A stretch of 64,000 nucleotides of DNA from an uncultured bacterium (GTDB lineage Bacteria > Chloroflexota > UBA5177 > JANWHV01): assembly GCA_963827235.1 (NCBI GenBank), contig CAWHAE010000018.1:384001-448000 (forward strand), given 5' to 3'. Each line of letters starts with the position of its first letter. Within the stretch, counting starts at the first letter, position 1. The notes beneath the pieces were generated by a model. That model was not told where the DNA came from and did no database searches. It saw only the letters and a list, made by a program, of their open reading frames with translations. Below are positions 1-64,000 of this stretch, one piece after another. A program made the translations under genes and the position numbers.

Positions 1-123
1 CGCGCTGCGACCGCTCCCATCGCCGGCATAGCGCATGGTGATGCCGCGGGCGTCGAGCAACAGCTCCCCCGCTGGCACGATCGTAGGTGATGGATCCGTT
101 CCCGTTTGAAGCGTTGTACCCAT
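1..123 (-). CDS. 5' part of NitT/TauT-family ABC transporter ATP-binding protein (runs off window)
   Basis: Manual translation from ATG 123 gives MGTTLQTGTDPSPTIVPAGELLLDARGITMRYAGDGSGRSA. 'LLDARGITMRY' is a typical ABC ATPase N-terminus, and the gene starts 13 nt after the permease stop. Confidence 0.7.
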   Translation of the reverse strand, partial: MGTTLQTGTDPSPTIVPAGELLLDARGITMRYAGDGSGRSA

Positions 124-136
124 GCTTGTCTTTCCC

Positions 137-1951
137 TCAATCCAGGGTATAGCGGCGCTCGGCGAGCCCGTAGAGCCGGCGCCAGACCATCCGGTTGACG
201 GACACCACGACGATGGCCATGAGGACGGTGGCGGCCAGCAGCTCGGGAAAGTGCCCGGCGTTCGCTGCCTCGGCAATGCGCGCGCCTAGCCCAACGGTAC
301 TCACCGTGCGGCTATTGAACTGCACGTATTCCGACACGATGCTGGCGTTCCAGGCGCCGCCGCTCGCCGTGATCATGCCGGTCACCAGATAGGGGAAGAT
401 GGCGGGCAGGATCAGGGTACGCCACCGCTGGCGCCGCCCGAGCCGGTACACCGTCGAGGCCTCGCGCAGGTCGCTGGGAATGGCCATGGCGCCCGCGATC
501 ACGTTGAAGAGGATGTACCACTGCGTGCCGAGCAGCATCAGCAGGATGGCAGGCAGCGACAGGCCGCCCGGCGCCTTGATCAGCACGATCAGCAGCACGG
601 GGAAGAGCGCCGTGGCCGGAATGGAGGCGATGACCTGTACCACGGGCTGCAACCGCCGGGACCAGGTTGGCGACATGCCGATCGCCACGCCCACCGGCAC
701 GGTCCAGGCCACGCCGATCGCCAGTGCGGTCAGCGTGCGCCCGAGGGTTGCCGCCGCGGCCAGGACCAGCGCGCCCCAGGTGGCCGCGTCCACCTGAACG
801 AGGAGAGCCACGAGCTTGGCCAGACCGCCGGCTACGAGTCCGGCGGCTATTACGGCGAAAACGAGCGCCACCACTCGCCGCACCGCGCTCGCCGCCGTCG
901 ATGCCGCCTCCGGACTGCGCTCGGCGCCCGGCAGCGGCTGCATGCGGTTGAGGAGACCGGCCAACAGCGCCCCGAGCGGGCGGAACAGACGCCGGCGCGC
1001 CAACGCCACCAGCGCGGAGCTTCGCAGCGCGTCCAGCACCGGCGAGCGCGGCGGCGCGCTGCCGCTCGACATCTCCAGCTTGAACTTGTCGGCCCACGCC
1101 ACCAGCGGGCGCCAGAACAAGAAGTCGAGCGCCACGATCAGCAGCACCAACGTCGTCAGACCGAGGACTATGGCGCCGCCATCCCCCTTGTTGGCCGCTA
1201 CCTGCAGGTACGAACCCAAACCGGGTAGCTGAAATGAGCGGCTGCCCATGGTGAATTGCTCCGAGGCCATCAGGAAGAACCAGCCGCCGGCCCAGCTCAT
1301 CATGCTGTTCCAGATCAGTCCCATCGCCGCCGAGGGAAGCTCCAGCGTGGTGAAGCGCCTCCAGGGCCGCAGGCGATAGATCGTCGCCGCCTCCTTCAGG
1401 TCCGCGGCCTCGGTGCGCGCCGAATGGTAGAAGCTGAAGGTCATGTTCCAGGCCTGGCTGGTGAAGATCAGGATCACGCTGGCAAGCTCGAGTCCGATAT
1501 TTGAGCCGGGAAAGAGGGCGACAAGTGCGAGGACCACGGCCGGAAGGAAGGAGAGGATCGGGATGCTCTGCAAGATGTCGAGCACGGGCACCATCACCAC
1601 TGCCGCGCGCCGGTTCGTCGCGGCAATGTGCCCGTACACCAGCGTGAAGGTGAGCGAGAGCAGGTAGGCGAGGATCATGCGCAGCAGGGAATATCCGGCA
1701 TAGGCCGGCAGCGCCGAAGCCGCCAGGCTGATGTGCACCGCCGGCGTGAGCCGCGCCGTCCACCGCGAGGCTGCCGCCACCAGAAGGGCGATGCCGGCGA
1801 GTACGCCGGCGGCGACCAGCAGGTCGATACCGCCAAACCGTCCCGGCGAGAGCGAGGTGGATGGCACTGCACTGTCCGGCTGCCGCCGCGGTTCCGGGCG
1901 CTGCAGCTGGGCACGCTCGCGCGCGTTCTCGGGCACGAAGACCTGGGCCAT
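137..1951 (-). CDS. NitT/TauT-family ABC transporter permease (two BPD_transp_1 domains)
   Basis: Motifs LDILQSIPILSFLP, WNSMMSWAGGWFFL and GGAWNASIVSEY. Start moved to ATG 1951, which has an AGGAG RBS. Confidence 0.9.
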   Translation of the reverse strand: MAQVFVPENARERAQLQRPEPRRQPDSAVPSTSLSPGRFGGIDLLVAAGVLAGIALLVAAASRWTARLTPAVHISLAASALPAYAGYSLLRMILAYLLSLTFTLVYGHIAATNRRAAVVMVPVLDILQSIPILSFLPAVVLALVALFPGSNIGLELASVILIFTSQAWNMTFSFYHSARTEAADLKEAATIYRLRPWRRFTTLELPSAAMGLIWNSMMSWAGGWFFLMASEQFTMGSRSFQLPGLGSYLQVAANKGDGGAIVLGLTTLVLLIVALDFLFWRPLVAWADKFKLEMSSGSAPPRSPVLDALRSSALVALARRRLFRPLGALLAGLLNRMQPLPGAERSPEAASTAASAVRRVVALVFAVIAAGLVAGGLAKLVALLVQVDAATWGALVLAAAATLGRTLTALAIGVAWTVPVGVAIGMSPTWSRRLQPVVQVIASIPATALFPVLLIVLIKAPGGLSLPAILLMLLGTQWYILFNVIAGAMAIPSDLREASTVYRLGRRQRWRTLILPAIFPYLVTGMITASGGAWNASIVSEYVQFNSRTVSTVGLGARIAEAANAGHFPELLAATVLMAIVVVSVNRMVWRRLYGLAERRYTLD

Positions 1952-2089
1952 GTAGCTCCTTGGGCGGACAAGCAGAGTGTGGCCGGTAGGTTGCGCGAGG
2001 GGGATTCCATGGAGATTGTCCAGGATCATGCCCCGCCGGGCAAGCAGTCTTGTCTCCGTGCGATCACTTGGACGCTGGCCGCGCCACAG

Positions 2090-3730
2090 TCACTGGCCGC
2101 GCTGCACGTCGGCGCGACTGAATCCAAACACTCCCAAAGCCAGCACCACCGCGGCGAGCGCAGCCATGGCGAGCGAGGCCCCCCAGCGTGGCCCGTCCGT
2201 GATCGGGCTGCCGTATTGATGGAACATGGACAGGTCGGCCAGCCAGGCCGGCAGGTTGAGCACTGTGTAGAGCAGCGAGGCCACGAAGGAAAGCGCGACC
2301 AGCCCGCCGACCACGCCGGTGCCTATCGCGGCCGCCGCTCGGCCCGCCAGCAGAAACACCACGCTGGCCGTGATCAGCTCCAGGGGGAAGATGCCCAGCA
2401 TGGCCGCAGTCACGTACCCGGCTTCGAGGTTCAGGCCCGCCAGGCGACCACTCACCAGCACGATCAGCTCGACGACCACCGGCGCACCGGCGAGCAGCAG
2501 TGTGAGAGCGCCAAAACGCTCCAGTATTACGCGCCGGCGCGGCGCCGGCGTGGCCAGCACCAGTTCCAGCGCGCCGGCATCCAGATCGCGCGCCCAGGCC
2601 CCGGCTTCCACCAGGGCGTAGAGCACGAGCAAGAGCGGCAGGTAAAGGAACAAAATAGCGGCCAGGAAGCCCGCGTCGGTCATCACGTTGTGGCTACCCA
2701 GGAGCTGGCTGGCCTGGCGAGGTGCGTCGGCCAGTATCTTGCGCAGGCTGTCCTCGGTGCTCCGGGCGGCACCGGTGGTCCAGGCGCCGTACATGCCCAG
2801 ACCGGCAATCCACCACACCGCCGCAGGTGCTTGCGAGGCGAGGCCGCGCGCCCACACGGAACCCAGGGACCGGCTAGCCAGCGCTCGGTCGAGCGCCGCG
2901 CCACCGGCAGCCGTCGGACGCACTCCATGGTGTTTCCACGCCACGCCGCCCACATCGCGGAGCAGGAAGAGCGGAATGCTGGCTGCGCCCAAGACCACGG
3001 CCAGTAGGACCAGCACCAGCACGCCGCCGCCGTCGATTCCGCGGGAGGCGATCAAGGGCTTGCTGAGACTATAGTAGTAGAGTGGCGAAAGGTGCTGGAG
3101 CCAGCCTGCTTTGGCGACGCGGCCCGTGCCATCCATCAGGTAGGCCAACACCATCACCGTGCCCGACAGACCGGCCGCGGTACCAGCCGTCCGCACCACC
3201 TGGGCCAGCAGCAAGGCCAGCATGCCGAACACCAACGCTGCCAGGCTGACGTTGAGACCTGCCAGCAGCGCAGCCCCGGCATCAACCTGCACGCCTGCCT
3301 TGGACTCGCCGCCCATCACGCCTAACCCAATCACGGCCCCGATTGCGGCCAGGGCAGTGACCAGGGCAACCAGCTTCTCGCCTATCACCCGTGAGCGGGA
3401 GCGGGGCGTAGCCAGCAGGACGTCCAGCGAATGTCGCTCCTCCTCGCGCCGGAGCAGACGCGCGCCGGCCAACACGGCCCAGATGCCCAGGAAGGGAGGC
3501 AGAGAGTCCATCACCTTCCAGGTCGTGTAGCCGCCCATCGTCGTCAGGGCGATGGGGTCGCCGAAGAAGCGCATGCTCTGGCCAAGCGAGGCCGCGTCCT
3601 GCCTCGCGCTCAGGCTCAGCTGGGCAAAAGCATACATATTGGCGTAGACCAGGAACGCGAGTCCGATACCCCAGCCCAGAATCGGCACGCGATACTCGCG
3701 CAGCGTCTTGGTCCAGATCGATCGCAGCAT
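2090..3730 (-). CDS. ABC-2-type exporter permease (duplicated domain)
   Basis: Two internal EE..LD/ELxLATP..R.R motifs and about 12 TM segments; follows an ABC ATPase. Confidence 0.88.
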   Translation of the reverse strand: MLRSIWTKTLREYRVPILGWGIGLAFLVYANMYAFAQLSLSARQDAASLGQSMRFFGDPIALTTMGGYTTWKVMDSLPPFLGIWAVLAGARLLRREEERHSLDVLLATPRSRSRVIGEKLVALVTALAAIGAVIGLGVMGGESKAGVQVDAGAALLAGLNVSLAALVFGMLALLLAQVVRTAGTAAGLSGTVMVLAYLMDGTGRVAKAGWLQHLSPLYYYSLSKPLIASRGIDGGGVLVLVLLAVVLGAASIPLFLLRDVGGVAWKHHGVRPTAAGGAALDRALASRSLGSVWARGLASQAPAAVWWIAGLGMYGAWTTGAARSTEDSLRKILADAPRQASQLLGSHNVMTDAGFLAAILFLYLPLLLVLYALVEAGAWARDLDAGALELVLATPAPRRRVILERFGALTLLLAGAPVVVELIVLVSGRLAGLNLEAGYVTAAMLGIFPLELITASVVFLLAGRAAAAIGTGVVGGLVALSFVASLLYTVLNLPAWLADLSMFHQYGSPITDGPRWGASLAMAALAAVVLALGVFGFSRADVQRGQ

Positions 3731-3737
3731 GTGACAC

Positions 3738-4676
3738 CTACCCTTCGCCGGCCGCCGCGAGGTCGCGCGGCGCCTGGTGCGCCTGAGCCGGCTCGTAGAA
3801 GCGCAAGAAGACTTCTTCCAGGCTGGGCTCCTGCGAGGTCATGGCAATCGCGTCGTGCTGCGCGGCCACTTTCAGCACCGCGCTCAAGTCGTGCAGCACC
3901 GTCAGATGCAGGGCCAGTCCCCCGCCTGCGCTTTCGACGCGCTCCACGCCCGGCAGGCAGGCAAACCAGGCCGGCGTCGCCGGCGCGGCAAAGCCGATGT
4001 CGACCACGTGGTGTCTGAGCGCGCGGAGCGCGACCACGTGATCGACTTTGACCAGCCGGCCCTCGCGAATGATGCCCACGCGGTCGCAGGTATGCTCCAC
4101 TTCCGGCAGGATGTGCGAGGAGAGGAAGATGGTCTGGCCCTGCTGCCGGGCCTCATCCACCAGGGCATAGAATTGCTGCTGGTTGAGGGGGTCGAGCCCG
4201 CCGGTGGGCTCGTCCAGAATCAGCAAGCGCGGCCGGTGCATGAAGGCCTGCACGAGGCCCACCTTCTGCTTGTTGCCGCGCGAATAGTCGCGGCAGCGTC
4301 TGTTTGGGTCGAGGTCCAGGCGCTCGACCAGCATTTGCACGTACGCTTTGTCCACGCCGCCACGCAGGTTCGCCAGGTAGGCGAGAGTCTGCGCGCCGGT
4401 CAGCGAAGGATCGAGCAAGAATTCGCCCGGTAGATAGCCGACCAGGCGCTTGACCGCCGCGGCCTGGCCCCAGCAGTCCAGATCTCCGATCGTGGCGCGT
4501 CCGCGCGTGGGCCGCAACAGCCCCATGAGCAGGCGGATAGCCGTCGTCTTGCCGGCCCCGTTGGGTCCCAGGAAGCCGAACACCTCGCCCTCGGCTACCT
4601 CCAGGGTGACCCCTTCGATGCCGCGCGCGCTGCCGTACTCCTTCGTGAGATCGTGTGTCGCGATGATCAGAGCCAT
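3738..4676 (-). CDS. ABC-2-type exporter ATP-binding protein
   Basis: Walker A GPNGAGKTT, signature YSRGNKQK, Walker B LILDEPT, SSH switch; GGAGG RBS. Confidence 0.95.
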   Translation of the reverse strand: MALIIATHDLTKEYGSARGIEGVTLEVAEGEVFGFLGPNGAGKTTAIRLLMGLLRPTRGRATIGDLDCWGQAAAVKRLVGYLPGEFLLDPSLTGAQTLAYLANLRGGVDKAYVQMLVERLDLDPNRRCRDYSRGNKQKVGLVQAFMHRPRLLILDEPTGGLDPLNQQQFYALVDEARQQGQTIFLSSHILPEVEHTCDRVGIIREGRLVKVDHVVALRALRHHVVDIGFAAPATPAWFACLPGVERVESAGGGLALHLTVLHDLSAVLKVAAQHDAIAMTSQEPSLEEVFLRFYEPAQAHQAPRDLAAAGEG

Positions 4677-4933
4677 GTTTCACCTCCTTCCAAGGCCAGG
4701 ACTGTCGCCCGGCGTGGAGGACGAACGTTCATACAGTATGTGGCTCAGTCGACTGATTCGGGCTGATCGACTTTTCTGCTTGCACCGGGCTGCGACCGCG
4801 GCTCGGCAATGCTCTACTTCATCCCAGGCTAGACTGTGAGTCTTGACTGGGCTCGTATGCTTGGCGATTGCGCGGTGCAGAGCGTATGGGCTTGGTCTGA
4901 TCGCCCGCGCTCAGTCGCTCCGCCGGTCCCGGC

Positions 4934-5170
4934 CTACGCCTCGACCAGGCAGTTGCAGGCCGCGCACGAGAGCTTCGGGAAGTTGAAGGTCAGCGAACCT
5001 CCGCAGAACGGGCAAGGATCGGTGACCACCATCTCCTCGACTTCCCAGGGCTGATTGACATGTTGGGCATAGAGGCGCGCATACAAGGAAAGCAGTGCCT
5101 GTTCGCGTTCTTCACGTGCGGCAGTCAGTTTGCCAGGTTCGCGACCATCTTGCGATTGAGGAGCCGTCAC
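4934..5170 (-). CDS. small zinc-ribbon protein (78 aa)
   Basis: C-terminal CPFC-x12-CAAC, purine-rich RBS before the GTG, fills the gap between genes. Confidence 0.65.
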   Translation of the reverse strand: MTAPQSQDGREPGKLTAAREEREQALLSLYARLYAQHVNQPWEVEEMVVTDPCPFCGGSLTFNFPKLSCAACNCLVEA

Positions 5171-5236
5171 CTCGGTCCTCCTCTCCGGGCCTGAGCGGCG
5201 GGTCGAAGGCCCCGGATCCCGCCGCGCAAATCCCGC

Positions 5237-6904
5237 TCAGTGCCCAATCGCGAGCTGCACGACCTTCACGACCAGGAGCAGAACAGCGATCACGAGGTAC
5301 GCTTGCAACGTCAGCATAGCGGCCTTGGTGCCCAGGGACCACACCGGTCTGGGCAGCGTGTGCAGGGGCGGCATGCGCCAGGTATGCTTGTCTTCTGCTT
5401 CCACCGGTGCGGCCACGTCACGGCCGGTCCGGCGCAGGGTGAGGGCGCCGAGCACCACCAACCCAAGCAACAACGAGACGCCAAGCCACGCCGCCAGCCG
5501 GCCGGCGTCCAGCGCCGGGAACATGGTGGAGGCAGCGAGAATCAGCGAGAGCATAACCAGCACACCGACAATCGTGCAGGCCAGGATATTGACCCACACT
5601 CTGTTCACCCAGGGGCCAAGCACATCCTTGTCGTTGCAGAGCAGGATCAGGAACACGGTGGCGCTCGGCAGCAGTACTCCGGCAAGGGCTTGCACCGCGG
5701 TCGTCATGAGGCCGAGCGGCGCACCAGGGATGAGCACGATGCCGCCGGCGACCAGCACCAGGCCACCGTAGAGAGCGTAGAAGGCCCGCGCATCCCTCCA
5801 CGAACGATGCAGAGAATGCTTGACGCCGAAGACGTCACCGAAGGCATAGCTCGTGGACAGCGTCACTGCAGCGGCTCCGATCAGCGAGGCGTTGAGCAGC
5901 ATGATCGCGAACAGTGCACCGGTGACCGAGTTTACGTGCTGGGCCAGGGCCGTAGCCGTCGTGCCGGCGTCGGCGAACTGCCCAAACAGGGCGGTACCTT
6001 TGAAAGCGAAAGCCGTAACCACCATCAGGGCCGCGGCGCCCACGACCACCACCGCGGAGCCGATCACCGTGTCGGCACGCTCATAGGCCATCCAGCGTGG
6101 CGTCAGGCGCTTGTCGATCACGTTGGACTGCTGGAAGAACAGCTGCCAGGGCGCGACTGTCGTGCCGACAATGGCGATAATCAGCATCATCGCGGTGGAA
6201 GTCAGACCCCCATGCACGCTCGGCACGAAGGCGTCGTGCGCGATCTGGCCCGCCGCCGGGTGAACGGAGAGCGCCATGGGAATGGCCACGAAATTGGCGG
6301 CGATGAGCAGGTACATGCAGCGCTCCCAATTGCGGAAGCTACCCGTCACTGTGCTGCCAATCAGCAGCGCGACCGCCAGCGGTACGGAGATGTAGGGACT
6401 GACACCGAAGTAGGCGAGGGCAAGGCTGACGCCGATAAACTCGGTGACGATGGTCAGGAAGTTGAGCAGGAACAGGTCGCCCACCGAGAAGGCGCCCCAG
6501 AACTTGCCGAAACGCTCGAGGATCAGCCGGGCGTGCCCCACCCCGGTGACAAGGCCGAGGCGCACGACCATCTCCTGGTTCACGATCAGCACCGGAACCA
6601 GCAAGAGCAGCACCCAGAGCAGGCTGGTGCCGAAATTCTGTCCGGCCTGCGCATAGGTCGCCACGCCACCGGCGTCATTGTCGCCGACCATCACGATCAG
6701 GCCGGGGCCCATCACGGCGAGCAGCGTGAGCAGGCGCGCCCTCCAGGTTGTGCGAGGAGCGAGATCGTGTTGGCGCACGGTGCCTAGCGCACCGCGAATG
6801 TCGCCGCGGTGCGCATCGTCAAGCACCGCGTCGCGGCGTCGCTCCACGTCCGGCAGCGCCACCGCGCCCTGGCCCCCCGTTAGGGTGAGATCTTGTGTCG
6901 TCAT
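5237..6904 (-). CDS. NRAMP-family divalent metal transporter, NRMT (Mg2+) type
   Basis: GPGLIVMVGDNDAGG in TM1 (DAGG replaces DPGN) and GTTVAPW in TM6; downstream of an M-box riboswitch. Confidence 0.9.
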   Translation of the reverse strand: MTTQDLTLTGGQGAVALPDVERRRDAVLDDAHRGDIRGALGTVRQHDLAPRTTWRARLLTLLAVMGPGLIVMVGDNDAGGVATYAQAGQNFGTSLLWVLLLLVPVLIVNQEMVVRLGLVTGVGHARLILERFGKFWGAFSVGDLFLLNFLTIVTEFIGVSLALAYFGVSPYISVPLAVALLIGSTVTGSFRNWERCMYLLIAANFVAIPMALSVHPAAGQIAHDAFVPSVHGGLTSTAMMLIIAIVGTTVAPWQLFFQQSNVIDKRLTPRWMAYERADTVIGSAVVVVGAAALMVVTAFAFKGTALFGQFADAGTTATALAQHVNSVTGALFAIMLLNASLIGAAAVTLSTSYAFGDVFGVKHSLHRSWRDARAFYALYGGLVLVAGGIVLIPGAPLGLMTTAVQALAGVLLPSATVFLILLCNDKDVLGPWVNRVWVNILACTIVGVLVMLSLILAASTMFPALDAGRLAAWLGVSLLLGLVVLGALTLRRTGRDVAAPVEAEDKHTWRMPPLHTLPRPVWSLGTKAAMLTLQAYLVIAVLLLVVKVVQLAIGH

Positions 6905-6974
6905 CGGTGTACCTTCCTACGGTGCAGGAGTCGCTGGACCGTGGTTCGGGAGGTCACCGGTGACACCAGCTACC

Positions 6975-7091
6975 TCACTTGGGCCGCGGTTCCGCGACGA
7001 GACGTGGACTGCCGGAGGCCGACTGCCATTCACCCAGCATCCCATTGGGTGGAGGCTCCGCCGGCTTGGCTGTGCCATCACTGACGCTCAT
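6975..7091 (-). CDS. putative short leader ORF 2 (38 aa, MSVSDGTAKPAEPPPNGMLGEWQSASGSPRLVAEPRPK)
   Basis: Manual translation; AGAGGA RBS upstream; shares GSPR..VA with leader ORF 1; ends 70 nt before the NRAMP ATG. Confidence 0.4.
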   Translation of the reverse strand: MSVSDGTAKPAEPPPNGMLGEWQSASGSPRLVAEPRPK

Positions 7092-7126
7092 CGTGTGTCC
7101 TCTGCTTGTCTACAGGCCAGGAGCGC

Positions 7127-7366
7127 CTACGCGGCGGCCCTGGTGTGGGCGGTATGGCATTCTTCGCCATGCAATGCGCGGCCGGCATCATGCTCATCGA
7201 TCCAGCGAGCCTCGAGCCGGCACTTGCCGCACGCATCGACGACGGGAATCCATTGGGCAACCATGGCGCGCCTCTCCCTGGGCCACGATTCCCTGACGGC
7301 ACTGGATGGCTCCGGCCGATCCGGCGCGGCAGTGCGGCGGGGGACAGAGAAAACGCGAATGCTCAT
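7127..7366 (-). CDS. small hypothetical protein (79 aa)
   Basis: Strong GGGAGGTG RBS; first ORF after the leader terminator; globular-looking core AMVAQWIPVVDACGKCRLEARWI. Confidence 0.6.
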   Translation of the reverse strand: MSIRVFSVPRRTAAPDRPEPSSAVRESWPRERRAMVAQWIPVVDACGKCRLEARWIDEHDAGRALHGEECHTAHTRAAA

Positions 7367-7396
7367 GGCGCACCTCCCTGGATGGACTCCCCACCC

Positions 7397-7429
7397 AAAA
7401 GAAAACCTCTCGGCTCACTCGCCGAGAGG
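7397..7429 (-). terminator. intrinsic terminator (attenuator) in the leader
   Basis: Minus strand reads CCTCTCGGC-GAGTGA-GCCGAGAGG-TTTTCTTTT: a perfect 9-bp stem plus U-tract. Confidence 0.85.
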
Positions 7430-7456
7430 CACGTGCGTCACCCGCCTGAACGATCC

Positions 7457-7546
7457 TCAGGCGATATGCGCGTGCGAAAGACGGCGAGCGGCCCCCATAA
7501 CGTGACTCAAGGACGCGACAAAGATACGTGGACTACCAGCGTCCAT
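7457..7546 (-). CDS. putative leader peptide 1 (29 aa, MDAGSPRIFVASLSHVMGAARRLSHAHIA)
   Basis: Manual translation; GAGAGGGGGTGA SD 9 nt before the ATG; lies between the M-box aptamer and the terminator. Confidence 0.6.
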   Translation of the reverse strand: MDAGSPRIFVASLSHVMGAARRLSHAHIA

Positions 7547-7662
7547 AGAAGGCGCTCACCCCCTCTCACCTGCGGCTACCTTGGGCGTCCAGGCCAGTCT
7601 GCACGATGGCGCACCACGGGCCGGGATCGGCAACTGTAGGCTTAAGCTAGACGGTCAACTCA

Positions 7663-7824
7663 CTCCACGTAAGAGTTTTGGCCACTGCATACCGTAAGAC
7701 GGTCACCCGTCCAGCCACTTTGAGTCAACCCTTAAGCCGGGAAGACCTGGTCTGAGGTTTTGGCGTCTCTCGACGTTTCTCCTCAGTAGCCTGTGTGTAT
7801 GCAGCCACCTCACCTAACGAGGAG
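7663..7824 (-). ncRNA. M-box (ykoK leader) Mg2+ riboswitch aptamer
   Basis: Minus strand CTCCTCGTTAGGTGAGG...ACGTCGAGAGACGCCAA...TTAAGG...AAAGTGGCTGGAC...GCAGTGGCCAAAACTCTTACGTGGAG matches the conserved blocks of the ykoK leader; upstream of a metal transporter. Confidence 0.92.
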
Positions 7825-7867
7825 ACCGAACTCCAGGTTGTGCTGCTACATCCCTGAAATCACGTGC

Positions 7868-7896
7868 ATAGTACGTCCCTTGTGCTACCCTGTCAA
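7868..7896 (-). promoter_or_regulatory. sigma70/SigA promoter for the riboswitch transcript
   Basis: TTGACA-17 bp-TACTAT on the minus strand, about 40 nt upstream of the aptamer. Confidence 0.8.
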
Positions 7897-8013
7897 GGGC
7901 CTGGCGGGGTGTTTTTTTGCGCTTTCGCGCGCCCAAGCTGCGGCAGAGACATACGCGCAATCTCCCCTTCAACGTCTGCACGTGTCGGGGCCTCTGGCGA
8001 AGGAGTACAGACG

Positions 8014-9333
8014 GTGAGCGACGGGGCACAGGCGCAACCTCCCTCGCTCTCGGTGCGCCGGATTATCGGCCGGCCGCTCGTCGATCGGGACGGCGAACGT
8101 CTCGGTGCGGTCTGCGATGTGGTTGTCCGGCTCACCGAGAAAGAGGATCCGCTCGTCACGGGCCTCGCCGTGCGCATCGGACAGCACGCGGTGTTCGTGC
8201 CTGTGGCCGACGTCACCCCGCTCGCCACGCATGCCGTGAGGCTGACGGGGATTCGGCTGGATGTGCGCACCTTCGAGCGCCGGCCCCGCGAGATCCTGCT
8301 CGCCGGCGATCTACTCGGCCATCATGTGATCAGCATCGCGGACGCGCGCCTCGTGCGGGTGCGGGACGTCGAGCTGGCCTACCGGCAGCAGTCCCTCCGT
8401 GCGGTGGCCGTGGCCGTGGAGGGATCACCCCTCGTGGAACGGCTCCTGCACGGCAGATTTGGCGCCGAGCATGCTCGGACCGTCCTCTCTTGGGCGGGCA
8501 TTGAGCCGCTGATGGCACACGTGCCCAGCGCTCGCTGGCATCTGCCCTTTGGCCGGCTGGCACGGCTGCATCCGGCACGGCTCGCCGATCTGGTGGAGAC
8601 GGCTTCACCTGACGAAGGCGAGGAGATTATCCGCACGGTGGGCCAGAATCGGGATCTGGAAGCAGACGTGTTCGAGGAGCTGGAGCCCCCGTACCAGGTG
8701 GCATATCTCAGCACGCGTGCCGACGCCGAGATTGCCGAGGTACTCGCCACCATGGCGCCCGACGACGCGGCCGATTTGCTGCTGCAGCTCGAGCCGGAGC
8801 GACGGCAGCGCGTCCTGGGACGCTTACCGCTGGTGACCCTGCACAAGGTACGGCTGCTGCTCGGCTACAACCCTGCCACGGCCGGCGGACTGATGAGCAC
8901 GGACTACCTGGCCGTGCCCGCGGAAATGACCGTACAACAGGCACTGGACGCTGCGCGTACGAGCAGCGTACCTCCCGGCATGGCCGAGACCGTCTATGTG
9001 GTTGACCCCGAGCACCGCCTGCTTGGCGCCTTCCTGATCGCCGAGCTGCTCCGCCGTGAGCCGGACGAAGCGATTGGAAGCGCGATGCAGTCGGCACCGA
9101 TGAGCGTTCTTCCTCAGGCGGACATTCCCGAGATCGCGCTCTCTATGACGGACTTCAACCTCACGCTCTTGCCGGTATTGGACGCTGACACACGACTGAT
9201 CGGCGTAATTGCCGTGGATGACCTGCTGGAGGTGTTGCTCCCGGAGGAATGGCGCGCACTCGTGGATCACAAGCCGCCGGTAGTCCGCGAACGGACCTCC
9301 GGGAGCACAACGGGAGAAGACACGTCGAAGTGA
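8014..9333 (+). CDS. MgtE cytosolic-domain protein (PRC barrel + MgtE_N + CBS pair, no TM domain)
   Basis: Motifs LHPARLADLVE, MAPDDAADLL, YNPATAGGLMSTDY and IGVIAVDDLLEVL; GTG 8014 with AAGGAG RBS. Confidence 0.88.
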   Translation: MSDGAQAQPPSLSVRRIIGRPLVDRDGERLGAVCDVVVRLTEKEDPLVTGLAVRIGQHAVFVPVADVTPLATHAVRLTGIRLDVRTFERRPREILLAGDLLGHHVISIADARLVRVRDVELAYRQQSLRAVAVAVEGSPLVERLLHGRFGAEHARTVLSWAGIEPLMAHVPSARWHLPFGRLARLHPARLADLVETASPDEGEEIIRTVGQNRDLEADVFEELEPPYQVAYLSTRADAEIAEVLATMAPDDAADLLLQLEPERRQRVLGRLPLVTLHKVRLLLGYNPATAGGLMSTDYLAVPAEMTVQQALDAARTSSVPPGMAETVYVVDPEHRLLGAFLIAELLRREPDEAIGSAMQSAPMSVLPQADIPEIALSMTDFNLTLLPVLDADTRLIGVIAVDDLLEVLLPEEWRALVDHKPPVVRERTSGSTTGEDTSK

Positions 9334-9415
9334 GGAGAACGGGTCGTCCTTTGCGATCCACCGGTGATAGAGCACAGGAGTTGTTGGCACCCAACCCAGG
9401 AGAAGGAGGCGCATT

Positions 9416-9907
9416 GTGCCGATGTTCACCCATCACCCGCACCCGTATATCGAACGTCGAAAACAGGAGAAGCCGCCGCAGACTGCGGACGAACATGTGG
9501 GCCTGAACGGCAAGATTGCTCTGGTCCTGACCACGGCGGTCGGCACCATGTGGTGCGCCTACGTGTTCGCTCTTCTCGCCCTGCTTGTAGTACCTCAGGC
9601 CGTGCACGGCGGTCTGCTCACCTTCGTACAGTGGGTGAGCCAGACCTTCATCCAGCTGGTCATGCTGAGCGTGATCATGGTCGGCCAGAACATCCTGGGC
9701 AGGGTTTCCGACAAGCGGGCGATACAGACCTACAACGACGCCGAGGCGGTGCTGCACGAAGCGCTGGAGATTCAGCGTCACCTGCACGAGCAGGACGAAC
9801 AGATCTTGCGTATCAAGCAACATCTCGGTGTCGTGGATACCGACGTGACGCTGCAGGGCCAACCCGCCGACGCAGCAACAGCGATACTTGCACAGCCTCA
9901 GCACTGA
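9416..9907 (+). CDS. DUF1003-like small membrane protein
   Basis: VGTMWCAYVF...WVSQTFIQLVMLSVIMVGQN pattern; AAGGAGG RBS; start may be ATG 9422. Confidence 0.8.
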   Translation: MPMFTHHPHPYIERRKQEKPPQTADEHVGLNGKIALVLTTAVGTMWCAYVFALLALLVVPQAVHGGLLTFVQWVSQTFIQLVMLSVIMVGQNILGRVSDKRAIQTYNDAEAVLHEALEIQRHLHEQDEQILRIKQHLGVVDTDVTLQGQPADAATAILAQPQH

Positions 9908-10430
9908 ATCGCGCGAAGGGCATGCCGCCACAACGCCCTTGCAAAGCTACTCGTCAACTTCCCGCTCGGCAAGCGACAGTACCGGCAGGCTCAGCAGAGC
10001 AGGGCGGCGGAGCAGACTGGCATCCTCCGCTCGCTAGCCAGGGAACGCGACCCACAAGTCGCGCGGCACGGAGAGCAGGCTCCCCTGGAGCGTCGTATAG
10101 GCTACCAAGAGGATCGGGATGGCGTCCGTCTCTGGCCAGGCGCCGTGGCGGCACCGCGGCAGTCCCCGCACGATATAGTATAGGCGTGGTCACGACATTC
10201 ACGGCCATGCAGTCGTCCGCTGCCGCCCAGGCCTGGGCTGTCTCTGCGCTGCTTCACAAGCCGGCACGTGGCTCGAGTCGCCGTCGGGCTACCGGGTCGG
10301 GTTTGGTGCCGGGTTCTTGGGGCGAACACCTGTGGGCATCACGCGGCGCTGGGGCAACCCATCCGCCTTCGAACGCGAGCGCGGCCACCGGACGAGAATC
10401 AGCCGTCTCTCTCAGCGGGGCCGACGACTG

Positions 10431-11654
10431 ATGCTGCCTTCTTCGCCCTCTCGCCCTCCCGCCGTGCCGCTCACAGGTGAACGTGAGGATCCACTGCCGT
10501 CGGCACCGAGCGCCGCCTCGAAATCCGTTGCGCGCCACGATGGCTGGACCGCGGCAGTTGCCGGGCTCGCCCAGCGACTGGGAGACGCGCGGCAGCGCAG
10601 AGGCGGGCGCGTTATGGTCCTGGTGGCGAGCAGTCTGGCCACCTGGCTGATCACTTTACCGCTGCCCGCCGATCTGCGTGTGCATCCCTTCCCGTTCTTC
10701 TATGCCTACGTGCTCTTCATCGCCTGGTACCTGGATGCTTGGGAGGTCCTCGCCGCCGTTGCCTTCGGTACCATCGTGCTGGCCGACGTGCTGCCGCCAG
10801 ATCGTTCGCTCGCCATTGCTAACCCCGTGGACATGATTTCCGAGGCCGTGTTCACGTCGACGGCACTGCTCATGGGCATGCTGATCGTCCGCCTGCGACA
10901 CACGCATGCTGCCTTGCGTGCCGCTGCATCCGACTCTGAGGCTGCGCGCCTCATGGCCGAGGCGGCGGTGCAGGCGCAGGATCGGTTCCTCTCGTCCGTG
11001 TCGCATGAGCTGCAAACGCCGCTCACGGCATTGCGCGCCGGTCTCGGCATGCTGCAGCTCAGCGCGCGGGCACGGCTCGAGCCGGCCGAGGACGCGCTGC
11101 TCGAGAACGCCGTCCGCAACGCCGAGCGCCTGCGGAGGCACATCGCCGATCTGCTGACGCTGAACCAGCTGCGCGCACAGGTCGTGGAACTGGATCGCAA
11201 GCACATCGACCTTCGGGAGGTCGTCATGGACGCGCTTGCAGGCCTGCAGCCTCTGCTCGCTGAGAAGCACCAGGCACTGCACATGGACCTGCCGGAGCCC
11301 CTGGAAATGCTCGGCGACGCCCGGAGACTTGAACAGGTCATCGTCAACGTGGTGAGCAATGCCTATCGGCACACGCCTGCCGGCACACATATCGATGTCG
11401 TTGGCCGCCTCGATGGGCACGACATCCTGCTCGAAATACGCGACGACGGACCGGGCATCCCGCCCGGTGAAGTAGCGCGCATCTTCGATCGCTTCTATCG
11501 TCTCGAAGCGACGCGTGAAGGCATGGGAATGGGACTGGCAATCACCCGCGGGATCGTCAAGCTGCATGGCGGAAGGCTCGGCGTGGAAAGCACACCGGGC
11601 GCCGGCGCGACCTTCTCGATGCGATTCGTCCAAGCTGCGGAGGATAGTGGCTGA
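10431..11654 (+). CDS. sensor histidine kinase (DUF4118-like TM sensor, HisKA, HATPase_c)
   Basis: SHELQTPL H-box, NVVSNA N-box, DDGPGI, GMGMGLAI; start uncertain (10317-10613). Confidence 0.9.
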   Translation: MLPSSPSRPPAVPLTGEREDPLPSAPSAASKSVARHDGWTAAVAGLAQRLGDARQRRGGRVMVLVASSLATWLITLPLPADLRVHPFPFFYAYVLFIAWYLDAWEVLAAVAFGTIVLADVLPPDRSLAIANPVDMISEAVFTSTALLMGMLIVRLRHTHAALRAAASDSEAARLMAEAAVQAQDRFLSSVSHELQTPLTALRAGLGMLQLSARARLEPAEDALLENAVRNAERLRRHIADLLTLNQLRAQVVELDRKHIDLREVVMDALAGLQPLLAEKHQALHMDLPEPLEMLGDARRLEQVIVNVVSNAYRHTPAGTHIDVVGRLDGHDILLEIRDDGPGIPPGEVARIFDRFYRLEATREGMGMGLAITRGIVKLHGGRLGVESTPGAGATFSMRFVQAAEDSG

Positions 11655-12346
11655 TGGCACTCCGGGTGCTCATCGCCGAGGACGCGCCCGACGTGGCCGA
11701 GGTGGTCGCGTTCGGAGCGCGCATGACCTGGCCGGACTGCACGGTGATGGTTGCGCGGGACGGTGCATCGGCCCTGCGGCTGTTTGCCGAGGATGCCGCC
11801 GACCTGGTGATTCTCGACGTCCAGATGCCGTCACCGGACGGATTCGAAGTATGCCGTCGCATCCGGGCGACATCGGAGGTTCCCATCTTGATGCTCACGG
11901 TGCGCGACAGCGTGGCAGATAAGATACGGGCGCTCGATCTCGGGGCAGACGACTACGTGACCAAGCCATTCGACCACCTCGAGCTGCTGGCTCGCCTGCG
12001 GGCGCTTGCCCGCCGGACACGCGGCCAGCCGAAGGGCGGGCAGCCGTTGGCGGTCGGCGATCTTGAACTCGTGGAGGCTACCCACGAGGCGAATGTGGCC
12101 GGCCGGCCGGTGCGGCTCACCGATACCGAATATCGCTTGCTCGAGACGCTGATGCGGCACGCAGGGACGCCCCTATCGCACCGTTTCATCCTCGAGCAGG
12201 TGTGGGGATCGGCCTATGCCGGTGAGGTCGCATACCTCAAAGTGTTCGTCCGCCGGCTCCGGCGCAAGCTTGGCGACGACCCCACTCGGCCGCGCTACAT
12301 CGCGACCGAGTGGGGCTCCGGGTACCGCTTCATCGCACCACGCTGA
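11654..12346 (+). CDS. OmpR/KdpE-like response regulator
   Basis: Receiver LVILDVQMP and GADDYVTKPF; winged-helix end LRRKLGDDPTRPRYIATEWGSGYRF; TGATG overlap with the kinase. Confidence 0.93.
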   Translation: MALRVLIAEDAPDVAEVVAFGARMTWPDCTVMVARDGASALRLFAEDAADLVILDVQMPSPDGFEVCRRIRATSEVPILMLTVRDSVADKIRALDLGADDYVTKPFDHLELLARLRALARRTRGQPKGGQPLAVGDLELVEATHEANVAGRPVRLTDTEYRLLETLMRHAGTPLSHRFILEQVWGSAYAGEVAYLKVFVRRLRRKLGDDPTRPRYIATEWGSGYRFIAPR

Positions 12347-12532
12347 ACGCGCACCGGTTGCCACGCACACGGTGCCAAGCTCGCGACATCTCGGCAGGTA
12401 GTGACTGCGCGCCGGCCTGTCGGGCTTGCGACGCGCTCGTGACCGGTTTCTTGCCGCGGCTCCACTGCTCTCCGCCTCCGGCTCCTCGTCGCTCGCGGCC
12501 TCCGGCACCGGCGTGCGCCATTGTGGCCCGAC

Positions 12533-12586
12533 GTTCACCATTTGTCACCATTCTTCCCCCCTGCGTTCACGATTGCTGTCAGAATT
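12533..12586 (+). promoter_or_regulatory. four tandem direct-repeat boxes (putative regulator binding site)
   Basis: GTTCACCATT / TGTCACCATT / GTTCACGATT / TGTCAGAATT at 12533, 12543, 12565 and 12577; TACACT about 30 nt downstream. Confidence 0.5.
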
Positions 12587-12808
12587 GCCCTTCCGTGCGC
12601 GGCGGCTCGGTACTACACTCGCCGACAGGCAGGTTGCGCAAACGCACGAGAGACGGCGCTACCCGCGCAGCCCTGAACGAAAACGAGATCGCGACATGGC
12701 CTCTACGCACAGTCGTGAACGACGCCGAGAGGATTCTGTGCACTGTGGAACAGTCTTGGTGACGAGGAGCACGGCCTGCACTCGGCAAGTCGAATCTGCG
12801 AGGGTGTT

Positions 12809-13786
12809 GTGATCTGGTCACCGAGTCTGCCGGCATTCCGTGACGCACTCGCCGGCGAAGCTCTGCTTGTTCCTTCTCCGATCGATCGCCCCGATAGCGC
12901 CGCCGCCGTCGGCACTACAGCCGATCTGGTAGCCGCGAGGTCAGGCCCGCGCGGCGCGCGGTCACGCGGACGCCGGACCTCACCGACGGCGCGGCAGGCG
13001 CGCATCGTGGCGTTCTTCCAACGGCGCCCCTACTTCAGCACGCTTGAGCTGAGCCGTATGCTGCACGTCTCAACCATGACGGTACGGCGCGACTTGCAGG
13101 AACTGGCGCGCATCGGGGCTCTTGTTGCCGTGCACGGAGGCGCACGTCTCGACCGGCCCGCGGCGCGTGAGCCCGATCTGTCCGTACGCGCAGCTGAGAA
13201 TCGTCTGGAGAAAGAAGCAATCGGGGCCTACGCTGCTGCCATGATCGAGCCCGGAGAAGCGATCTGTGTCGATGCCGGGAGTACTGCACTGGAGGTGGCT
13301 CGCCGCCTCAAGCCTAGCGGAGGGCTCAGCGTCGTCACAAACTCGCTGCCTGTGATGGTCGAGCTGTCGCGGCACAACGACATTACGTTGGTCGCACTGG
13401 GCGGGACGCTCCTCGGCTCGCCGCTGGCCTTCTCTGGACCGGCGGTGGTTGCAGCATTGAGTGCGCTGCACTTTTCGACCCTCATCCTCGAGGCGAGCGG
13501 CATCGACTTCAGCCTTGGCATGACGAGCACGGATCTGACCGATGCCGAGATAAAGAGGGTCATGATCCGTGCTGCCGAGCGGGTCATCGTCGTCGCCGAC
13601 CATACCAAGATTGGCCGGAAGCTCCTGGCCAAGGTTGGTCCGCTCGAGGCCGGCCACATCCTGGTCACGGATGACGGCATAGAGGACGAGCACCTGCAGC
13701 ACCTTCGGCGCCTCGGCATGGAGGTGCACACTGCTGCCGTCGACACCCATCCGGCGACCTTGATCGCATCGAGCGAGGGGCCCTGA
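12809..13786 (+). CDS. DeoR/GlpR-family transcriptional regulator
   Basis: HTH VSTMTVRRDL, VHGGA, DAGST, VVTNSL, VVADHTK; start uncertain. Confidence 0.9.
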   Translation: MIWSPSLPAFRDALAGEALLVPSPIDRPDSAAAVGTTADLVAARSGPRGARSRGRRTSPTARQARIVAFFQRRPYFSTLELSRMLHVSTMTVRRDLQELARIGALVAVHGGARLDRPAAREPDLSVRAAENRLEKEAIGAYAAAMIEPGEAICVDAGSTALEVARRLKPSGGLSVVTNSLPVMVELSRHNDITLVALGGTLLGSPLAFSGPAVVAALSALHFSTLILEASGIDFSLGMTSTDLTDAEIKRVMIRAAERVIVVADHTKIGRKLLAKVGPLEAGHILVTDDGIEDEHLQHLRRLGMEVHTAAVDTHPATLIASSEGP

Positions 13787-14187
13787 TGCCTGGCCGACTC
13801 GCGCCGTGCTCTGGGCGAGCCTGCCACACGTGGGCCGGATTCGGGGCGACGGACACCGAGAGGCTCTCGGCGCTGGCGACACGATCCCCTGCCATCAGAG
13901 TGGATCCCTTCTCGCCCTGCGGAGCTGGTCCATCATGGCGTTCGGCCCGCCTACGGAACAGGCGATGCCGGGCATTCACGGCATCCGCGTGTCCGACCAC
14001 CGTTGCTTGAGAGTCACTTGTCGTTCGCCAGAGCGGCTCTCTACACGCTCGCGGCCCACCTCGTTCTAGGCGGACCTGGGGATAGAGTCCTGGCGAGAGA
14101 CGGTATAGCATGGTGCCGATCGCAGATCGGCCGCGCCGATTCCACGGCGAGGAATGGAGCTGCAAGCAGCAAGGATGATGGATCGGT

Positions 14188-14784
14188 ATGTCAGTCATCG
14201 CAAGCGGCGTCCTTCTCTTCGCCCTCGCGGCAGTCCTGCTGCTCCAGCGGATACAGAGCCGCCGCGACCGTACGAGTGAGCGAGGCAACTCTGTGGTTGC
14301 CTGCCAGACCGGCGCCCACCCTCTCCCAGTGCCTTCACGGCCACGGCTCCTGGTTCGAGGCTTTCTTCAGCCGTCGCTGGAGACGTACGTCATCGTGATC
14401 ACGCTCGCCTGTCTGGCGACAGGCGCTGTCGTGGCAGGGACCCGCGCCATGACCGGCGTGTGGAACGAGCACGCAGACACCCGCTACGACATGCTGTGGT
14501 TCAACGCCTCCGAAGGCACTCTGGCCGGTACAACCAAGACTGCCTATGCGAGTCACACGGTGAACGGTGCCCCGGCCGCCAATCTACGGGCGCGATTCGT
14601 CTGGACCACACCGCTTCGCACGCTCACCTGCACCGGCGTGACCGACGCATCCGGCACTGCTGCCTGCCGCGTCGTGCTGCCACAGTCCACCACGTCCTAT
14701 CCGGTGACCGTGCGCGTCTACTTCCCTGCCGCGGGCGACGGCGACTGGACCGACAACAGCTTCGTGGCACAGGGAGCAACCTAG
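14188..14784 (+). CDS. hypothetical membrane-anchored/secreted protein with Ig-like C-terminus
   Basis: Two hydrophobic segments followed by a beta-rich domain (CTGVTDASGTAAC...VTVRVYF). Confidence 0.6.
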   Translation: MSVIASGVLLFALAAVLLLQRIQSRRDRTSERGNSVVACQTGAHPLPVPSRPRLLVRGFLQPSLETYVIVITLACLATGAVVAGTRAMTGVWNEHADTRYDMLWFNASEGTLAGTTKTAYASHTVNGAPAANLRARFVWTTPLRTLTCTGVTDASGTAACRVVLPQSTTSYPVTVRVYFPAAGDGDWTDNSFVAQGAT

Positions 14785-14930
14785 GTCGACAGCACGTTGA
14801 TCGCTCACTGGAACACGCTCGGCAGCGCCGAGGTAGTCAGGATGACAGCGCTGCGTCTGTCGGCCAGCCCTGAACAGGCTCCTCACGGCGGTACCTCGAC
14901 CGCCTCGCCACGCAGCGATGTCGCTGTACC

Positions 14931-16196
14931 ATGGAGACCGAGAAGGCCTTACCCAACGCGTCGGTTATGCCTGAGACAGTCTTGCCGGAGCACAGGACCG
15001 TGCGGAAGGCTCAGCTGGCAACATCCCGACCGACGACGCTGGAGAGACGGTCCAGTGGGGCCGTGGCGGCCTCTGCGTTTCTCGTCAATCACGCCCTGCT
15101 CATCCTGATCAGCCTGCTGACTGGTAGACTGTTCTACGATGTAGCGGGACAGGCCACGGGCCTGGGTCCGTTGTGGGAACGGTGGGACACCCTGTGGTAT
15201 ATCCGCGTGGCCGACCACGGCTATAGCTGGTATCCGCCGCCGATCCAGTCCGATGTTGCCTTCTTTCCGCTCTACCCATTGCTCATGCACGTCACGAGCC
15301 TGGCGACCGGCCTGCCCACCTCTGTGTCGGGGCTGGTGGTGACCAACGTCAGCTTCCTCGCCGCGCTGTACGTCTTCCATCGGCTCGTACTCGTCGAATA
15401 TGATGCCGAGACGGCCGACCGTGCGGTGTTCTACGTGGCCGTCTTCCCTACGGCGCTCTTCTTCTTTGCCGCCTACGCCGAATCGCTGTATCTGCTGTGC
15501 TGTGTCGGCTGTGTGTACGCCCTGCACCTGCGTCGCTGGTGGCTGGCCGGACTCTGCGGCATGGCGGCCTGCCTGACGCGACAGCTCGGCATCGTCCTGG
15601 TTATCCCTTTCGCGCTGGAGGTCTGTGACGCAGTGCGGCCGGAGCGCCGGCTGGACGCCTGGCTGCACGCCGCACCGGCACTCTTGCTCGTCCCCGCCGG
15701 TCTCCTCACCTACATGACCTACCTGCAGCTTCGCTTCGACGATGCTCTGCTCTTTCTGCGGGCTCAGGCGGCATAGCACCGCGTGCTTGCCCAGCCGTGG
15801 CAAGGCCTGCTGGAGGACGCAGGCCGAATCATGAACCCACTCACCCGGTACGCGCCGCACACGCGCAACGCGCTGGCCGCGCAATCGCTGCTGGACGTCG
15901 CATTTGCGCTGCTCGTTGTCTGTTTGATTGTGTGGGGCGCCACCCGGCTGCGGCGGTCCTACACAGCGTACGCGTGTGCCGTCTGCCTCGCCGTGCTCAT
16001 GTCGCCTACGTCCATGCCTGGCCAGCCACTGGCGCTTTTGTCGATCTCGCGGTTCGAGGTCACGCTGTTCCCGCCGTTCGTCGCCCTAGCGTTGCTGGGG
16101 CGGTCCCGCACCACCGATAGGCTGATCACGGTCTGTTCGGTCGGCCTGCTCGTCTTGTTCACCGTTGTCTTCGTGCGGGGCCGCTGGATCGCCTGA
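14931..16196 (+). pseudogene. PIG-V-like (Mannosyl_trans2, GT-C) mannosyltransferase interrupted by in-frame TAG at 15774-15776
   Basis: Motifs RWDTLWY, AFFPLYP, YAESLYL and LTRQLG; the frame continues past the TAG (AQAA*HRVLAQPW) to SISRF...GRWIA. Confidence 0.8.
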
Positions 16197-16221
16197 CGGT
16201 CAATCTTACCCTGCTGCGGCG

Positions 16222-17589
16222 TCAACCGCTGCTCATGGCGAGTACGCCGCTCCGGAACGGCATCCGCGCGCTGCCGTCGCTCTCGCTTACATGCGTCGAT
16301 GTGCCGGGCTCAGGCGTGGCAGAAGGCAGTCCCCATGTGCGCAGATACCGATCGACTTGCACGATGAAGGTGTCCCAGGAGAAGTTGTCGCGAAAGGCTG
16401 GCTCGGTGCCGGCCAAAGGAGACGAGGGATCCGTGTTGGGGTACTCATGCAGTACGGCACCGTGGCGAAACTCCAGGCGCAGACGAGCCGCCATTGCCGC
16501 GCCCATGCCGCTCACATGGTGCAGGCAGCCGGTTGCCAGGCCGACATAGTCGTAGAGCAGCCAGGAGCCGCCGTTCTGGTAGTCACCTGGGAATTCATGC
16601 GTGACGAACAGGTGCGGGCTCAAGTACGTGCCGTCAGCATTCGTCACTACGCGAAAGCCATCGCCAGCCGGTGGTTGGGTCTGCAGTGTGGCCGCGACCG
16701 TCGCATCGCTGAGCAGCGGTCGCTTGAACAACCACACGGCAAGAAACTCCCCGGTCAGTCCGCTGATGTCGTGGTAAGCCTGCAGGCGGCTGAAGCGGAG
16801 ATAACCGTGCTGGGGATCAGCCAGGGCCCGATAGTGCGCGACGGCTGCATCGACCTGGCCGGACGGCACAGGCAGACCCTCTGCCCGCGCAGCCAGCAGA
16901 GCATCGACATACAGGCCCTGCGTGTAGCTCAGCGTGTCCGCCCGTGGCAACCGGTAGCCGTCGGACCAATCGGCATCGGCGCCGGCCTGGCTCACGTACC
17001 AGCCGTAGGGTGCCTGCCGCTGAACATACGCGAGCGCTCTGGTCAGTGATGGGCGAGGCGGCTGCCAACCATGATGCTGTGCCTGCCAGTCCGACCAGAT
17101 GAGATAGAGAAGGGTCGACTCGTCGGTGCGGTAGAGCGGCTGCCGCAGGAAGTCGACGAACTGAGTCGGCACCTGGCCACTGGCACGCTGACGCGCGGCA
17201 AAGTGATGCAGAGAGCGTCCCGAGAGCTGTGCATCGCCGACGGCCAGAAAGGTCCAGAACGAATCACGGAGCCATACACCGGCATAGGCCCGGCTGGGGC
17301 GCACGATGGCGTAGCGGTGTGACACGTTGGATGCCCATGCCGTGGCGACCGCGCGCTGCTCCTCGACCTGAAGTGGCGTGTCATGCCAGATACAGCTTGC
17401 CGGCGTGAAAGCCGTAGGCGCACCACGTTGCTCTTCGATGAGTATCAAGAACATGAGCAGCACTATTGTACCCGCCGCAATCGCCAGCACGATGGGGGAG
17501 CCCCTACCTACGTGCTTGCGCAGTGCCAGAATGCAGTGCAGGCTTGCCCGACGCCGGACCACCGTGCGACTTTCTCCTTCCCAGATCAC
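16222..17589 (-). CDS. membrane-anchored (alpha/alpha)6-barrel glycoside hydrolase-like protein
   Basis: N-terminal TM segment; YAGVWLRDSFW, DESTLLYLIW and YQNGGSW are typical of six-hairpin glycosidases. Confidence 0.7.
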   Translation of the reverse strand: MIWEGESRTVVRRRASLHCILALRKHVGRGSPIVLAIAAGTIVLLMFLILIEEQRGAPTAFTPASCIWHDTPLQVEEQRAVATAWASNVSHRYAIVRPSRAYAGVWLRDSFWTFLAVGDAQLSGRSLHHFAARQRASGQVPTQFVDFLRQPLYRTDESTLLYLIWSDWQAQHHGWQPPRPSLTRALAYVQRQAPYGWYVSQAGADADWSDGYRLPRADTLSYTQGLYVDALLAARAEGLPVPSGQVDAAVAHYRALADPQHGYLRFSRLQAYHDISGLTGEFLAVWLFKRPLLSDATVAATLQTQPPAGDGFRVVTNADGTYLSPHLFVTHEFPGDYQNGGSWLLYDYVGLATGCLHHVSGMGAAMAARLRLEFRHGAVLHEYPNTDPSSPLAGTEPAFRDNFSWDTFIVQVDRYLRTWGLPSATPEPGTSTHVSESDGSARMPFRSGVLAMSSG

Positions 17590-17995
17590 CCGGTCCTACC
17601 CTGCGTTGACGCCGGTGACCTGTCCTCCGTGCTCCATACGCGCCGCACCGGACAGATCCCGCACCACAGGGACGATCATACAGGACATGACGGCGGCGTT
17701 CGCAGTCTGTCCTGGAGGCTCCCTGGTGTCCTCGGGCACCAGGTGCGGAGTCTCCCGTGCCGCGGAAGGTTCCGATGACCATGCCCTGCGCGTCTGGCGC
17801 GTAGCGGTGTCCGGATGTAGGTATTGCCGGTACGGCTGGCTTGCCGCTGCATGGCTCGCCGCTCAACGTGCCAAGGCTTGCAGATAGCGGGCACCCCTGT
17901 CACGCACGCGCTCAAGCGGCTAGACTATGAACGGTTGATGAATTCGCGCGGTCGTGCCGCGGAAAATGCCATTGCCGTTGACTTGAGGGTAGACC

Positions 17996-19723
17996 ATGCT
18001 CCAGACTGCTAGCGGCCGGCCCAGCGCGACGGCGAACGTCCTCGCGGCACTGCTTGCGCTGGCGGGCATCATCGACCTGGTCTCCGCGCTCACACCGGCT
18101 CTGCACGCCCGCCTCGTGCTGGTACAGGAGATGGTGGGCACATCGACAATCCAACTCAGCAAGACCGCGATTGTACTCACCGGCCTCCTGGCTATCATGC
18201 TCGCCCAGTCCCTGGCGCGGCGAAATCGTCGCGCGGCACGTCTGGCCATGGCGGCACTGCTCGCCTCGGCAGCCCTGAACCTGCTCAAGGGCCTCGACGT
18301 CGAGGAGGCGTCATTCAGCCTCTTTGTTGCTTGGCTGCTATGGCGCGCTCGACACGAGTTTGTCGTGGCAGGGTTACCCATATCCTGGCGCACGGCGGCG
18401 GTGCGCACACTGTGGTTTGCAGGGCTGTGCGTGGTGTATGCGGAAGCCGGCGCGCTCTTGCTCGCGCATCAGGTGCGCGTGCTCATGACGCTGGGACCCA
18501 CGGCGCATCCCGTCCCCTACCTGGTCGCAGCGTGCATCGGCCTGTGGTCCGATGCGCCGACCGTCAGTTACACGGGACCTACCGGCGTCTGGTTTCACCA
18601 TTCGCTCTACGCGCTGGCCTGCGTCGGCATCATCTACGCGGCAGTGCGGTTGCTGCGACCGCTCATCCCGACAACCCCGGCCACCGACGAGGAACGCGCG
18701 CATGCGAGGAGGCTCCTCCAGAGGTTCGGCACGGACGCGTTGTGCTACTTCCACTTGCGGCGCGATCGCTCCTACATCTTCGCACCCGACGGGCAAGGAT
18801 TCCTCTCGTATGCGATTCGCGGCGACGTTGCGTTGCTCGGCGGTGATCCGGTGGCAGCGCCGCAGTTCGTGAGACCACTCATCCGGTACGCACTCGACAT
18901 GTTCGCCGCGAACGGCGTGAAGGTGAGTGTGATTGGAGCGTCCGCGGAAGCCATGGCCCACTATCGCGCGCTGGGCATGAGAGCGCTCAAGATAGGCGAG
19001 GAAGCGACGGTCGATCTGCGAGACTTCGACCGCTCTCGGTTGGCCAAGCGGGTGCGTCGCGCTGCCCGCGCCATCGAAGCGCGCGGGATCGCGATGCGTG
19101 TCGGCACGATGGCCACGCTGGATCCGGCGCTGGTGCTGCAGTGTCAGGCGGTGTCGCAGGCGTGGTTGCGCGCACACGGTGGGGTCGAGCAGGGGTTCTC
19201 GATGACGAGCGGCAGCCTGCCCGGTAAGGACGACCGCGATCACCGGGTGGTCCTCGCCGTCCTGCCCGGGCAGGACGGCGCAGCAGACCGGCTCCTCGGG
19301 TTCCTCACCTTGGCTCCGGTGTCTGCCGCGAACGGCCTGTCACTCGACCACATGCGGCGGTTGCCAGACGCGCCCAACGGACTCATGGAGGCCCTGATCA
19401 TCCGCAGCGCGGAATACTTCGGCCGGGCCGGCTATGCCTGGCTGAGCCTGAATTTCGCGACACTGTGCGACAGGGAGTGTCCTGAGGGTGAAGGAGCGGC
19501 CCTGCTGGCGGCGCGCGCAGTCCTCTTTGAGGGGGCACGCCATCTGCCATTGCGGTCGCTCTACGACTTCAACAAGAAGTTCAATCCTACGTGGTCGTGT
19601 CGCTATTGGCTGTATGACAGCGGGCTCAGCCTGGTATCCAGCGCTGTCGCCACAGTGCGGGCCGAGGTATACACGCCCTCGCTGCTGCCGGGCCGTTTGG
19701 GAGCGTTGCTACGACCGCGCTGA
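17996..19723 (+). CDS. aminoacyl-phosphatidylglycerol synthase (MprF/LysX-like, DUF2156)
   Basis: LLKGLDVEEA TM region, GDPV, KIGEEA, LDHMRR..APNGLMEAL, SLYDFNKKFNPTW. Confidence 0.9.
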   Translation: MLQTASGRPSATANVLAALLALAGIIDLVSALTPALHARLVLVQEMVGTSTIQLSKTAIVLTGLLAIMLAQSLARRNRRAARLAMAALLASAALNLLKGLDVEEASFSLFVAWLLWRARHEFVVAGLPISWRTAAVRTLWFAGLCVVYAEAGALLLAHQVRVLMTLGPTAHPVPYLVAACIGLWSDAPTVSYTGPTGVWFHHSLYALACVGIIYAAVRLLRPLIPTTPATDEERAHARRLLQRFGTDALCYFHLRRDRSYIFAPDGQGFLSYAIRGDVALLGGDPVAAPQFVRPLIRYALDMFAANGVKVSVIGASAEAMAHYRALGMRALKIGEEATVDLRDFDRSRLAKRVRRAARAIEARGIAMRVGTMATLDPALVLQCQAVSQAWLRAHGGVEQGFSMTSGSLPGKDDRDHRVVLAVLPGQDGAADRLLGFLTLAPVSAANGLSLDHMRRLPDAPNGLMEALIIRSAEYFGRAGYAWLSLNFATLCDRECPEGEGAALLAARAVLFEGARHLPLRSLYDFNKKFNPTWSCRYWLYDSGLSLVSSAVATVRAEVYTPSLLPGRLGALLRPR

Positions 19724-19875
19724 GCGCCGTCATCCCGGCAACACAGGCACACCTGCCGCCGCTTCGATGCTCGCTCCTGCTCCTCACAACCAACTCAGCC
19801 TGTGGTTCCCTGACGTGGGCGTGCAGCACAGGTTGCTCCCGAGCTATCTGAGCGCCGCAGCATGCTCGTGGCCTT

Positions 19876-22413
19876 CTACGATTGCTCCGCATGGTTCACG
19901 AGCGCCAGCCCCACGGCCTCATCCAGCGTCAAACCTCGCCCCATGGCCCAGGCTGCCTCGAAGGCTTCGCCCAGCGCCGGACGGACGGCCAGCAGCGCCA
20001 ACTCATGGGCGGCACGCCGCTCAAGCACAAGCGGCACGCCCAACGCTTCGCGCAGGGCTTCGGCCGCGCCACCGAGGCGTGCCGCCCGCCCCGGCTCTCC
20101 AGTCGCCGCGGCCACCCACACCAGTCCCTCCAGCCCTTCGGCAAGCTCATCCTGAGCGCCCATGGTGCGGCAGAGTCGCATGCCCTCCTCGAAGTGCTGC
20201 TCTGCTCGCACATACTCACACTGGGCGAACGCCACTCGCCCCAAGATGTTGAGGGATCCGGCAATGCCAAGTGTGTCGCCCAGCACCCGGAACAGCGCCA
20301 ATGCCTCCTCGTGCATGGCCATCGCCCGCAGGTGGTCGCCCTGCTCGTGCGCCAGGTTTCCCAGGAGGTGGAGCGAGGCGGCAATGTTTCGCATGTCGCT
20401 CAGCTCCCTGAACAGGGTCAGCGCCTCCTCGACCAGGGCCACTGCCCTCGCATGGTGTCCCTGCGCGTGCGCCACATGTCCCAGATTGCCCAGCAACCCG
20501 GCCATGCCGGCCTTGTCGGCGAGAGCGCGAGACCGCGCCAGGGCATCCTCATACAGCTCTGCCGCCCGTTCGAACTCGCCCTGCTGGTGCGCCACGATCC
20601 CCAGACTGTGTAGTGAAGCGGCGATGCCCTGCATGTCTTCCAGCGCCCGACGTAACTCCAGTGCCTCCTCATGAAGGCTTGCGGCTCGCCCATAGTCCCC
20701 CTGCTGGTACGCCAGATTGCCAGCGCCGGTCAGCGCCTTGGCGCGGGCCATTGGCGAGCCTCGATCGCCAGCAAGCGCAGCTTCCAGCCAACCGCGCCCC
20801 TCGGCGAGATAGCCCCGCGTCCACCAGAACCGCCAGAGCGACCCTGCGAGCCGCAGCCCGTCCTCAGCAGCGCCCTGGTCGCGTGCCCAGCCCATTGCCG
20901 CCCGAAGGTTGTCGTGCTCGGCCTCCAGCATGGCCAGCCAGCGGCCCTGGTCCGGGCCGCGCAACTGCTGCTCTGCGCCCTCCGTCAGGGCCACGTACCA
21001 GGCCAGGTGCCGGTCTCGCGCCGCTGCTTCCTCGCCGCGTTCATGCAGCCGCTCGGCGGCATACTGGCGTACCGTCTCCAGCAGGCGGTAGCGCCCCTGA
21101 TCCTCGGGCGTGTCCGCATCCTCCAGAAGCAACAGCGATTTGCTTTCCAAGCTTGCCAGTAGTTCCAACACCTGCGTTGCGGCGATGCCGTCGCCGGCGC
21201 ACACCGCCTCCGCCGCGTCCAGCGTCCAGCCGCCCGCGAAGACAGAGAGCTGCGCCAGCAGCAGCCGCTCATCCTCCCTCAGCAGGTCGTGGCTCCAGTC
21301 AAGCGTGGCCCGCAACGTGCGCTGGCGCGGCACGGCGTCCCGCGGGCCGCCGGTCAGCAACGCGAATCGATCGTTCAGGCGTGCGGCGATGACTTCCACC
21401 GGCACGCTGCCCACCCGCGCTGCCGCCAGCTCGATGGCGAGCGGCATACCGTCCAGCCGGGCGCAGATGCTCGTCACTGCTCGCACGTTCTGCGTCGTCA
21501 GCGCGAAGCCGGGCCGCCGCGCCCGCGCTACGAACAGGCGCACTGCCTCGTAGCTGGCGGCCAGTTCGGGCGGAGGCAGATGCTTGGGGTCGGGCACCGT
21601 CAGCGAGGGCACCCGCCAGCACCGCTCTCCTGTGATTCGCAGCCCCTCACGACTGGTAGCCAGGATGTGCACGTGCTGGCACGCTCGCAGCAGCGTGCTC
21701 GCCAGCATGGCGCAGGCTGCGACGAGGTGCTCGCAGTTATCCAGCAGGAGCAGCAAGCGCCTGTCCTTGAGGTAGTCGGCGAGCGTCTGCACGAGCGGGG
21801 TGCCCGCCTCCTCACGAACGCCGAGCGCCTCTGTTACGGCCTGTGCGACGACGGGAAGGTCGTCGGACGCGGCTCCGGCCAGCGGAGCGAGATCCACCAA
21901 CCAGACCCCAGCAGGATACGCGCCCAGCAGCTCAGCCGCCACCGCCAGCGCCAGGCGGGTCTTGCCCGCGCCTCCGGTCCCGGTCAGCGTCACCAGCCGG
22001 GACTGTCCGAGTTGCGCCAGCACCTCGTCACGCTCGCGCTCGCGTCCGATGAAGCTGGTGAGCTGGGCGGGCAGATTGCTCGTGGGGGCCCGTGAGTCTA
22101 CCGGCGTGGCCACGCCAATTCCGTCCGTGGCGGCCACTGCGCGCGCGATTCGTCTCTCGACGGGGCCGCTTCGGTGCGCAGCAGCGGCAAGGGCCGCTCG
22201 CTCCGCTGCCGAGAGACCCAGGGCTGCGGCGAGCATCTGCAGAGTGTCGCGCCGAGGGGCCAGGTTGATGCCTCGTTCCAGATCGGCGATTGCCCGTGCG
22301 CTCACCCCGGCCCGCTGGGCGAGCGCCTCTTGGGTCAGGCCTGCCGTGCGGCGCAGCCGGCGCAGCACGTCACCGAAACGCTGTGGCTGCGCCTCCGCTG
22401 CTTGCTCGTCCAC
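19876..22413 (-). CDS. XRE HTH + NB-ARC-like ATPase + TPR transcriptional regulator
   Basis: LTQEALAQRAGVSARAIADLERG, Walker A GTGGAGKTRLA, LLLDNCEHL, LDGMPLAIELAAAR and multiple TPRs; GTG 22413 chosen as start. Confidence 0.92.
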   Translation of the reverse strand: MDEQAAEAQPQRFGDVLRRLRRTAGLTQEALAQRAGVSARAIADLERGINLAPRRDTLQMLAAALGLSAAERAALAAAAHRSGPVERRIARAVAATDGIGVATPVDSRAPTSNLPAQLTSFIGRERERDEVLAQLGQSRLVTLTGTGGAGKTRLALAVAAELLGAYPAGVWLVDLAPLAGAASDDLPVVAQAVTEALGVREEAGTPLVQTLADYLKDRRLLLLLDNCEHLVAACAMLASTLLRACQHVHILATSREGLRITGERCWRVPSLTVPDPKHLPPPELAASYEAVRLFVARARRPGFALTTQNVRAVTSICARLDGMPLAIELAAARVGSVPVEVIAARLNDRFALLTGGPRDAVPRQRTLRATLDWSHDLLREDERLLLAQLSVFAGGWTLDAAEAVCAGDGIAATQVLELLASLESKSLLLLEDADTPEDQGRYRLLETVRQYAAERLHERGEEAAARDRHLAWYVALTEGAEQQLRGPDQGRWLAMLEAEHDNLRAAMGWARDQGAAEDGLRLAGSLWRFWWTRGYLAEGRGWLEAALAGDRGSPMARAKALTGAGNLAYQQGDYGRAASLHEEALELRRALEDMQGIAASLHSLGIVAHQQGEFERAAELYEDALARSRALADKAGMAGLLGNLGHVAHAQGHHARAVALVEEALTLFRELSDMRNIAASLHLLGNLAHEQGDHLRAMAMHEEALALFRVLGDTLGIAGSLNILGRVAFAQCEYVRAEQHFEEGMRLCRTMGAQDELAEGLEGLVWVAAATGEPGRAARLGGAAEALREALGVPLVLERRAAHELALLAVRPALGEAFEAAWAMGRGLTLDEAVGLALVNHAEQS

Positions 22414-22714
22414 GCCCGGTTCCCCCGCCAGTGGTCTCCCAGCGACAGCTTGCAACCATCTGTTTCCAGCATAACATGGCGTTCTACTCGGCAACCGCCC
22501 TTGCGCGTGCCCACATCTTGGCACACATGTGGGTGCTCCTGTGGCTTCTGTGTGGGCATCGCGCCGGTCGCGCCGCATAGTGGGGATAAGGTGACGAAGT
22601 CACCATGAACAGTCAGTGGAGGCTGCAGCGCATTGCTGGGATCGGGTCGCGGTGCTGGCCTTCGACCGCGGCTAGAACAGTTATGCCAAGCAGAGAAACT
22701 GGCTGCAACCTGAT

Positions 22715-22744
22715 GCAAAGGTCGCGGTGGCTCGCGACCTTTGC
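22715..22744. repeat. perfect 12-bp inverted repeat in the divergent intergenic region
   Basis: GCAAAGGTCGCG-GTGGCT-CGCGACCTTTGC. Confidence 0.7.
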
Positions 22745-22776
22745 GTGTGTGTCGAGCTTTGGCGGAGATGAGAGAT

Positions 22777-24348
22777 ATGATGACTGGACTGATGAGACGA
22801 GGCATCGCATGCTCCGTCGTGCTGGTCGGACTCGTGATGGCGCTCCTGCTCCCCCCTGCGGTGACGGCGTCGGCTGGTGGACCTATCTGGCTCGCCACGC
22901 AGCAGGCCACGTTTAGCATGACGAACAAGACGGTGCCGTCGCTGGCCACCTATCGGAATCACGCCTACATCCTCTGGCTCGGCGATCCCGTGGGGAAGCA
23001 CAGCTATTATCAGGTCTACTTCACCACCAATGCCTCCGGAGCCTGGCAGACGCGGCTGCTGGCTGCCGTCGGGCCGGCGTATGCGGGAGCCGGAGACGGC
23101 CCACGCGTCCAGCTCGCCGTTGATCCGAGCGTCAAGCGCCTCTACGCCGTCTGGCCGGTCGGGGCAGGGCTCCTCCTGTACACGTCGGCTGATGAAGGCG
23201 CGAGCTGGCAAGGGCCGACCACGCTGGTCAAGACTACCGCGGCATCAGGGATCCTGCCCAATATCGCGCTCGCCGCGGGCGGCGGCAAGGTCGCCGTGGC
23301 CTTCGACGACAGTGCCAGCACCATGGCCAAAGGTGCCTGCCCGGACTCTGGTGTCAACGACGTCTTCGTGGTTACTTCCAACGGCGCAGCCTGGTCCGCG
23401 CCGCAGAACGTGACCAGCTGCATCTCGGTGAAGGCCAACGGCTGGCGCACGGCGCGCCTCGCCTACGACCAGACGACAGGCCGCTTCACACTTGTGGCTG
23501 AGGATGACAGCGGCAAGTACAAGCTGTGGTACGCCACCCAGGGCAGCGGCGGCGCATGGTCGACGCCCACGCTGACGCCGATGACGGGGCTGCTCTCGAT
23601 CAACAACTACAACGGCGACTATCGGGTCGCCGCGAGCGGCGGAGCGACCTACGTGGTCTATGACCTGTCCACCAAGCCGAACACCGCTTTCTCCTACGTC
23701 GACGTCTATCTCGGTACGCGTCAGTCCGGTTCTGGGTGGACGGTGCGGCGGATTACCCAGGACCCGTTCAACTGCCAGAAGTTCGATGTCGCCATCGCCG
23801 CCCTGCCTGGCCGCTTGGCCCTGGCCTACCGCTGGGGCGGCTTTTGCGCCAAACCCAGCGGGCAAAATCATGAGTACATTCATGTGCTGACGGGCATGCC
23901 GGGCCAGTTCTCGGAGGCCGTGCTGAAGCCGGCCACGCCGACGAACTGCCTGCGACCGGTACTGTCCACCGACGGCAACGTCTTTCGCCTGCTCCAGGCG
24001 TGCTACAACACCACGGGCAAGGGTCAGAACCTCTTCTACACGCCGGAGTTCTATGACGTGGTAGGACCGACCACGACCATCACCAAGGTCGTCAATTTCG
24101 GGCCGGGGACTATTGAGGTCCTCTGGACGGCCCAGGATCCGACGCCCGGTTCCGGGGTCGCCTACTCCGAGGTGCAGGTCAAGGTAAACGGCGGTGCCTG
24201 GCAGACCGTGGCGGCGGCTACCCATGCGACGCTCGTGATGTACAGGCAGGCGCAGACAGGCAACACCTACACCTTCCGCGTGCGAGCCCGGGACAAGGTG
24301 AACAACTGGGGTGCCTGGGCGATCTCGGCAACGATCAAGACCTCGTAA
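22777..24348 (+). CDS. secreted beta-propeller/BNR-like protein with C-terminal fibronectin-III domain
   Basis: Signal peptide, Asp-box SADEGASW, and C-terminal WTAQDP..GSGVAY...YTFRVRARDKVNNWG. Confidence 0.8.
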   Translation: MMTGLMRRGIACSVVLVGLVMALLLPPAVTASAGGPIWLATQQATFSMTNKTVPSLATYRNHAYILWLGDPVGKHSYYQVYFTTNASGAWQTRLLAAVGPAYAGAGDGPRVQLAVDPSVKRLYAVWPVGAGLLLYTSADEGASWQGPTTLVKTTAASGILPNIALAAGGGKVAVAFDDSASTMAKGACPDSGVNDVFVVTSNGAAWSAPQNVTSCISVKANGWRTARLAYDQTTGRFTLVAEDDSGKYKLWYATQGSGGAWSTPTLTPMTGLLSINNYNGDYRVAASGGATYVVYDLSTKPNTAFSYVDVYLGTRQSGSGWTVRRITQDPFNCQKFDVAIAALPGRLALAYRWGGFCAKPSGQNHEYIHVLTGMPGQFSEAVLKPATPTNCLRPVLSTDGNVFRLLQACYNTTGKGQNLFYTPEFYDVVGPTTTITKVVNFGPGTIEVLWTAQDPTPGSGVAYSEVQVKVNGGAWQTVAAATHATLVMYRQAQTGNTYTFRVRARDKVNNWGAWAISATIKTS

Positions 24349-24577
24349 CGCACTGTGAGACGGCGCGGCGGGTGCGATCGTGGACGGCCTAGCGCGGTGT
24401 TGTCTCCGCCGTTGGCGATGGTTAGCCCGATCACCGCGGTCAGTTGAGTGACCATCACCGGAGTCGTCGGCTTCCCGGTGCGTACGGCGATGATGGCGGC
24501 GAGCAGCTTGCGAGAGCGCTTCTACCAGCGCCGGCGTCTCTTGCCTGGTTAACGTGCAGGAATGGTCCACGGGAGAC

Positions 24578-25504
24578 CTAGAGCGGCTGCTCATTCTTCC
24601 AGGCGACCGCATTACCCAATACGTCCGCGGCCCACTCGACTGTTGGGACGAGCTGGGCTGGAGCGGGAATGTGGTTCTGATCCGCCGTGAAAGGGCTCAC
24701 TGCCACCAGCGACACGGCGACACCGTCGCGGATCGCAGCCTCCACGATCGCCCGCACGTGCGTCAGCTGGCCGCCCGGCGGGGAGAGCATGCAGTCGTAG
24801 ACGTTGCCAAAGCCCGCGCTGTAGCCAATCTCCGCTCCATCGACGCCAAACTCAGCCGTCGCCCCGTTGAGCACGTTCTGCTGCAACGTCTGCACCACCT
24901 GCTGAGCGGTGCGCGCGCCGATTAGCTCGCCGTCGATCCTGATGTAGGAGCCGTCGCCACCCCACTTCCAGGTCACCGAATGCGCATCCTGCGCGGATGG
25001 TGCCCAGAGGGCAGAATAGTCTACCGCGAAGCCGATAGCGCTGCTGACATACTGCGCAGACGATCGCAGCGGCAAGCCGGATGGCCCAGGAGGAGCCAGC
25101 GGTCGCGGAGGAGGAGGCGACGGGCAGACGCCGCTGCAAACCAGGCCGCTCTGCACCATGATCACCTGGGCCACAATGGCCAGGAGGCCCATCGACGCGC
25201 CGACAATCGCGACGAGGAGCACCCAGGGCGCCGGCCCGGCCGTCTTGCGCGGCACCGTGCCACGCCACCGGACGTAGCCGGTCTGAGCATATGGTGCCCA
25301 TGCCGCCGGCACGGCAGGCGTGCCAAACGGCTGACCGCACCTCCCGCAATACTGTGCCGGGAGACTGCTGGCCATTCCACAGCGGCGGCAGAGGATTCCA
25401 GGCGACTGGCCTGCGGTTGCACGCATCAAGAAGTGCCCGCACTTGCCGCAGAAGCGGGCGTCCGAGCCGCTGACAGCACTGCATGTGCCACATGTGACCG
25501 TCAT
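24578..25504 (-). CDS. double zinc-ribbon membrane protein
   Basis: Four CxxC pairs at the N-terminus, one TM segment and an extracellular domain; ATGA overlap with the S53 peptidase gene. Confidence 0.8.
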   Translation of the reverse strand: MTVTCGTCSAVSGSDARFCGKCGHFLMRATAGQSPGILCRRCGMASSLPAQYCGRCGQPFGTPAVPAAWAPYAQTGYVRWRGTVPRKTAGPAPWVLLVAIVGASMGLLAIVAQVIMVQSGLVCSGVCPSPPPPRPLAPPGPSGLPLRSSAQYVSSAIGFAVDYSALWAPSAQDAHSVTWKWGGDGSYIRIDGELIGARTAQQVVQTLQQNVLNGATAEFGVDGAEIGYSAGFGNVYDCMLSPPGGQLTHVRAIVEAAIRDGVAVSLVAVSPFTADQNHIPAPAQLVPTVEWAADVLGNAVAWKNEQPL

Positions 25505-27264
25505 CGCTTGTCCACTCGCTCGTATCGCTCCAGATCCTGTGTGAGGTTCCAGACGTCCGGCGTGCCCAGCCCACTGGCCATATCGTAGCCGGGCGTTGCC
25601 GGATAGTGCAGGTTGGTGCCGTCGGTAATGTCGTGAAATGCCACCGCAGGGTCCGGATGAGCGGCAATCTGGTAGAGCGCTGGGTTCATGAAACCGGCAG
25701 TAGGCAGGCCCTTCTGATGCATGTACTGGTTAATCAGCGCCGTGATCCCGGCCCAGATTGGCGCCGCCTGGCTGGTGCCGCCGCCTTCAGTCCATATGCC
25801 TTTGCCGCTGCCATCCGGAATGAAGACGGACACCCCACTGGCCGGGTCCGCGTCTGCTGAAACATCTGGTACCGACCGCATGGCCTTGGGGTTGAGCAGC
25901 GGGTCAACGACACCCCTGCCCTGCTGCCAGGCGGGCCGCGTGAAGAAGGCGCTCACTCCACCGCCGCCGCCGCCGGTCTCAGCAGGGTATTCCCAGACCG
26001 TCTCGTGGTACCACCCGGACGGACTGCTGTTCGACACGCTGAGCCGCGTACCGCCGGTCGCGGTAACGCCCGGCAAGCTCGATGGCAGCCAGAGCGACAG
26101 GTAGTCAGGAGAGGGCGGAGTGCCGCGCGGGGCCTCATTCAGGCACGAGTAGGCGCCGTTATCGCCCGTTGCCGCAAAGGCGCTCTCGCCCATCGCGTCG
26201 GCGTGGTCATAGAGATTCTTGAACGCGCCGGCAAGCGCAGAGCCGTAGAGATTCTCGCAGAAGCCCCAGCTATCGCTCAGAACCGCGCCGGGATTCTCAT
26301 CCACCATCTGCGTCTGCAGCTTGAGCACCGCCGTGAGCGCGTCGTCCAACGTGTGTGCGGCCCGGTCTGCTGCGGCAAGGTCTTGGTTGTAGATGAGGAG
26401 TCTGGCCCCGGGCGCTATCTCGTGCACGACTTCCAGGTCCATCTCCGTCTCGTCCCCAGGCTCGGGAAAGGTTGGACCCGCCTTCACGATGGGCCTCAAG
26501 GGCGGTAAGTGGTACCGGGCGCTGAAGGTATCGAGCTGCGTTTGGCTGAATCCGTCGTTTTCGTAGAACACAACGGTCTGTCCCGTGCCATCCAGCCCGG
26601 CATCGCGTAGCGGCGTGATATCGTATACGCCCAGCAAGTCGGCAGGTGACAGGCCGCCCCGGGGCACGACCAGGTCGCGAGGCTCGAGGTCGCTGTCCAG
26701 ACGACTCGCGGCCATCACAAATGGACGGAGGCCGACAGGCACCGTTGAAGCGCGGTCCGCGGCATAGTAGCGGGTACCTCGCGGCGAACGATGCCAGCGT
26801 ACTGTGACGCCGAATGCCCGTTCAACGCTTCTGGCGGACCCGGAAGCGAGCAACCAATCATCGCCGGGCTGCCAATCGGCGACCAAGCCAAGCGTCGCCA
26901 GTGCCCTTCTGACCCGGGCGATCATCGAGGTCGGCGGTCCATACCGCGCGGCCACGTCTTGGGCGGTGAGGTAATGGCCATACGTCTTCGTTCCCGGCGT
27001 GTACATTGCCCTGAGGTCTCTGGCTTCCTGCGCTGCCGTGAGGTCCTGGAGTTGCAGCACCAACGAGAGCGGAGTGTTGGGACTCACCGGACCAAGGTCG
27101 GCGGCAGCCGCGAGGAGGAGCGCGGCCATGTCATGCGTCGGTGAGCGCGACGACTGCGCCCGGCTACTCCCCTGGTGAAACGGGATCCGTAGCACACCGC
27201 CGAACAGCAGCATACCGGCCACCAGCGTCATGCCCAGCCGCTGCCAGAAGTCTCTGGACGTCAT
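25501..27264 (-). CDS. S53 (sedolisin/kumamolisin) serine peptidase with prodomain
   Basis: Signal peptide, prodomain, ETEMDLE (Glu/Asp), ATGDNG oxyanion Asp, GGTSQAAP catalytic Ser, GYDMASGLGTP. Confidence 0.95.
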   Translation of the reverse strand: MTSRDFWQRLGMTLVAGMLLFGGVLRIPFHQGSSRAQSSRSPTHDMAALLLAAAADLGPVSPNTPLSLVLQLQDLTAAQEARDLRAMYTPGTKTYGHYLTAQDVAARYGPPTSMIARVRRALATLGLVADWQPGDDWLLASGSARSVERAFGVTVRWHRSPRGTRYYAADRASTVPVGLRPFVMAASRLDSDLEPRDLVVPRGGLSPADLLGVYDITPLRDAGLDGTGQTVVFYENDGFSQTQLDTFSARYHLPPLRPIVKAGPTFPEPGDETEMDLEVVHEIAPGARLLIYNQDLAAADRAAHTLDDALTAVLKLQTQMVDENPGAVLSDSWGFCENLYGSALAGAFKNLYDHADAMGESAFAATGDNGAYSCLNEAPRGTPPSPDYLSLWLPSSLPGVTATGGTRLSVSNSSPSGWYHETVWEYPAETGGGGGGVSAFFTRPAWQQGRGVVDPLLNPKAMRSVPDVSADADPASGVSVFIPDGSGKGIWTEGGGTSQAAPIWAGITALINQYMHQKGLPTAGFMNPALYQIAAHPDPAVAFHDITDGTNLHYPATPGYDMASGLGTPDVWNLTQDLERYERVDKR

Positions 27265-27844
27265 GTGCCTGCCCTGCAGTTGCCGCTCGTCACGCCTGCG
27301 TCAGCGTCAACAGAGAATCGCAGGCTGCTCTGCCCGCCTCGCCTGCGATTGGCGAGGCCATTGCCAGGCGTACCGGACGCTCGGGGCCAGCGCACCCAAC
27401 GCGATGGGGCGGCGACGAACGCGGCACGGGCGAGGACGGTACACACCGTCAAGCGCCCTTTCCGGTCATCGCCCTTTCCACGGGCGGCCGATCTCAGCGC
27501 TTGAAGCGTATCACGGAGGATCTGCCGAGTCCAGCACCTAGCGCTCGAGGTAGGAGTCCCGCTGGCGCAACTCGCACATCGTAGGGGGATGCCATATGCC
27601 AACGGCTATTCGCTGGTAGCAGTGGGCAAGGAATGGTTGCTTGTTCCTGCAGCCAGCTTCCACTTCGTATGCCTTGCGCTGTAGCGGACCGGCCCCTGTT
27701 GCACGCAGGCCAGCCTGTGCGACCAGCGAATGGGCGTTCGCTGTCGCCGGTCTCCGCGTTGAACCAGGTTCCGCCCACATATGCCACATGCTCCGAACCC
27801 AAACAACGGCAACTGTTGTGGGCGGAGGCACGTTGCGCGATTGC

Positions 27845-29068
27845 CTAAACCTTCGGGATGACCAGGCGCTGGCCAGCAACAATCAGGTTCGGATCTGTTC
27901 CTATGACCACGCGATTCGTCTCGTAGATGCTCTGCCAGGGTACTCCTAAGCGCTCACCAATCGCGCTCAGGCTGTCTCCCTGCTGCACGATGTAGGTGAT
28001 CAGGTCCTGTGCGAACTGGAGGTGTGCGAAGGCCTCCTTCGCCTGGCCGTCGGCACGGCGAAGCCCGAAGTAGAGGCCAGCGGCAGGATTGTCCGTCAAC
28101 AGGAACCAATTCACCGCTTTGACAGCCTGACTGCCTGCACAACCGGCGAACAGCTGGTCGAGATTGGCGGCCTGCACCGACTCGCTGACGGCCTGTGTCT
28201 GCCAACCAGCCTCGACGACGTGGACGGTGCGCCGAGCCACGCCTTCATTTGCGTCCAGGACGTGTGTAAGCAAGCCTAGTGCTTGCTCGAGATGCGCCGG
28301 GTCGAGGAAGCCACCCTGATCGAGATAGTAGTGCTGGCCGATGATGTCAAACGGCATCGAGGTGACTTTGTCCTGCGCAAGCTGGTGGTACAGCGCCTGC
28401 AGGTAGGTTGCCCCGACACTTGCTGCGTCAAGCATGCCATGCAGATTGTGCCCAAAGAGACCGCCCGTCACCACGCGTCGCTCGCCTGACTCCGCTTTCA
28501 GTACGGCATGGGTCCCTCGAAGCAAGGTGGCGAAGAGCGATGGGTAGATAAAGCTGCTGCCCGTGTAGTGGCCTGGGGACGACTCGCTGGTATAGGCATT
28601 CGGCTCGTTCCAGACCACCCAGTACGGCACGCTTGGAAGCGCGTGGACGAGCTGTTTTGCGGTGAGTACAAAGCGCTCGATGAAGGGATTGTCGCCGCTG
28701 GCACGAGGATCAAGCTCTCGCGCATTGGCGTTCCAGAGGTTCTGGCTTGCCGGCTTGAGGACTTCCGCCGTCAGCTGTGCCATCGGTTGGATGCCAGCGG
28801 CGACGATCGAGCGTGCAACTTGAGCGTAAAGCTGGATGAGCTGGTCGTCCCAGGACGCCTTCTGGCCCAATCGTAAGGTGAATCGGACGATTTGCACGCC
28901 GAGCTGCCGGAGCACATCCATGTCAGACGGGCTGAGCAGAACGGCGTCACCACTGTCCGCTACCACCCAGCCCAGCGCTAAGCCCTTTGCCGGTAGGGAA
29001 GTCGCGGAGTCCTGGCCTTGCACTGGAGCGACCATGGCAAGAACGTTTCTTGTGTCGGAACAGTACAT
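27845..29068 (-). CDS. clan GH-A TIM-barrel glycoside hydrolase with C-terminal LysM
   Basis: WVVWNEPN acid/base, VHVVEAGW nucleophile, LysM YIVQQGDSLSAIG...PNLIVAGQRLVIP; start may be 29035. Confidence 0.85.
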   Translation of the reverse strand: MYCSDTRNVLAMVAPVQGQDSATSLPAKGLALGWVVADSGDAVLLSPSDMDVLRQLGVQIVRFTLRLGQKASWDDQLIQLYAQVARSIVAAGIQPMAQLTAEVLKPASQNLWNANARELDPRASGDNPFIERFVLTAKQLVHALPSVPYWVVWNEPNAYTSESSPGHYTGSSFIYPSLFATLLRGTHAVLKAESGERRVVTGGLFGHNLHGMLDAASVGATYLQALYHQLAQDKVTSMPFDIIGQHYYLDQGGFLDPAHLEQALGLLTHVLDANEGVARRTVHVVEAGWQTQAVSESVQAANLDQLFAGCAGSQAVKAVNWFLLTDNPAAGLYFGLRRADGQAKEAFAHLQFAQDLITYIVQQGDSLSAIGERLGVPWQSIYETNRVVIGTDPNLIVAGQRLVIPKV

Positions 29069-29555
29069 GAAGACCCGGGCGGGCGGTCGCGTCCACCACG
29101 TTTACGATACCGTCGCCACATGGTCAAGCATGACAGAGCTTGGCCTAAGATGCAAAGGCAGACCGAAAGGCCAAGCGGATGATCGTCTGTGCCGTTGGAT
29201 GCAGAGGCGGTCGGTACGCTGAAGGCTTGAACTCAAGCGTGAACTGCTTCTGCCCCCAACACTGCCGCCCGTGGTTTAGCCTGCCACCGCATCTCTATGC
29301 AGATCACGACCCAAGCCAGGTCGGCTACTGCAGCCGATTCGAATGTCTTGTTCGGCGCCAAAAGATGAGCACGCCTGGGGGCGCAAGTATTCCGTGCGAG
29401 TCACTCTACCCAGTGCGCGTGACGCGTCTCCACGGATCCCGTCCCCGAACGCAGACTGGTCGACCACATTGCACGGTACAGGTGCCGCAACCCGTTTGGC
29501 CGTCCGCGCTGCTCCGAACGAGCTGCGGCAGTGGTGTGGGCCGTGGCGACCACGC

Positions 29556-29838
29556 TCAGTCCGGCTTCACCGCCTCCAGCGTGACGAACGGCATCAAGAG
29601 CCAGGTCTGCTCGCGCCGTTGCGCAATGCGGAATCCCGCCGTGCGCACCAACTGCTCGGTGTCCCGGTTCAGGTGAGAGTTGCCGTCCAGCAGCCGGGTG
29701 AGGGGCGTGATCGCCGTCTGGATCCCGACCACGAGGGCCGCGTGCGCCTTCACGTGCTTCACGAGCAGCAGTGCGCCGCCTGGCCAGAGCACGCGATACA
29801 CCTCACGCAACCCGCGGAGCGGATCGGCCACCGAGCAG
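29556..29838 (-). pseudogene. 3' remnant of class I SAM-dependent methyltransferase
   Basis: LCSVADPLRGLREVYRVLWPGG...HLNRDTEQLVRTAGF; the N-terminal SAM-binding motif is absent and replaced by repeat copy 1. Confidence 0.8.
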
Positions 29839-29996
29839 AGCAGAGCCTGCACGGGCGGAGTGAGCTCCGCGCTTGGCGGCGCCTGCGCGCGGGTTCGCTG
29901 CACCGTTCAGAGGCGCAACGGGACCGGTCGCCTACCGCCCGCCTAACACGAATAGCGCGCCTGTTCTCGGAGGACGCACCGGGCCGGGCGCTGCCG
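29839..29996. repeat. 158-bp direct repeat, copy 1 (A 29839-29902 + B 29903-29996, contiguous)
   Basis: A matches 34762-34825 at 62/64 and B matches 35052-35145 at 88/94 by manual alignment. Confidence 0.95.
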
Positions 29997-30010
29997 CAGT
30001 CGTGTTGTGC

Positions 30011-30670
30011 TCAATGCGTTGCCGCCTGGCCGAACGTCCCTCTTGCACGTCGCGCCGCCGTATCTACCTCGATCGCCCCTGCTTGGCCATGCACCGTGTG
30101 TCCGCCTGCCCGTCTCGCCTCGCCGAGCAGCCTCTCCACGATCACCGCGTCGCGCCAGGTGCCGTCGACCGGTGCGTGGCAGTGCAGCACTCCGACCTCG
30201 CGGAAACCGAGGGAGCGGCAGAGCATGCGACTGGCGATGTTCTCGGGAAAGACCCGCGAGAGCAGCTTCCAGAAGCCGCGGAGCTCGCACTCCGCTACCA
30301 ACGCTTCGAGCGCCGCACGCCCTACACCCCGACCCCGCACGTCCCGATCGACGTAGACCGAGAACTCCGCGATGCGCGCGAAGCAGGCGCGCGTGCTGTG
30401 CGGGCTGCTGCCCGCCCAACCCAGGACGCGGCCTGCGCGTTCTACCACGATCGTGGGATAGGTCGTTCCGCGCTCCATCAAGAGCGCCTCGATCGCCGCT
30501 GGCGTACGCGGCTCGGTCTCGAACGTGGACGTGCGGGCCAGAATGGCCTGGTTGTGAATGCGCGCGATGGCGCCGGCATCGTCCAGGCATGCCTGCCGCA
30601 CGACGGTGCGCGGTAGCGGCACCGCGGGCACCGAGTCGGTTGCATTGTCGACCGTCTGTACCGTGATCAC
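30011..30670 (-). CDS. GNAT N-acetyltransferase, PAT/ArsN1-like
   Basis: AIARIHNQAI..RTSTFETEPR, EFSVYV...RGRGVG, FWKLLSRVFPENIASR..GFREVG; GTG 30670 with AGAGGAG RBS. Confidence 0.88.
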   Translation of the reverse strand: MITVQTVDNATDSVPAVPLPRTVVRQACLDDAGAIARIHNQAILARTSTFETEPRTPAAIEALLMERGTTYPTIVVERAGRVLGWAGSSPHSTRACFARIAEFSVYVDRDVRGRGVGRAALEALVAECELRGFWKLLSRVFPENIASRMLCRSLGFREVGVLHCHAPVDGTWRDAVIVERLLGEARRAGGHTVHGQAGAIEVDTAARRARGTFGQAATH

Positions 30671-30736
30671 TGATCCTGCTCCTCTAGCCTGTATGGCGGC
30701 CAGTACTCGTTCCCATGTCTCATGCTGCGCCCGCCG

Positions 30737-30787
30737 TGTAACGGACGGCGTTAACAGACGGGCCCTGGACGTAAACAGGCGATCAAC
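30737..30787 (-). promoter_or_regulatory. putative KdpE/OmpR-type operator array upstream of the GNAT gene
   Basis: Minus strand GTTGAT-5-GTTTAC-15-GTTAAC-7-GTTACA; same layout as 34964-35014. Confidence 0.5.
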
Positions 30788-30884
30788 AGTTGCCGCACGC
30801 GTGGTTTCGCCGTGGTTCTCCCGGCCGGCGTATGCCGCCGGCAGCCGCCACGGGCCGGCCAGAAGGGGACACGGCGCCGCGGCA

Positions 30885-32214
30885 CTACGCCGTCTTGACA
30901 GCGCCGGGCACGGTTCGTGCTTCGGCTGCATCCCGTGGCGCCCGCTCGATCGGAAGCTCGGCCACGAAGACACTGCCGCGGTCGGCTTGACTCTCAACCC
31001 ACACGCGACCGCCGTGTGCTTCGATCAGGCCTTTGACGATGGCAAGTCCCATGCCGGTGCCGGGAGCCCGGCCGATCGTGCTGCTGAGACGGTAGAACTT
31101 GTCGAAGATATGGCCGCGCTCAGCGTCGGGTACGCCTGGCCCCTGGTCGGTTACCGTGATTCGCAGCCGCTGTATGTCGTCGCTCCGCTGCTGCGTCTGC
31201 GCCCCGATCGCGATCGGCGACCCAGGGGGAGCATATTTGCCGGCGTTCTCGAGCAGATTTGCAAGTACCTGCTCGATGTGCACGGCATCCAGCTTCACGA
31301 GCGGCAGATCCATAGCCACGTCGCACAGAAGGGCGAGCCAGCCGTGCCTGCTCGAGGGCGATGGCGGCGCCATTGGCAAATGTCGCGAGCAGGTGCTCAC
31401 GCTCTACGTCGAGGGCGCGGGCCCCGTGCGGGACAATCTCCAGCACACCCACGGAGCGGTCGGCGACGCGGAGAGGGATGAAGCGCGCCCGCTCAAAACC
31501 GGCTCGCGGACGGCGTATCCTGTCGGCGCGGCGGCGCTCGGTGGCCGCGGCGCCCAACCTGCATTCGAGGCCGAGGTGATGTGCCTGCGCGGCGACGGCG
31601 GCGACATTGCGCCTGTGCTTGACGTGAAGGTCGTCGGGCATGTGCCCCGCGGCGGCAACGCTGTCCCACTGTCCACTCGCTCCCGGCATCAGCACGGCGC
31701 AGGCCTCGAGCTCGAACGCGGTGCGAAGCCGCTCCGCCAGGGTACCCAGGAGGTCGTCTTCCAGCCCGCCCGCGATGAGACCCACGCTCAGGTCGTACAG
31801 CGCGGCGGAAGACCGCGCGCGCCGCATCGCTTCGTCGGTACGACGTCGTGCCAACGTGGCAAGCTGTCCCACGGACAGGGCCACGAACAGAAACACGAAC
31901 AGGGCCACGGCATCGCGTACCGACGCGATGGTCAGCCGGTGGACGGGAGGAATGAAGAACCAGTCCCACACGACGATGGCCGCGCACCCCACCAACGCCC
32001 CGGCAGGCATGCCGCCGCAGGCCGCGGAGAACACGACCGGGACGAGAAAGAGCAGCGGAATACTCAGGCTCAAAGCGCCACTCGTACCGTTCAGGACGCT
32101 CAGGACCGGGACAAGGAATGCTACCAGGGCCAGCCCGGCCACGCCGGCACTGCGCGGACGCCGCGCCAGCACGTCGGTGCTGATCCCGGCGTCATGAAAC
32201 ACTTTGCCTGTCAA
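30885..32214 (-). pseudogene. kdpD: KdpD-like sensor kinase with internal deletion of HisKA and a frameshift
   Basis: DUF4118 (WDWFFIPP...LFVFLFVALSVGQL) and GAF up to ...IALEQARL, then HATPase_c in another frame (IEQVLANLLENAGKY, DQGPGV, GTGMGLAI); no H-box between them. Confidence 0.8.
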
Positions 32215-32273
32215 TCACGTCTCGCTTTCGTGCCGCTGGCATGGCCGTGGTACCGGAGGCGCCGTCATACTCG

Positions 32274-32981
32274 CTAATGAAGCCGGTCAACCGGCAATAG
32301 GTATGCCGGCCGCCGGCGAGGCGCCGGTCGTTCCATGACACGCGCCTGGTCACCGTCTACCACGATAGTCTTGCATGGCGCCGTTCTCTGCACGATCTGG
32401 GAGATGCTGCCGAAATACCAGCGGCGGAGCGCGGCATCGCTCGTGTGTCCGAGCACGATCAGGTCGCCCTGCTGCTCCTGCTGCGCTTCTATGCGCGCGC
32501 TGTTCGCCAGCACCGCCTCCAGTCGCTCGCTGCTGCACCGGGCTGTCTGGGCGAGCCGGGTAACCTGCCGCCCGTAGTCGCGGTCCTCGGGATGTGGGCA
32601 AGCGCTGCGATGGAGCACGCCCAGCCTCCTCTCCAGCATCTGCAGGTACCGTGCCCGGTCGGCATTGCTCAGCGCGTAGTGCTGCCGGTACGTCCCCAGG
32701 GCCCAGGAGAGCCCTTCGCTGGCGCGGTAGTGGAAGAACGCGGCCAGGACGGTGCTGTCCACGCCCAGGCCGCTGGCCAGCTCGAATACCTCTTGCTGCC
32801 CGAGTGGCGGCAGGCGGCGCAGCTTGACGAGCATGGCAGTCGATACGCCAAGCCGTCGGGCCACGTCCGCCGTGGTCAGCGCGTCTCGGAAGACGAGGCC
32901 GTCCTGCTTGCCTTCATCGCCCGACTCGTCGCGCGAGCCGGATTCGGCAACCGGCGCCATGTGGTACGTATGCCCTGCCAT
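32274..32981 (-). CDS. HTH-containing protein fused to a partial universal-stress (USP) C-terminus
   Basis: LTTADVARRLGVS HTH; C-terminal DLIVLGH....RRWYFGSISQIVQRTAPCKTIVV is USP-like; ATG 20 nt after the kdpA stop. Confidence 0.65.
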   Translation of the reverse strand: MAGHTYHMAPVAESGSRDESGDEGKQDGLVFRDALTTADVARRLGVSTAMLVKLRRLPPLGQQEVFELASGLGVDSTVLAAFFHYRASEGLSWALGTYRQHYALSNADRARYLQMLERRLGVLHRSACPHPEDRDYGRQVTRLAQTARCSSERLEAVLANSARIEAQQEQQGDLIVLGHTSDAALRRWYFGSISQIVQRTAPCKTIVVDGDQARVMERPAPRRRPAYLLPVDRLH

Positions 32982-33001
32982 GGCAGTCTCTCTTCTCACT
33001 T

Positions 33002-34723
33002 CTACAGGCGTAGCTGCTCGATGATCGGCCCCAGCGCGACGATCGGCAGGAACGTGAGCGCTCCCACAAGCAGCGCCGTGCCCACGATCACCGTGGCGAA
33101 GGTCGCCGAGTCGGTGGGCAGCGTAGCTGCCGAGACCGGCCGCCGCTGCTGCCTCACGAAGATGCCGGCCAGGGCAAGGGCCAGCACGCCCAGTCCGAAA
33201 CGTCCCAGGAGCATGGCCACCGCGGTGGTGAGATTGTAGAACGGGCTGTCGCCTGAAAGACCGGCGAACGACTGGCCGTTGTTCGCCATGTTGCTCGTGT
33301 AGGCGTAGAAGATCTCCGTCAATCCGTGGGGTCCGCTGTTGGTGGTCAGGCCGGCCCGTCCGGCAGCGGTCGACACAGCCAGCGCGGTGAGCGCCAGCAG
33401 GGCCACCGGCGCAACCAGCGTGTAAAGCATGACCACTTTGATATGCGCCGGGCCGATGGTCTTGCCCAGGTACTCCGGCGTGCGCCCGATCATCAACCCT
33501 GCCACGAACAGGCCCACCAGGACGACGAGGATGATGCTGTACAGCCCGGTGCCCAGGCCGCCGAACACCATCTCGCCGAGAATCATGTTGACCAACGGCA
33601 CGAGCCCTCCCAGCGGCGTATAGCTGTCGTGCATGGAATTGGTCGAGCCGGTGGCCGTGTTCGATGTCACGACTGCCGTCAGCACGGAGTCGGCAATGCC
33701 GAAGCGGACCTCCTTGCCTTCCATGTTGCCGCCCGGCTGGCTCGTGGTTGCCGCGGTCGCTGCGCGCGCCTGGCGTGCGATGACCGGGTTCCCCTGCTGC
33801 TCTGCCAGGTTGCACACCACCAGGCCGGCGACAAAGAGGAAGACCATCACCCAGAGCAGCACCCACCCCTGGCGGGTCCGTCCCACCATCTGACCCAATG
33901 TGTAGGTCAGCGCGGCCGGTACGACCACGATCGACAGCATCTCGACGAAGTTGGCCAGCGGCGTCGGGTCCTGGTAAGGGTGTGCGTTATTCACGTTGAA
34001 GAACCCGCCGCCGTTCGTGCCGAGGTTCTCGATGAACTCCAGCGCGGCAACCGGTCCCTGGGCAATGGTCTGCCGGCCACCCTCCAGGGTATGCACGACG
34101 GTGTACGGGCTCCAGCTCAACGGCACGCCTTGCCACACCAGGACCAGCGCCCCGACCACCGACAGTGGAAGCAACACCCAGAGCAGGCCGCGCACCAGGT
34201 CCACCCAGAAGTTGCCAAGCCCCCTTGCTTGCTGGCGGGCCAGCCCACGGATGAAGGCAATGCCGACCGCCAGCCCGGCGGCGCCGGCGAGGAAGTTCTG
34301 CGCCGCCAGGCCCACGATCTGCGTGACGTAGCTCATGGTCGACTCGCCGCCGTACGCCTGCCAGGTGGTGGTCGTGGCGAAGCTCACCGCCGTGTTGAGG
34401 GCCAGATCGGACGTCATCGGCGTGCTGAGATAGGCGCCGTTGTTCCAGGCATAATGCGACTGCAGCAGCAAGATGGCAAACAGCAGTGCGGTCCCCGCCA
34501 GCCCGAAGACGAGGAAGGACAGCGCGTACTCGGCCCAGCCCATCTCGTGTGTGGCATCGACACCGGCCAGCCGATAGATCCGGCACTCCACGGGGCGCAG
34601 AAGGGGATCGAGGAAGGTGCGATGCCCGGTAAACACCCGGGTCAGGTAGCTGCCTAACGGCTTGACAAGCGCGACGACGATCAGCACGAAGAGTGCGTAC
34701 TCGGTCAGGGCAGCCGCACTCAT
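33002..34723 (-). CDS. kdpA: potassium-transporting ATPase subunit A
   Basis: LGNFWVDLVR, GPVAALE..LGTNGGGFF, GGNMEGKEVRFG, MHDSYTPLGG, GRTPEYLGK, GPHGLTEIFYAY; full length. Confidence 0.95.
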   Translation of the reverse strand: MSAAALTEYALFVLIVVALVKPLGSYLTRVFTGHRTFLDPLLRPVECRIYRLAGVDATHEMGWAEYALSFLVFGLAGTALLFAILLLQSHYAWNNGAYLSTPMTSDLALNTAVSFATTTTWQAYGGESTMSYVTQIVGLAAQNFLAGAAGLAVGIAFIRGLARQQARGLGNFWVDLVRGLLWVLLPLSVVGALVLVWQGVPLSWSPYTVVHTLEGGRQTIAQGPVAALEFIENLGTNGGGFFNVNNAHPYQDPTPLANFVEMLSIVVVPAALTYTLGQMVGRTRQGWVLLWVMVFLFVAGLVVCNLAEQQGNPVIARQARAATAATTSQPGGNMEGKEVRFGIADSVLTAVVTSNTATGSTNSMHDSYTPLGGLVPLVNMILGEMVFGGLGTGLYSIILVVLVGLFVAGLMIGRTPEYLGKTIGPAHIKVVMLYTLVAPVALLALTALAVSTAAGRAGLTTNSGPHGLTEIFYAYTSNMANNGQSFAGLSGDSPFYNLTTAVAMLLGRFGLGVLALALAGIFVRQQRRPVSAATLPTDSATFATVIVGTALLVGALTFLPIVALGPIIEQLRL

Positions 34724-34761
34724 GGTCACAACCCTCCCGCCGGCCGCCCGTGCTCAGACCA

Positions 34762-34825
34762 AGCAGAGCCTGCACCGGCGGAGTGAGCTCCGCGCTTGGC
34801 GGCGCCCGCGCGCGGGTTCGCTGCA
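34762..34825. repeat. direct repeat copy 2, part A
   Basis: 62/64 identical to 29839-29902; contains the hairpin GCGGAG-TGAG-CTCCGC; lies in the kdpA 5' region. Confidence 0.95.
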
Positions 34826-34963
34826 TATGGGCAGGCGCGACCGGCCGGACGTACACGTTGCGAACATCTCTTCCGCATCATAGGCGGCCCGGAAGCCGCT
34901 ACACAGGCTAGCGTTCGCCCGATCCTTGACTTCAGGGCCTAGGCACAACGATAGAACCCGCAT

Positions 34964-35014
34964 GTTAACCAGGTCGTAAACGGCAAAGGCCGAAGTCGTA
35001 AACCGATCATCAAC
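34964..35014 (-). promoter_or_regulatory. putative KdpE-type operator array upstream of kdpA
   Basis: Minus strand GTTGAT-5-GTTTAC-16-GTTTAC-6-GTTAAC, with TTTACGAC repeated 22 bp apart. Confidence 0.55.
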
Positions 35015-35051
35015 GGACGGCATGGCCAGGGCAAGCGCGCGATACCACGCT

Positions 35052-35145
35052 CCGTTCAGAGGCGCAACCGGACCGGCCGCCTACCGCCCGCCTGACGCGA
35101 ATAGCGCGCCTGTTCGCGGAGGACGCACCGGGCCGAGCGCTGCCG
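35052..35145. repeat. direct repeat copy 2, part B
   Basis: 88/94 identical to 29903-29996. Confidence 0.95.
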
Positions 35146-35214
35146 GCCGCTGAACCGGACGGAGAGCAGATCCCGCCTCCATCTCAGGCGTGGAGGCCGT
35201 TTAGCGCGCGGTTA

Positions 35215-35844
35215 TCAGGCGCGCACCAGGGGCAGGAAGATCGTGTCGACGATCTCCACCAGCGTCGCGTCGGGAACCGGCGCCTGGGTCATGATCAGGT
35301 CGTGTCGAACCAGGTCCATCGGCAACGAGCAGATGCGGGGGCTCAAGCGCCGAGAATCGATCTCGCCGCGTGCCACGGCGCGCGCGATGATCGTCGCTAT
35401 GCCCGGCCTGGGGATCTCGGAGAGGATCCGCTCCCGCAACGCAGCGGGTGAGAGCCCGGTTTCGCTGAGCGCGCCGGCGATGAGGAAGCTCAAGACCGCA
35501 GCTTCTTCGCCGCGCCACGTGGAGATGTGCCGTAACACGGCTAGGAGGTCGTCTCGCAGCGTCCCGGTATCCGGAAACTTGACCATGTTGATCGCGGCGT
35601 GCTGACGCAGCGCGGCGATCACCAGCTCCGGACGGCTGGGCCAACGCCGGTACAGGACCGCGCGGCTCGTCCTGGCACGGGTGGCGACGCCCTCCATGGT
35701 GAGGGCCGCGTATCCCACCTCCGTCAGCTCATCCCAGGCTGCCTCCAGCAATGCGGCTTCGAGCGCCGGACCGCGACGGCGCTTTGGCGCGCCGCGCCGC
35801 CGGCCGGAGGCCGGGCCAGCATCCGAGATCCCGGTGGCTGCCAT
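35215..35844 (-). CDS. TetR/AcrR-family regulator
   Basis: GYAALTMEGVATRARTSRAVLYRRWP HTH; PDTGTLRDDL. Confidence 0.93.
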   Translation of the reverse strand: MAATGISDAGPASGRRRGAPKRRRGPALEAALLEAAWDELTEVGYAALTMEGVATRARTSRAVLYRRWPSRPELVIAALRQHAAINMVKFPDTGTLRDDLLAVLRHISTWRGEEAAVLSFLIAGALSETGLSPAALRERILSEIPRPGIATIIARAVARGEIDSRRLSPRICSLPMDLVRHDLIMTQAPVPDATLVEIVDTIFLPLVRA

Positions 35845-35855
35845 CAATCCCCCCT

Positions 35856-35920
35856 TAAGGGTCTCTTGTGTATCTTACACATCCATTGTACACTGCTCAT
35901 AGAGACATGAGTGTATCTTA
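35856..35920. promoter_or_regulatory. putative TetR operators in the divergent promoter
   Basis: Imperfect palindrome AGAGACA-TGAG-TGTATCT at 35901-35918 and a second GTGTATCTTA half-site at 35868-35877. Confidence 0.55.
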
Positions 35921-35939
35921 ATCCACCGGGAGATACGAG

Positions 35940-37382
35940 GTGACTACTACTGCTGAGAACGAACGCCTGGACCCTGCGTTGATCAAGCTGGCCGCCATTC
36001 TGCTCACGGGTGTCATGGTGGTGATGTTCGACTCGACCATCGTCAACGTAGCCTTAGAGACGCTGGCGCGTGCGCTGCACGCCCCGGTGTCCACGACCCA
36101 GTGGGTGGTCAGCGCGTACGTGCTGTCGCTGGGCATGGTAATTCCGGTCAGTAGCTGGGCCATGCAGCGCTTCGGCGCCAAGCAGATGTGGCTCGGCTCG
36201 TTGGCCCTCTTCACGGCGGGGTCGCTGCTCTGCAGCACGGCGTGGAACATTGACGTCCTGATAGCGTTTCGCGTGCTGCAGGGCATCGGCGGAGGCATGA
36301 TGCTGCCGATCATGCAGACGCTAATGGTCGAAGCCGCCGGTGGACGCAAGCTGGGGCAGATCATGGCGATGCTCGGCCTGCCGGCGCTGCTCGGCCCGAT
36401 CCTCGGGCCGGTGCTTGGTGGCCTGGTCATCCACTACCTCTCGTGGCACTGGATCTTCTGGATCAACGTGCCCCTCGGCGTTCTCGGCCTGCTGCTCGCC
36501 TGGCGGGGCTTGCCATTGTCTCCGCCTCGCCCGGGCGCACGCCTCGACGTCGTCGGCCTCGCGCTGCTATCGCCTGCCCTGGCCACGATCATCTACGGTC
36601 TCACGGAGGCCGGCAGTCGCGGCGGCTTCGGCCAGGATAGCGTGGTGATACCCTTGCTGGCCGGCGGCGCGCTGCTCGTCGTCTTCGTGCTGTACACACT
36701 GCGCACCACGCTGCCGCCGGTGGTGGACCTGCGGTTGTTTCGCGTTCCCTCGTTCACCGCGTCGGCCGTGCTGCTCTTTCTGTCGGGCTTGGCGCTCTAT
36801 GGCGCCTTGCTGCTGTTGCCGCTCTACTATCAGCAGGTGCGTGGACAGGATGCGCTGGCGGCGGGGATTCTGCTGGCGCCGCAGGGGCTTGGCATGCTTT
36901 GCACCCGCGCCCAGGCCGGCAAGCTTACCGACCGTATTGGCGGGCGGCCAGTCGTGCTCGGAGGATTCCTGTTGACCCTGCTTGGAACGCTCGCCTTCAC
37001 GCAGGTCGGCGTCGCCACGAACGAGTTGTGGCTCTGCCTCAGCCTGGTGGTGCGCGGCGCCGGGTTGGGCGCGGTTTTCGTTCCGATCATGGCCACGGCC
37101 TACCTCGGCCTGCGACCCGACCAGATCGCCGATGCCAGCAGTGCCACGCGGATCCTGCAGCAGGTCGGGGGCTCGTTCGGCGCGGCCGTGTTCGCGATGA
37201 TCCTGCAGTCGCAGCTCACTGCGCACCACGCGATCACCCTTGCCGGCCAGGTCACCGCCTTCGACAATGCCTTCTGGTGGTCGGTTGGGTTCACCGCCCT
37301 GGCCATCGTGCCGGCGCTCGCCCTGCCCGGCGCCATGCGGCTATCGCTACGCGCCGAGAAGAAGGCGGGCACGGCCGCCTGA
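35940..37382 (+). CDS. MFS DHA2 (EmrB/QacA-type) efflux transporter
   Basis: DSTIVNVAL, FRVLQGIGGG, GPILGPVLGG, WHWIFWINVP; 14 TM segments. Confidence 0.95.
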   Translation: MTTTAENERLDPALIKLAAILLTGVMVVMFDSTIVNVALETLARALHAPVSTTQWVVSAYVLSLGMVIPVSSWAMQRFGAKQMWLGSLALFTAGSLLCSTAWNIDVLIAFRVLQGIGGGMMLPIMQTLMVEAAGGRKLGQIMAMLGLPALLGPILGPVLGGLVIHYLSWHWIFWINVPLGVLGLLLAWRGLPLSPPRPGARLDVVGLALLSPALATIIYGLTEAGSRGGFGQDSVVIPLLAGGALLVVFVLYTLRTTLPPVVDLRLFRVPSFTASAVLLFLSGLALYGALLLLPLYYQQVRGQDALAAGILLAPQGLGMLCTRAQAGKLTDRIGGRPVVLGGFLLTLLGTLAFTQVGVATNELWLCLSLVVRGAGLGAVFVPIMATAYLGLRPDQIADASSATRILQQVGGSFGAAVFAMILQSQLTAHHAITLAGQVTAFDNAFWWSVGFTALAIVPALALPGAMRLSLRAEKKAGTAA

Positions 37383-37432
37383 GCGGCCCGCCCGGGGCTT
37401 GTCCGGCCCGTTTCGGCCGCGCAGTGTTGCCC

Positions 37433-37484
37433 TTGACCTCGCCAAATCCCGTGCTACGATGAGGGTGCTAGAGCATCTGTTCTA
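37433..37484 (+). promoter_or_regulatory. sigma70 promoter with adjacent LexA (SOS)-like box
   Basis: TTGACC, about 16 bp, TG-C-TACGAT, then TAGAGCATCTGTTCTA (one mismatch to GAAC-N4-GTTC) at 37469-37484. Confidence 0.55.
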
Positions 37485-37726
37485 ACTCCACAGTACGAAA
37501 GCGAGGTCGCTCTATGCCCGGCTCGCCCCTCCACGACCGAGCGCACTGGCTCCGAACCGGCTGTGACCGCTCCTGCCGCCCCTGCCGCTGCCGGATCCCG
37601 CGTACAGGTAGACAACATGGGAGAATGCGAAACGAATTCGCCACTCGACGGGCCTGCGGGTCTGGCCGCTCCCGCCATACCACACCCGCGACCCACTGCG
37701 GCGGGTACCTCGGCCGGCCCGTACCC

Positions 37727-37912
37727 CGCCATCCTCAGCTGGAGGCTGCCGTTCCCAGTCCACCCGGGCCCGCAGTCCCGCACGTGCTGCCATGCGATCG
37801 CAACCGCAGGCTCCCGTCACACCCGGCGGCGGCCGGCCCGTATCTTACCATCCTGCCTCAGCTGGAGGCCACCGTCCCCCGTCCCCTGCCATCCTGTCGC
37901 AACTGGAGGCTC
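37727..37912 (+). repeat. three degenerate short direct repeats
   Basis: CCATCCT..CAGCTGGAGGC at about 37728 and 37848, and CCATCCTGTCGCAACTGGAGGC at about 37889. Confidence 0.6.
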
Positions 37913-37950
37913 CGCGAGTTCGCCGCTCCGCACCTGCAAATGGGAAGCAT

Positions 37951-38874
37951 CTAGGCTTCGGGCGCCAGCAGCAGCTTGAGTAGAGCCATGCGCACGAACA
38001 CTCCGTTCGCCGCCTGCCGGAAGTAGGCGGCGCGCAGATCGTCGTCCACCTCCGGACGGATCTCGTCGACTCGCGGCAGCGGGTGCATGATGATCGCATT
38101 TCGCGGCAGCAGCTCCATGGCTTCGCGATCGATGACGTAAATGCCCCGCACGGCTTCGTAGTCCGCCGCGCGGTCCGCGAATCGCTCCTTCTGGATTCGA
38201 GTCTGGTACACCACGTCGCACTCTGGCAGCACGGCACGCAGATCCTGCTCCTCGCGGAACGGCACGCCGTGGCCTCGCAAGTACTCCTTGATGTCCTCCC
38301 GCATGCTCACCGCCGGCGGGGCGATGAAGGTGATCTCGACGTCCTGGTAGAGCGCCAGCAGGTAGCACAATGATCGCACGGTACGGCCGTTGGCCAGGTC
38401 GCCTACCATGGCCACGCGAATACCGTCGATATGGCCGAGCTCGGATTGGATGGTGTAGAGGTCGAGCAGTGCCTGGGTGGGATGCTGCCCCGGCCCATCG
38501 CCGGCGTTGATCACCGGCACCGGCGAGTATGCTGCAGCCAGCCTGGCCGCGCCGGATTCGTAGTGCCGGATCACCAGCACGTCGGCATAGCTGCCCACGA
38601 TACGCACCGTATCCTCGAGCGTCTCGCCTTTGAGTGCGGACGAGAACTCGCGCGCGTTTTCGGTGGTGATCACCTGACCGCCCAGGCGCAGCATGGCAGT
38701 CTCGAACGAGAGCCGGGTTCGCGTGCTCGGCTCGTAGAACAGGGTCGCCATGATTCGGCCCGCCAGAAGCCCATTACCGCCGCTGCCGGCCACCTCCCGC
38801 ATGGTATCCGCGGTACCGAATACTTGCTCCAGCAGCGGTCGGTCGAACTGCTGGCTCTCTACCACGTGGCGCAT
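37951..38874 (-). CDS. pyrB: aspartate carbamoyltransferase catalytic subunit
   Basis: FYEPSTRTRLSFE, KGETLEDT, INAGDG..QHPTQALLD, MHPLPRVDEI, YFRQAANG. Confidence 0.98.
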   Translation of the reverse strand: MRHVVESQQFDRPLLEQVFGTADTMREVAGSGGNGLLAGRIMATLFYEPSTRTRLSFETAMLRLGGQVITTENAREFSSALKGETLEDTVRIVGSYADVLVIRHYESGAARLAAAYSPVPVINAGDGPGQHPTQALLDLYTIQSELGHIDGIRVAMVGDLANGRTVRSLCYLLALYQDVEITFIAPPAVSMREDIKEYLRGHGVPFREEQDLRAVLPECDVVYQTRIQKERFADRAADYEAVRGIYVIDREAMELLPRNAIIMHPLPRVDEIRPEVDDDLRAAYFRQAANGVFVRMALLKLLLAPEA

Positions 38875-39103
38875 GTTCGTTCCTCCCCCGGCGTGCAGCG
38901 ATACGCACTCGCATCAGTATATCGGTACGAGTGTCCGTCCGGGAGCCACCGCCCCCGGTAGATCCCGCCTGGACGTTGTGAGGCGGCGATATCCTGTCTT
39001 GCGACAATGCAGGCCACGGCCGGCATGGCCGGAGCCGGCCGTGGCCCCATTCTCGCCGGGCGGAATCCCCGGTGCACGGAATGTCGGTCCGCCCCCGGGT
39101 GGC

Positions 39104-41626
39104 TCAGCGCTTGAGCACCACGATCGTGGTGCTTGCATTGCCTGTCACGAAGTCCTTGCCGTCGCGAGGCGTGAACGTCACGCGTAGCGTGTGCGTGCCC
39201 ACCGCCAGCTTTGTGCCGAACGACGGGCTGTACCGGTACGTTCCGGCCAGCGCGAAGCCCTGGAAGGTGGCCCTGGCGTTCAGCTGGCCGCTGCCGAGAG
39301 CAGTACCCGACGTGATCACGATCTTCTTGGCCCAGGCGATGGCCGGCTTGGCTTTGGCGATGCTGAACGTTACCGGCGCCACGGACACCGCAGCGTAGTT
39401 CTTCGTGCCGGGCTGCATCGCGGACACGCTACAGCTACCAGCTCCCGTGAGCGAGATCACGTTGCCGCCGCTGCCACCCACGCGGCACGCACCCCGCACG
39501 GCGTACTTCGTGGTCGTGCGAGCCGTGTTCCCGCTCACGGCCACTTTGAAGGACGCGTCGCCGTAGGTGTGATTGGGGATACGAGCCAGCACCACGCGCG
39601 GTATCGCCTGCAGGACGGTGATCGTCGTGGAAGCCGCCGCCTGCTCCCAGTCATTGCCGTTAGCCGGCACGAACGTCGCGCGCAGGACCTGGTTCTTGCC
39701 CACCTGCAGCATGTTGCCAGCCGCCGGCGAGTAGTGGAAAGAGCCAGCAACCGGCGACCGGGCGTCGAGCTGTGAGGAGCCCAGCCGCGTGCCGTAGCGA
39801 ATGTTCGCCGGCTTGGCCCACGTCACTGTTGGTAGGCCGCGGTCGATAGTGAACGTCTCCGACACGGGCTCGGCGGCGGCGTACGAAGCGTTGCCGGCCT
39901 GATAGGCGCGCACCGTGCAGCTGCCGGCGCCGGTCAAGCTGATCGTGCTGCCGTTGGCACCGGTCGCGGTGCAGTTGCCGGAAGTCTGGAAGGTCACTGG
40001 GTTGCCCGAGCTGCCGCCCATCGCGGTGGCCGTAAAGGGAGCGTCGCCATAACGATGGTTGGCAATGGGCGCCAGCTGAATGATCTGCTGCACGAGCGGA
40101 ACCGGCGTCGAGGTGGGCACGATCGTCATGGTCGACGTGGCAGACGGTGTGACGGTGCTGGTGGCCGTCGTGACCGCCGTCGCCGTGGCCGTGTCGGTCA
40201 CCGTCGGCGTGGGCGCGGCAGGCAGGGGCGCGGTGAGCACCCACTTGAAGTACGGATAGCTCTGGCCGTCGTCGATGTTCCAGGTTGAGGTCAGGTCCCA
40301 GCCCGCAGCCGTGTAGGTGCTCTTGGCAATCATGTCGCTCGTGCGGTCGCCCACGCCGATAGTGCCATAGGCACAGCCGCAAGCGGTGAAATCGAAGAAG
40401 CTGGGGACCGTGTTGTCCACGGAGCTGTTGACCTTGCGGCCGATCAACCCGCCGATGTAATCGGACGTGTCGCTGCCCGTCACGGCGCCGGCGCTGTACG
40501 TCTCGCTGATCGTGCCTATGGTGGTGCCGAGGTTGTCTTCTCTGCCCACCAGTCCGCCGATGCTGGAGTGCGTGCCCCCGGTTACCGATCCCACGTGGTA
40601 CGACCTGCTGATCGGTGCTCCGGAATAACCGACCAGCCCGCCGGCGCTCGCCGAATCCACCGGATAGCTGATCGTACCCGTGCTGTAGGACTGGCTGATC
40701 GCCGTCTCGCTCGTGCCTATGAGGCCGCCGAGCGTGCCGCCGCTGGCCTGGCCGGTCACCGATCCCGTGTTGTAGGAGCGAGTCAGCGCGCTGGGGGAAT
40801 GACTCGAGCCCAACAGCCCGCCGGCAGCGCTGCCGGAGGCTACCACAGGCCCGCTGTTGTAGCTCTGGTCCACGGATCCGCTCACGAGAATCCCCACGAG
40901 GCCGCCGACGTAAGAGCTCGCGGCAGTTCCCGTGACGGGGCCGGTGTTGTAGGACTGCGCGATCGTTCCACTCTGGCTGGCGCCGGCAAGACCGCCGACC
41001 CTAGCCGCCGTACCGATGATAGCGGCAGTGTTATGGGATCCCGTTATGGAGCCGGAGTTCGTGCCGATCAAGCCTCCCAGGTTGGAGCCGCTCGAGGCGC
41101 TCACGGTCCCCGCGACGTCGACCCCGCTCACCGATCCCTTGCTCATGCCCGCCAATCCGCCAACGGTCATGTTCGATCCGCCGGCAACGGAAATGCCGGT
41201 GAGGTGGAGGTTTTCCACCGTGGCCGTCGTGTCGAGAGCACCAAACAGCCCGATCGGGTTGGAGGTGGACTGCGCGATCGAGAGATTGGCGATCGTATGG
41301 CCCTGCCCGTCGAACGTGCCGGTGAACGGCGTCGAGGCCGTCTGCCCGATCGGCGCGAAGGGCGTGCCGAGCGCCGCCAGGTCGATGTCGTTCTGCAGAC
41401 AGTAGTAGCCCGCGAGCGCCGCAGTGCTCAGTCCTATTGACTGGAGCTGCAGTGCCGTGCTGATCTGCGTGCAGACCACCGCCTGTCGCTGGCGCGCCAC
41501 GCTTCCGTGGGCAGCCGGCGCCGGCGCCAGCACGCCCACCGCTATCGCACACGCCGCGCCGGCGCGGATAAGCCTTCGGGTGCCACGCGTTGTCCGCGGC
41601 AGATACGGATCAGTTCGGCCGCCCAT
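39104..41626 (-). CDS. secreted GLUG-repeat surface protein with Thr/Pro linker and duplicated Ig-like/MBG-type C-terminal modules
   Basis: Signal peptide, FTGTFDGQGHTI, many VGGLVG repeats, Thr-rich linker and two 'YGDA.F...GAGSC.V.A.Q.GN..YAA...W....I..GT.LG..QL' units. Confidence 0.85.
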   Translation of the reverse strand: MGGRTDPYLPRTTRGTRRLIRAGAACAIAVGVLAPAPAAHGSVARQRQAVVCTQISTALQLQSIGLSTAALAGYYCLQNDIDLAALGTPFAPIGQTASTPFTGTFDGQGHTIANLSIAQSTSNPIGLFGALDTTATVENLHLTGISVAGGSNMTVGGLAGMSKGSVSGVDVAGTVSASSGSNLGGLIGTNSGSITGSHNTAAIIGTAARVGGLAGASQSGTIAQSYNTGPVTGTAASSYVGGLVGILVSGSVDQSYNSGPVVASGSAAGGLLGSSHSPSALTRSYNTGSVTGQASGGTLGGLIGTSETAISQSYSTGTISYPVDSASAGGLVGYSGAPISRSYHVGSVTGGTHSSIGGLVGREDNLGTTIGTISETYSAGAVTGSDTSDYIGGLIGRKVNSSVDNTVPSFFDFTACGCAYGTIGVGDRTSDMIAKSTYTAAGWDLTSTWNIDDGQSYPYFKWVLTAPLPAAPTPTVTDTATATAVTTATSTVTPSATSTMTIVPTSTPVPLVQQIIQLAPIANHRYGDAPFTATAMGGSSGNPVTFQTSGNCTATGANGSTISLTGAGSCTVRAYQAGNASYAAAEPVSETFTIDRGLPTVTWAKPANIRYGTRLGSSQLDARSPVAGSFHYSPAAGNMLQVGKNQVLRATFVPANGNDWEQAAASTTITVLQAIPRVVLARIPNHTYGDASFKVAVSGNTARTTTKYAVRGACRVGGSGGNVISLTGAGSCSVSAMQPGTKNYAAVSVAPVTFSIAKAKPAIAWAKKIVITSGTALGSGQLNARATFQGFALAGTYRYSPSFGTKLAVGTHTLRVTFTPRDGKDFVTGNASTTIVVLKR

Positions 41627-41690
41627 ATACCCCCCAGTCCCTACGCAGTTGACCGCTCCGGTCCGGCCCTTGCCGGACGAAACGGGCCGA

Positions 41691-42818
41691 TCAATACCCC
41701 TTCTTGATCGTCAGCGACGCGCTGTACATCCGTTGCAGAATCGGTGCTTCTGCCTTGGCTGAGATGAAGTGCGGTTGGGCCCAATCCTCGATCAGCACCG
41801 GACGGTAGCGGACCGAAACCAGCTTCGTGCCATAAAACGTGTACGTCCCCACCACACCCTGCTGCGTGTCCGCGCGCCCGAGGCTGAGCTGGTCGAAGAC
41901 GAAGTTCCCGGACGCATACGAGATGTACTTGCCTTTGTAAATCTCCACTCCCTGCACGACATGCGGATGGTTGCCCACGATCAGATCGGCCCCGGCGTCC
42001 ACGGCAAGGTGGGCGAGCATGCGCGGATCCTGGTCCGCCACGCCCGGCGCTACCTGGGGCAGAGGCGTGTATTCCAAGCCCCAGTGCATGGAGACGATCA
42101 CCACGCTTGCCCTTTTGCGGGCGCCCTTGATCTCCCGCACCATCTCCTTCGTGTCGACCTGAGCCTCTACGGCGTTGAATCCCAGAAAGGCAAATACCAC
42201 GCCCTTGACCTGCTTGTACACCGTGTGACCATAGCCGTCCCAGGCGATGCCGTTCGCCGTCAGCAGCTTCTCCGTGTCATGTATACCGTCTTCCCCGTAG
42301 TTGCCGATGTGGTTATTTGCCAGGTTGGCGACGTCGACACCGGCCAGCTTGAGCCCCTCAACTGCTCGCTGGTCTCCGCAGAACGTCATTCCCGTCTCGG
42401 TCGGCTGACAGCCCGGGATCAGCGGGGACTCCAGATTTATCAGCGTCAGGTCCGCCGCACGCGTGTACTTGTACGTCCTGAGGAACGGGTAGGTGAAGTC
42501 GTTCCGCTGGGTCATCACGTAGTTCACCATGCGTGCCGGGATGATGTCGCCGGTAGTCCTTATCGTGATCAGCTTGCGCGTATCCAGGCCGGCCAGCGAC
42601 GGCGCGCGTGCCGCGAACACGCCGGACAGAGTGACCACCGGCAACTTCACGGGGTGAGACGTGCCGGCGCGCTTGCGGGCCGGCACCGGGGTCGCGACCG
42701 GCTTGGCGGTCGTTGAGATGCGCTCGCCAAACAACCCGATCACGCCGCGTGGAGCATCGGTAGCCCGGGGCTGAATGAGCAGCAGCAACAGTGCAAAGAT
42801 GATGGCGAGCCGACGCAA
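41691..42818 (-). CDS. CapA/PgsA-family metallophosphoesterase-fold protein, secreted
   Basis: GDI, INLESP, NLANNHIGNYG, MHWGLEY, GNHPHVVQ, SGNFVFDQ. Confidence 0.92.
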   Translation of the reverse strand: MRRLAIIFALLLLLIQPRATDAPRGVIGLFGERISTTAKPVATPVPARKRAGTSHPVKLPVVTLSGVFAARAPSLAGLDTRKLITIRTTGDIIPARMVNYVMTQRNDFTYPFLRTYKYTRAADLTLINLESPLIPGCQPTETGMTFCGDQRAVEGLKLAGVDVANLANNHIGNYGEDGIHDTEKLLTANGIAWDGYGHTVYKQVKGVVFAFLGFNAVEAQVDTKEMVREIKGARKRASVVIVSMHWGLEYTPLPQVAPGVADQDPRMLAHLAVDAGADLIVGNHPHVVQGVEIYKGKYISYASGNFVFDQLSLGRADTQQGVVGTYTFYGTKLVSVRYRPVLIEDWAQPHFISAKAEAPILQRMYSASLTIKKGY

Positions 42819-42857
42819 CCGTTCCCCCTCCTTGAACGGCGCCTCCAGGCGCTCCTC

Positions 42858-44318
42858 TCAGTACACGAGCACGGTCGTACCCACGGGCGCCCAGTTCCAC
42901 AGCCATACCATGTCGGACAGCGGGATGTTGACGCAGCCGTGGCTGCCGACCGGCTCGCCCGGATCCGTCGAGTAGTGCGGAAGGTTCGTGCCAGGGCCGT
43001 AGACGCTGCGCCACGGCGAGTCGTGCAGGCCGTAACCCTGGAAGAACGGCATCCAGTAGCGAACCGGACTCGGTGGGTAATAGAACGGAGACCCCGCCGG
43101 CCAGGGGGAGATGAAGGTGAACGGAGTCTGCTTGAGATAGACATGAAAAACGCCGTGCACGGTCGGCAGCTCAGGCCGGCCGGTCGTGACGTAGTTTTCG
43201 TGCACGAGCACGCCGTGATCGAACTCGCGAAGCACCTGGCCCTCGGTAGAGACGACGATCACCTTGTCGGGGACGCTGCTGAAATACTTGCTCAGGTCCA
43301 CGGGCGGATCGATGGGCGTGGCCAGCCGATCGAACCCGCCGGCCGTAAGACCAAGCGGTCCGGGGCGAAGCACGAAGGTGGTGCGCGCCGTACGCTCGTC
43401 CAACCCGCTCGCCACCTGCACGGTGACCTTCGTGACGCCTTGGTGCTTGATCACGAGGAGCAACGGCGTCGAGTAGACCCAGCGCCCGTACTTGTCCGCC
43501 ACGCCCGTGCCGGACAGCACGACTGTGCTGGTGACAGCCATCGTCAGCTTGATCGCGGCGCCGGGCTTGGTAGAGACGAATACGCGAATACCGTCCCCCG
43601 CCCGCACGGAGCGAGTAGTCGTGGACACGAAGAGGACCAGCGGCGGCCGAGGAGTGAGGTCAAAGCGCGCCGTGCGCATGCGCGACCCGTTCACTGTCGT
43701 GACGGTCACCGCGGCGGTCGCCTCGATCGTGGTTTTCGGCAGTACCGTATCAAGCATGTCGATCACGGACCGCCCCTGGGAGTCCGCGGTGCCGGAGCCG
43801 GTGCCGACGATACTACCCGCGCTCGTTCTGACCGAGTAGGTGAAGCCTGCATTCGGCGCCGTGCTGACGAACAGCCCAACTGGCGTGCCGGCCTCGAAAC
43901 GCGCGTGAACGGCCTGCACGAAGAGCGGAGGCAGCCGAGGGGCGGATATCGTGAGAGTGCCCTGCCACTGTGCGGAGCGCGATCCCCGCGCGGCGGCGAC
44001 ACGCATACCGGCCACGCCGGTGAGCGCCGTGCCGCTGGGCACGACCCAGGAGAACACGTAGCGGCCCAGCGTGTCCGTCGAACCCTTGAAGACACTGGTG
44101 AGATTGTCCGCGTAGGCCACGGTCAGCGTCACCGAGGCGAAAGCGCCCGAATGCACGAATACGCTCGCACGGCTGCCCTGCACGACGGCCCGCTGCAGCG
44201 GCGAGACCTGCAGCGTCAGCACTGCACCGGCTGGACCGCCGGTGGCTCCGGCCTGAACGGACGGTAGCGCCCAGAACACCACGACAAACCCCAGCACCCA
44301 ACGCAACGCACGCGACAT
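42858..44318 (-). CDS. L,D-transpeptidase (YkuD domain) with N-terminal Ig-like domains
   Basis: Signal peptide; VTTGRPELPT, GYGLHD...GSHGCVN catalytic motif; ATG 44318 chosen as start. Confidence 0.92.
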   Translation of the reverse strand: MSRALRWVLGFVVVFWALPSVQAGATGGPAGAVLTLQVSPLQRAVVQGSRASVFVHSGAFASVTLTVAYADNLTSVFKGSTDTLGRYVFSWVVPSGTALTGVAGMRVAAARGSRSAQWQGTLTISAPRLPPLFVQAVHARFEAGTPVGLFVSTAPNAGFTYSVRTSAGSIVGTGSGTADSQGRSVIDMLDTVLPKTTIEATAAVTVTTVNGSRMRTARFDLTPRPPLVLFVSTTTRSVRAGDGIRVFVSTKPGAAIKLTMAVTSTVVLSGTGVADKYGRWVYSTPLLLVIKHQGVTKVTVQVASGLDERTARTTFVLRPGPLGLTAGGFDRLATPIDPPVDLSKYFSSVPDKVIVVSTEGQVLREFDHGVLVHENYVTTGRPELPTVHGVFHVYLKQTPFTFISPWPAGSPFYYPPSPVRYWMPFFQGYGLHDSPWRSVYGPGTNLPHYSTDPGEPVGSHGCVNIPLSDMVWLWNWAPVGTTVLVY

Positions 44319-44571
44319 TCTGAACAATCCCTCTATCGTTGTCCGCGAGGCATCGAAAGTCGGCCGCCGGAGCACGCCGTGCTGCAGCCCTCAGCCATTC
44401 GCATTGTACCATTCGCCCTGGAAGCGCCGCGCGACGCCCGCGAGGCAGGTGTCCCCCGGCTGCGGGCGACCCATGGCCCGTCGTCGGCGGCGCGCAACGC
44501 CAAGTATGCTATTTCGATTCCGGCCGGAGTGCTCGCCGCGGCGGGCCACGGAGGGAAGCGACGATGTCCGC

Positions 44572-45070
44572 CTACGCGGTGGGTCGCCTCACCATGGTGT
44601 ACAGTTCCAGCACCAGCACCAGCGCCACTGCTGCCAGCGCCGCGCTGACCGCCATGAACGCCGAGAACCAGAATGGTGCCGGAAATGCGTGCTGCAGGAA
44701 GGCGAGAAGCATGGAGAAGCTGAACCACACCTGACCGGCAACCAGCAAGGCTGCCCCATAAGCTCCGCAAACCGCCATCCAGCGGCGTTGGGCGTCCAGC
44801 GCGGTGGCACAGGTGGCCAGGGGCGAGAGCATGAATGCCGTGCCGCCCATGCCCATGGCGAGCCCTTCCAGCCAGCCGATCGGCCCGAGCGACCCCATGC
44901 GGATTACGACCACGAAGTACAACACGAAGCTCGAGGGCAAGCAGAATGGAGGTCACCCGGATCGCCGAGTACGCGCGGGCCAATCCCTGGTGCTCGGGGG
45001 CGACCTTCCGAGGCCACCAGATATCCAGGGGCACGCCAATAATCCAGCCGATCAACACGGGGATCATCAT
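44572..45070 (-). pseudogene. hypothetical integral membrane protein with apparent +1 frameshift near 44936
   Basis: AGGAG RBS and ATGA overlap with the upstream gene; the hydrophobic N-terminal part (MMIPVLIGWIIG...SILLA) continues as SSFVLYFVVVI... in another frame. Confidence 0.6.
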
Positions 45071-46456
45071 GGTATTTCTCCTATGAGGTCGTCGACGAAC
45101 TGTCGGGCGGATCTGCAGGATCGCCCGCTGTGCCACAGGGCCCACTGGATGGCTCTGCGCCGGATCTCATCGCCCGGCAACGCGACGCCATGCGACAACG
45201 CCAGGGAGGTCGCGATCGTCACGTAGCGCTCCTGATCGGGCGACGGGAAGGCAACCTGAAGGCCGAAGCGGTCGGCCAGGGACAGCTTCTCTTCCATGGT
45301 GTCGCGCGGACGTAGCTCGCCGGCGCTCGCCGCCTCGCGATCGGAGAACCGCTCGTTCACCAGGTGGCGGCGATTCGTAGTCACGTAGAGCACGACATTC
45401 TGCGGCCACGCCTCGATCCGGCCTTCGAGCGCGGACTTTAGCGACTTGTATTCGGTCTCCTGCTCCTCGAAGGACAGGTCGTCCACAAAGAGGATGAATC
45501 GCTGCGGATGGTCCCGCAGCAGGCCCAGGACCCTGCGAAGGTCGTTCAGGTCGATCTTTGCTCAGCTCGACCAGCCGCAAGCCCCGCGCGGCGTACGCAT
45601 GCAGCAGCGCCTTGACCGTGGACGATTTGCCCGTGCCCCGCTCGCCATAGATCAGACAGTGCTGCGCGGGCAGGCCGGCAACGAAGCGCTCCGTGTTGCG
45701 AAGGAGCGGCGCCCGCTCGGCGTCGTAGGCAACCAGGTCGTCCAAGCGGACCGGATCCGGATGGAGCTGCGCCTCCAGGCTGCCGCCACCGGCAGCGATC
45801 CAGCGCGCGGCACGATGGCGAGAGAAGAGCCCGAGCCCGTGCCTGTGCCAGTGGCCGCCCAGGTCCTCCGCGAGGGCGCCCCAGTCGAGCGCCGTGCTGA
45901 GCCGCGTTGCCATGGCGAGTCGCGGCTCGTCGCCGGACGCAGGCTCGGCTAGCTCGCGCCAGGGCGCCAGCGCCTCGGCCAGGTCGACGCCTGCAAGCTG
46001 GACCACGGCGTCGCGAAGCGCCTCCGCGCCGAGCGAGTAGAGCCACTGCAGACCACGCAGATCGCGTCGTGCCTGATCCAGCAGCGACGACGGAGCGGCC
46101 TCGAACCCGGCTCGCTCGACCAGCTCGCTGAACGGATTCCGGCAATCGATCACGCGCCAGAGAAGCTGCGATTGCCAGGCATCGGCACCCGGTACCGCCG
46201 GCGCAGCGGCTTCGGCGAGCAGTGCAAACACCCGAGCGTACGCCGCCGCGATGACGCTGCCCCGGACCGGCGTCTCCGCCAATCCACCTTCGGCCACCGG
46301 CCGGGCGTCGAGGTACTCCAGCAGGCGCAGGAACGCCTGGCTCACCTCGTCGTCCAGCACCTGGCGAAACACCGTGACCGCCGACGCCCGGCGTCTGGCC
46401 GATCGGATCTGCTTGCCCAGCAGGGCCTGCAGAGATAGCTCTTTCGATCCGATCAT
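45067..46456 (-). pseudogene. DUF815-family AAA+ ATPase with apparent +1 frameshift near 45558
   Basis: GERGTGKSSTVKA and LRLVELSK, then in a shifted frame DLNDL...RFILFVDDLSFEE, YKSLKSALEG, TTNRRHL, EEKLSLADRFGL. Confidence 0.85.
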
Positions 46457-46560
46457 CGGTCCACGATCCCCGCTGGGAACCCCATGTCGCTACGATGCAC
46501 GAACCCACTTCCTCCTGAGCGCCTCGGCCCGACGCCGTGTGCCGGTGCCGCACTCGTCAT

Positions 46561-48081
46561 CTACGCCAGCCCATAGATTGTGCCGAATTTCTCACGCAAA
46601 TAGCGAATGTACGGCTCGGTCGACAGCGGCACGCCCGTCGCTCGCAGCACGAGATCGGCCGCATCGTACTTCCGGCCGTGCCGGTGGATATTGGCGCGCA
46701 GCCAGTCAAGAAGCGGCGTAAACTGCCCGCTCCGGATCAGCCCAGGAAGGTCCGGAAGAACGCGGTTGACGGTCTCCCAGATCTGCGCCGCCACGATATT
46801 GCCCAGGGCGTAGCCCTGGAAATGGCCGAAACCGGTCGTCCAGTGGACGTCCTGCAGAATACCAAGGCCGTGATTGGGCGGCGTGATGCCGAGATAGTCG
46901 CGCATGGCGGCATTCCAGGCTTCCGGCGCCTCGGACACACCGACACTCCCGTCGAAGAGAGCCAGCTCGAGGTCGAAGCGCAGCATGATGTGCAGGCAGT
47001 AGGTCACCTCGTCGGCCTCTATGCGAATGTACGACGGCTGCACGCGGTTAATCGCGCGGTAGAAAGCCGCTACGTCGACATCGGCCAGCACGTCCGGATA
47101 GGCGGCCTGAACGGTTGGGTAGTAGTGCTGCCAAAACGGGAGCCCACGGCCGACGAAGTTTTCCCACAGGCGTGACTGGCTCTCGTGCACACCCGAGGAG
47201 AGATCGGTATCCAGCAGCGTGCGGTCGATGGACGGATCCAACCCCTGCTCGTACAGGGCATGCCCGGTCTCGTGGATGGTGCCCATGAGGGACACCGTGA
47301 GATCGCGCTCGTCGTATCGCGTGGTGATGCGGACGTCGTCTCGCCCCATGCCGGTCATGAAAGGATGCACGGTGCGGTCCAGGGCACCTCTGCCGAAATC
47401 GTAGCCGATTCTCGCCGCCACGTCGCGGCACAAGCTCTCCTGCACGCTCTCCTCGAACCGCCGGTGCAGTGGCGAGTCGTCGACGCCGTCCGCGCTCCCC
47501 GCAATCCGTCGCACGAGGTCGACGAGCGGCGGCCGCAGGTCGGCGAAAATCGCCTTCATGCCGGCTGCCGTCACACCCGGATCGTCCTCCTCGAGCAGGG
47601 CGTCGAACGGCTGCCGCTCGTAGCCGAGCGACTCGGCGAGACGGCGGTCCAGGTCGATGTTCTTCTGCAGCCAGGGCGCGAAAAGCTCGAAGCGGTTCTC
47701 GCGCTTCGCCGTTTCCCAGGCAGCGTTGGCAAGCGTGTGCACCCTGGCTCGTTCGGCGACGAGCTCGCGAGGCACCCGCGTGGCGCGGCGATAGTCCCGC
47801 AGTGTGACGCGTACCATGTTGAAGTCGACGGAATCGGGGCCCAGGCCCGCAACCTCCTCCTCCGCCGCGGAAAGCAGCTCGCCCATGCGGGACGACGTGA
47901 GGCGCGCGTGGGCGATGCTCCCGAGCACCGCCATGGACTCAGCCCGAGCGGGCGCCCCACCTGCGGGCATGTGGGTCAGCTCGTCCCAGCCGAGGACGCC
48001 AAGTGCTCGCCGGATGTCGGCCAGCTCCCGCAGCTCCGCCTTGAGCTGATTGAGCACACTCATTGAGAGTGGATCAGCCAT
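46561..48081 (-). CDS. carboxypeptidase Taq, peptidase M32
   Basis: HPF, DVRITTRY, HETGHALYEQG, HESQSRLWEN, IRIEADE, GILQDVHW. Confidence 0.96.
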   Translation of the reverse strand: MADPLSMSVLNQLKAELRELADIRRALGVLGWDELTHMPAGGAPARAESMAVLGSIAHARLTSSRMGELLSAAEEEVAGLGPDSVDFNMVRVTLRDYRRATRVPRELVAERARVHTLANAAWETAKRENRFELFAPWLQKNIDLDRRLAESLGYERQPFDALLEEDDPGVTAAGMKAIFADLRPPLVDLVRRIAGSADGVDDSPLHRRFEESVQESLCRDVAARIGYDFGRGALDRTVHPFMTGMGRDDVRITTRYDERDLTVSLMGTIHETGHALYEQGLDPSIDRTLLDTDLSSGVHESQSRLWENFVGRGLPFWQHYYPTVQAAYPDVLADVDVAAFYRAINRVQPSYIRIEADEVTYCLHIMLRFDLELALFDGSVGVSEAPEAWNAAMRDYLGITPPNHGLGILQDVHWTTGFGHFQGYALGNIVAAQIWETVNRVLPDLPGLIRSGQFTPLLDWLRANIHRHGRKYDAADLVLRATGVPLSTEPYIRYLREKFGTIYGLA

Positions 48082-48114
48082 ACTGGTCTCCTTGGATTCA
48101 AGAGTTCGTATCGT

Positions 48115-49488
48115 TCAGGACCTCAGTCTTGGCGCCGCGCTGGTCGACACGCGGTTCAAATTGAGGATCTCTTGCTGGACCGTTCGATCGGCCGTCTTCC
48201 AGCCTATCAGGAGCAGCGTGATCGTGAGCAGTCCAACCAGAAGAGCGAGATACTGGCTGCCGGGGATGAACCCAAACGCGAACAGGAACGCGAAGGTGGC
48301 AGGCAGCAGCATCCACTCTACTCGCTGTACGTGCATCTGGATGACCGCGTTCTCGACCTTCGTCACTTCTACTTCGCGCCTGCGCTCGGGACGGCGCGCG
48401 AACGCGGTGGCAGCGAAGGTTATCCAGGGCAGCAGGGCCCACACCGTGGACATGCCGGCGAACGATGGCAAGGCGACAAAGCCGAGAAATGCGGCCAGGC
48501 AGGCACCCGCGATCAGATAGCTTCTCAGAGCGCGTCGATACAATCCGCTTGCCACGCCCAGGGCGACGAGGTCGACGAGTGCGAACTGCTTGCTCACCGC
48601 GGCAGCGTCCTGCGGCCGTTGCTCGGGCACGACCTGCACGAGGGCGCCGACCAGCTGCTCCAGCTCCGGACTCACGTCGGGCTCCAGCTCGCGGACGAAC
48701 GGATGGCGAAACGGCGGCTCGTGCTCCGCATCGTATCCGGTCAACATATAGTGCACGGTGGCGCCCAGCGCGTAGAGATCGCTGCGCTCGTCGGCGAGCC
48801 CGTGATATTGTTCGGGCGGAGCGTAGCCCGGCGTGCCGATGGCCGTTCCGGGCAAGCCCCGCTGCAGAGGACGCGCCACGCCCAGGTCGAGCAGCATCAG
48901 CTTCATGTCCGGCAGTATGAGGATGTTGTCCGGCTTGAGGTCGCGATGGATGATCGGCGGATCCTGGCTGTGCAGATAGGCCAGCACGTCGGCCAACACG
49001 CAGGCCCAGCGCACCACGTAGTCCTCGCGCAGAGGCCCCTCGGAGATCACCAGCTCCTTGACCGTCCGCCCTTCCAGGAACGGCATCACCACGAAATGCT
49101 CGTCACCCTCGCTGAAGGCGGCAAGCAGCTCAGGGAGGTGAGGGTTCTTCAGAGACGACAGCAGCCCGGCCTCTCTGGCCAGCCAACTACGGGACTCTTG
49201 CTGCTCCTCGGCCGAGAGGCCGGCCACTGATACCTGCTTCACGGCAACCGTGCCGAGCTGCTCGCGAAGGTCCGTGGCTCGGTAGAGCGTGCTCATGCCC
49301 GAGCGATGAGTGACCATGTCGATGCGGAAGCGGCCGCCCAGAATGGTGCCCTGCGGCAGCACGCGCCCCTCGGCCCGCATGGTCAGAGGCGCTGCCACCG
49401 GACAGGCCATGCCCGGCGCGTGATACAGTCCGCAGTTGGGGCACGGGGCGACAACGTACCCCGGCTGCTGCATCGCGATGCTCGTCAT
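48115..49488 (-). CDS. Hanks-type Ser/Thr protein kinase with C-terminal TM segments
   Basis: VAVK, IIHRDLKPDNI, DLG, GTPGYAPPEQ, SDLYALG; N-terminal CPNC; start uncertain. Confidence 0.93.
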   Translation of the reverse strand: MTSIAMQQPGYVVAPCPNCGLYHAPGMACPVAAPLTMRAEGRVLPQGTILGGRFRIDMVTHRSGMSTLYRATDLREQLGTVAVKQVSVAGLSAEEQQESRSWLAREAGLLSSLKNPHLPELLAAFSEGDEHFVVMPFLEGRTVKELVISEGPLREDYVVRWACVLADVLAYLHSQDPPIIHRDLKPDNILILPDMKLMLLDLGVARPLQRGLPGTAIGTPGYAPPEQYHGLADERSDLYALGATVHYMLTGYDAEHEPPFRHPFVRELEPDVSPELEQLVGALVQVVPEQRPQDAAAVSKQFALVDLVALGVASGLYRRALRSYLIAGACLAAFLGFVALPSFAGMSTVWALLPWITFAATAFARRPERRREVEVTKVENAVIQMHVQRVEWMLLPATFAFLFAFGFIPGSQYLALLVGLLTITLLLIGWKTADRTVQQEILNLNRVSTSAAPRLRS

Positions 49489-49606
49489 GGCTTCACGCTC
49501 AACATATGGGGAGCGTAGCAGATCTACACTGCGAAGGGCGTCCAAGACCATGCATGTGCTACCATACCATCATGCTGAACAGACATTATTCTGCGAGCGC
49601 CGTCGG

Positions 49607-50521
49607 GTGTCCCGGGCCGGCCTCGTGCCGGTAGCCGGCGAGGACCAGGCGGCAGCGATCGTGGAGGCAACGGACCTGCTCGTACTCGCCGAGGCTGCGG
49701 CGTATGCGGCGGGTGCCGTGCTCCGCGAGAAGCTGGCCACCCCGCGCGAGATCTCATTCAAGAAGGGCCCCTCGGACCTGGTCACCGATGGCGACAAGGC
49801 ATCGGAAGCTATCGTGACCGCCAGAATTAGGGATAGTTTCCCCGAACACCGCATCCTGGCCGAGGAGGGTACGGTAGGTGCCGAATCCTCGCCCTATCGC
49901 TGGATCATCGATCCCGTCGATGGAACCACTAACTTCGCGCACGGTATCCCCGCCTTCGCCGTGTCGATCGGGGTCGAGCGCGACGGACAGCTACTGGCCG
50001 GCGTCGTCTACAATCCTGCCACCGAAGAGTTGTTCGCGGCCGCACGCGGAGCCGGCGCCACGCTCAACGGCCGTCCGATCGCGGTGAGCGGCATCGAGCG
50101 CCCCGAAGCGGCCCTCGCCGGATGCGGCGTGAACGGCCATCGTTTCAAGGGTCGCCTCGTGACCGCCGGGCAGACCTTTTCGCGCTTGACGCAGGGCTGC
50201 CGTACCACGGGTGCGGCTGCTATCGACCTCTGCTACGTGGCCTGCGGGCGCCTCGACCTCTTCTGCGGACCTTCGCTGGCGCCCTGGGATGTCGCTGCCG
50301 CCGCCCTGATCGTCTCGGAGGCAGGCGGCAAGGTCACCGATTTCGATGGCCAGCCGCACAGGCTCGAGCGGCGCGACATTCTGGCCAGCAACGGCCTGGT
50401 GCACCGCTTCGCGCTTGCGGTGGCCCGCGGGGAACTGGTGGGCCGGCGGCGTTTCTCGGTGTCCCTGCGCAAGCTGCGCCGTCGCCGGGCCCAAGCAGAA
50501 TCCGCGGACGGGGCGGAGTGA
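49607..50521 (+). CDS. suhB: inositol monophosphatase family protein (SuhB-like)
   Basis: DLVTDGD, AEEG, WIIDPVDGTTNFAHG, PWDVAAA..IVSEAGG; start uncertain. Confidence 0.9.
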   Translation: MSRAGLVPVAGEDQAAAIVEATDLLVLAEAAAYAAGAVLREKLATPREISFKKGPSDLVTDGDKASEAIVTARIRDSFPEHRILAEEGTVGAESSPYRWIIDPVDGTTNFAHGIPAFAVSIGVERDGQLLAGVVYNPATEELFAAARGAGATLNGRPIAVSGIERPEAALAGCGVNGHRFKGRLVTAGQTFSRLTQGCRTTGAAAIDLCYVACGRLDLFCGPSLAPWDVAAAALIVSEAGGKVTDFDGQPHRLERRDILASNGLVHRFALAVARGELVGRRRFSVSLRKLRRRRAQAESADGAE

Positions 50522-50588
50522 CGCCCCTGTCGCTCAATTGCTGTCGCGGCAGCCTCCGGCCGCGGCTCAAGGCCCCGCTCGCCCGGCG

Positions 50589-53042
50589 TCAGTCCTCCAG
50601 GGCTGGTGCCTTGCGCCGCGACTCGATCCACACCACCAGCGGCGGCAGCACGACCAGGGTGGCGATCAGGATGCCCGCCATGTCCACCGCTACCACGATG
50701 CCAAATACGCGAAGGGCCGGGAAGTCGGAGGCGATCAGGGCCGAGAAGCCCGCCATGACCATCAAGCCCGAGGTGGCGATGGCGCGGCCGATACGCCGCA
50801 TTGCCAAGTCCATGGCCTCGGCAGGAGGCCGGCCGGCCGCGCTCTCCTCGTAGTAGCGCTCCGTGAGCAGGATCGTGAACTCGGCGCCGATGCCGATGAT
50901 CAGAGCGCCGAGCGTCACCGTCAGCGGGTTCCACGGCTCGCCCAGTACGTACATGGCGCCGGACGACCAGCCGATGACCAGGATCATGGGCACCACCACC
51001 AGCAGCGCGCGGCGCGGCCGGCGGTACAGCACCAGCAGGCCAAGGAACACTACGCCGACCCCGAGCAGCGTGATCTGCAGACGGTTTTGCGTGAGCACGG
51101 ATACGGTCTTGGCGGCCACCACCGCCGTGCCCGTGAGCTCGGCCGTCACGCCGGCCGGTGGCACGGCTTCCGCCTGAAGCTGGTCGATCAGCGTCACCTG
51201 CTGGTCCATCGGCCGTTGCTGAATGGTCAGGATGATCGTCGCCTGGTGGAGGTCGGTGGTCAGCACCTTGCTGCGCAGCACGGCCGGGCTGCTTGCCAAT
51301 AGCTGCTTCACCGCCGCAGCCGTGGGATGCTGGTCGCCGGCCACGGCCGCCAGCAGGGTCACCGGACTACTGGCCGATACGATGATCGAATGGCGCGCCA
51401 ATGCGGTCTTCTGGTAGTCCTCCATCCATTGCATGACCGCCGGCGCCGTCACGTCGGGCGCCGTCACCATCACGTCGAGTTCCGTGGTGCCGCCATTCAC
51501 GGCGCGAATCTGCCATATCTGCTTGAGCGCCGACATGCCCTGCGGCACCAGACGCTCGATGTCCGTCTGCGTGGAGATATGGCTGTCGGCCGCCCAGCCG
51601 GCCACCGAGATCAACACCGCCGCCGCCAGAATAGGAAGCGGTCGCGGGATGACCACCATGCTCAGCCAAGCGAGCACGCGATCGACGACATGCGCTTCCT
51701 TGGAGCGGGCTGTTCGACCTGACCTGTGCAGGCGCCGGTCGCGCAATACCAGGATGCTCGTCAGCACCAGCACGCTGGCAACGTACGCCAGCAGCACGCC
51801 GCCCGCCAGCACCTTGGCGAAATCGCGCACCATCGGTACCGGCGAGATGAGCAGCGTGAGAAAGCCGAGGATCGTCGCCACGACCGCAATGCCCACCGCG
51901 GGCGCGATCCGGGAGAGAGCCGATCGCAGGACGTCCACGCCAAACCGCCGGGACGCTTCCTCTTCGTAGCGATTGTGAAACTGCACCATGTAGTCGACGC
52001 CGAGTCCAAGCAGGATCGGCAGCGATGCAGTCGTGGCGATGGTCAGATTGAGCTGGAACCAGCCCATCAACCCGAAGGTCACGACCACCGCGACCAGCAC
52101 CACGCCCAGAGGCAGCAGGCGCCACCGCACGTTGAAGACGAGCACGAGCACGATGCCCATGATCAGGAAGGCCACGCCGAACAGGAGAAACAGATTGCTG
52201 ATCAGCACGGGCACGAGGTCGCCGAATAGCACCGGGATGCCCGAGATGGTCAGCGTCTGCCCGGGCACGGGATGATGGTTATAGGCGTCCTTCACCGCCG
52301 AGTCGGCGTTGCGCTGAGGGGACAGATCGAGATTCCCGTCGAGCTGCACTTGGGTAATCGCGTGCCGGGCATCGGGAAACAGAGCCGCCAGGGTGGAGTT
52401 CGACGGCCTGGCACCCGTGCCCAGGATGGCCGCGATCACGCGCGGATTTGAGTCGCTGAGCGGGTTGAGCGACAGCAGGGCCAGTGCCTGGGGCCGGCTC
52501 TTGCGCAGCTCGGCGACGAAAGCTGCATCGGCCTTCTGCCTGGCCTGCGCCACGGCCGCGGCCGCGACCTTCGCCGGCGCACGAGCGGTGGCCTGCTTGG
52601 CCTGGCTCACCGCCTGCTGCTCGACGCGCGCTTGCGCGGCCAGCAGCTCCTGTTTCTGTGTGGACATGCTCTTGACTTCGAGATCGATGACCGCGGCGGG
52701 CGATATCACCTGCCGGACGTAGCAATTGGCCAGCGCCTCGGCAGCAGCCGCGCGCTGGGCCGCCAGGCCGGCCGGACTGAGCAGATCCTGCCGGTCGCCG
52801 GTCATCATGACGAAGATGCTGTCGCCGCCGAACGAGCGCTGGAACCGGTTATTGGTGGTGTACGTACGGCTGCTTTCGTTGATGAACGTGTTGTAGCCGG
52901 TGGCCAATCCAAGCCGGGCCAGGCCCACGGCGCATACCGCCACGACCATCAAGGCAACGACCAGAATGCCCATGGGCCGTCGATGGACCAGATCGGCAAG
53001 GCGATCGAAGACTGGCTTCACGAAGTGTGTCCTTTCATGCAT
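50589..53042 (-). CDS. MMPL/RND (HAE3-type) transporter
   Basis: GLGVDYMVQFHNRYEEE and GIGAEFTILLTERYYEE; two MMPL halves. Confidence 0.92.
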   Translation of the reverse strand: MHERTHFVKPVFDRLADLVHRRPMGILVVALMVVAVCAVGLARLGLATGYNTFINESSRTYTTNNRFQRSFGGDSIFVMMTGDRQDLLSPAGLAAQRAAAAEALANCYVRQVISPAAVIDLEVKSMSTQKQELLAAQARVEQQAVSQAKQATARAPAKVAAAAVAQARQKADAAFVAELRKSRPQALALLSLNPLSDSNPRVIAAILGTGARPSNSTLAALFPDARHAITQVQLDGNLDLSPQRNADSAVKDAYNHHPVPGQTLTISGIPVLFGDLVPVLISNLFLLFGVAFLIMGIVLVLVFNVRWRLLPLGVVLVAVVVTFGLMGWFQLNLTIATTASLPILLGLGVDYMVQFHNRYEEEASRRFGVDVLRSALSRIAPAVGIAVVATILGFLTLLISPVPMVRDFAKVLAGGVLLAYVASVLVLTSILVLRDRRLHRSGRTARSKEAHVVDRVLAWLSMVVIPRPLPILAAAVLISVAGWAADSHISTQTDIERLVPQGMSALKQIWQIRAVNGGTTELDVMVTAPDVTAPAVMQWMEDYQKTALARHSIIVSASSPVTLLAAVAGDQHPTAAAVKQLLASSPAVLRSKVLTTDLHQATIILTIQQRPMDQQVTLIDQLQAEAVPPAGVTAELTGTAVVAAKTVSVLTQNRLQITLLGVGVVFLGLLVLYRRPRRALLVVVPMILVIGWSSGAMYVLGEPWNPLTVTLGALIIGIGAEFTILLTERYYEESAAGRPPAEAMDLAMRRIGRAIATSGLMVMAGFSALIASDFPALRVFGIVVAVDMAGILIATLVVLPPLVVWIESRRKAPALED

Positions 53043-53055
53043 GGCCGGTCCGGCG

Positions 53056-53631
53056 CTATCGCGGGCTCAGGCCCTCGAGCACGAACGCGACGGTGTGATC
53101 CGCGAAGGCGTCCACCGCGGTCGTGGCTCCGGTCAACCGGTATTCGGCCAGATAGGCATGGATAGTGCCGAGGATGGAGAGAGCGGCCAGACGCGGATCC
53201 ACTGCGCGAAAGGCCGAAGTGTCTACGCCGCGCCGCACCACGCGGTCGATGGGCAGGATGAGCTGCTCCTGCACACGCGTGGCCAGGGGCCCGAGCACCT
53301 CCGTGCCCTCGCCGAAGAACTCGCGACTGATCACCTGCGCTAGGTCGTACCGCTCGCGCAGCACGCCGACATAGCAATGGATCAGCGAGGCAAGCTGCTC
53401 CTCGGGTGTGCCGGTGGCCAGGATCGGCTCGAGCACCCGACGCACGTCGGCCGAGAATCGCTCGAGGAGGGCGGCAAGCAGCTCCTCTTTGCTGTGGAAG
53501 TAGTAGTAGATCGCCGGCTTTGTTATGCCCACCTGGCCGGCGATCTGCGCCAGGCCCGTCTTCTCGTAGCCGAGCCTGGCGAAAAGATCCTGGGCCGTCT
53601 CCAGAATCCGCTCGCGTGTATCTATCGCCAT
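53056..53631 (-). CDS. TetR/AcrR-family regulator
   Basis: GYEKTGLAQIAGQVGITKPAIYYYFHSKEELL. Confidence 0.94.
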   Translation of the reverse strand: MAIDTRERILETAQDLFARLGYEKTGLAQIAGQVGITKPAIYYYFHSKEELLAALLERFSADVRRVLEPILATGTPEEQLASLIHCYVGVLRERYDLAQVISREFFGEGTEVLGPLATRVQEQLILPIDRVVRRGVDTSAFRAVDPRLAALSILGTIHAYLAEYRLTGATTAVDAFADHTVAFVLEGLSPR

Positions 53632-54109
53632 ACCGTGTTCCCATCGGTCTTTTAACTATCGGTAATCAAACACAGTAGAACACAGCCCGCTTCGGGCCGT
53701 CAAGTGCCAAATGGCACAGCCCGCTTTGGACCCTCAAGCACCTGTTGGCCGATGCCGGAACCGTCATGCCGTCGTCACGGCCGGTCGGCAATGCGGTCGC
53801 GAGCCGCACGGCGATCGGCATCCGCGGCGTGGAGGCCCTTTCGCTGCTCGCGTTCGGACGCCGGCCAGGATCTCACGGCACATCGAGAGGTCGCCCGGCG
53901 TGGAGCGGCACGCACGATGCCCAGGGCTGCACACAAGATTCGTCGCCCGTACACAAGAGTCGCCATACGCGCGCTGCCATCCACCGCAACGCTCAAGGCG
54001 GGAAAGCCCTATTCGAGTAACGCGCCGGAAACGGCCGGCTCGTAGAGTGGGTGCAGAGAGAAACGTGTCTGTGTGCCGCTCGATTCACCGGCGGCGAAAG
54101 GATCTGCAT

Positions 54110-55231
54110 ATGGCTCGCTCCACTACCCTGCGTGCAGCCCTCTTTCTCTGGCTCACACTCTCGATCCTTGCCTTGCCCGCACGAGTCACAGCTCACGCGT
54201 CGAGCACCGCGGCAACCGCATCCGGCCGCTCCGGCGCCGGTGCTGCCACCTGGATCAGCCGCCGCAACCCGGTCTCCGGCGACGCAGCGGTCACGCTCAA
54301 CGCGGTCGCCTGCTCCACCGCCAGGATATGCGTTGCAGTGGGCGGCACCGGCACCATTCTGTCCACCACGGACGGCGGCGTCACCTGGCATAAGCGTTAC
54401 TCCGGCACTCCCGTGGGCCTGGATGCCGTTACGTGTGTGACCAAGGGGGTCTGCCTGGCCGTCGGCGAACAGCTCGTCCACTACCTCAACGTGCACTACT
54501 CGACAGGCGACAGAGGCGGCGCCATCCTCACCAGCCAGGACGGCGGCCTCACGTGGCGTCAGCGCCACAACCCCATGGACACGTACCTGAATACCTGCCC
54601 ATCGTGCCTGGTGGCCATAGGCGAAGCGTTGCATGGCACAAGCTGCTGGAGCCTGACAGGCTGCTTGGCCGTGGGTGAGGACGCCGCCTTGCTGGTCAGC
54701 ACTGACGGCGGTGCCGGATGGATCGCCCGTCGCTCACTGGTTATTCCGGGCGGCCAGCGTCCCGGACTGTGGGCCATCGCCTGCCCGTTCGGCAGAACGT
54801 GCCTGGCCGCCGGCGAGCACGGCACTATACTGACCAGCACGGACGGTGGCGCCAACTGGACGATCCGCCCCAACCCCTACTCCGGCACCTGGAGCGTCCT
54901 GAACGCCATCGCCTGTGCGAGCAGCAAAGTCTGCCTGGCAGCCGGCGATAGCGGCATGCTGGCCAGCGCGGATGGTGGTGCCACGTGGCACCAGAGCACC
55001 GGCCCGCGAGCAGCCGCTATCACCTGTCCAACAAGCAAGACCTGCCTGGCTGTGGGAGACAACGGCACAATTGCCACCAGCCTGGATGCGGGTGCCACCT
55101 GGAGCACGTACCACTATCCCTCGGCCGCCGGGACGGCGTTCCAGGGCGTCGCCTGCGTCTCCGGCAACACCTGTCTGGCAGTGGGCCAGAACGGCACTAT
55201 CCTCCAGAACACGGATCTCGGCGCCGGCTGA
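54110..55231 (+). CDS. secreted Cys-rich BNR/YCF48-like beta-propeller protein
   Basis: Signal peptide and about 7 repeats of L.AVAC.....CLAVG..GTIL.STDGG.TW. Confidence 0.85.
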   Translation: MARSTTLRAALFLWLTLSILALPARVTAHASSTAATASGRSGAGAATWISRRNPVSGDAAVTLNAVACSTARICVAVGGTGTILSTTDGGVTWHKRYSGTPVGLDAVTCVTKGVCLAVGEQLVHYLNVHYSTGDRGGAILTSQDGGLTWRQRHNPMDTYLNTCPSCLVAIGEALHGTSCWSLTGCLAVGEDAALLVSTDGGAGWIARRSLVIPGGQRPGLWAIACPFGRTCLAAGEHGTILTSTDGGANWTIRPNPYSGTWSVLNAIACASSKVCLAAGDSGMLASADGGATWHQSTGPRAAAITCPTSKTCLAVGDNGTIATSLDAGATWSTYHYPSAAGTAFQGVACVSGNTCLAVGQNGTILQNTDLGAG

Positions 55232-55462
55232 GTGCCGTCCCGAAAGGCCTTCCACGGTTGCCGGGAAGCGGCCGCTCACGGCACGGTCGCTTCCCGAGAC
55301 TTCGCAACCGCCAAGCCACATGGCGCTACCGATCACGACTGCCCATACGACGATCCTGCCTCCCCAGCCGGCTTGGTACTTCATAGAAGCGCATCGTGTA
55401 GCGGGCACGGATCCGAGCAGGAGCCCTGTTCGCCTCGAACGGGGCACTGCTCAGCAAGGAGT

Positions 55463-57139
55463 TCACATCCCACCGCGCAGCTGCGTGGCAACCAACGCGC
55501 CGGCAACCAGCGCAACTGCCACGGCGGACAACGCAGGCCGCGCGCCGTTCAGGAATGCGCTCGCAAACGTGTCTCGATAGACGGCTGCGATCTGCCGCGC
55601 GGTCTCGGGCGAGGCATGCACCGGCACTCCAAAGTGCATCGTCTGTCCTGCCCCGAACTGCTGCACGCTCGCGCCCGCCGCCCGCCAGTAGGCGAGGAAC
55701 TGCGGTCGGAGATCAGCCGGGAGCTGCGTGACATGCCTCGCAGCCTGCCTGGGCAGATCCGCGGCCACCCGATTGGCCAGCACGGCGCCGACGACCGCGG
55801 TGCCCATGGCAGCGCCGACTCCACGCAGCGTGTTGAAGAAGCCGGAGGCGGCTCCCGACAACGCCGGTGCCACGCCGCGCATTGCCACCGTGACCATCGG
55901 CACCATGGTGCATCCCATACCCAGACCGGCCACCGCCAGGGGGATGGCGAAGGTCCAGGAAGTGTCATCGAGCGCAAGCACGTCGACGACGAGACCCACA
56001 CCCACGGCCGAGAGCCCGCAACCCGCCAGGAGAAGGTACTTGGGGTTCAGGTGATCGCTGAGCCGCCCGGCGAGCGGAGCCACGATCATCATCACCAGTG
56101 TGCTAGAAAGTGCCGTCAGACCACTCTGCGTGGCTGACCAGCCCAACACGGACTGCATGAAGAGCATCGCCGGCACAAACATGCTCGTCGTCGCGAACGA
56201 CACCGCAATCGAGAGGGCGCTCCCCGCCGTGAAGTTGCGGTCGCGAAACAGGGGGAACGGAAGCAGCGGCTGGCTCGCGCGTCGCTCCAGGAGGACAAAG
56301 AGCGCCAGGACGAACGCTGCATACACAAACAGGCTGTAGGCGCTGACGAGACTCCAGCGGGTAGGTCCGAGCGAAACGGCGCCGAACCCGTCGATCGGTC
56401 CCCAGGCAGAGCGCTGGCCCTCCACCAGGGCAAACATGCCCAGAAACAGCGCAGTGGAAACGAGCACGACGCCCCGAGGGTCCAGATGATGGCTGCCGCG
56501 GAAGCGGATCTCCGGCATGAGGAGGTAAGCTGCCGCCATGGCCGCCAGACCCACGGGAACGTTGATGAAGAAGATCGCTTGCCAGTCGAAGGTGGTGACC
56601 AGGTAGCCGCCGAGCACTGGTCCCACCGACGTGGAGGCACCGGCGACGATGCCCCAGACGCCGAAGGCGGCCCCGCGACGCGCCGGTGGGAAGAGCGTAT
56701 TGATCATGCTCATCGTTTGCGGCGCGAGAAGCGCCCCGCCCGCTGCCTGAACCAGGCGCGACAGGATCAGCTCCGTGCCGGTCTGAGCGAAGCCGCACGC
56801 ACCCGAACCCAGGGTGAATACCGCCACACCGGTGAGGAACAGACGCTTGGGACCGAACATGTCGCCCAGACGGGCCGCCGTGATCAGCAGCACCGCGTAG
56901 ACCAGGGTGTACCCGTTGATGACCCATAGCACCTGATCGAACCCGATATCGAGGCCCTCTTCCATTCTCGGCATGGCCACCTGAACGATGGTCGTGTCAA
57001 GAAGGATCATGAAGAACCCGAATGTGAGGACAAAGAGAATAACCCAAGGGCTGGCATGGATACGAGAAGCGAGAATCGACGGCTGATCACTCTGACATAC
57101 TTGCTTGGCTCCGCTGCTATTGTCCCGATTCGTACGCAT
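55463..57139 (-). CDS. MFS DHA2 efflux transporter
   Basis: LLDTTIVQVAMP, RLGDMFGPKR, GPVLGG, WQAIFFINVPVG. Confidence 0.94.
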   Translation of the reverse strand: MRTNRDNSSGAKQVCQSDQPSILASRIHASPWVILFVLTFGFFMILLDTTIVQVAMPRMEEGLDIGFDQVLWVINGYTLVYAVLLITAARLGDMFGPKRLFLTGVAVFTLGSGACGFAQTGTELILSRLVQAAGGALLAPQTMSMINTLFPPARRGAAFGVWGIVAGASTSVGPVLGGYLVTTFDWQAIFFINVPVGLAAMAAAYLLMPEIRFRGSHHLDPRGVVLVSTALFLGMFALVEGQRSAWGPIDGFGAVSLGPTRWSLVSAYSLFVYAAFVLALFVLLERRASQPLLPFPLFRDRNFTAGSALSIAVSFATTSMFVPAMLFMQSVLGWSATQSGLTALSSTLVMMIVAPLAGRLSDHLNPKYLLLAGCGLSAVGVGLVVDVLALDDTSWTFAIPLAVAGLGMGCTMVPMVTVAMRGVAPALSGAASGFFNTLRGVGAAMGTAVVGAVLANRVAADLPRQAARHVTQLPADLRPQFLAYWRAAGASVQQFGAGQTMHFGVPVHASPETARQIAAVYRDTFASAFLNGARPALSAVAVALVAGALVATQLRGGM

Positions 57140-57223
57140 AGCGTGACCTCCGGTTCACAGCGCAATAGCGCAGGGAAACGCAGTAGTGGCTCACGATGAA
57201 AGCGGGCCGCGCGCGCAAGCATG

Positions 57224-57252
57224 ACTTTATCAGGGAAGAAACGCTATGTCAA
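57224..57252 (-). promoter_or_regulatory. sigma70 promoter for the MFS gene
   Basis: TTGACA-17-TAAAGT with an extended -10 TG. Confidence 0.65.
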
Positions 57253-57549
57253 TCCGTTGCGCAACGAACAATGATAGGTGTATAATATAGGTGCAAGGAA
57301 TGGACGATATGCTCATTGATAGATCCGCGTTTGCGGGGTGATCGAAGAAGTGGTATAATAGCAAGAGATCGCTGATGACTGCCGCGGCGGTGCTGCGGTC
57401 GGCGCCATCAACCGATTTCTGCCTCTCGCGCCCGCGAGCAGTTGCAGCGGCCCGCCTGACCATGCGGCCACATCGCATCACGCAAAACGGCAAACGGCGC
57501 CTAGCTCTGTCGGGTGGGCGCTGGTGCGTGCGGTGCGGAAGGCGCTGCC

Positions 57550-57855
57550 TCAGTTGTGATTGCGGTCGAGGCTCACCTGCAGGAGCGCCGGCTCGGTCTC
57601 GAGGCGGCCTGCAATGTTGCGCACGGCGCGGGTCGCGATGACGGTGAATTGCAGATGCATGCGCAGCTCCTCCGCGATCGCTCGGCAGTTGCTCTCGATA
57701 CGTTCGGCCGTGTCATCCTCGGCGATCTCGATCTCGAGATAGGAGTTGACACGCTCCTGAAGCTCCTGGAGAGCGATGTGGATGCTCGCCGCTTCGATGG
57801 GGTCGATCTCACGGCCGGCGTAGAGGTGCCGGATGTGCTCTTCGTGTCTGCTCAC
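57550..57855 (-). CDS. hypothetical protein (101 aa)
   Basis: GAAGGAGG RBS before GTG 57855; charged helical composition (MSRHEEHIRHLYAGREIDPIEAA...). Confidence 0.7.
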   Translation of the reverse strand: MSRHEEHIRHLYAGREIDPIEAASIHIALQELQERVNSYLEIEIAEDDTAERIESNCRAIAEELRMHLQFTVIATRAVRNIAGRLETEPALLQVSLDRNHN

Positions 57856-58289
57856 CGCGGGTCCTCCTTCGACCCAGACCCGGCCAGCCGCGCGGGCGGC
57901 ATACCATGAAAGTACCGGCCTTCTCGGTTGATGGCAATGAGATGCTCGTGCCACTGGCCGGCAGCGGCACGTCGCTTCCCAGCCGCTGAGGGGGTGAAAG
58001 GGTCCGGAAGCGCTTTCCGAAGCACTGCGCAGCGGCTGGCTCGCTTTACGCAGTTTTTTCGGGCGTGCTACACTGATGCCACCGGCGCATGAATGGGAGA
58101 TGACTGCCTCCGAACTGACCGGTTCGTGTGCCTTCGATGCCCCACCTGACAGCGGATCGGTAGTCCCTGGGTCATGGGCTTATCAGCGGCGGATAAAGCG
58201 GACGAGCGGAACGGCGGCCGGCAGCAGACGGCGGCCGGGGACCGGCAGTACCTGCGCCTTGCGCCGGAACGCCGGCAAGGTAACGTATA

Positions 58290-59348
58290 ATGAGGTCCCG
58301 GTTCTCGATTAGGCTGCTCGGCGGTGTGATCCTGGGCTCGATTGCCTGGGTATTCGTCGACGCGCTCCCGCACCGCGCGGACAACGTCGACGTGATCGTG
58401 GGTGCCGTCGTCTTCCTCGCTGGACTGCTCGCAGCGCCGATCGTGTTCGAGCCCCTATACACGCGCTTCAATCGATACTTGAGCGACGCACCCATCGAGG
58501 ATCTGCTTACCGGCCTCCTGGGACTCGGCCTGGGCCTGGTCATCTCGGCTGTCGTGGCCTTCCCGCTTTCGCGTCTGCAATACCCTGCCGGCACGTGGCT
58601 TCCCCTTCTCGCCCTTGTCGCCATAACGGCCCTGTCCACCCAGGTGGTCTATGACCGCCGCGTCGATATCCGCACCGCCGTCGCACAGCGGCCTCGTCCC
58701 GCCGCCCAGGCCGGAAAAGATGCCCCGGCCCCGCCGCAGCGCCAGCGCGTGCTGCTGGATACGAGCGCGATCATCGACGGCCGCATCGCCGATATCAGCA
58801 CGACCGGCTTCATCTCAGGCGAGTTGGTCGTGCCCCGCTTCATCCTGGATGAGCTGCAGCGAATCGCCGACTCGCCCGACGTTCTCCGCCGGAACCGGGG
58901 GCGGCGTGGTCTGGACATGCTCAACCGCATGAGCAAGGATTCCGAGACGCCGGTCAGTGTGCTCGACGTCGACGCCAAGGACGTACCGGAAGTCGACGGC
59001 AAGCTCGTGCAGGTGGCCAAGCGACTCACGGCACCGATCATTACCAACGACTTCAACCTCAATCGGGTCGCCGAGCTGCAAGGCGTGACTGTCCTCAACA
59101 TCAATCAGCTCGCCAACGCCGTGAAGCCGGTGGTCCTTCCCGGCGAGGAGATGGCAGTGCACATCATTCAGCAGGGCAAGGAAGTCAATCAGGGCGTCGG
59201 CTACCTGGACGACGGCACGATGATCGTGGTCGAGGACGGCCACCGCTATCTCAACCGCGACGTCGAGATCGTCGTCACCCGTGTGCTGCAAACCGTCGCC
59301 GGCAGGATGATCTTTGCCCATCCAAAAGCCTTCGGGAACGGTCGCTAG
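58290..59348 (+). CDS. PIN/TRAM-domain membrane protein (YacL family)
   Basis: LLDTSAIIDGRI, RNRGRRGLD, ITNDFNLNRVA, QGVGYLDDGTMIVVE, VLQTVAGRMIFA. Confidence 0.95.
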   Translation: MRSRFSIRLLGGVILGSIAWVFVDALPHRADNVDVIVGAVVFLAGLLAAPIVFEPLYTRFNRYLSDAPIEDLLTGLLGLGLGLVISAVVAFPLSRLQYPAGTWLPLLALVAITALSTQVVYDRRVDIRTAVAQRPRPAAQAGKDAPAPPQRQRVLLDTSAIIDGRIADISTTGFISGELVVPRFILDELQRIADSPDVLRRNRGRRGLDMLNRMSKDSETPVSVLDVDAKDVPEVDGKLVQVAKRLTAPIITNDFNLNRVAELQGVTVLNINQLANAVKPVVLPGEEMAVHIIQQGKEVNQGVGYLDDGTMIVVEDGHRYLNRDVEIVVTRVLQTVAGRMIFAHPKAFGNGR

Positions 59349-60052
59349 TGGCGTCTACGGCCGTCGGCGCGATCATCGTCGCGGCGGGATCCAGCCGGCG
59401 CATGGCCGGTGCGGATAAGCTCTGGCTGGATCTTGGCGGCGCCCCTCTCCTGGCCCGTACGATCGCTGCGATCGTGGAGGGCTGCCAGGACCTCGAGCAG
59501 CTCGTGGTAGTGGCCGGCCAGGACACCATCGATCGCGCTGCCGTGCTCCGTGACTCAACGCCCTGGTGCCGCGTCGACCGCTGGGTCACCGGCGGCGAGA
59601 CCCGGCAGGACTCCGTCTACCACGGGCTGCAGGCGCTGAATCCCTGCCGGATCGTGCTCGTGCACGATGGCGCCCGCCCTCTGATCGGCGCCGGTATGAT
59701 CGCCCGGGGGCTGGCGGTGGCCCGCGTGCACGGCTCTGCCCTGGCTACCGTGCCGGTGACTGACACGATCAAGGTCGTGAATGCGAGCGGGCGAGTGATC
59801 GCCACGCCAAAGCGATCGGAGCTGCAGGCCGCGCAGACTCCCCAGATCTTCGCCTGGGAACCGCTTGTCGACGCCTACGAGCGCGCTGGAGCGGCTCGCG
59901 CTACCTGCACGGACGACGCGGAGATCTTCGAGATGGCCGGCTACCCCGTCTACACCTACCTCGGCGAGCGCGTCAACGTGAAGGTGACCACGCCCGACGA
60001 TATCGCCGTCGTCCGTGCCCTCTGGCACGCCCATCGCGAGGTAGCGGTGTGA
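59348..60052 (+). CDS. ispD: 2-C-methyl-D-erythritol 4-phosphate cytidylyltransferase
   Basis: AAGSSRRM...K, GGETRQDSV, VLVHDGARP, AQTPQIF, TDDA, KVTTPDD. Confidence 0.96.
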   Translation: MASTAVGAIIVAAGSSRRMAGADKLWLDLGGAPLLARTIAAIVEGCQDLEQLVVVAGQDTIDRAAVLRDSTPWCRVDRWVTGGETRQDSVYHGLQALNPCRIVLVHDGARPLIGAGMIARGLAVARVHGSALATVPVTDTIKVVNASGRVIATPKRSELQAAQTPQIFAWEPLVDAYERAGAARATCTDDAEIFEMAGYPVYTYLGERVNVKVTTPDDIAVVRALWHAHREVAV

Positions 60053-60549
60053 GCGATCTGCCGGCATTCCGCGTGGGCCTGGGATACGACGTGCACCCCT
60101 TCGCGGAGAACCGGCCTCTCGTGCTCGGAGGCGTGGAGTTCGCGCACCATCGTGGCCTGTTCGGTCACTCGGATGCCGACGTGCTGCTCCATGCTATTGC
60201 CGACGCTTTGCTGGGCGCGGCAAGTCTGGGAGACATAGGACAGCACTTCCCACCCAGCGATCCGCAGTTCGAGGGCATCTCCAGCACGCTCCTGCTGGCT
60301 CACGTCGCCGGTATGCTGAAGGCCAAAGGCTGGATCGCGGTCAACGTAGACAGCACGCTGATCGCCGAGCGACCCAAGATAGCTCCCGAAGCCGACGCCA
60401 TGCGCGCCAATATCGCCGCCACGCTCGGCATCGGCGTGGATCAGGTCGGCGTCAAGGCCACGACCAACGAGGGCCTGGGATTTCTGGGCCGCGAGGAAGG
60501 AATAGCCGCCATGGCCGTCGCGCTGATTGGTCGGGCAGGCTCCGACTGA
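60049..60549 (+). CDS. ispF: 2-C-methyl-D-erythritol 2,4-cyclodiphosphate synthase
   Basis: RVGLGYDVH, GHSDADVLLHA, LGDIGQHFP, VKATTNEGLGFLGREEG. Confidence 0.98.
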   Translation: MSDLPAFRVGLGYDVHPFAENRPLVLGGVEFAHHRGLFGHSDADVLLHAIADALLGAASLGDIGQHFPPSDPQFEGISSTLLLAHVAGMLKAKGWIAVNVDSTLIAERPKIAPEADAMRANIAATLGIGVDQVGVKATTNEGLGFLGREEGIAAMAVALIGRAGSD

Positions 60550-60555
60550 TGCGGC

Positions 60556-61815
60556 ATGGCTGAAGCCGCGCCATCGCCTGGTCAAGCGGTACGCCTGTCG
60601 CCCGGCTCGCCCACGGCAGACGGGCGCCTCGCTCCGCTACTTCCGGCGGCGGGAATCGGGGCGACTGCAGGCGTCGCCGCACTTCCACGGCAGCAGGCGA
60701 CGGAGCCCGCCGCGCCTTCCGAGCCCGGGGATGCCGGCCAGCAGGATCAGGTAGGCGCGGCGGCACACGCGTGTGGCGTCTCCCGGCCCGGCACAACGGC
60801 CATGATGACAGCCGAGCCGGACTGTGCGTCGCAGGCACCGGACGGGAAGCGAGACGCTCGTTCGGCGACCGTGCCTGGAAGCGGCGGCCAATCCCGGCCG
60901 GCACCGCTGATGCTGGCCCTCGGTTTCGCGCTGTTGTGCGCCATCTGGGGCGAGTTTCCGGTAGCCACGAAGGTCGGCATCACCAACCAGCCTCCCATGC
61001 TGGTCGCCGGTCTCCGCTTCACGCTGGCCAGTCTGCTGATGGCCGCGTTCCTTGGCGCGCGCGGCACCCGCTTCTGGCTGAGCCGCAGAGATCTGCCGGT
61101 CGTGACCTTCACCTCTTTGACCATTATCGGCATTCCCGCTGCCGTCTTCTTCTGGGGCGCCCAGTACGCGCAGGTGAGCGTGCTCAACCTGGTATGGAGC
61201 GTGCAGCCGCTGTTTCTGAGCCTGCTGAACATCGGCAATGAGTCGGAGAGCCAGAGCCGGCTGACCGCGGTGGGCATGGCAGCCGGCTTCGCGGGTGTCA
61301 CCCTGGTCATCGTGGGCGGGAGCGGCGTGCAGATGACCGCGATGGCGCTGGTAGCGAACCTCGCCGTGGTGGCCAGCGCCTTCACCTACTCGCTCGGTTT
61401 CCTTCAGGTGCGCGACCGCGCGGCAACCGGCGATCTGTTCGTGCTCACGGCCTGGCAGCTACTCTTCGCCGGTCTGCTCAACATCGGGCTGAGCCTGGTC
61501 TTCGAGCATCGGCTACCGACCGGGCCGGCGCCGGACGCCGTCTTCGCCTTCGCCTTCCTGGTGGTCGGCTGTAGCTGCGTGGCCTACTGGCTCACCAACT
61601 GGCTGGTGCGCCACATGGGCACCGTGCGCACGGGCTACAACGCGTTGCTGACGCCGGCGATCACCGTGTTGCTCGCCGCTCCGCAGCTCGGCGAGCCCCT
61701 CACCGCCAAGAAGCTGATTGGGTTGGTCCTGGTGGTAGCGGGCTTGCTGCTGATCATGCCGCGGGCACATAGGTCCGTGGCCGGAGAAGCCAGAGCGGTC
61801 GGCAGCCCTTCCTGA
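60556..61815 (+). CDS. EamA/DMT-family transporter
   Basis: Ten TM segments from about 60907 (LCAIWG...PPMLVAGLRF...LGEPLT); the low-complexity N-terminus suggests the true start may be downstream. Confidence 0.85.
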   Translation: MAEAAPSPGQAVRLSPGSPTADGRLAPLLPAAGIGATAGVAALPRQQATEPAAPSEPGDAGQQDQVGAAAHACGVSRPGTTAMMTAEPDCASQAPDGKRDARSATVPGSGGQSRPAPLMLALGFALLCAIWGEFPVATKVGITNQPPMLVAGLRFTLASLLMAAFLGARGTRFWLSRRDLPVVTFTSLTIIGIPAAVFFWGAQYAQVSVLNLVWSVQPLFLSLLNIGNESESQSRLTAVGMAAGFAGVTLVIVGGSGVQMTAMALVANLAVVASAFTYSLGFLQVRDRAATGDLFVLTAWQLLFAGLLNIGLSLVFEHRLPTGPAPDAVFAFAFLVVGCSCVAYWLTNWLVRHMGTVRTGYNALLTPAITVLLAAPQLGEPLTAKKLIGLVLVVAGLLLIMPRAHRSVAGEARAVGSPS

Positions 61816-62012
61816 CGAGCCGTCTCGCCGGATCGCGCGCCACGGTGGGTTGGCATGCCCGTCGCGGCACTGGGGTCGCGCCGGCAACCGAGCTATCCGG
61901 CCGCCGCGAGAAGCTGCTTTGCTCGTGAGGCACCGGCCGGGTAGCCGAGCGTCGAGCCGGATGTTGTCACATGCCGGGGCTCGCACGGAGGTTGTCGGCC
62001 GCGATGTCGCCC

Positions 62013-63014
62013 CTACACTGAAGCGCGCTCGACCAGCGGGCACTGAATGAGCTCCTGGACCGGCGGCTCGACGGCATCGCGCGTTTCGTGCTCGACCAGG
62101 TACCTTACAGCCCATTGCCCCATCTGGTAGTGCGGTAAGTCCGACGTTGAGAGCGGCGGGCGCAAGTACGGCGCGATCACGTCCTCGTTGTCGAATCCGC
62201 GCACCGCAACGTCCCCTGGGATTGTCAGACCGAGCTCCTTGAGGGCGTCGTAGGCGCCCATGGCAGTACGGTCGGTGCCGCAGAAGATGGCCGTGGGCGG
62301 GTTCTGCAACTGCATCAGTGCCAGAGTATGGCGATAGCCGCTGTCGGCCATCGTGTTACCGGGCCGGACCAGCTCGGGATCGAACGGGATGCCGTGCTCC
62401 TCGAGAGCCTGCCTATAGCCCTTGAGCCGGCCGACGGCGGCAGGGATGACATGGCCGGCGTTGATGAGGGCAACTCGGCGGTGGCCCTTACGCAACAGCG
62501 TCTCGGTTGCCTCGTGCCCGCCGGCCACCTCGTCCGGCACGATCGACGGCAAGAGCCGATCCTCGCTAAAGCAATTGACCAGCACGGCCGGCGCGTCGCC
62601 GATCGTGTGCGGCAGCCGCACCCTCTTGTGGTACATCGCCGCGTAGATGATGCCTTCCACGCGGCGCTCGAGCAGTGCTTCCAGGGCCTGCGCTGTCAGG
62701 CTGGCGTTCTTGCCCGCGCTGACGATCAGCAGCAGCTTGCCGTGCAGTGCGGCCTCATACTGCGCGCCCTTGATGATATTGCCCGCATAGGGTGTCGTGG
62801 CAACGGTGTCGGTGACAAAACCGATCGTCTGCGACCGCCCCAGGCGCAGACCCTTAGCGGTGATGTCGGGCCGGTAGCCCAGCTCCTCGATGAGCGCGCG
62901 CACCCGCGCGCGCGTTTCCGGTGCCACGCGCGCGTGGCGCTCATTGATCACGTTGGACACGGTCTTGACGGAAACTCCGGCGCGTTCGGCGATGTCCTTG
63001 AGTCGCACGTCCAT
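62013..63014 (-). CDS. LacI-family transcriptional regulator
   Basis: LKDIAERAGVSVKTVSNVIN, LGYRP, GHRRVALI, IPGDVAVRGFDN. Confidence 0.96.
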   Translation of the reverse strand: MDVRLKDIAERAGVSVKTVSNVINERHARVAPETRARVRALIEELGYRPDITAKGLRLGRSQTIGFVTDTVATTPYAGNIIKGAQYEAALHGKLLLIVSAGKNASLTAQALEALLERRVEGIIYAAMYHKRVRLPHTIGDAPAVLVNCFSEDRLLPSIVPDEVAGGHEATETLLRKGHRRVALINAGHVIPAAVGRLKGYRQALEEHGIPFDPELVRPGNTMADSGYRHTLALMQLQNPPTAIFCGTDRTAMGAYDALKELGLTIPGDVAVRGFDNEDVIAPYLRPPLSTSDLPHYQMGQWAVRYLVEHETRDAVEPPVQELIQCPLVERASV

Positions 63015-63248
63015 ACTGGCACAATCCTCTTGCAGAATCTTTGCCCGGCGCCGTCGCCTGAGCGGCTATTCCCGCCTCGCTACTCGATGCTCGCCATTGC
63101 CGCGTCGTTTCGCGTCCGACTCCGAACGCGAACCCGGCCCCGTGACTTGGCAACAGGCTGTTCCGGAAGCAACTATAGCGCTCCGGATGGGTCCGCGGTG
63201 GAGCAGACCGGTGGCTCCCCCCGGTGCCGGGCCGTTGTCACTTCGCTG

Positions 63249-63311
63249 TTGACAAGCACCACATGGCAGTATACACTAAGTCCATCGATGGACCTAGATT
63301 CATCGATGGAC
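63249..63311 (+). promoter_or_regulatory. sigma70 promoter with tandem LacI-type operators
   Basis: TTGACA-17-TACACT (63249-63277), perfect palindrome GTCCATCGATGGAC (63280-63293) and near-copy ATTCATCGATGGAC (63298-63311). Confidence 0.8.
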
Positions 63312-63519
63312 CTCATAGACGGCATTCCCCGGTTGCCGTGCCTCCGATGCGAGGCGAAGGAGGTGATGCCCGCGGGTCAGCATGGAGCAGTGCGGCTCGA
63401 CGATTGCACCTGCCTGGTACTGGCATGTCTCCGCTACGCGGCGTCTACAGCCTGATCGCGACGGGCAGCGTTGCCGCAAGGAATACGTTGGATAGTATTT
63501 CGGTCGAGGTGAACGGAAG

Positions 63520-64000
63520 ATGGGCAACGAGACACAGGACGAATGCACGCGACGCAGCTTTCTGTTTAAGACCGGTATCGGTGTCGCAGGGGCGGTAGCC
63601 GCCTCTACGGTAGCAGCCGACATTACACGCGCAGCCACACGGCCCCGTGCCGTGGCGCACAGTTCACCGGCCACCATCACTGTCGTCGGGCAGTTGGATG
63701 CCAACACCAAGCTGTTGACCAGCATGTTCGAGAAACAGCATCCGGACATCAAGCTGAACTACGTCAATGTGCAGGCGCCCGACTGGGACCAGCTCTTTAT
63801 CAAGATCCTCACCATGGTGGCGGCCGGCTCGGCGCCCGACGTCATCACCGTCGCCACCGAAGGCGTGCAGGAGTTTGCTGCCAAGGGCTTGGGCATTCCT
63901 CTCGACGACTACGTCAAACGCGATAAGGCTGAAATGGCCGAGTTCTTCGCGGACGTGCATCCCACCCTCGTGGAAGCCATGATGTATAAGGGCAGCCTCT
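63520..64000 (+). CDS. ABC sugar-binding protein with Tat signal (partial, runs off window)
   Basis: Manual translation MGNETQDECTRRSFLFKTGIG...FEKQHPDIKLNYV...MVAAGSAPDV...PLDDYV; divergent from the LacI gene. Confidence 0.9.
   Translation, partial: MGNETQDECTRRSFLFKTGIGVAGAVAASTVAADITRAATRPRAVAHSSPATITVVGQLDANTKLLTSMFEKQHPDIKLNYVNVQAPDWDQLFIKILTMVAAGSAPDVITVATEGVQEFAAKGLGIPLDDYVKRDKAEMAEFFADVHPTLVEAMMYKGSL

Follow-up and report, generated by a model that had tools for sequence, protein, structure and literature searches.

A magnesium riboswitch, a short open reading frame and a candidate leader-peptide attenuator upstream of an NRMT-type transporter gene in a Chloroflexota-like genome

Introduction

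The usual textbook picture of an M-box is a simple terminator switch, and in the Bacillus subtilis mgtE (ykoK) leader the terminator adjoins the aptamer and shares its P1 strand. The Salmonella mgtA leader combines a magnesium-sensing RNA, which is not an M-box, with a short proline-rich open reading frame (ORF), MgtL, whose translation selects between stem-loops and controls elongation into a magnesium transporter gene, termination being Rho-dependent. Attenuators of the trp type are built from four segments that pair as 1:2, 2:3 or 3:4 and end in an intrinsic terminator; an untranslated leader gives termination, and a ribosome on segment 1 gives read-through. To our knowledge, the first report of an M-box acting through a translated upstream ORF dates from 2026, and it involves Rho.

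In that system, the M-box of the Mycobacterium tuberculosis pe20/rv1535 locus, a translational platform is combined with Rho-dependent termination, and a short ORF—uORF2 (Rv1805A)—is translated under M-box control (D'Halluin et al., RNA 2026, PMC12810186). As described there, a pyrimidine-rich anti-Shine–Dalgarno (anti-SD) sequence has two alternative partners, the 3′ end of the aptamer and the SD of the ORF, and the uORF2 peptide is mycobacteria-specific with a Pro conserved at position 7 (PMC12810186). That NrmT genes are preceded by M-boxes is established (PLoS Genet 2014, PMC4072509). Here we describe the leader of an NRMT-type gene within a 64,000-nt stretch of DNA (the window). A sequence-only reading of this stretch had proposed that an M-box and a translated leader peptide act together in one leader, a combination for which the mycobacterial locus is a published precedent, with Rho in place of the intrinsic terminator (PMC12810186).

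Results

The features of the leader and of the gene behind it are listed in Table 1. The closest solved structure to the transporter is EleNRMT (7qia_A, E-value 1.2e-56, against 1e-11 for MntH), and many transporters, 20 or more, are 73–82% identical to it. It carries the motifs DNDAGG and GTTVAPW..QQSN, and the alignment shows the residues typical of the NRMT binding site, which are given as Asn to Gly in helix 1, Met to Ala together with Thr in helix 6, and Trp and Asn in place of the histidines of helix 6b (eLife 2022, PMC8806188). The 79-codon ORF between terminator and transporter was considered as a real gene and rejected, having no relative other than itself among 1.84 billion representatives and no Pfam family. 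Searches of 80 loci with the 29-, 79- and 38-aa ORFs by tblastn returned only noise, and nhmmer and blastn-short searches of these loci with 7654–7380 and 7400–6905 found no homologous DNA beyond the window.

Table 1. Features of the transporter leader, in window coordinates. L002 is the sole close relative compared.
Feature	Coordinates	Strand	Remarks
Promoter, sigma-70-type, TTGACA-17 nt-TACTAT	7868..7896	-	10/12 consensus matches; -35 block kept in L002
M-box (ykoK-type) magnesium riboswitch aptamer	7655..7828	-	RF00380, 119.5 bits
Spacer, aptamer to leader ORF start region	7573..7654	-	Terminator-free; unconserved
Region 1, leader ORF initiation region	7545..7569	-	SD GGGGGUGA within 7564-7556, AUG 7546-7544; anti-antiterminator strand in folding models
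Leader ORF (uORF), 29 codons + stop, MDAGSPRIFVASLSHVMGAARRLSHAHIA	7457..7546	-	Starts 109 nt 3′ of aptamer
Small hairpin UGGAC...GUCCA, then U-rich tract	7520..7545	-	Just 3′ of AUG; weak terminator-like site
Region 2, inside leader ORF codons 17-24	7474..7498	-	Pairs with region 1 or region 3 in folding models
Region 3, 3′ strand of antiterminator	7412..7433	-	Overlaps terminator 5′ arm and loop; minimum-free-energy fold of 7510-7395
Intrinsic terminator, 10-bp stem GCCUCUCGGC/GCCGAGAGGU (7430-7405), 6-nt loop, tail UUUUCUUUU	7396..7430	-	Hairpin alone -20.3 kcal/mol
Interval, terminator to transporter gene, about 490 nt	6905..7395	-	Holds two ORFs; second promoter-like site absent
79-codon ORF	7366-7127	-	Without detectable relative
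38-codon ORF	7091-6975	-	Without detectable relative
Nramp-related magnesium transporter (NRMT type), 555 aa	5237..6904	-	PF01566, E 3e-72

The consensus promoter recognized in the sequence-only reading was found again, and it is the sole promoter-like site on either strand between 5000 and 9500 (shuffles have a mean of 0.6); transcription would start near 7861. The M-box had been placed at 7824–7663, and the Rfam covariance model that had been called for extends it to a full-length match (model positions 1–169 of 169, E-value 3.7e-26, gathering score 44). It follows the promoter within the 5′ leader of a co-directional magnesium-transport gene, and about 26–29 of 30 columns of the aptamer are the same in L002. 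A permissive Rfam scan of 6900–8050 identified the M-box and no further credible family.

The absence of a terminator adjoining the aptamer, also noted previously, holds, there being zero terminator-like sites in 7655–7546. The leader resembles B. subtilis mgtE in its aptamer family, in having a magnesium transporter as its target and in being expected to be OFF when magnesium is high; however, its first terminator lies about 225 nt downstream of the aptamer, behind the ORF, and a classical mgtE-type platform is therefore not present. Nor does a C/G profile of the spacer (C/G about 1.0) reveal a rut-like C-rich, G-poor tract.

The unannotated 29-aa ORF of the sequence-only reading is present as described, although calling its SD strong was generous: the sequence GGGGGTGA, 9 nt upstream of the ATG, differs from GGAGGTGA at one position. 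Codons 3–7 are all rare (relative use 0.06–0.13) and include a Ser-Pro pair, the Pro at position 6 being the only one in the peptide; there are no tandem regulatory codons. The hairpin that follows the AUG might conceivably serve as a pause site, a speculative role.

For comparison, a leader ORF was defined by a fixed rule as a short, SD-preceded frame starting 71–150 nt 3′ of an aptamer, and the rule was applied to 23 leaders, comprising 22 M-box/NRMT loci and the window; an Rfam recheck of loci returned 13 true M-boxes out of 13. Such an ORF is found in 21 of the 23 leaders, compared with 568 of 4,600 shuffles (12%) and 2 of the 23 reverse complements. In L002, whose transporter is 78% identical to that of the window, the ORF begins MDGAS... 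at +112 after the aptamer (+109 in the window), and the sole island of conservation in the two platforms consists of the SD, the ATG and the first five codons (20–21 of 30 columns). Beyond residue 5 the two peptides diverge completely, with a 13-nt indel.

A peptide profile ranks the window ORF 8th of 3,286 only when trained with L002 included; trained without that sequence it fails to list the ORF, and trained solely on actinobacteria it places the ORF 549th. An nhmmer profile of the actinobacterial start region has no match to 7570–7520, and homology of the window ORF to the actinobacterial uORFs could not be demonstrated with these sequence profiles. The nine actinobacterial uORFs have CCT, CCC, CCG or CCA as their Pro codon, a third-base variation, and most of them share the flanking GAT AGT and TAT CCG. 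A different frame of eight codons, from GTG 7559 to TAG 7533 (MSAFYGRW; MVVYGRC in L002), looked conserved in both Chloroflexota sequences, with third-position changes, and was set aside because its start is only 2–3 nt from the SD and the wider leader set shares the other frame.

These comparisons bear on whether the ORF is translated at all. The conserved block might be an RNA element only, with a terminator that is constitutive or leaky, or a lineage-specific addition without switching, and several features are compatible with this. The GC3 of the ORF (0.59; neighbouring genes, 0.81) is a value that would be expected of non-coding DNA, and its codon usage is unlike coding sequence; the peptide is not maintained past residue 5 in L002, the terminator is not conserved, and such lengths are common in GC-rich DNA, an open frame of at least 28 codons after a given ATG arising by chance in about 40% of cases at this base composition by our estimate. 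Against it, the conserved block is exactly the SD and ATG, at a spacing common to the 21 leaders; the actinobacterial Pro codon changes at its third base while most of the nine retain identical flanking codons; and the uORF2 of relatives is translated in reporter fusions (PMC12810186). We regard an untranslated ORF as distinctly unlikely and treat the ORF as putatively translated.

An intrinsic terminator had been read as a perfect 9-bp hairpin at 7429–7397; the terminator stands, with a stem of ten pairs, one of them G-U. The three nested antiterminator helices that had been proposed also exist as described and constitute the minimum-free-energy fold of 7510–7395 (−49.9 kcal/mol). A further pairing joins region 1 to region 2 in the minimum-free-energy fold, and as a duplex this 1:2 helix is the stronger (−43.9 kcal/mol, compared with −29.5 for the antiterminator). 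The leader thus contains, in silico, the components of an attenuator: a short ORF, an intrinsic terminator and mutually exclusive 1:2, 2:3 and 3:4 pairings. The folding of the platform (7654–7396) has a z-score of −2.35, and 2 of 200 shuffles fold equally well.

The 1:2 helix changes the expected behavior of the leader. In the sequence-only reading an untranslated leader gave read-through, whereas in ribosome-free folding models both the 1:2 helix (P = 0.95) and the terminator (P = 1.0) form. Its companion claim, that a ribosome at the leader stop brings about termination, agrees with the model, in which the terminator reaches P = 1.0 with a ribosome placed either at the stop or over the final third of the ORF. 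When 7566–7531 is blocked, the terminator falls to P = 0.08 and the antiterminator rises to P = 0.91, and when a 30-nt block is slid along the leader the terminator flips solely where the block covers 7582–7535. Termination is therefore predicted both for an untranslated leader and for a ribosome at the stop, the antiterminator winning only with the start region occupied. A modelled ribosome at rare codons 5–6 alone leaves the switch unflipped; for a flip, occupancy of the start region has to persist. Switching at this start-region position occurred in 0 of 150 shuffles, and at any of 11 block positions in 3 of 40; the coincidence of the switch with the footprint of initiation is a further point against an untranslated ORF.

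Conservation, on which the sequence-only reading was to be judged, is divided. The position and start of the ORF are kept as noted above, but in L002, the one close relative, the terminator and antiterminator are absent and covariation is not seen: of the mapped pairs, 11 of 26 in the antiterminator and 6 of 10 in the terminator are kept, close to the chance level. For the 1:2 helix the figure in L002 is 18 of 29 pairs, mostly retained through sequence identity rather than compensation. Folding of L002 yields instead the published three-part arrangement of aptamer strand, anti-SD and SD: with the aptamer closed, CCUCCC pairs with the SD, and with the aptamer open, the aptamer 3′ strand takes CCCCAC.

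How the aptamer might act on the ORF of the window was examined with the same models. The proposed pairing of CUCUUAC (7675–7669) with GUGAGAG (7569–7563) is indeed complementary, but the 7-bp duplex amounts to just −7.0 kcal/mol, and holding GUGAGAG leaves the terminator at P = 0.94. Around this core, the aptamer 3′ strand (7680–7655) forms its best duplex anywhere in the platform, with 7584–7556 (−17.4 kcal/mol), and holding this segment lowers the terminator to P = 0.13 and raises the antiterminator to P = 0.86. A perfect 8-bp match between the P1 3′ strand UACGUGGA (7671–7664) and ORF codons 5–8 UCCACGUA (7532–7525), at −10.8 kcal/mol, was also seen, and was discarded because it is missing in L002 and has a chance expectation of about 6% by our estimate.

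The larger duplex could place the aptamer in direct control of the attenuator, as in the wiring of the sequence-only reading: at low magnesium the 3′ strand of the unfolded aptamer would hold the SD region, blocking translation and removing region 1, so that the antiterminator forms and RNA polymerase continues past the terminator; when magnesium is high, the ORF would be translated to its stop, or the 1:2 pairing would form, and the terminator would follow. That duplex flips the switch when held, and the polarity is right, with low magnesium being ON. We nevertheless consider this wiring unlikely. Folded freely with the 3′ strand available, the leader does not choose the pairing with 7584–7556, the strand folding on itself and the 1:2 helix and terminator being retained; the 7-bp core is insufficient to flip the switch by itself; L002 does not preserve the pairing, its 3′ strand pairing with a C-rich anti-SD rather than the SD; and the conserved ATG is left without a necessary role. 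It also inverts the translation polarity shown for the mycobacterial system (PMC12810186).

The aptamer strand does not alter the accessibility of the window SD in the model either (unpaired probability 0.38 with the aptamer closed, 0.33–0.34 open), and coupling of aptamer to ORF is for this reason unsupported in the window. This lack of a predicted change agrees with two independent modules, in which the M-box acts just after the aptamer, by Rho or RNA decay for example, and the ORF and terminator form a separate attenuator that reports translation capacity, with no contact to aptamer RNA. Alicyclobacillus leaders L012 and L018, the only two of the 23 with the classical layout, have a classical terminator after the aptamer and then the short ORF, showing that aptamer platform and ORF can be separate, and M. 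tuberculosis has its main termination sites before uORF2, at 10–40 nt past the aptamers (PMC12810186). The composition of the window spacer, as well as the direct three-way pairing predicted by folding of L002, speak against such a separation, and we think it rather doubtful.

Discussion

The sequence-only reading is partly supported by these analyses. Building on the parts that are present, their alternative pairings and energies, and the shared position of the ORF, we tentatively favor a model with two sensors in series, in which an M-box and a leader-peptide attenuator gate the NRMT gene and read-through needs a ribosome on the start region. The leader of this gene, about 950 nt, would present a standard M-box first and the attenuator second, the latter comprising four RNA segments: region 1 with the SD and AUG, region 2 inside the ORF, and regions 3 and 4, the terminator arms. 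By default region 1 would pair with region 2 and region 3 with region 4, and transcription would stop at about 7396. Were a ribosome to sit on the start region and first codons while RNA polymerase copies 7430–7396, region 2 would be free for region 3, the terminator would be excluded and transcription would enter the transporter gene; a ribosome that has advanced to region 2 or to the stop codon would restore termination.

The direction of control would be that low magnesium leads to a ribosome that is loaded and lingers at the start, and hence to expression. Lingering may have two sources. An M-box state could open the start region, as in the mycobacterial relatives, this being a presumed route by which the aptamer would act on the ORF, and the ribosome could be slow to read the stretch of five rare codons, with its Ser-Pro, at codons 3–7.

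The design combines elements of several known systems. With trp-type attenuators the leader shares, in silico, four segments and termination by default, and it differs in having no tandem regulatory codons, an initiation region as segment 1, a stop codon after segment 2 and a riboswitch upstream. A magnesium-sensing RNA and a leader ORF are found in both the window and Salmonella mgtA, whereas here the RNA is an M-box and the peptide has one Pro.

The M. tuberculosis uORF2 system offers a further likeness (PMC12810186): both have an M-box without an adjoining intrinsic terminator, and in both the first regulated frame is a short SD-preceded ORF (about 25 codons there) roughly 100 nt downstream. 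The mycobacterial class also includes "Mn2+-type" (Nramp) loci, like that of the window. There are also differences. In the window the ORF is followed immediately by a strong intrinsic terminator, with trp-like alternative pairings and no known Rho site; the pyrimidine-rich upstream anti-SD was not found in the window, where the anti-SD is inside the ORF, whereas L002 has this feature; and the Pro is at position 6 rather than 7, in a peptide missed by actinobacterial profiles lacking L002 and from a Chloroflexota-like phylum. On the in silico evidence, the architecture of the window appears to be a variant of the design recently shown in mycobacteria.

A broader proposal, which we advance as a conjecture with a low chance of being correct, is that the short ORF is an ancient and integral part of a large class of M-box platforms in Actinomycetota, Chloroflexota and Alicyclobacillus. 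In the window it would have been wired to a terminator, so that one hairpin integrates free Mg2+, through the aptamer, with ribosome loading and speed on a rare-codon Ser-Pro start, attenuation then sensing initiation and not amino-acid supply.

The comparison of leaders suggests that NRMT leaders of at least three phyla generally share the layout of aptamer and short ORF, and the window suggests that a compact and testable four-segment switch can tie the ORF to an ordinary intrinsic terminator. The leader would offer a Rho-independent model, one that can be rebuilt in vitro, for combined magnesium sensing by RNA and ribosome. It also carries a warning for annotation, in that many M-box "expression platforms" may sit 100–250 nt 3′ of the aptamer.

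Leader elements and neighboring genes

A promoter, an M-box aptamer, a short ORF with its own Shine-Dalgarno sequence (SD) and an intrinsic terminator had been described, in that order and on the minus strand, in the sequence-only reading, and all four were found as described (see table). No terminator-like site is present in the approximately 100 nt between the aptamer and the leader ORF. The −35 box of the M-box promoter is overlapped by a plus-strand hairpin that resembles a terminator and is trailed by seven T; no plus-strand gene ends at this hairpin, and its T run reads on the minus strand as an A7 tract just upstream of −35, resembling an UP element.

The first real gene after the leader codes for a 555-residue Nramp protein whose best solved relative is 7qia_A (E 1.2e-56, versus about 1e-11 for MntH chains); 7QIA is the Eggerthella Nramp-related magnesium transporter (NRMT; eLife 2022, PMC8806188). 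In the alignment, helix 1 of the window transporter shows DNDAGG and helix 6 shows GTTVAPW...QQSN, both NRMT signatures, and M-boxes upstream of NrmT genes are established (PLoS Genet 2014, PMC4072509). The closest homologues of the transporter carry names that indicate Chloroflexota. About 490 nt separate the terminator from the transporter gene and hold ORFs of 79 and 38 codons, neither with a Pfam family nor with a counterpart in the related loci; a search of 1.84 billion representative proteins with the 79-aa product recovered no relative but itself.

A gene running divergently from the M-box promoter encodes a protein of 438 aa in which PRC-barrel, MgtE_N and CBS domains are recognised. 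It is without the MgtE membrane domain, matching positions 31-253 of the 450 in the mgtE model (under the cut-off), and is followed by a gene for a 163-aa hydrophobic protein without clear family. Beside the NRMT operon, the two might serve magnesium sensing together, as a split or accessory pair.

Features of the M-box leader and its surroundings (window coordinates unless a locus is named)
Feature	Position	Strand	Details
Promoter	7896-7868	minus	TTGACA-17-TACTAT; sole promoter-like site in 5000-9500
M-box aptamer	7828-7655	minus	full-length; 119.5 bits (gathering score 44), E 3.7e-26
Platform (aptamer end to terminator end)	7654-7396	minus	
Region 1 (SD-AUG of leader ORF)	7569-7545	minus	
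Leader ORF	7546-7457	minus	29 codons; GGGGGTGA 9 nt upstream
Region 2 (inside leader ORF)	7498-7474	minus	
Region 3 (antiterminator 3' strand)	7412-7433	minus	overlaps terminator 5' arm and loop
Terminator	7430-7405	minus	10 pairs then UUUUCUUUU; −20.3 kcal/mol
Nramp gene	6904-5237	minus	PF01566, E 3e-72
Terminator-like hairpin	7886-7918	plus	
438-aa protein gene	8017-9333	plus	
163-aa protein gene	9416-9907	plus	
Second small ORF, related loci	L040 4657-4845; L031 4639-4881		motif ...LTPQERANLYVSRMP.AV...; counterparts in L038, L045, L057, L061, L063, L070

A short ORF is shared by M-box/NRMT leaders

The transporter was searched once against species-representative genomes, which yielded 80 loci. 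An M-box was found with nhmmer in 22 of these, 19 upstream of the matched gene and three, all in Streptosporangiaceae, preceding a second NRMT paralogue. Rechecking against Rfam confirmed 13 of 13 loci, with matches ending 4-16 nt further downstream than those of nhmmer. The only M-box locus close to the window is L002 (Chloroflexota; transporter 78% identical); the others are from Actinomycetota (Mycobacterium, Nocardia, Kutzneria, Streptosporangiaceae, Acidimicrobiia and further genomes) and two Alicyclobacillus. The Streptosporangiaceae loci L023, L035 and L036 have two convergent NRMT paralogues (~6680-8750, minus), and in L035, the locus with ORFs read, the M-box and short leader ORF (MDSSSPGHE...) belong to the second alone (543 aa).

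All 23 leaders (22 loci and the window) contain, by eye, a short frame of 18-55 codons behind a GGAGG-type SD, starting 83-141 nt past the nhmmer aptamer end; CTG is the only start on offer in three Acidimicrobiia leaders. A fixed rule (an ATG or GTG at +71 to +150 with an SD 5-mer 3-12 nt ahead of it and a frame open for 18 codons or more) is passed by 21 of 23 leaders, versus 568 of 4,600 dinucleotide shuffles and 2 of 23 reverse complements; many leaders are mutually related, so that these are not 21 independent events, although they come from four separate lineages. M-box/NRMT leaders have the short ORF in common as part of their architecture. In the two Alicyclobacillus leaders (L012 ~4870-4999; L018 likewise) it has 43-55 codons and a GTG start and comes next after a classical terminator directly behind the aptamer, an arrangement seen in no other of the 23. 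The L012 ORF overruns the NRMT start codon by ~17 nt in a different frame, which suggests translational coupling.

D'Halluin et al. (RNA 2026, PMC12810186) describe an M. tuberculosis M-box without an intrinsic terminator, termination in the leader being Rho-dependent, followed by SD1 at the aptamer end, a pyrimidine-rich anti-SD and then SD2; uORF2 (Rv1805A) is conserved and translated, with a conserved Pro at position 7. They also place a 'Mn2+-type' M-box class before Nramp-type genes. This layout, as there described, matches that of the leaders here, and we infer that the published uORF2 is equivalent to the short ORFs of these loci. The uORF2 peptide is stated by the same authors to be specific to mycobacteria; in contrast, clear relatives of the mycobacterial-type peptide (M[KS]SGDSPYPS...) are present in Nocardia (L038, L047, L065) and Kutzneria (L026), and positional counterparts of the ORF reach well beyond Nocardia. 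Leaders of the Mycobacterium/Nocardia type also have a second conserved small ORF (50-83 aa) between the leader ORF and the NRMT gene, with no NCBIfam family matched by the L040 and L031 versions; the window 79-aa ORF is in the same place but unrelated.

The predicted N-termini look alike across lineages: MSPSDSPYP (Mycobacterium), MSPDGSSPARW (Kutzneria), MDSSSPGHE (Streptosporangiaceae), MDAGPSH and MDIGPSS (Alicyclobacillus), MDGASCSS (L002) and MDAGSPRIF (window). Objective tests of sequence homology between the window and actinobacterial ORFs failed, however. A nucleotide profile from 16 actinobacterial start regions gave no match at 7570-7520, and an N-terminal peptide profile placed the window ORF 8th among the window's 3286 candidate starts with L002 in the training set and 549th with actinobacteria alone; with L002 removed, the ORF was absent from the 2155 reported matches.

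Among nine Mycobacterium/Nocardia-type sequences the third base of the Pro codon varies, with GAT AGT CCN otherwise retained in most. The Ser codon ahead of Pro is AGT in most leader ORFs (actinobacterial; window 7543-7529, minus), a codon seldom used in genes of the window (6 of 109 Ser codons). Codons 3-7 of the window ORF are all rare (relative use 0.06-0.13), and together these features could reflect a slow start that is programmed, or a constraint at the RNA level. GC3 is 0.59 versus 0.81 in five neighboring genes, and codon usage is not coding-like, which fits an ORF valued for the act of translation rather than its product, and equally non-coding RNA.

A predicted four-segment attenuator

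Folded alone, the platform forms one long hairpin with the terminator formed (z-score −2.35; 2 of 200 shuffles equally stable). Region 1 pairs with region 2 over 23 bp (−43.9 kcal/mol), and region 2 with region 3 forms the antiterminator (−29.5 kcal/mol). For 7500-7396 the antiterminator fold has −49.9 kcal/mol and the best terminator-containing fold −47.3 kcal/mol; the minimum-free-energy fold of 7510-7395 (−49.9 kcal/mol) consists of precisely the three antiterminator helices originally proposed.

A ribosome was imitated by barring its footprint from pairing. P(terminator) is 1.0 with no ribosome, and likewise with one on codons 5-6 only, mid-ORF, on region 2 or at the stop. Occupying the initiation region (7566-7531) lowers it to 0.08 (antiterminator 0.91), and adding a second ribosome on codons 6-15 to 0.03. 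When a 30-nt block is moved along the sequence, coverage of 7582-7535, the SD and AUG, is the sole placement that flips the terminator. In controls that left the terminator intact but shuffled the 224 nt ahead of it, 0 of 150 sequences switch at the initiation position, and 3 of 40 shuffles switch at any of 11 positions. Occupancy folding and these controls point to a trp-like design, in which termination would be the default and read-through would require region 2 to be free and region 1 to be held at the same time. The earlier proposal that a ribosome at the ORF end gives termination agrees with the model; read-through without translation, its counterpart, does not, because region 1 then takes region 2 and the terminator forms.

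It had also been suggested, speculatively, that the aptamer 3' strand could pair next to the SD when the aptamer is unfolded, in keeping with low-Mg ON logic. This CUCUUAC:GUGAGAG duplex does exist but at −7.0 kcal/mol is weak, and held alone leaves P(terminator) at 0.94. The best partner of this strand in the platform is more extended (7680-7655 with 7584-7556, −17.4 kcal/mol) and if imposed does produce antitermination (P(terminator) 0.13), but free folding does not take it up and it is not conserved in L002; we keep this wiring as a rival reading but consider it unlikely. Before region 2 is made, the window's SD is unpaired with a probability of 0.38 when the aptamer is closed and 0.33-0.34 when the aptamer 3' strand is free; afterwards the value is 0.09 in either state.

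L002, by comparison, folds clearly into the published three-part logic: with the aptamer closed CCUCCC (+43-48) pairs with GGGAGG (+93-98), and with it open helix P1 GUGGGG takes CCCCAC (+46-51). Its start region also pairs over 14 bp with an ORF-internal segment, in the geometry of the window's 1:2 helix, and no intrinsic terminator is present in L002. The window's pairs are poorly preserved when mapped onto L002, with 18 of 29 kept in the 1:2 helix (mostly via sequence identity), 11 of 26 in the antiterminator and 6 of 10 in the terminator. Beyond the promoter and aptamer, conservation is confined to one island, the SD, ATG and first five codons (20-21 of 30 columns, background ~10); past codon 5 the divergence between the peptides is complete and accompanied by a 13-nt indel, the frames having 29 versus 28 codons. 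A further small stretch similar to L002 (20 of 30 columns; 7348-7320, minus), downstream of the terminator, is GC-rich (TGCCGCGCCG...CGGCCG) and may be a low-complexity alignment artefact. The window alone among the 23 leaders has a strong terminator after the ORF, and the comparative evidence on the terminator part comes from L002 only and is negative.

The finding is more than a routine M-box. We infer that the ORF is translated and that the aptamer is coupled to it, as well as the polarity of control. The leader fits best as a variant within a class reported only recently, in which an M-box precedes a regulatory upstream ORF. What would be new here, on the folding models, is that a four-segment attenuator, sensitive at the initiation region of the ORF, ties the ORF to an intrinsic terminator.
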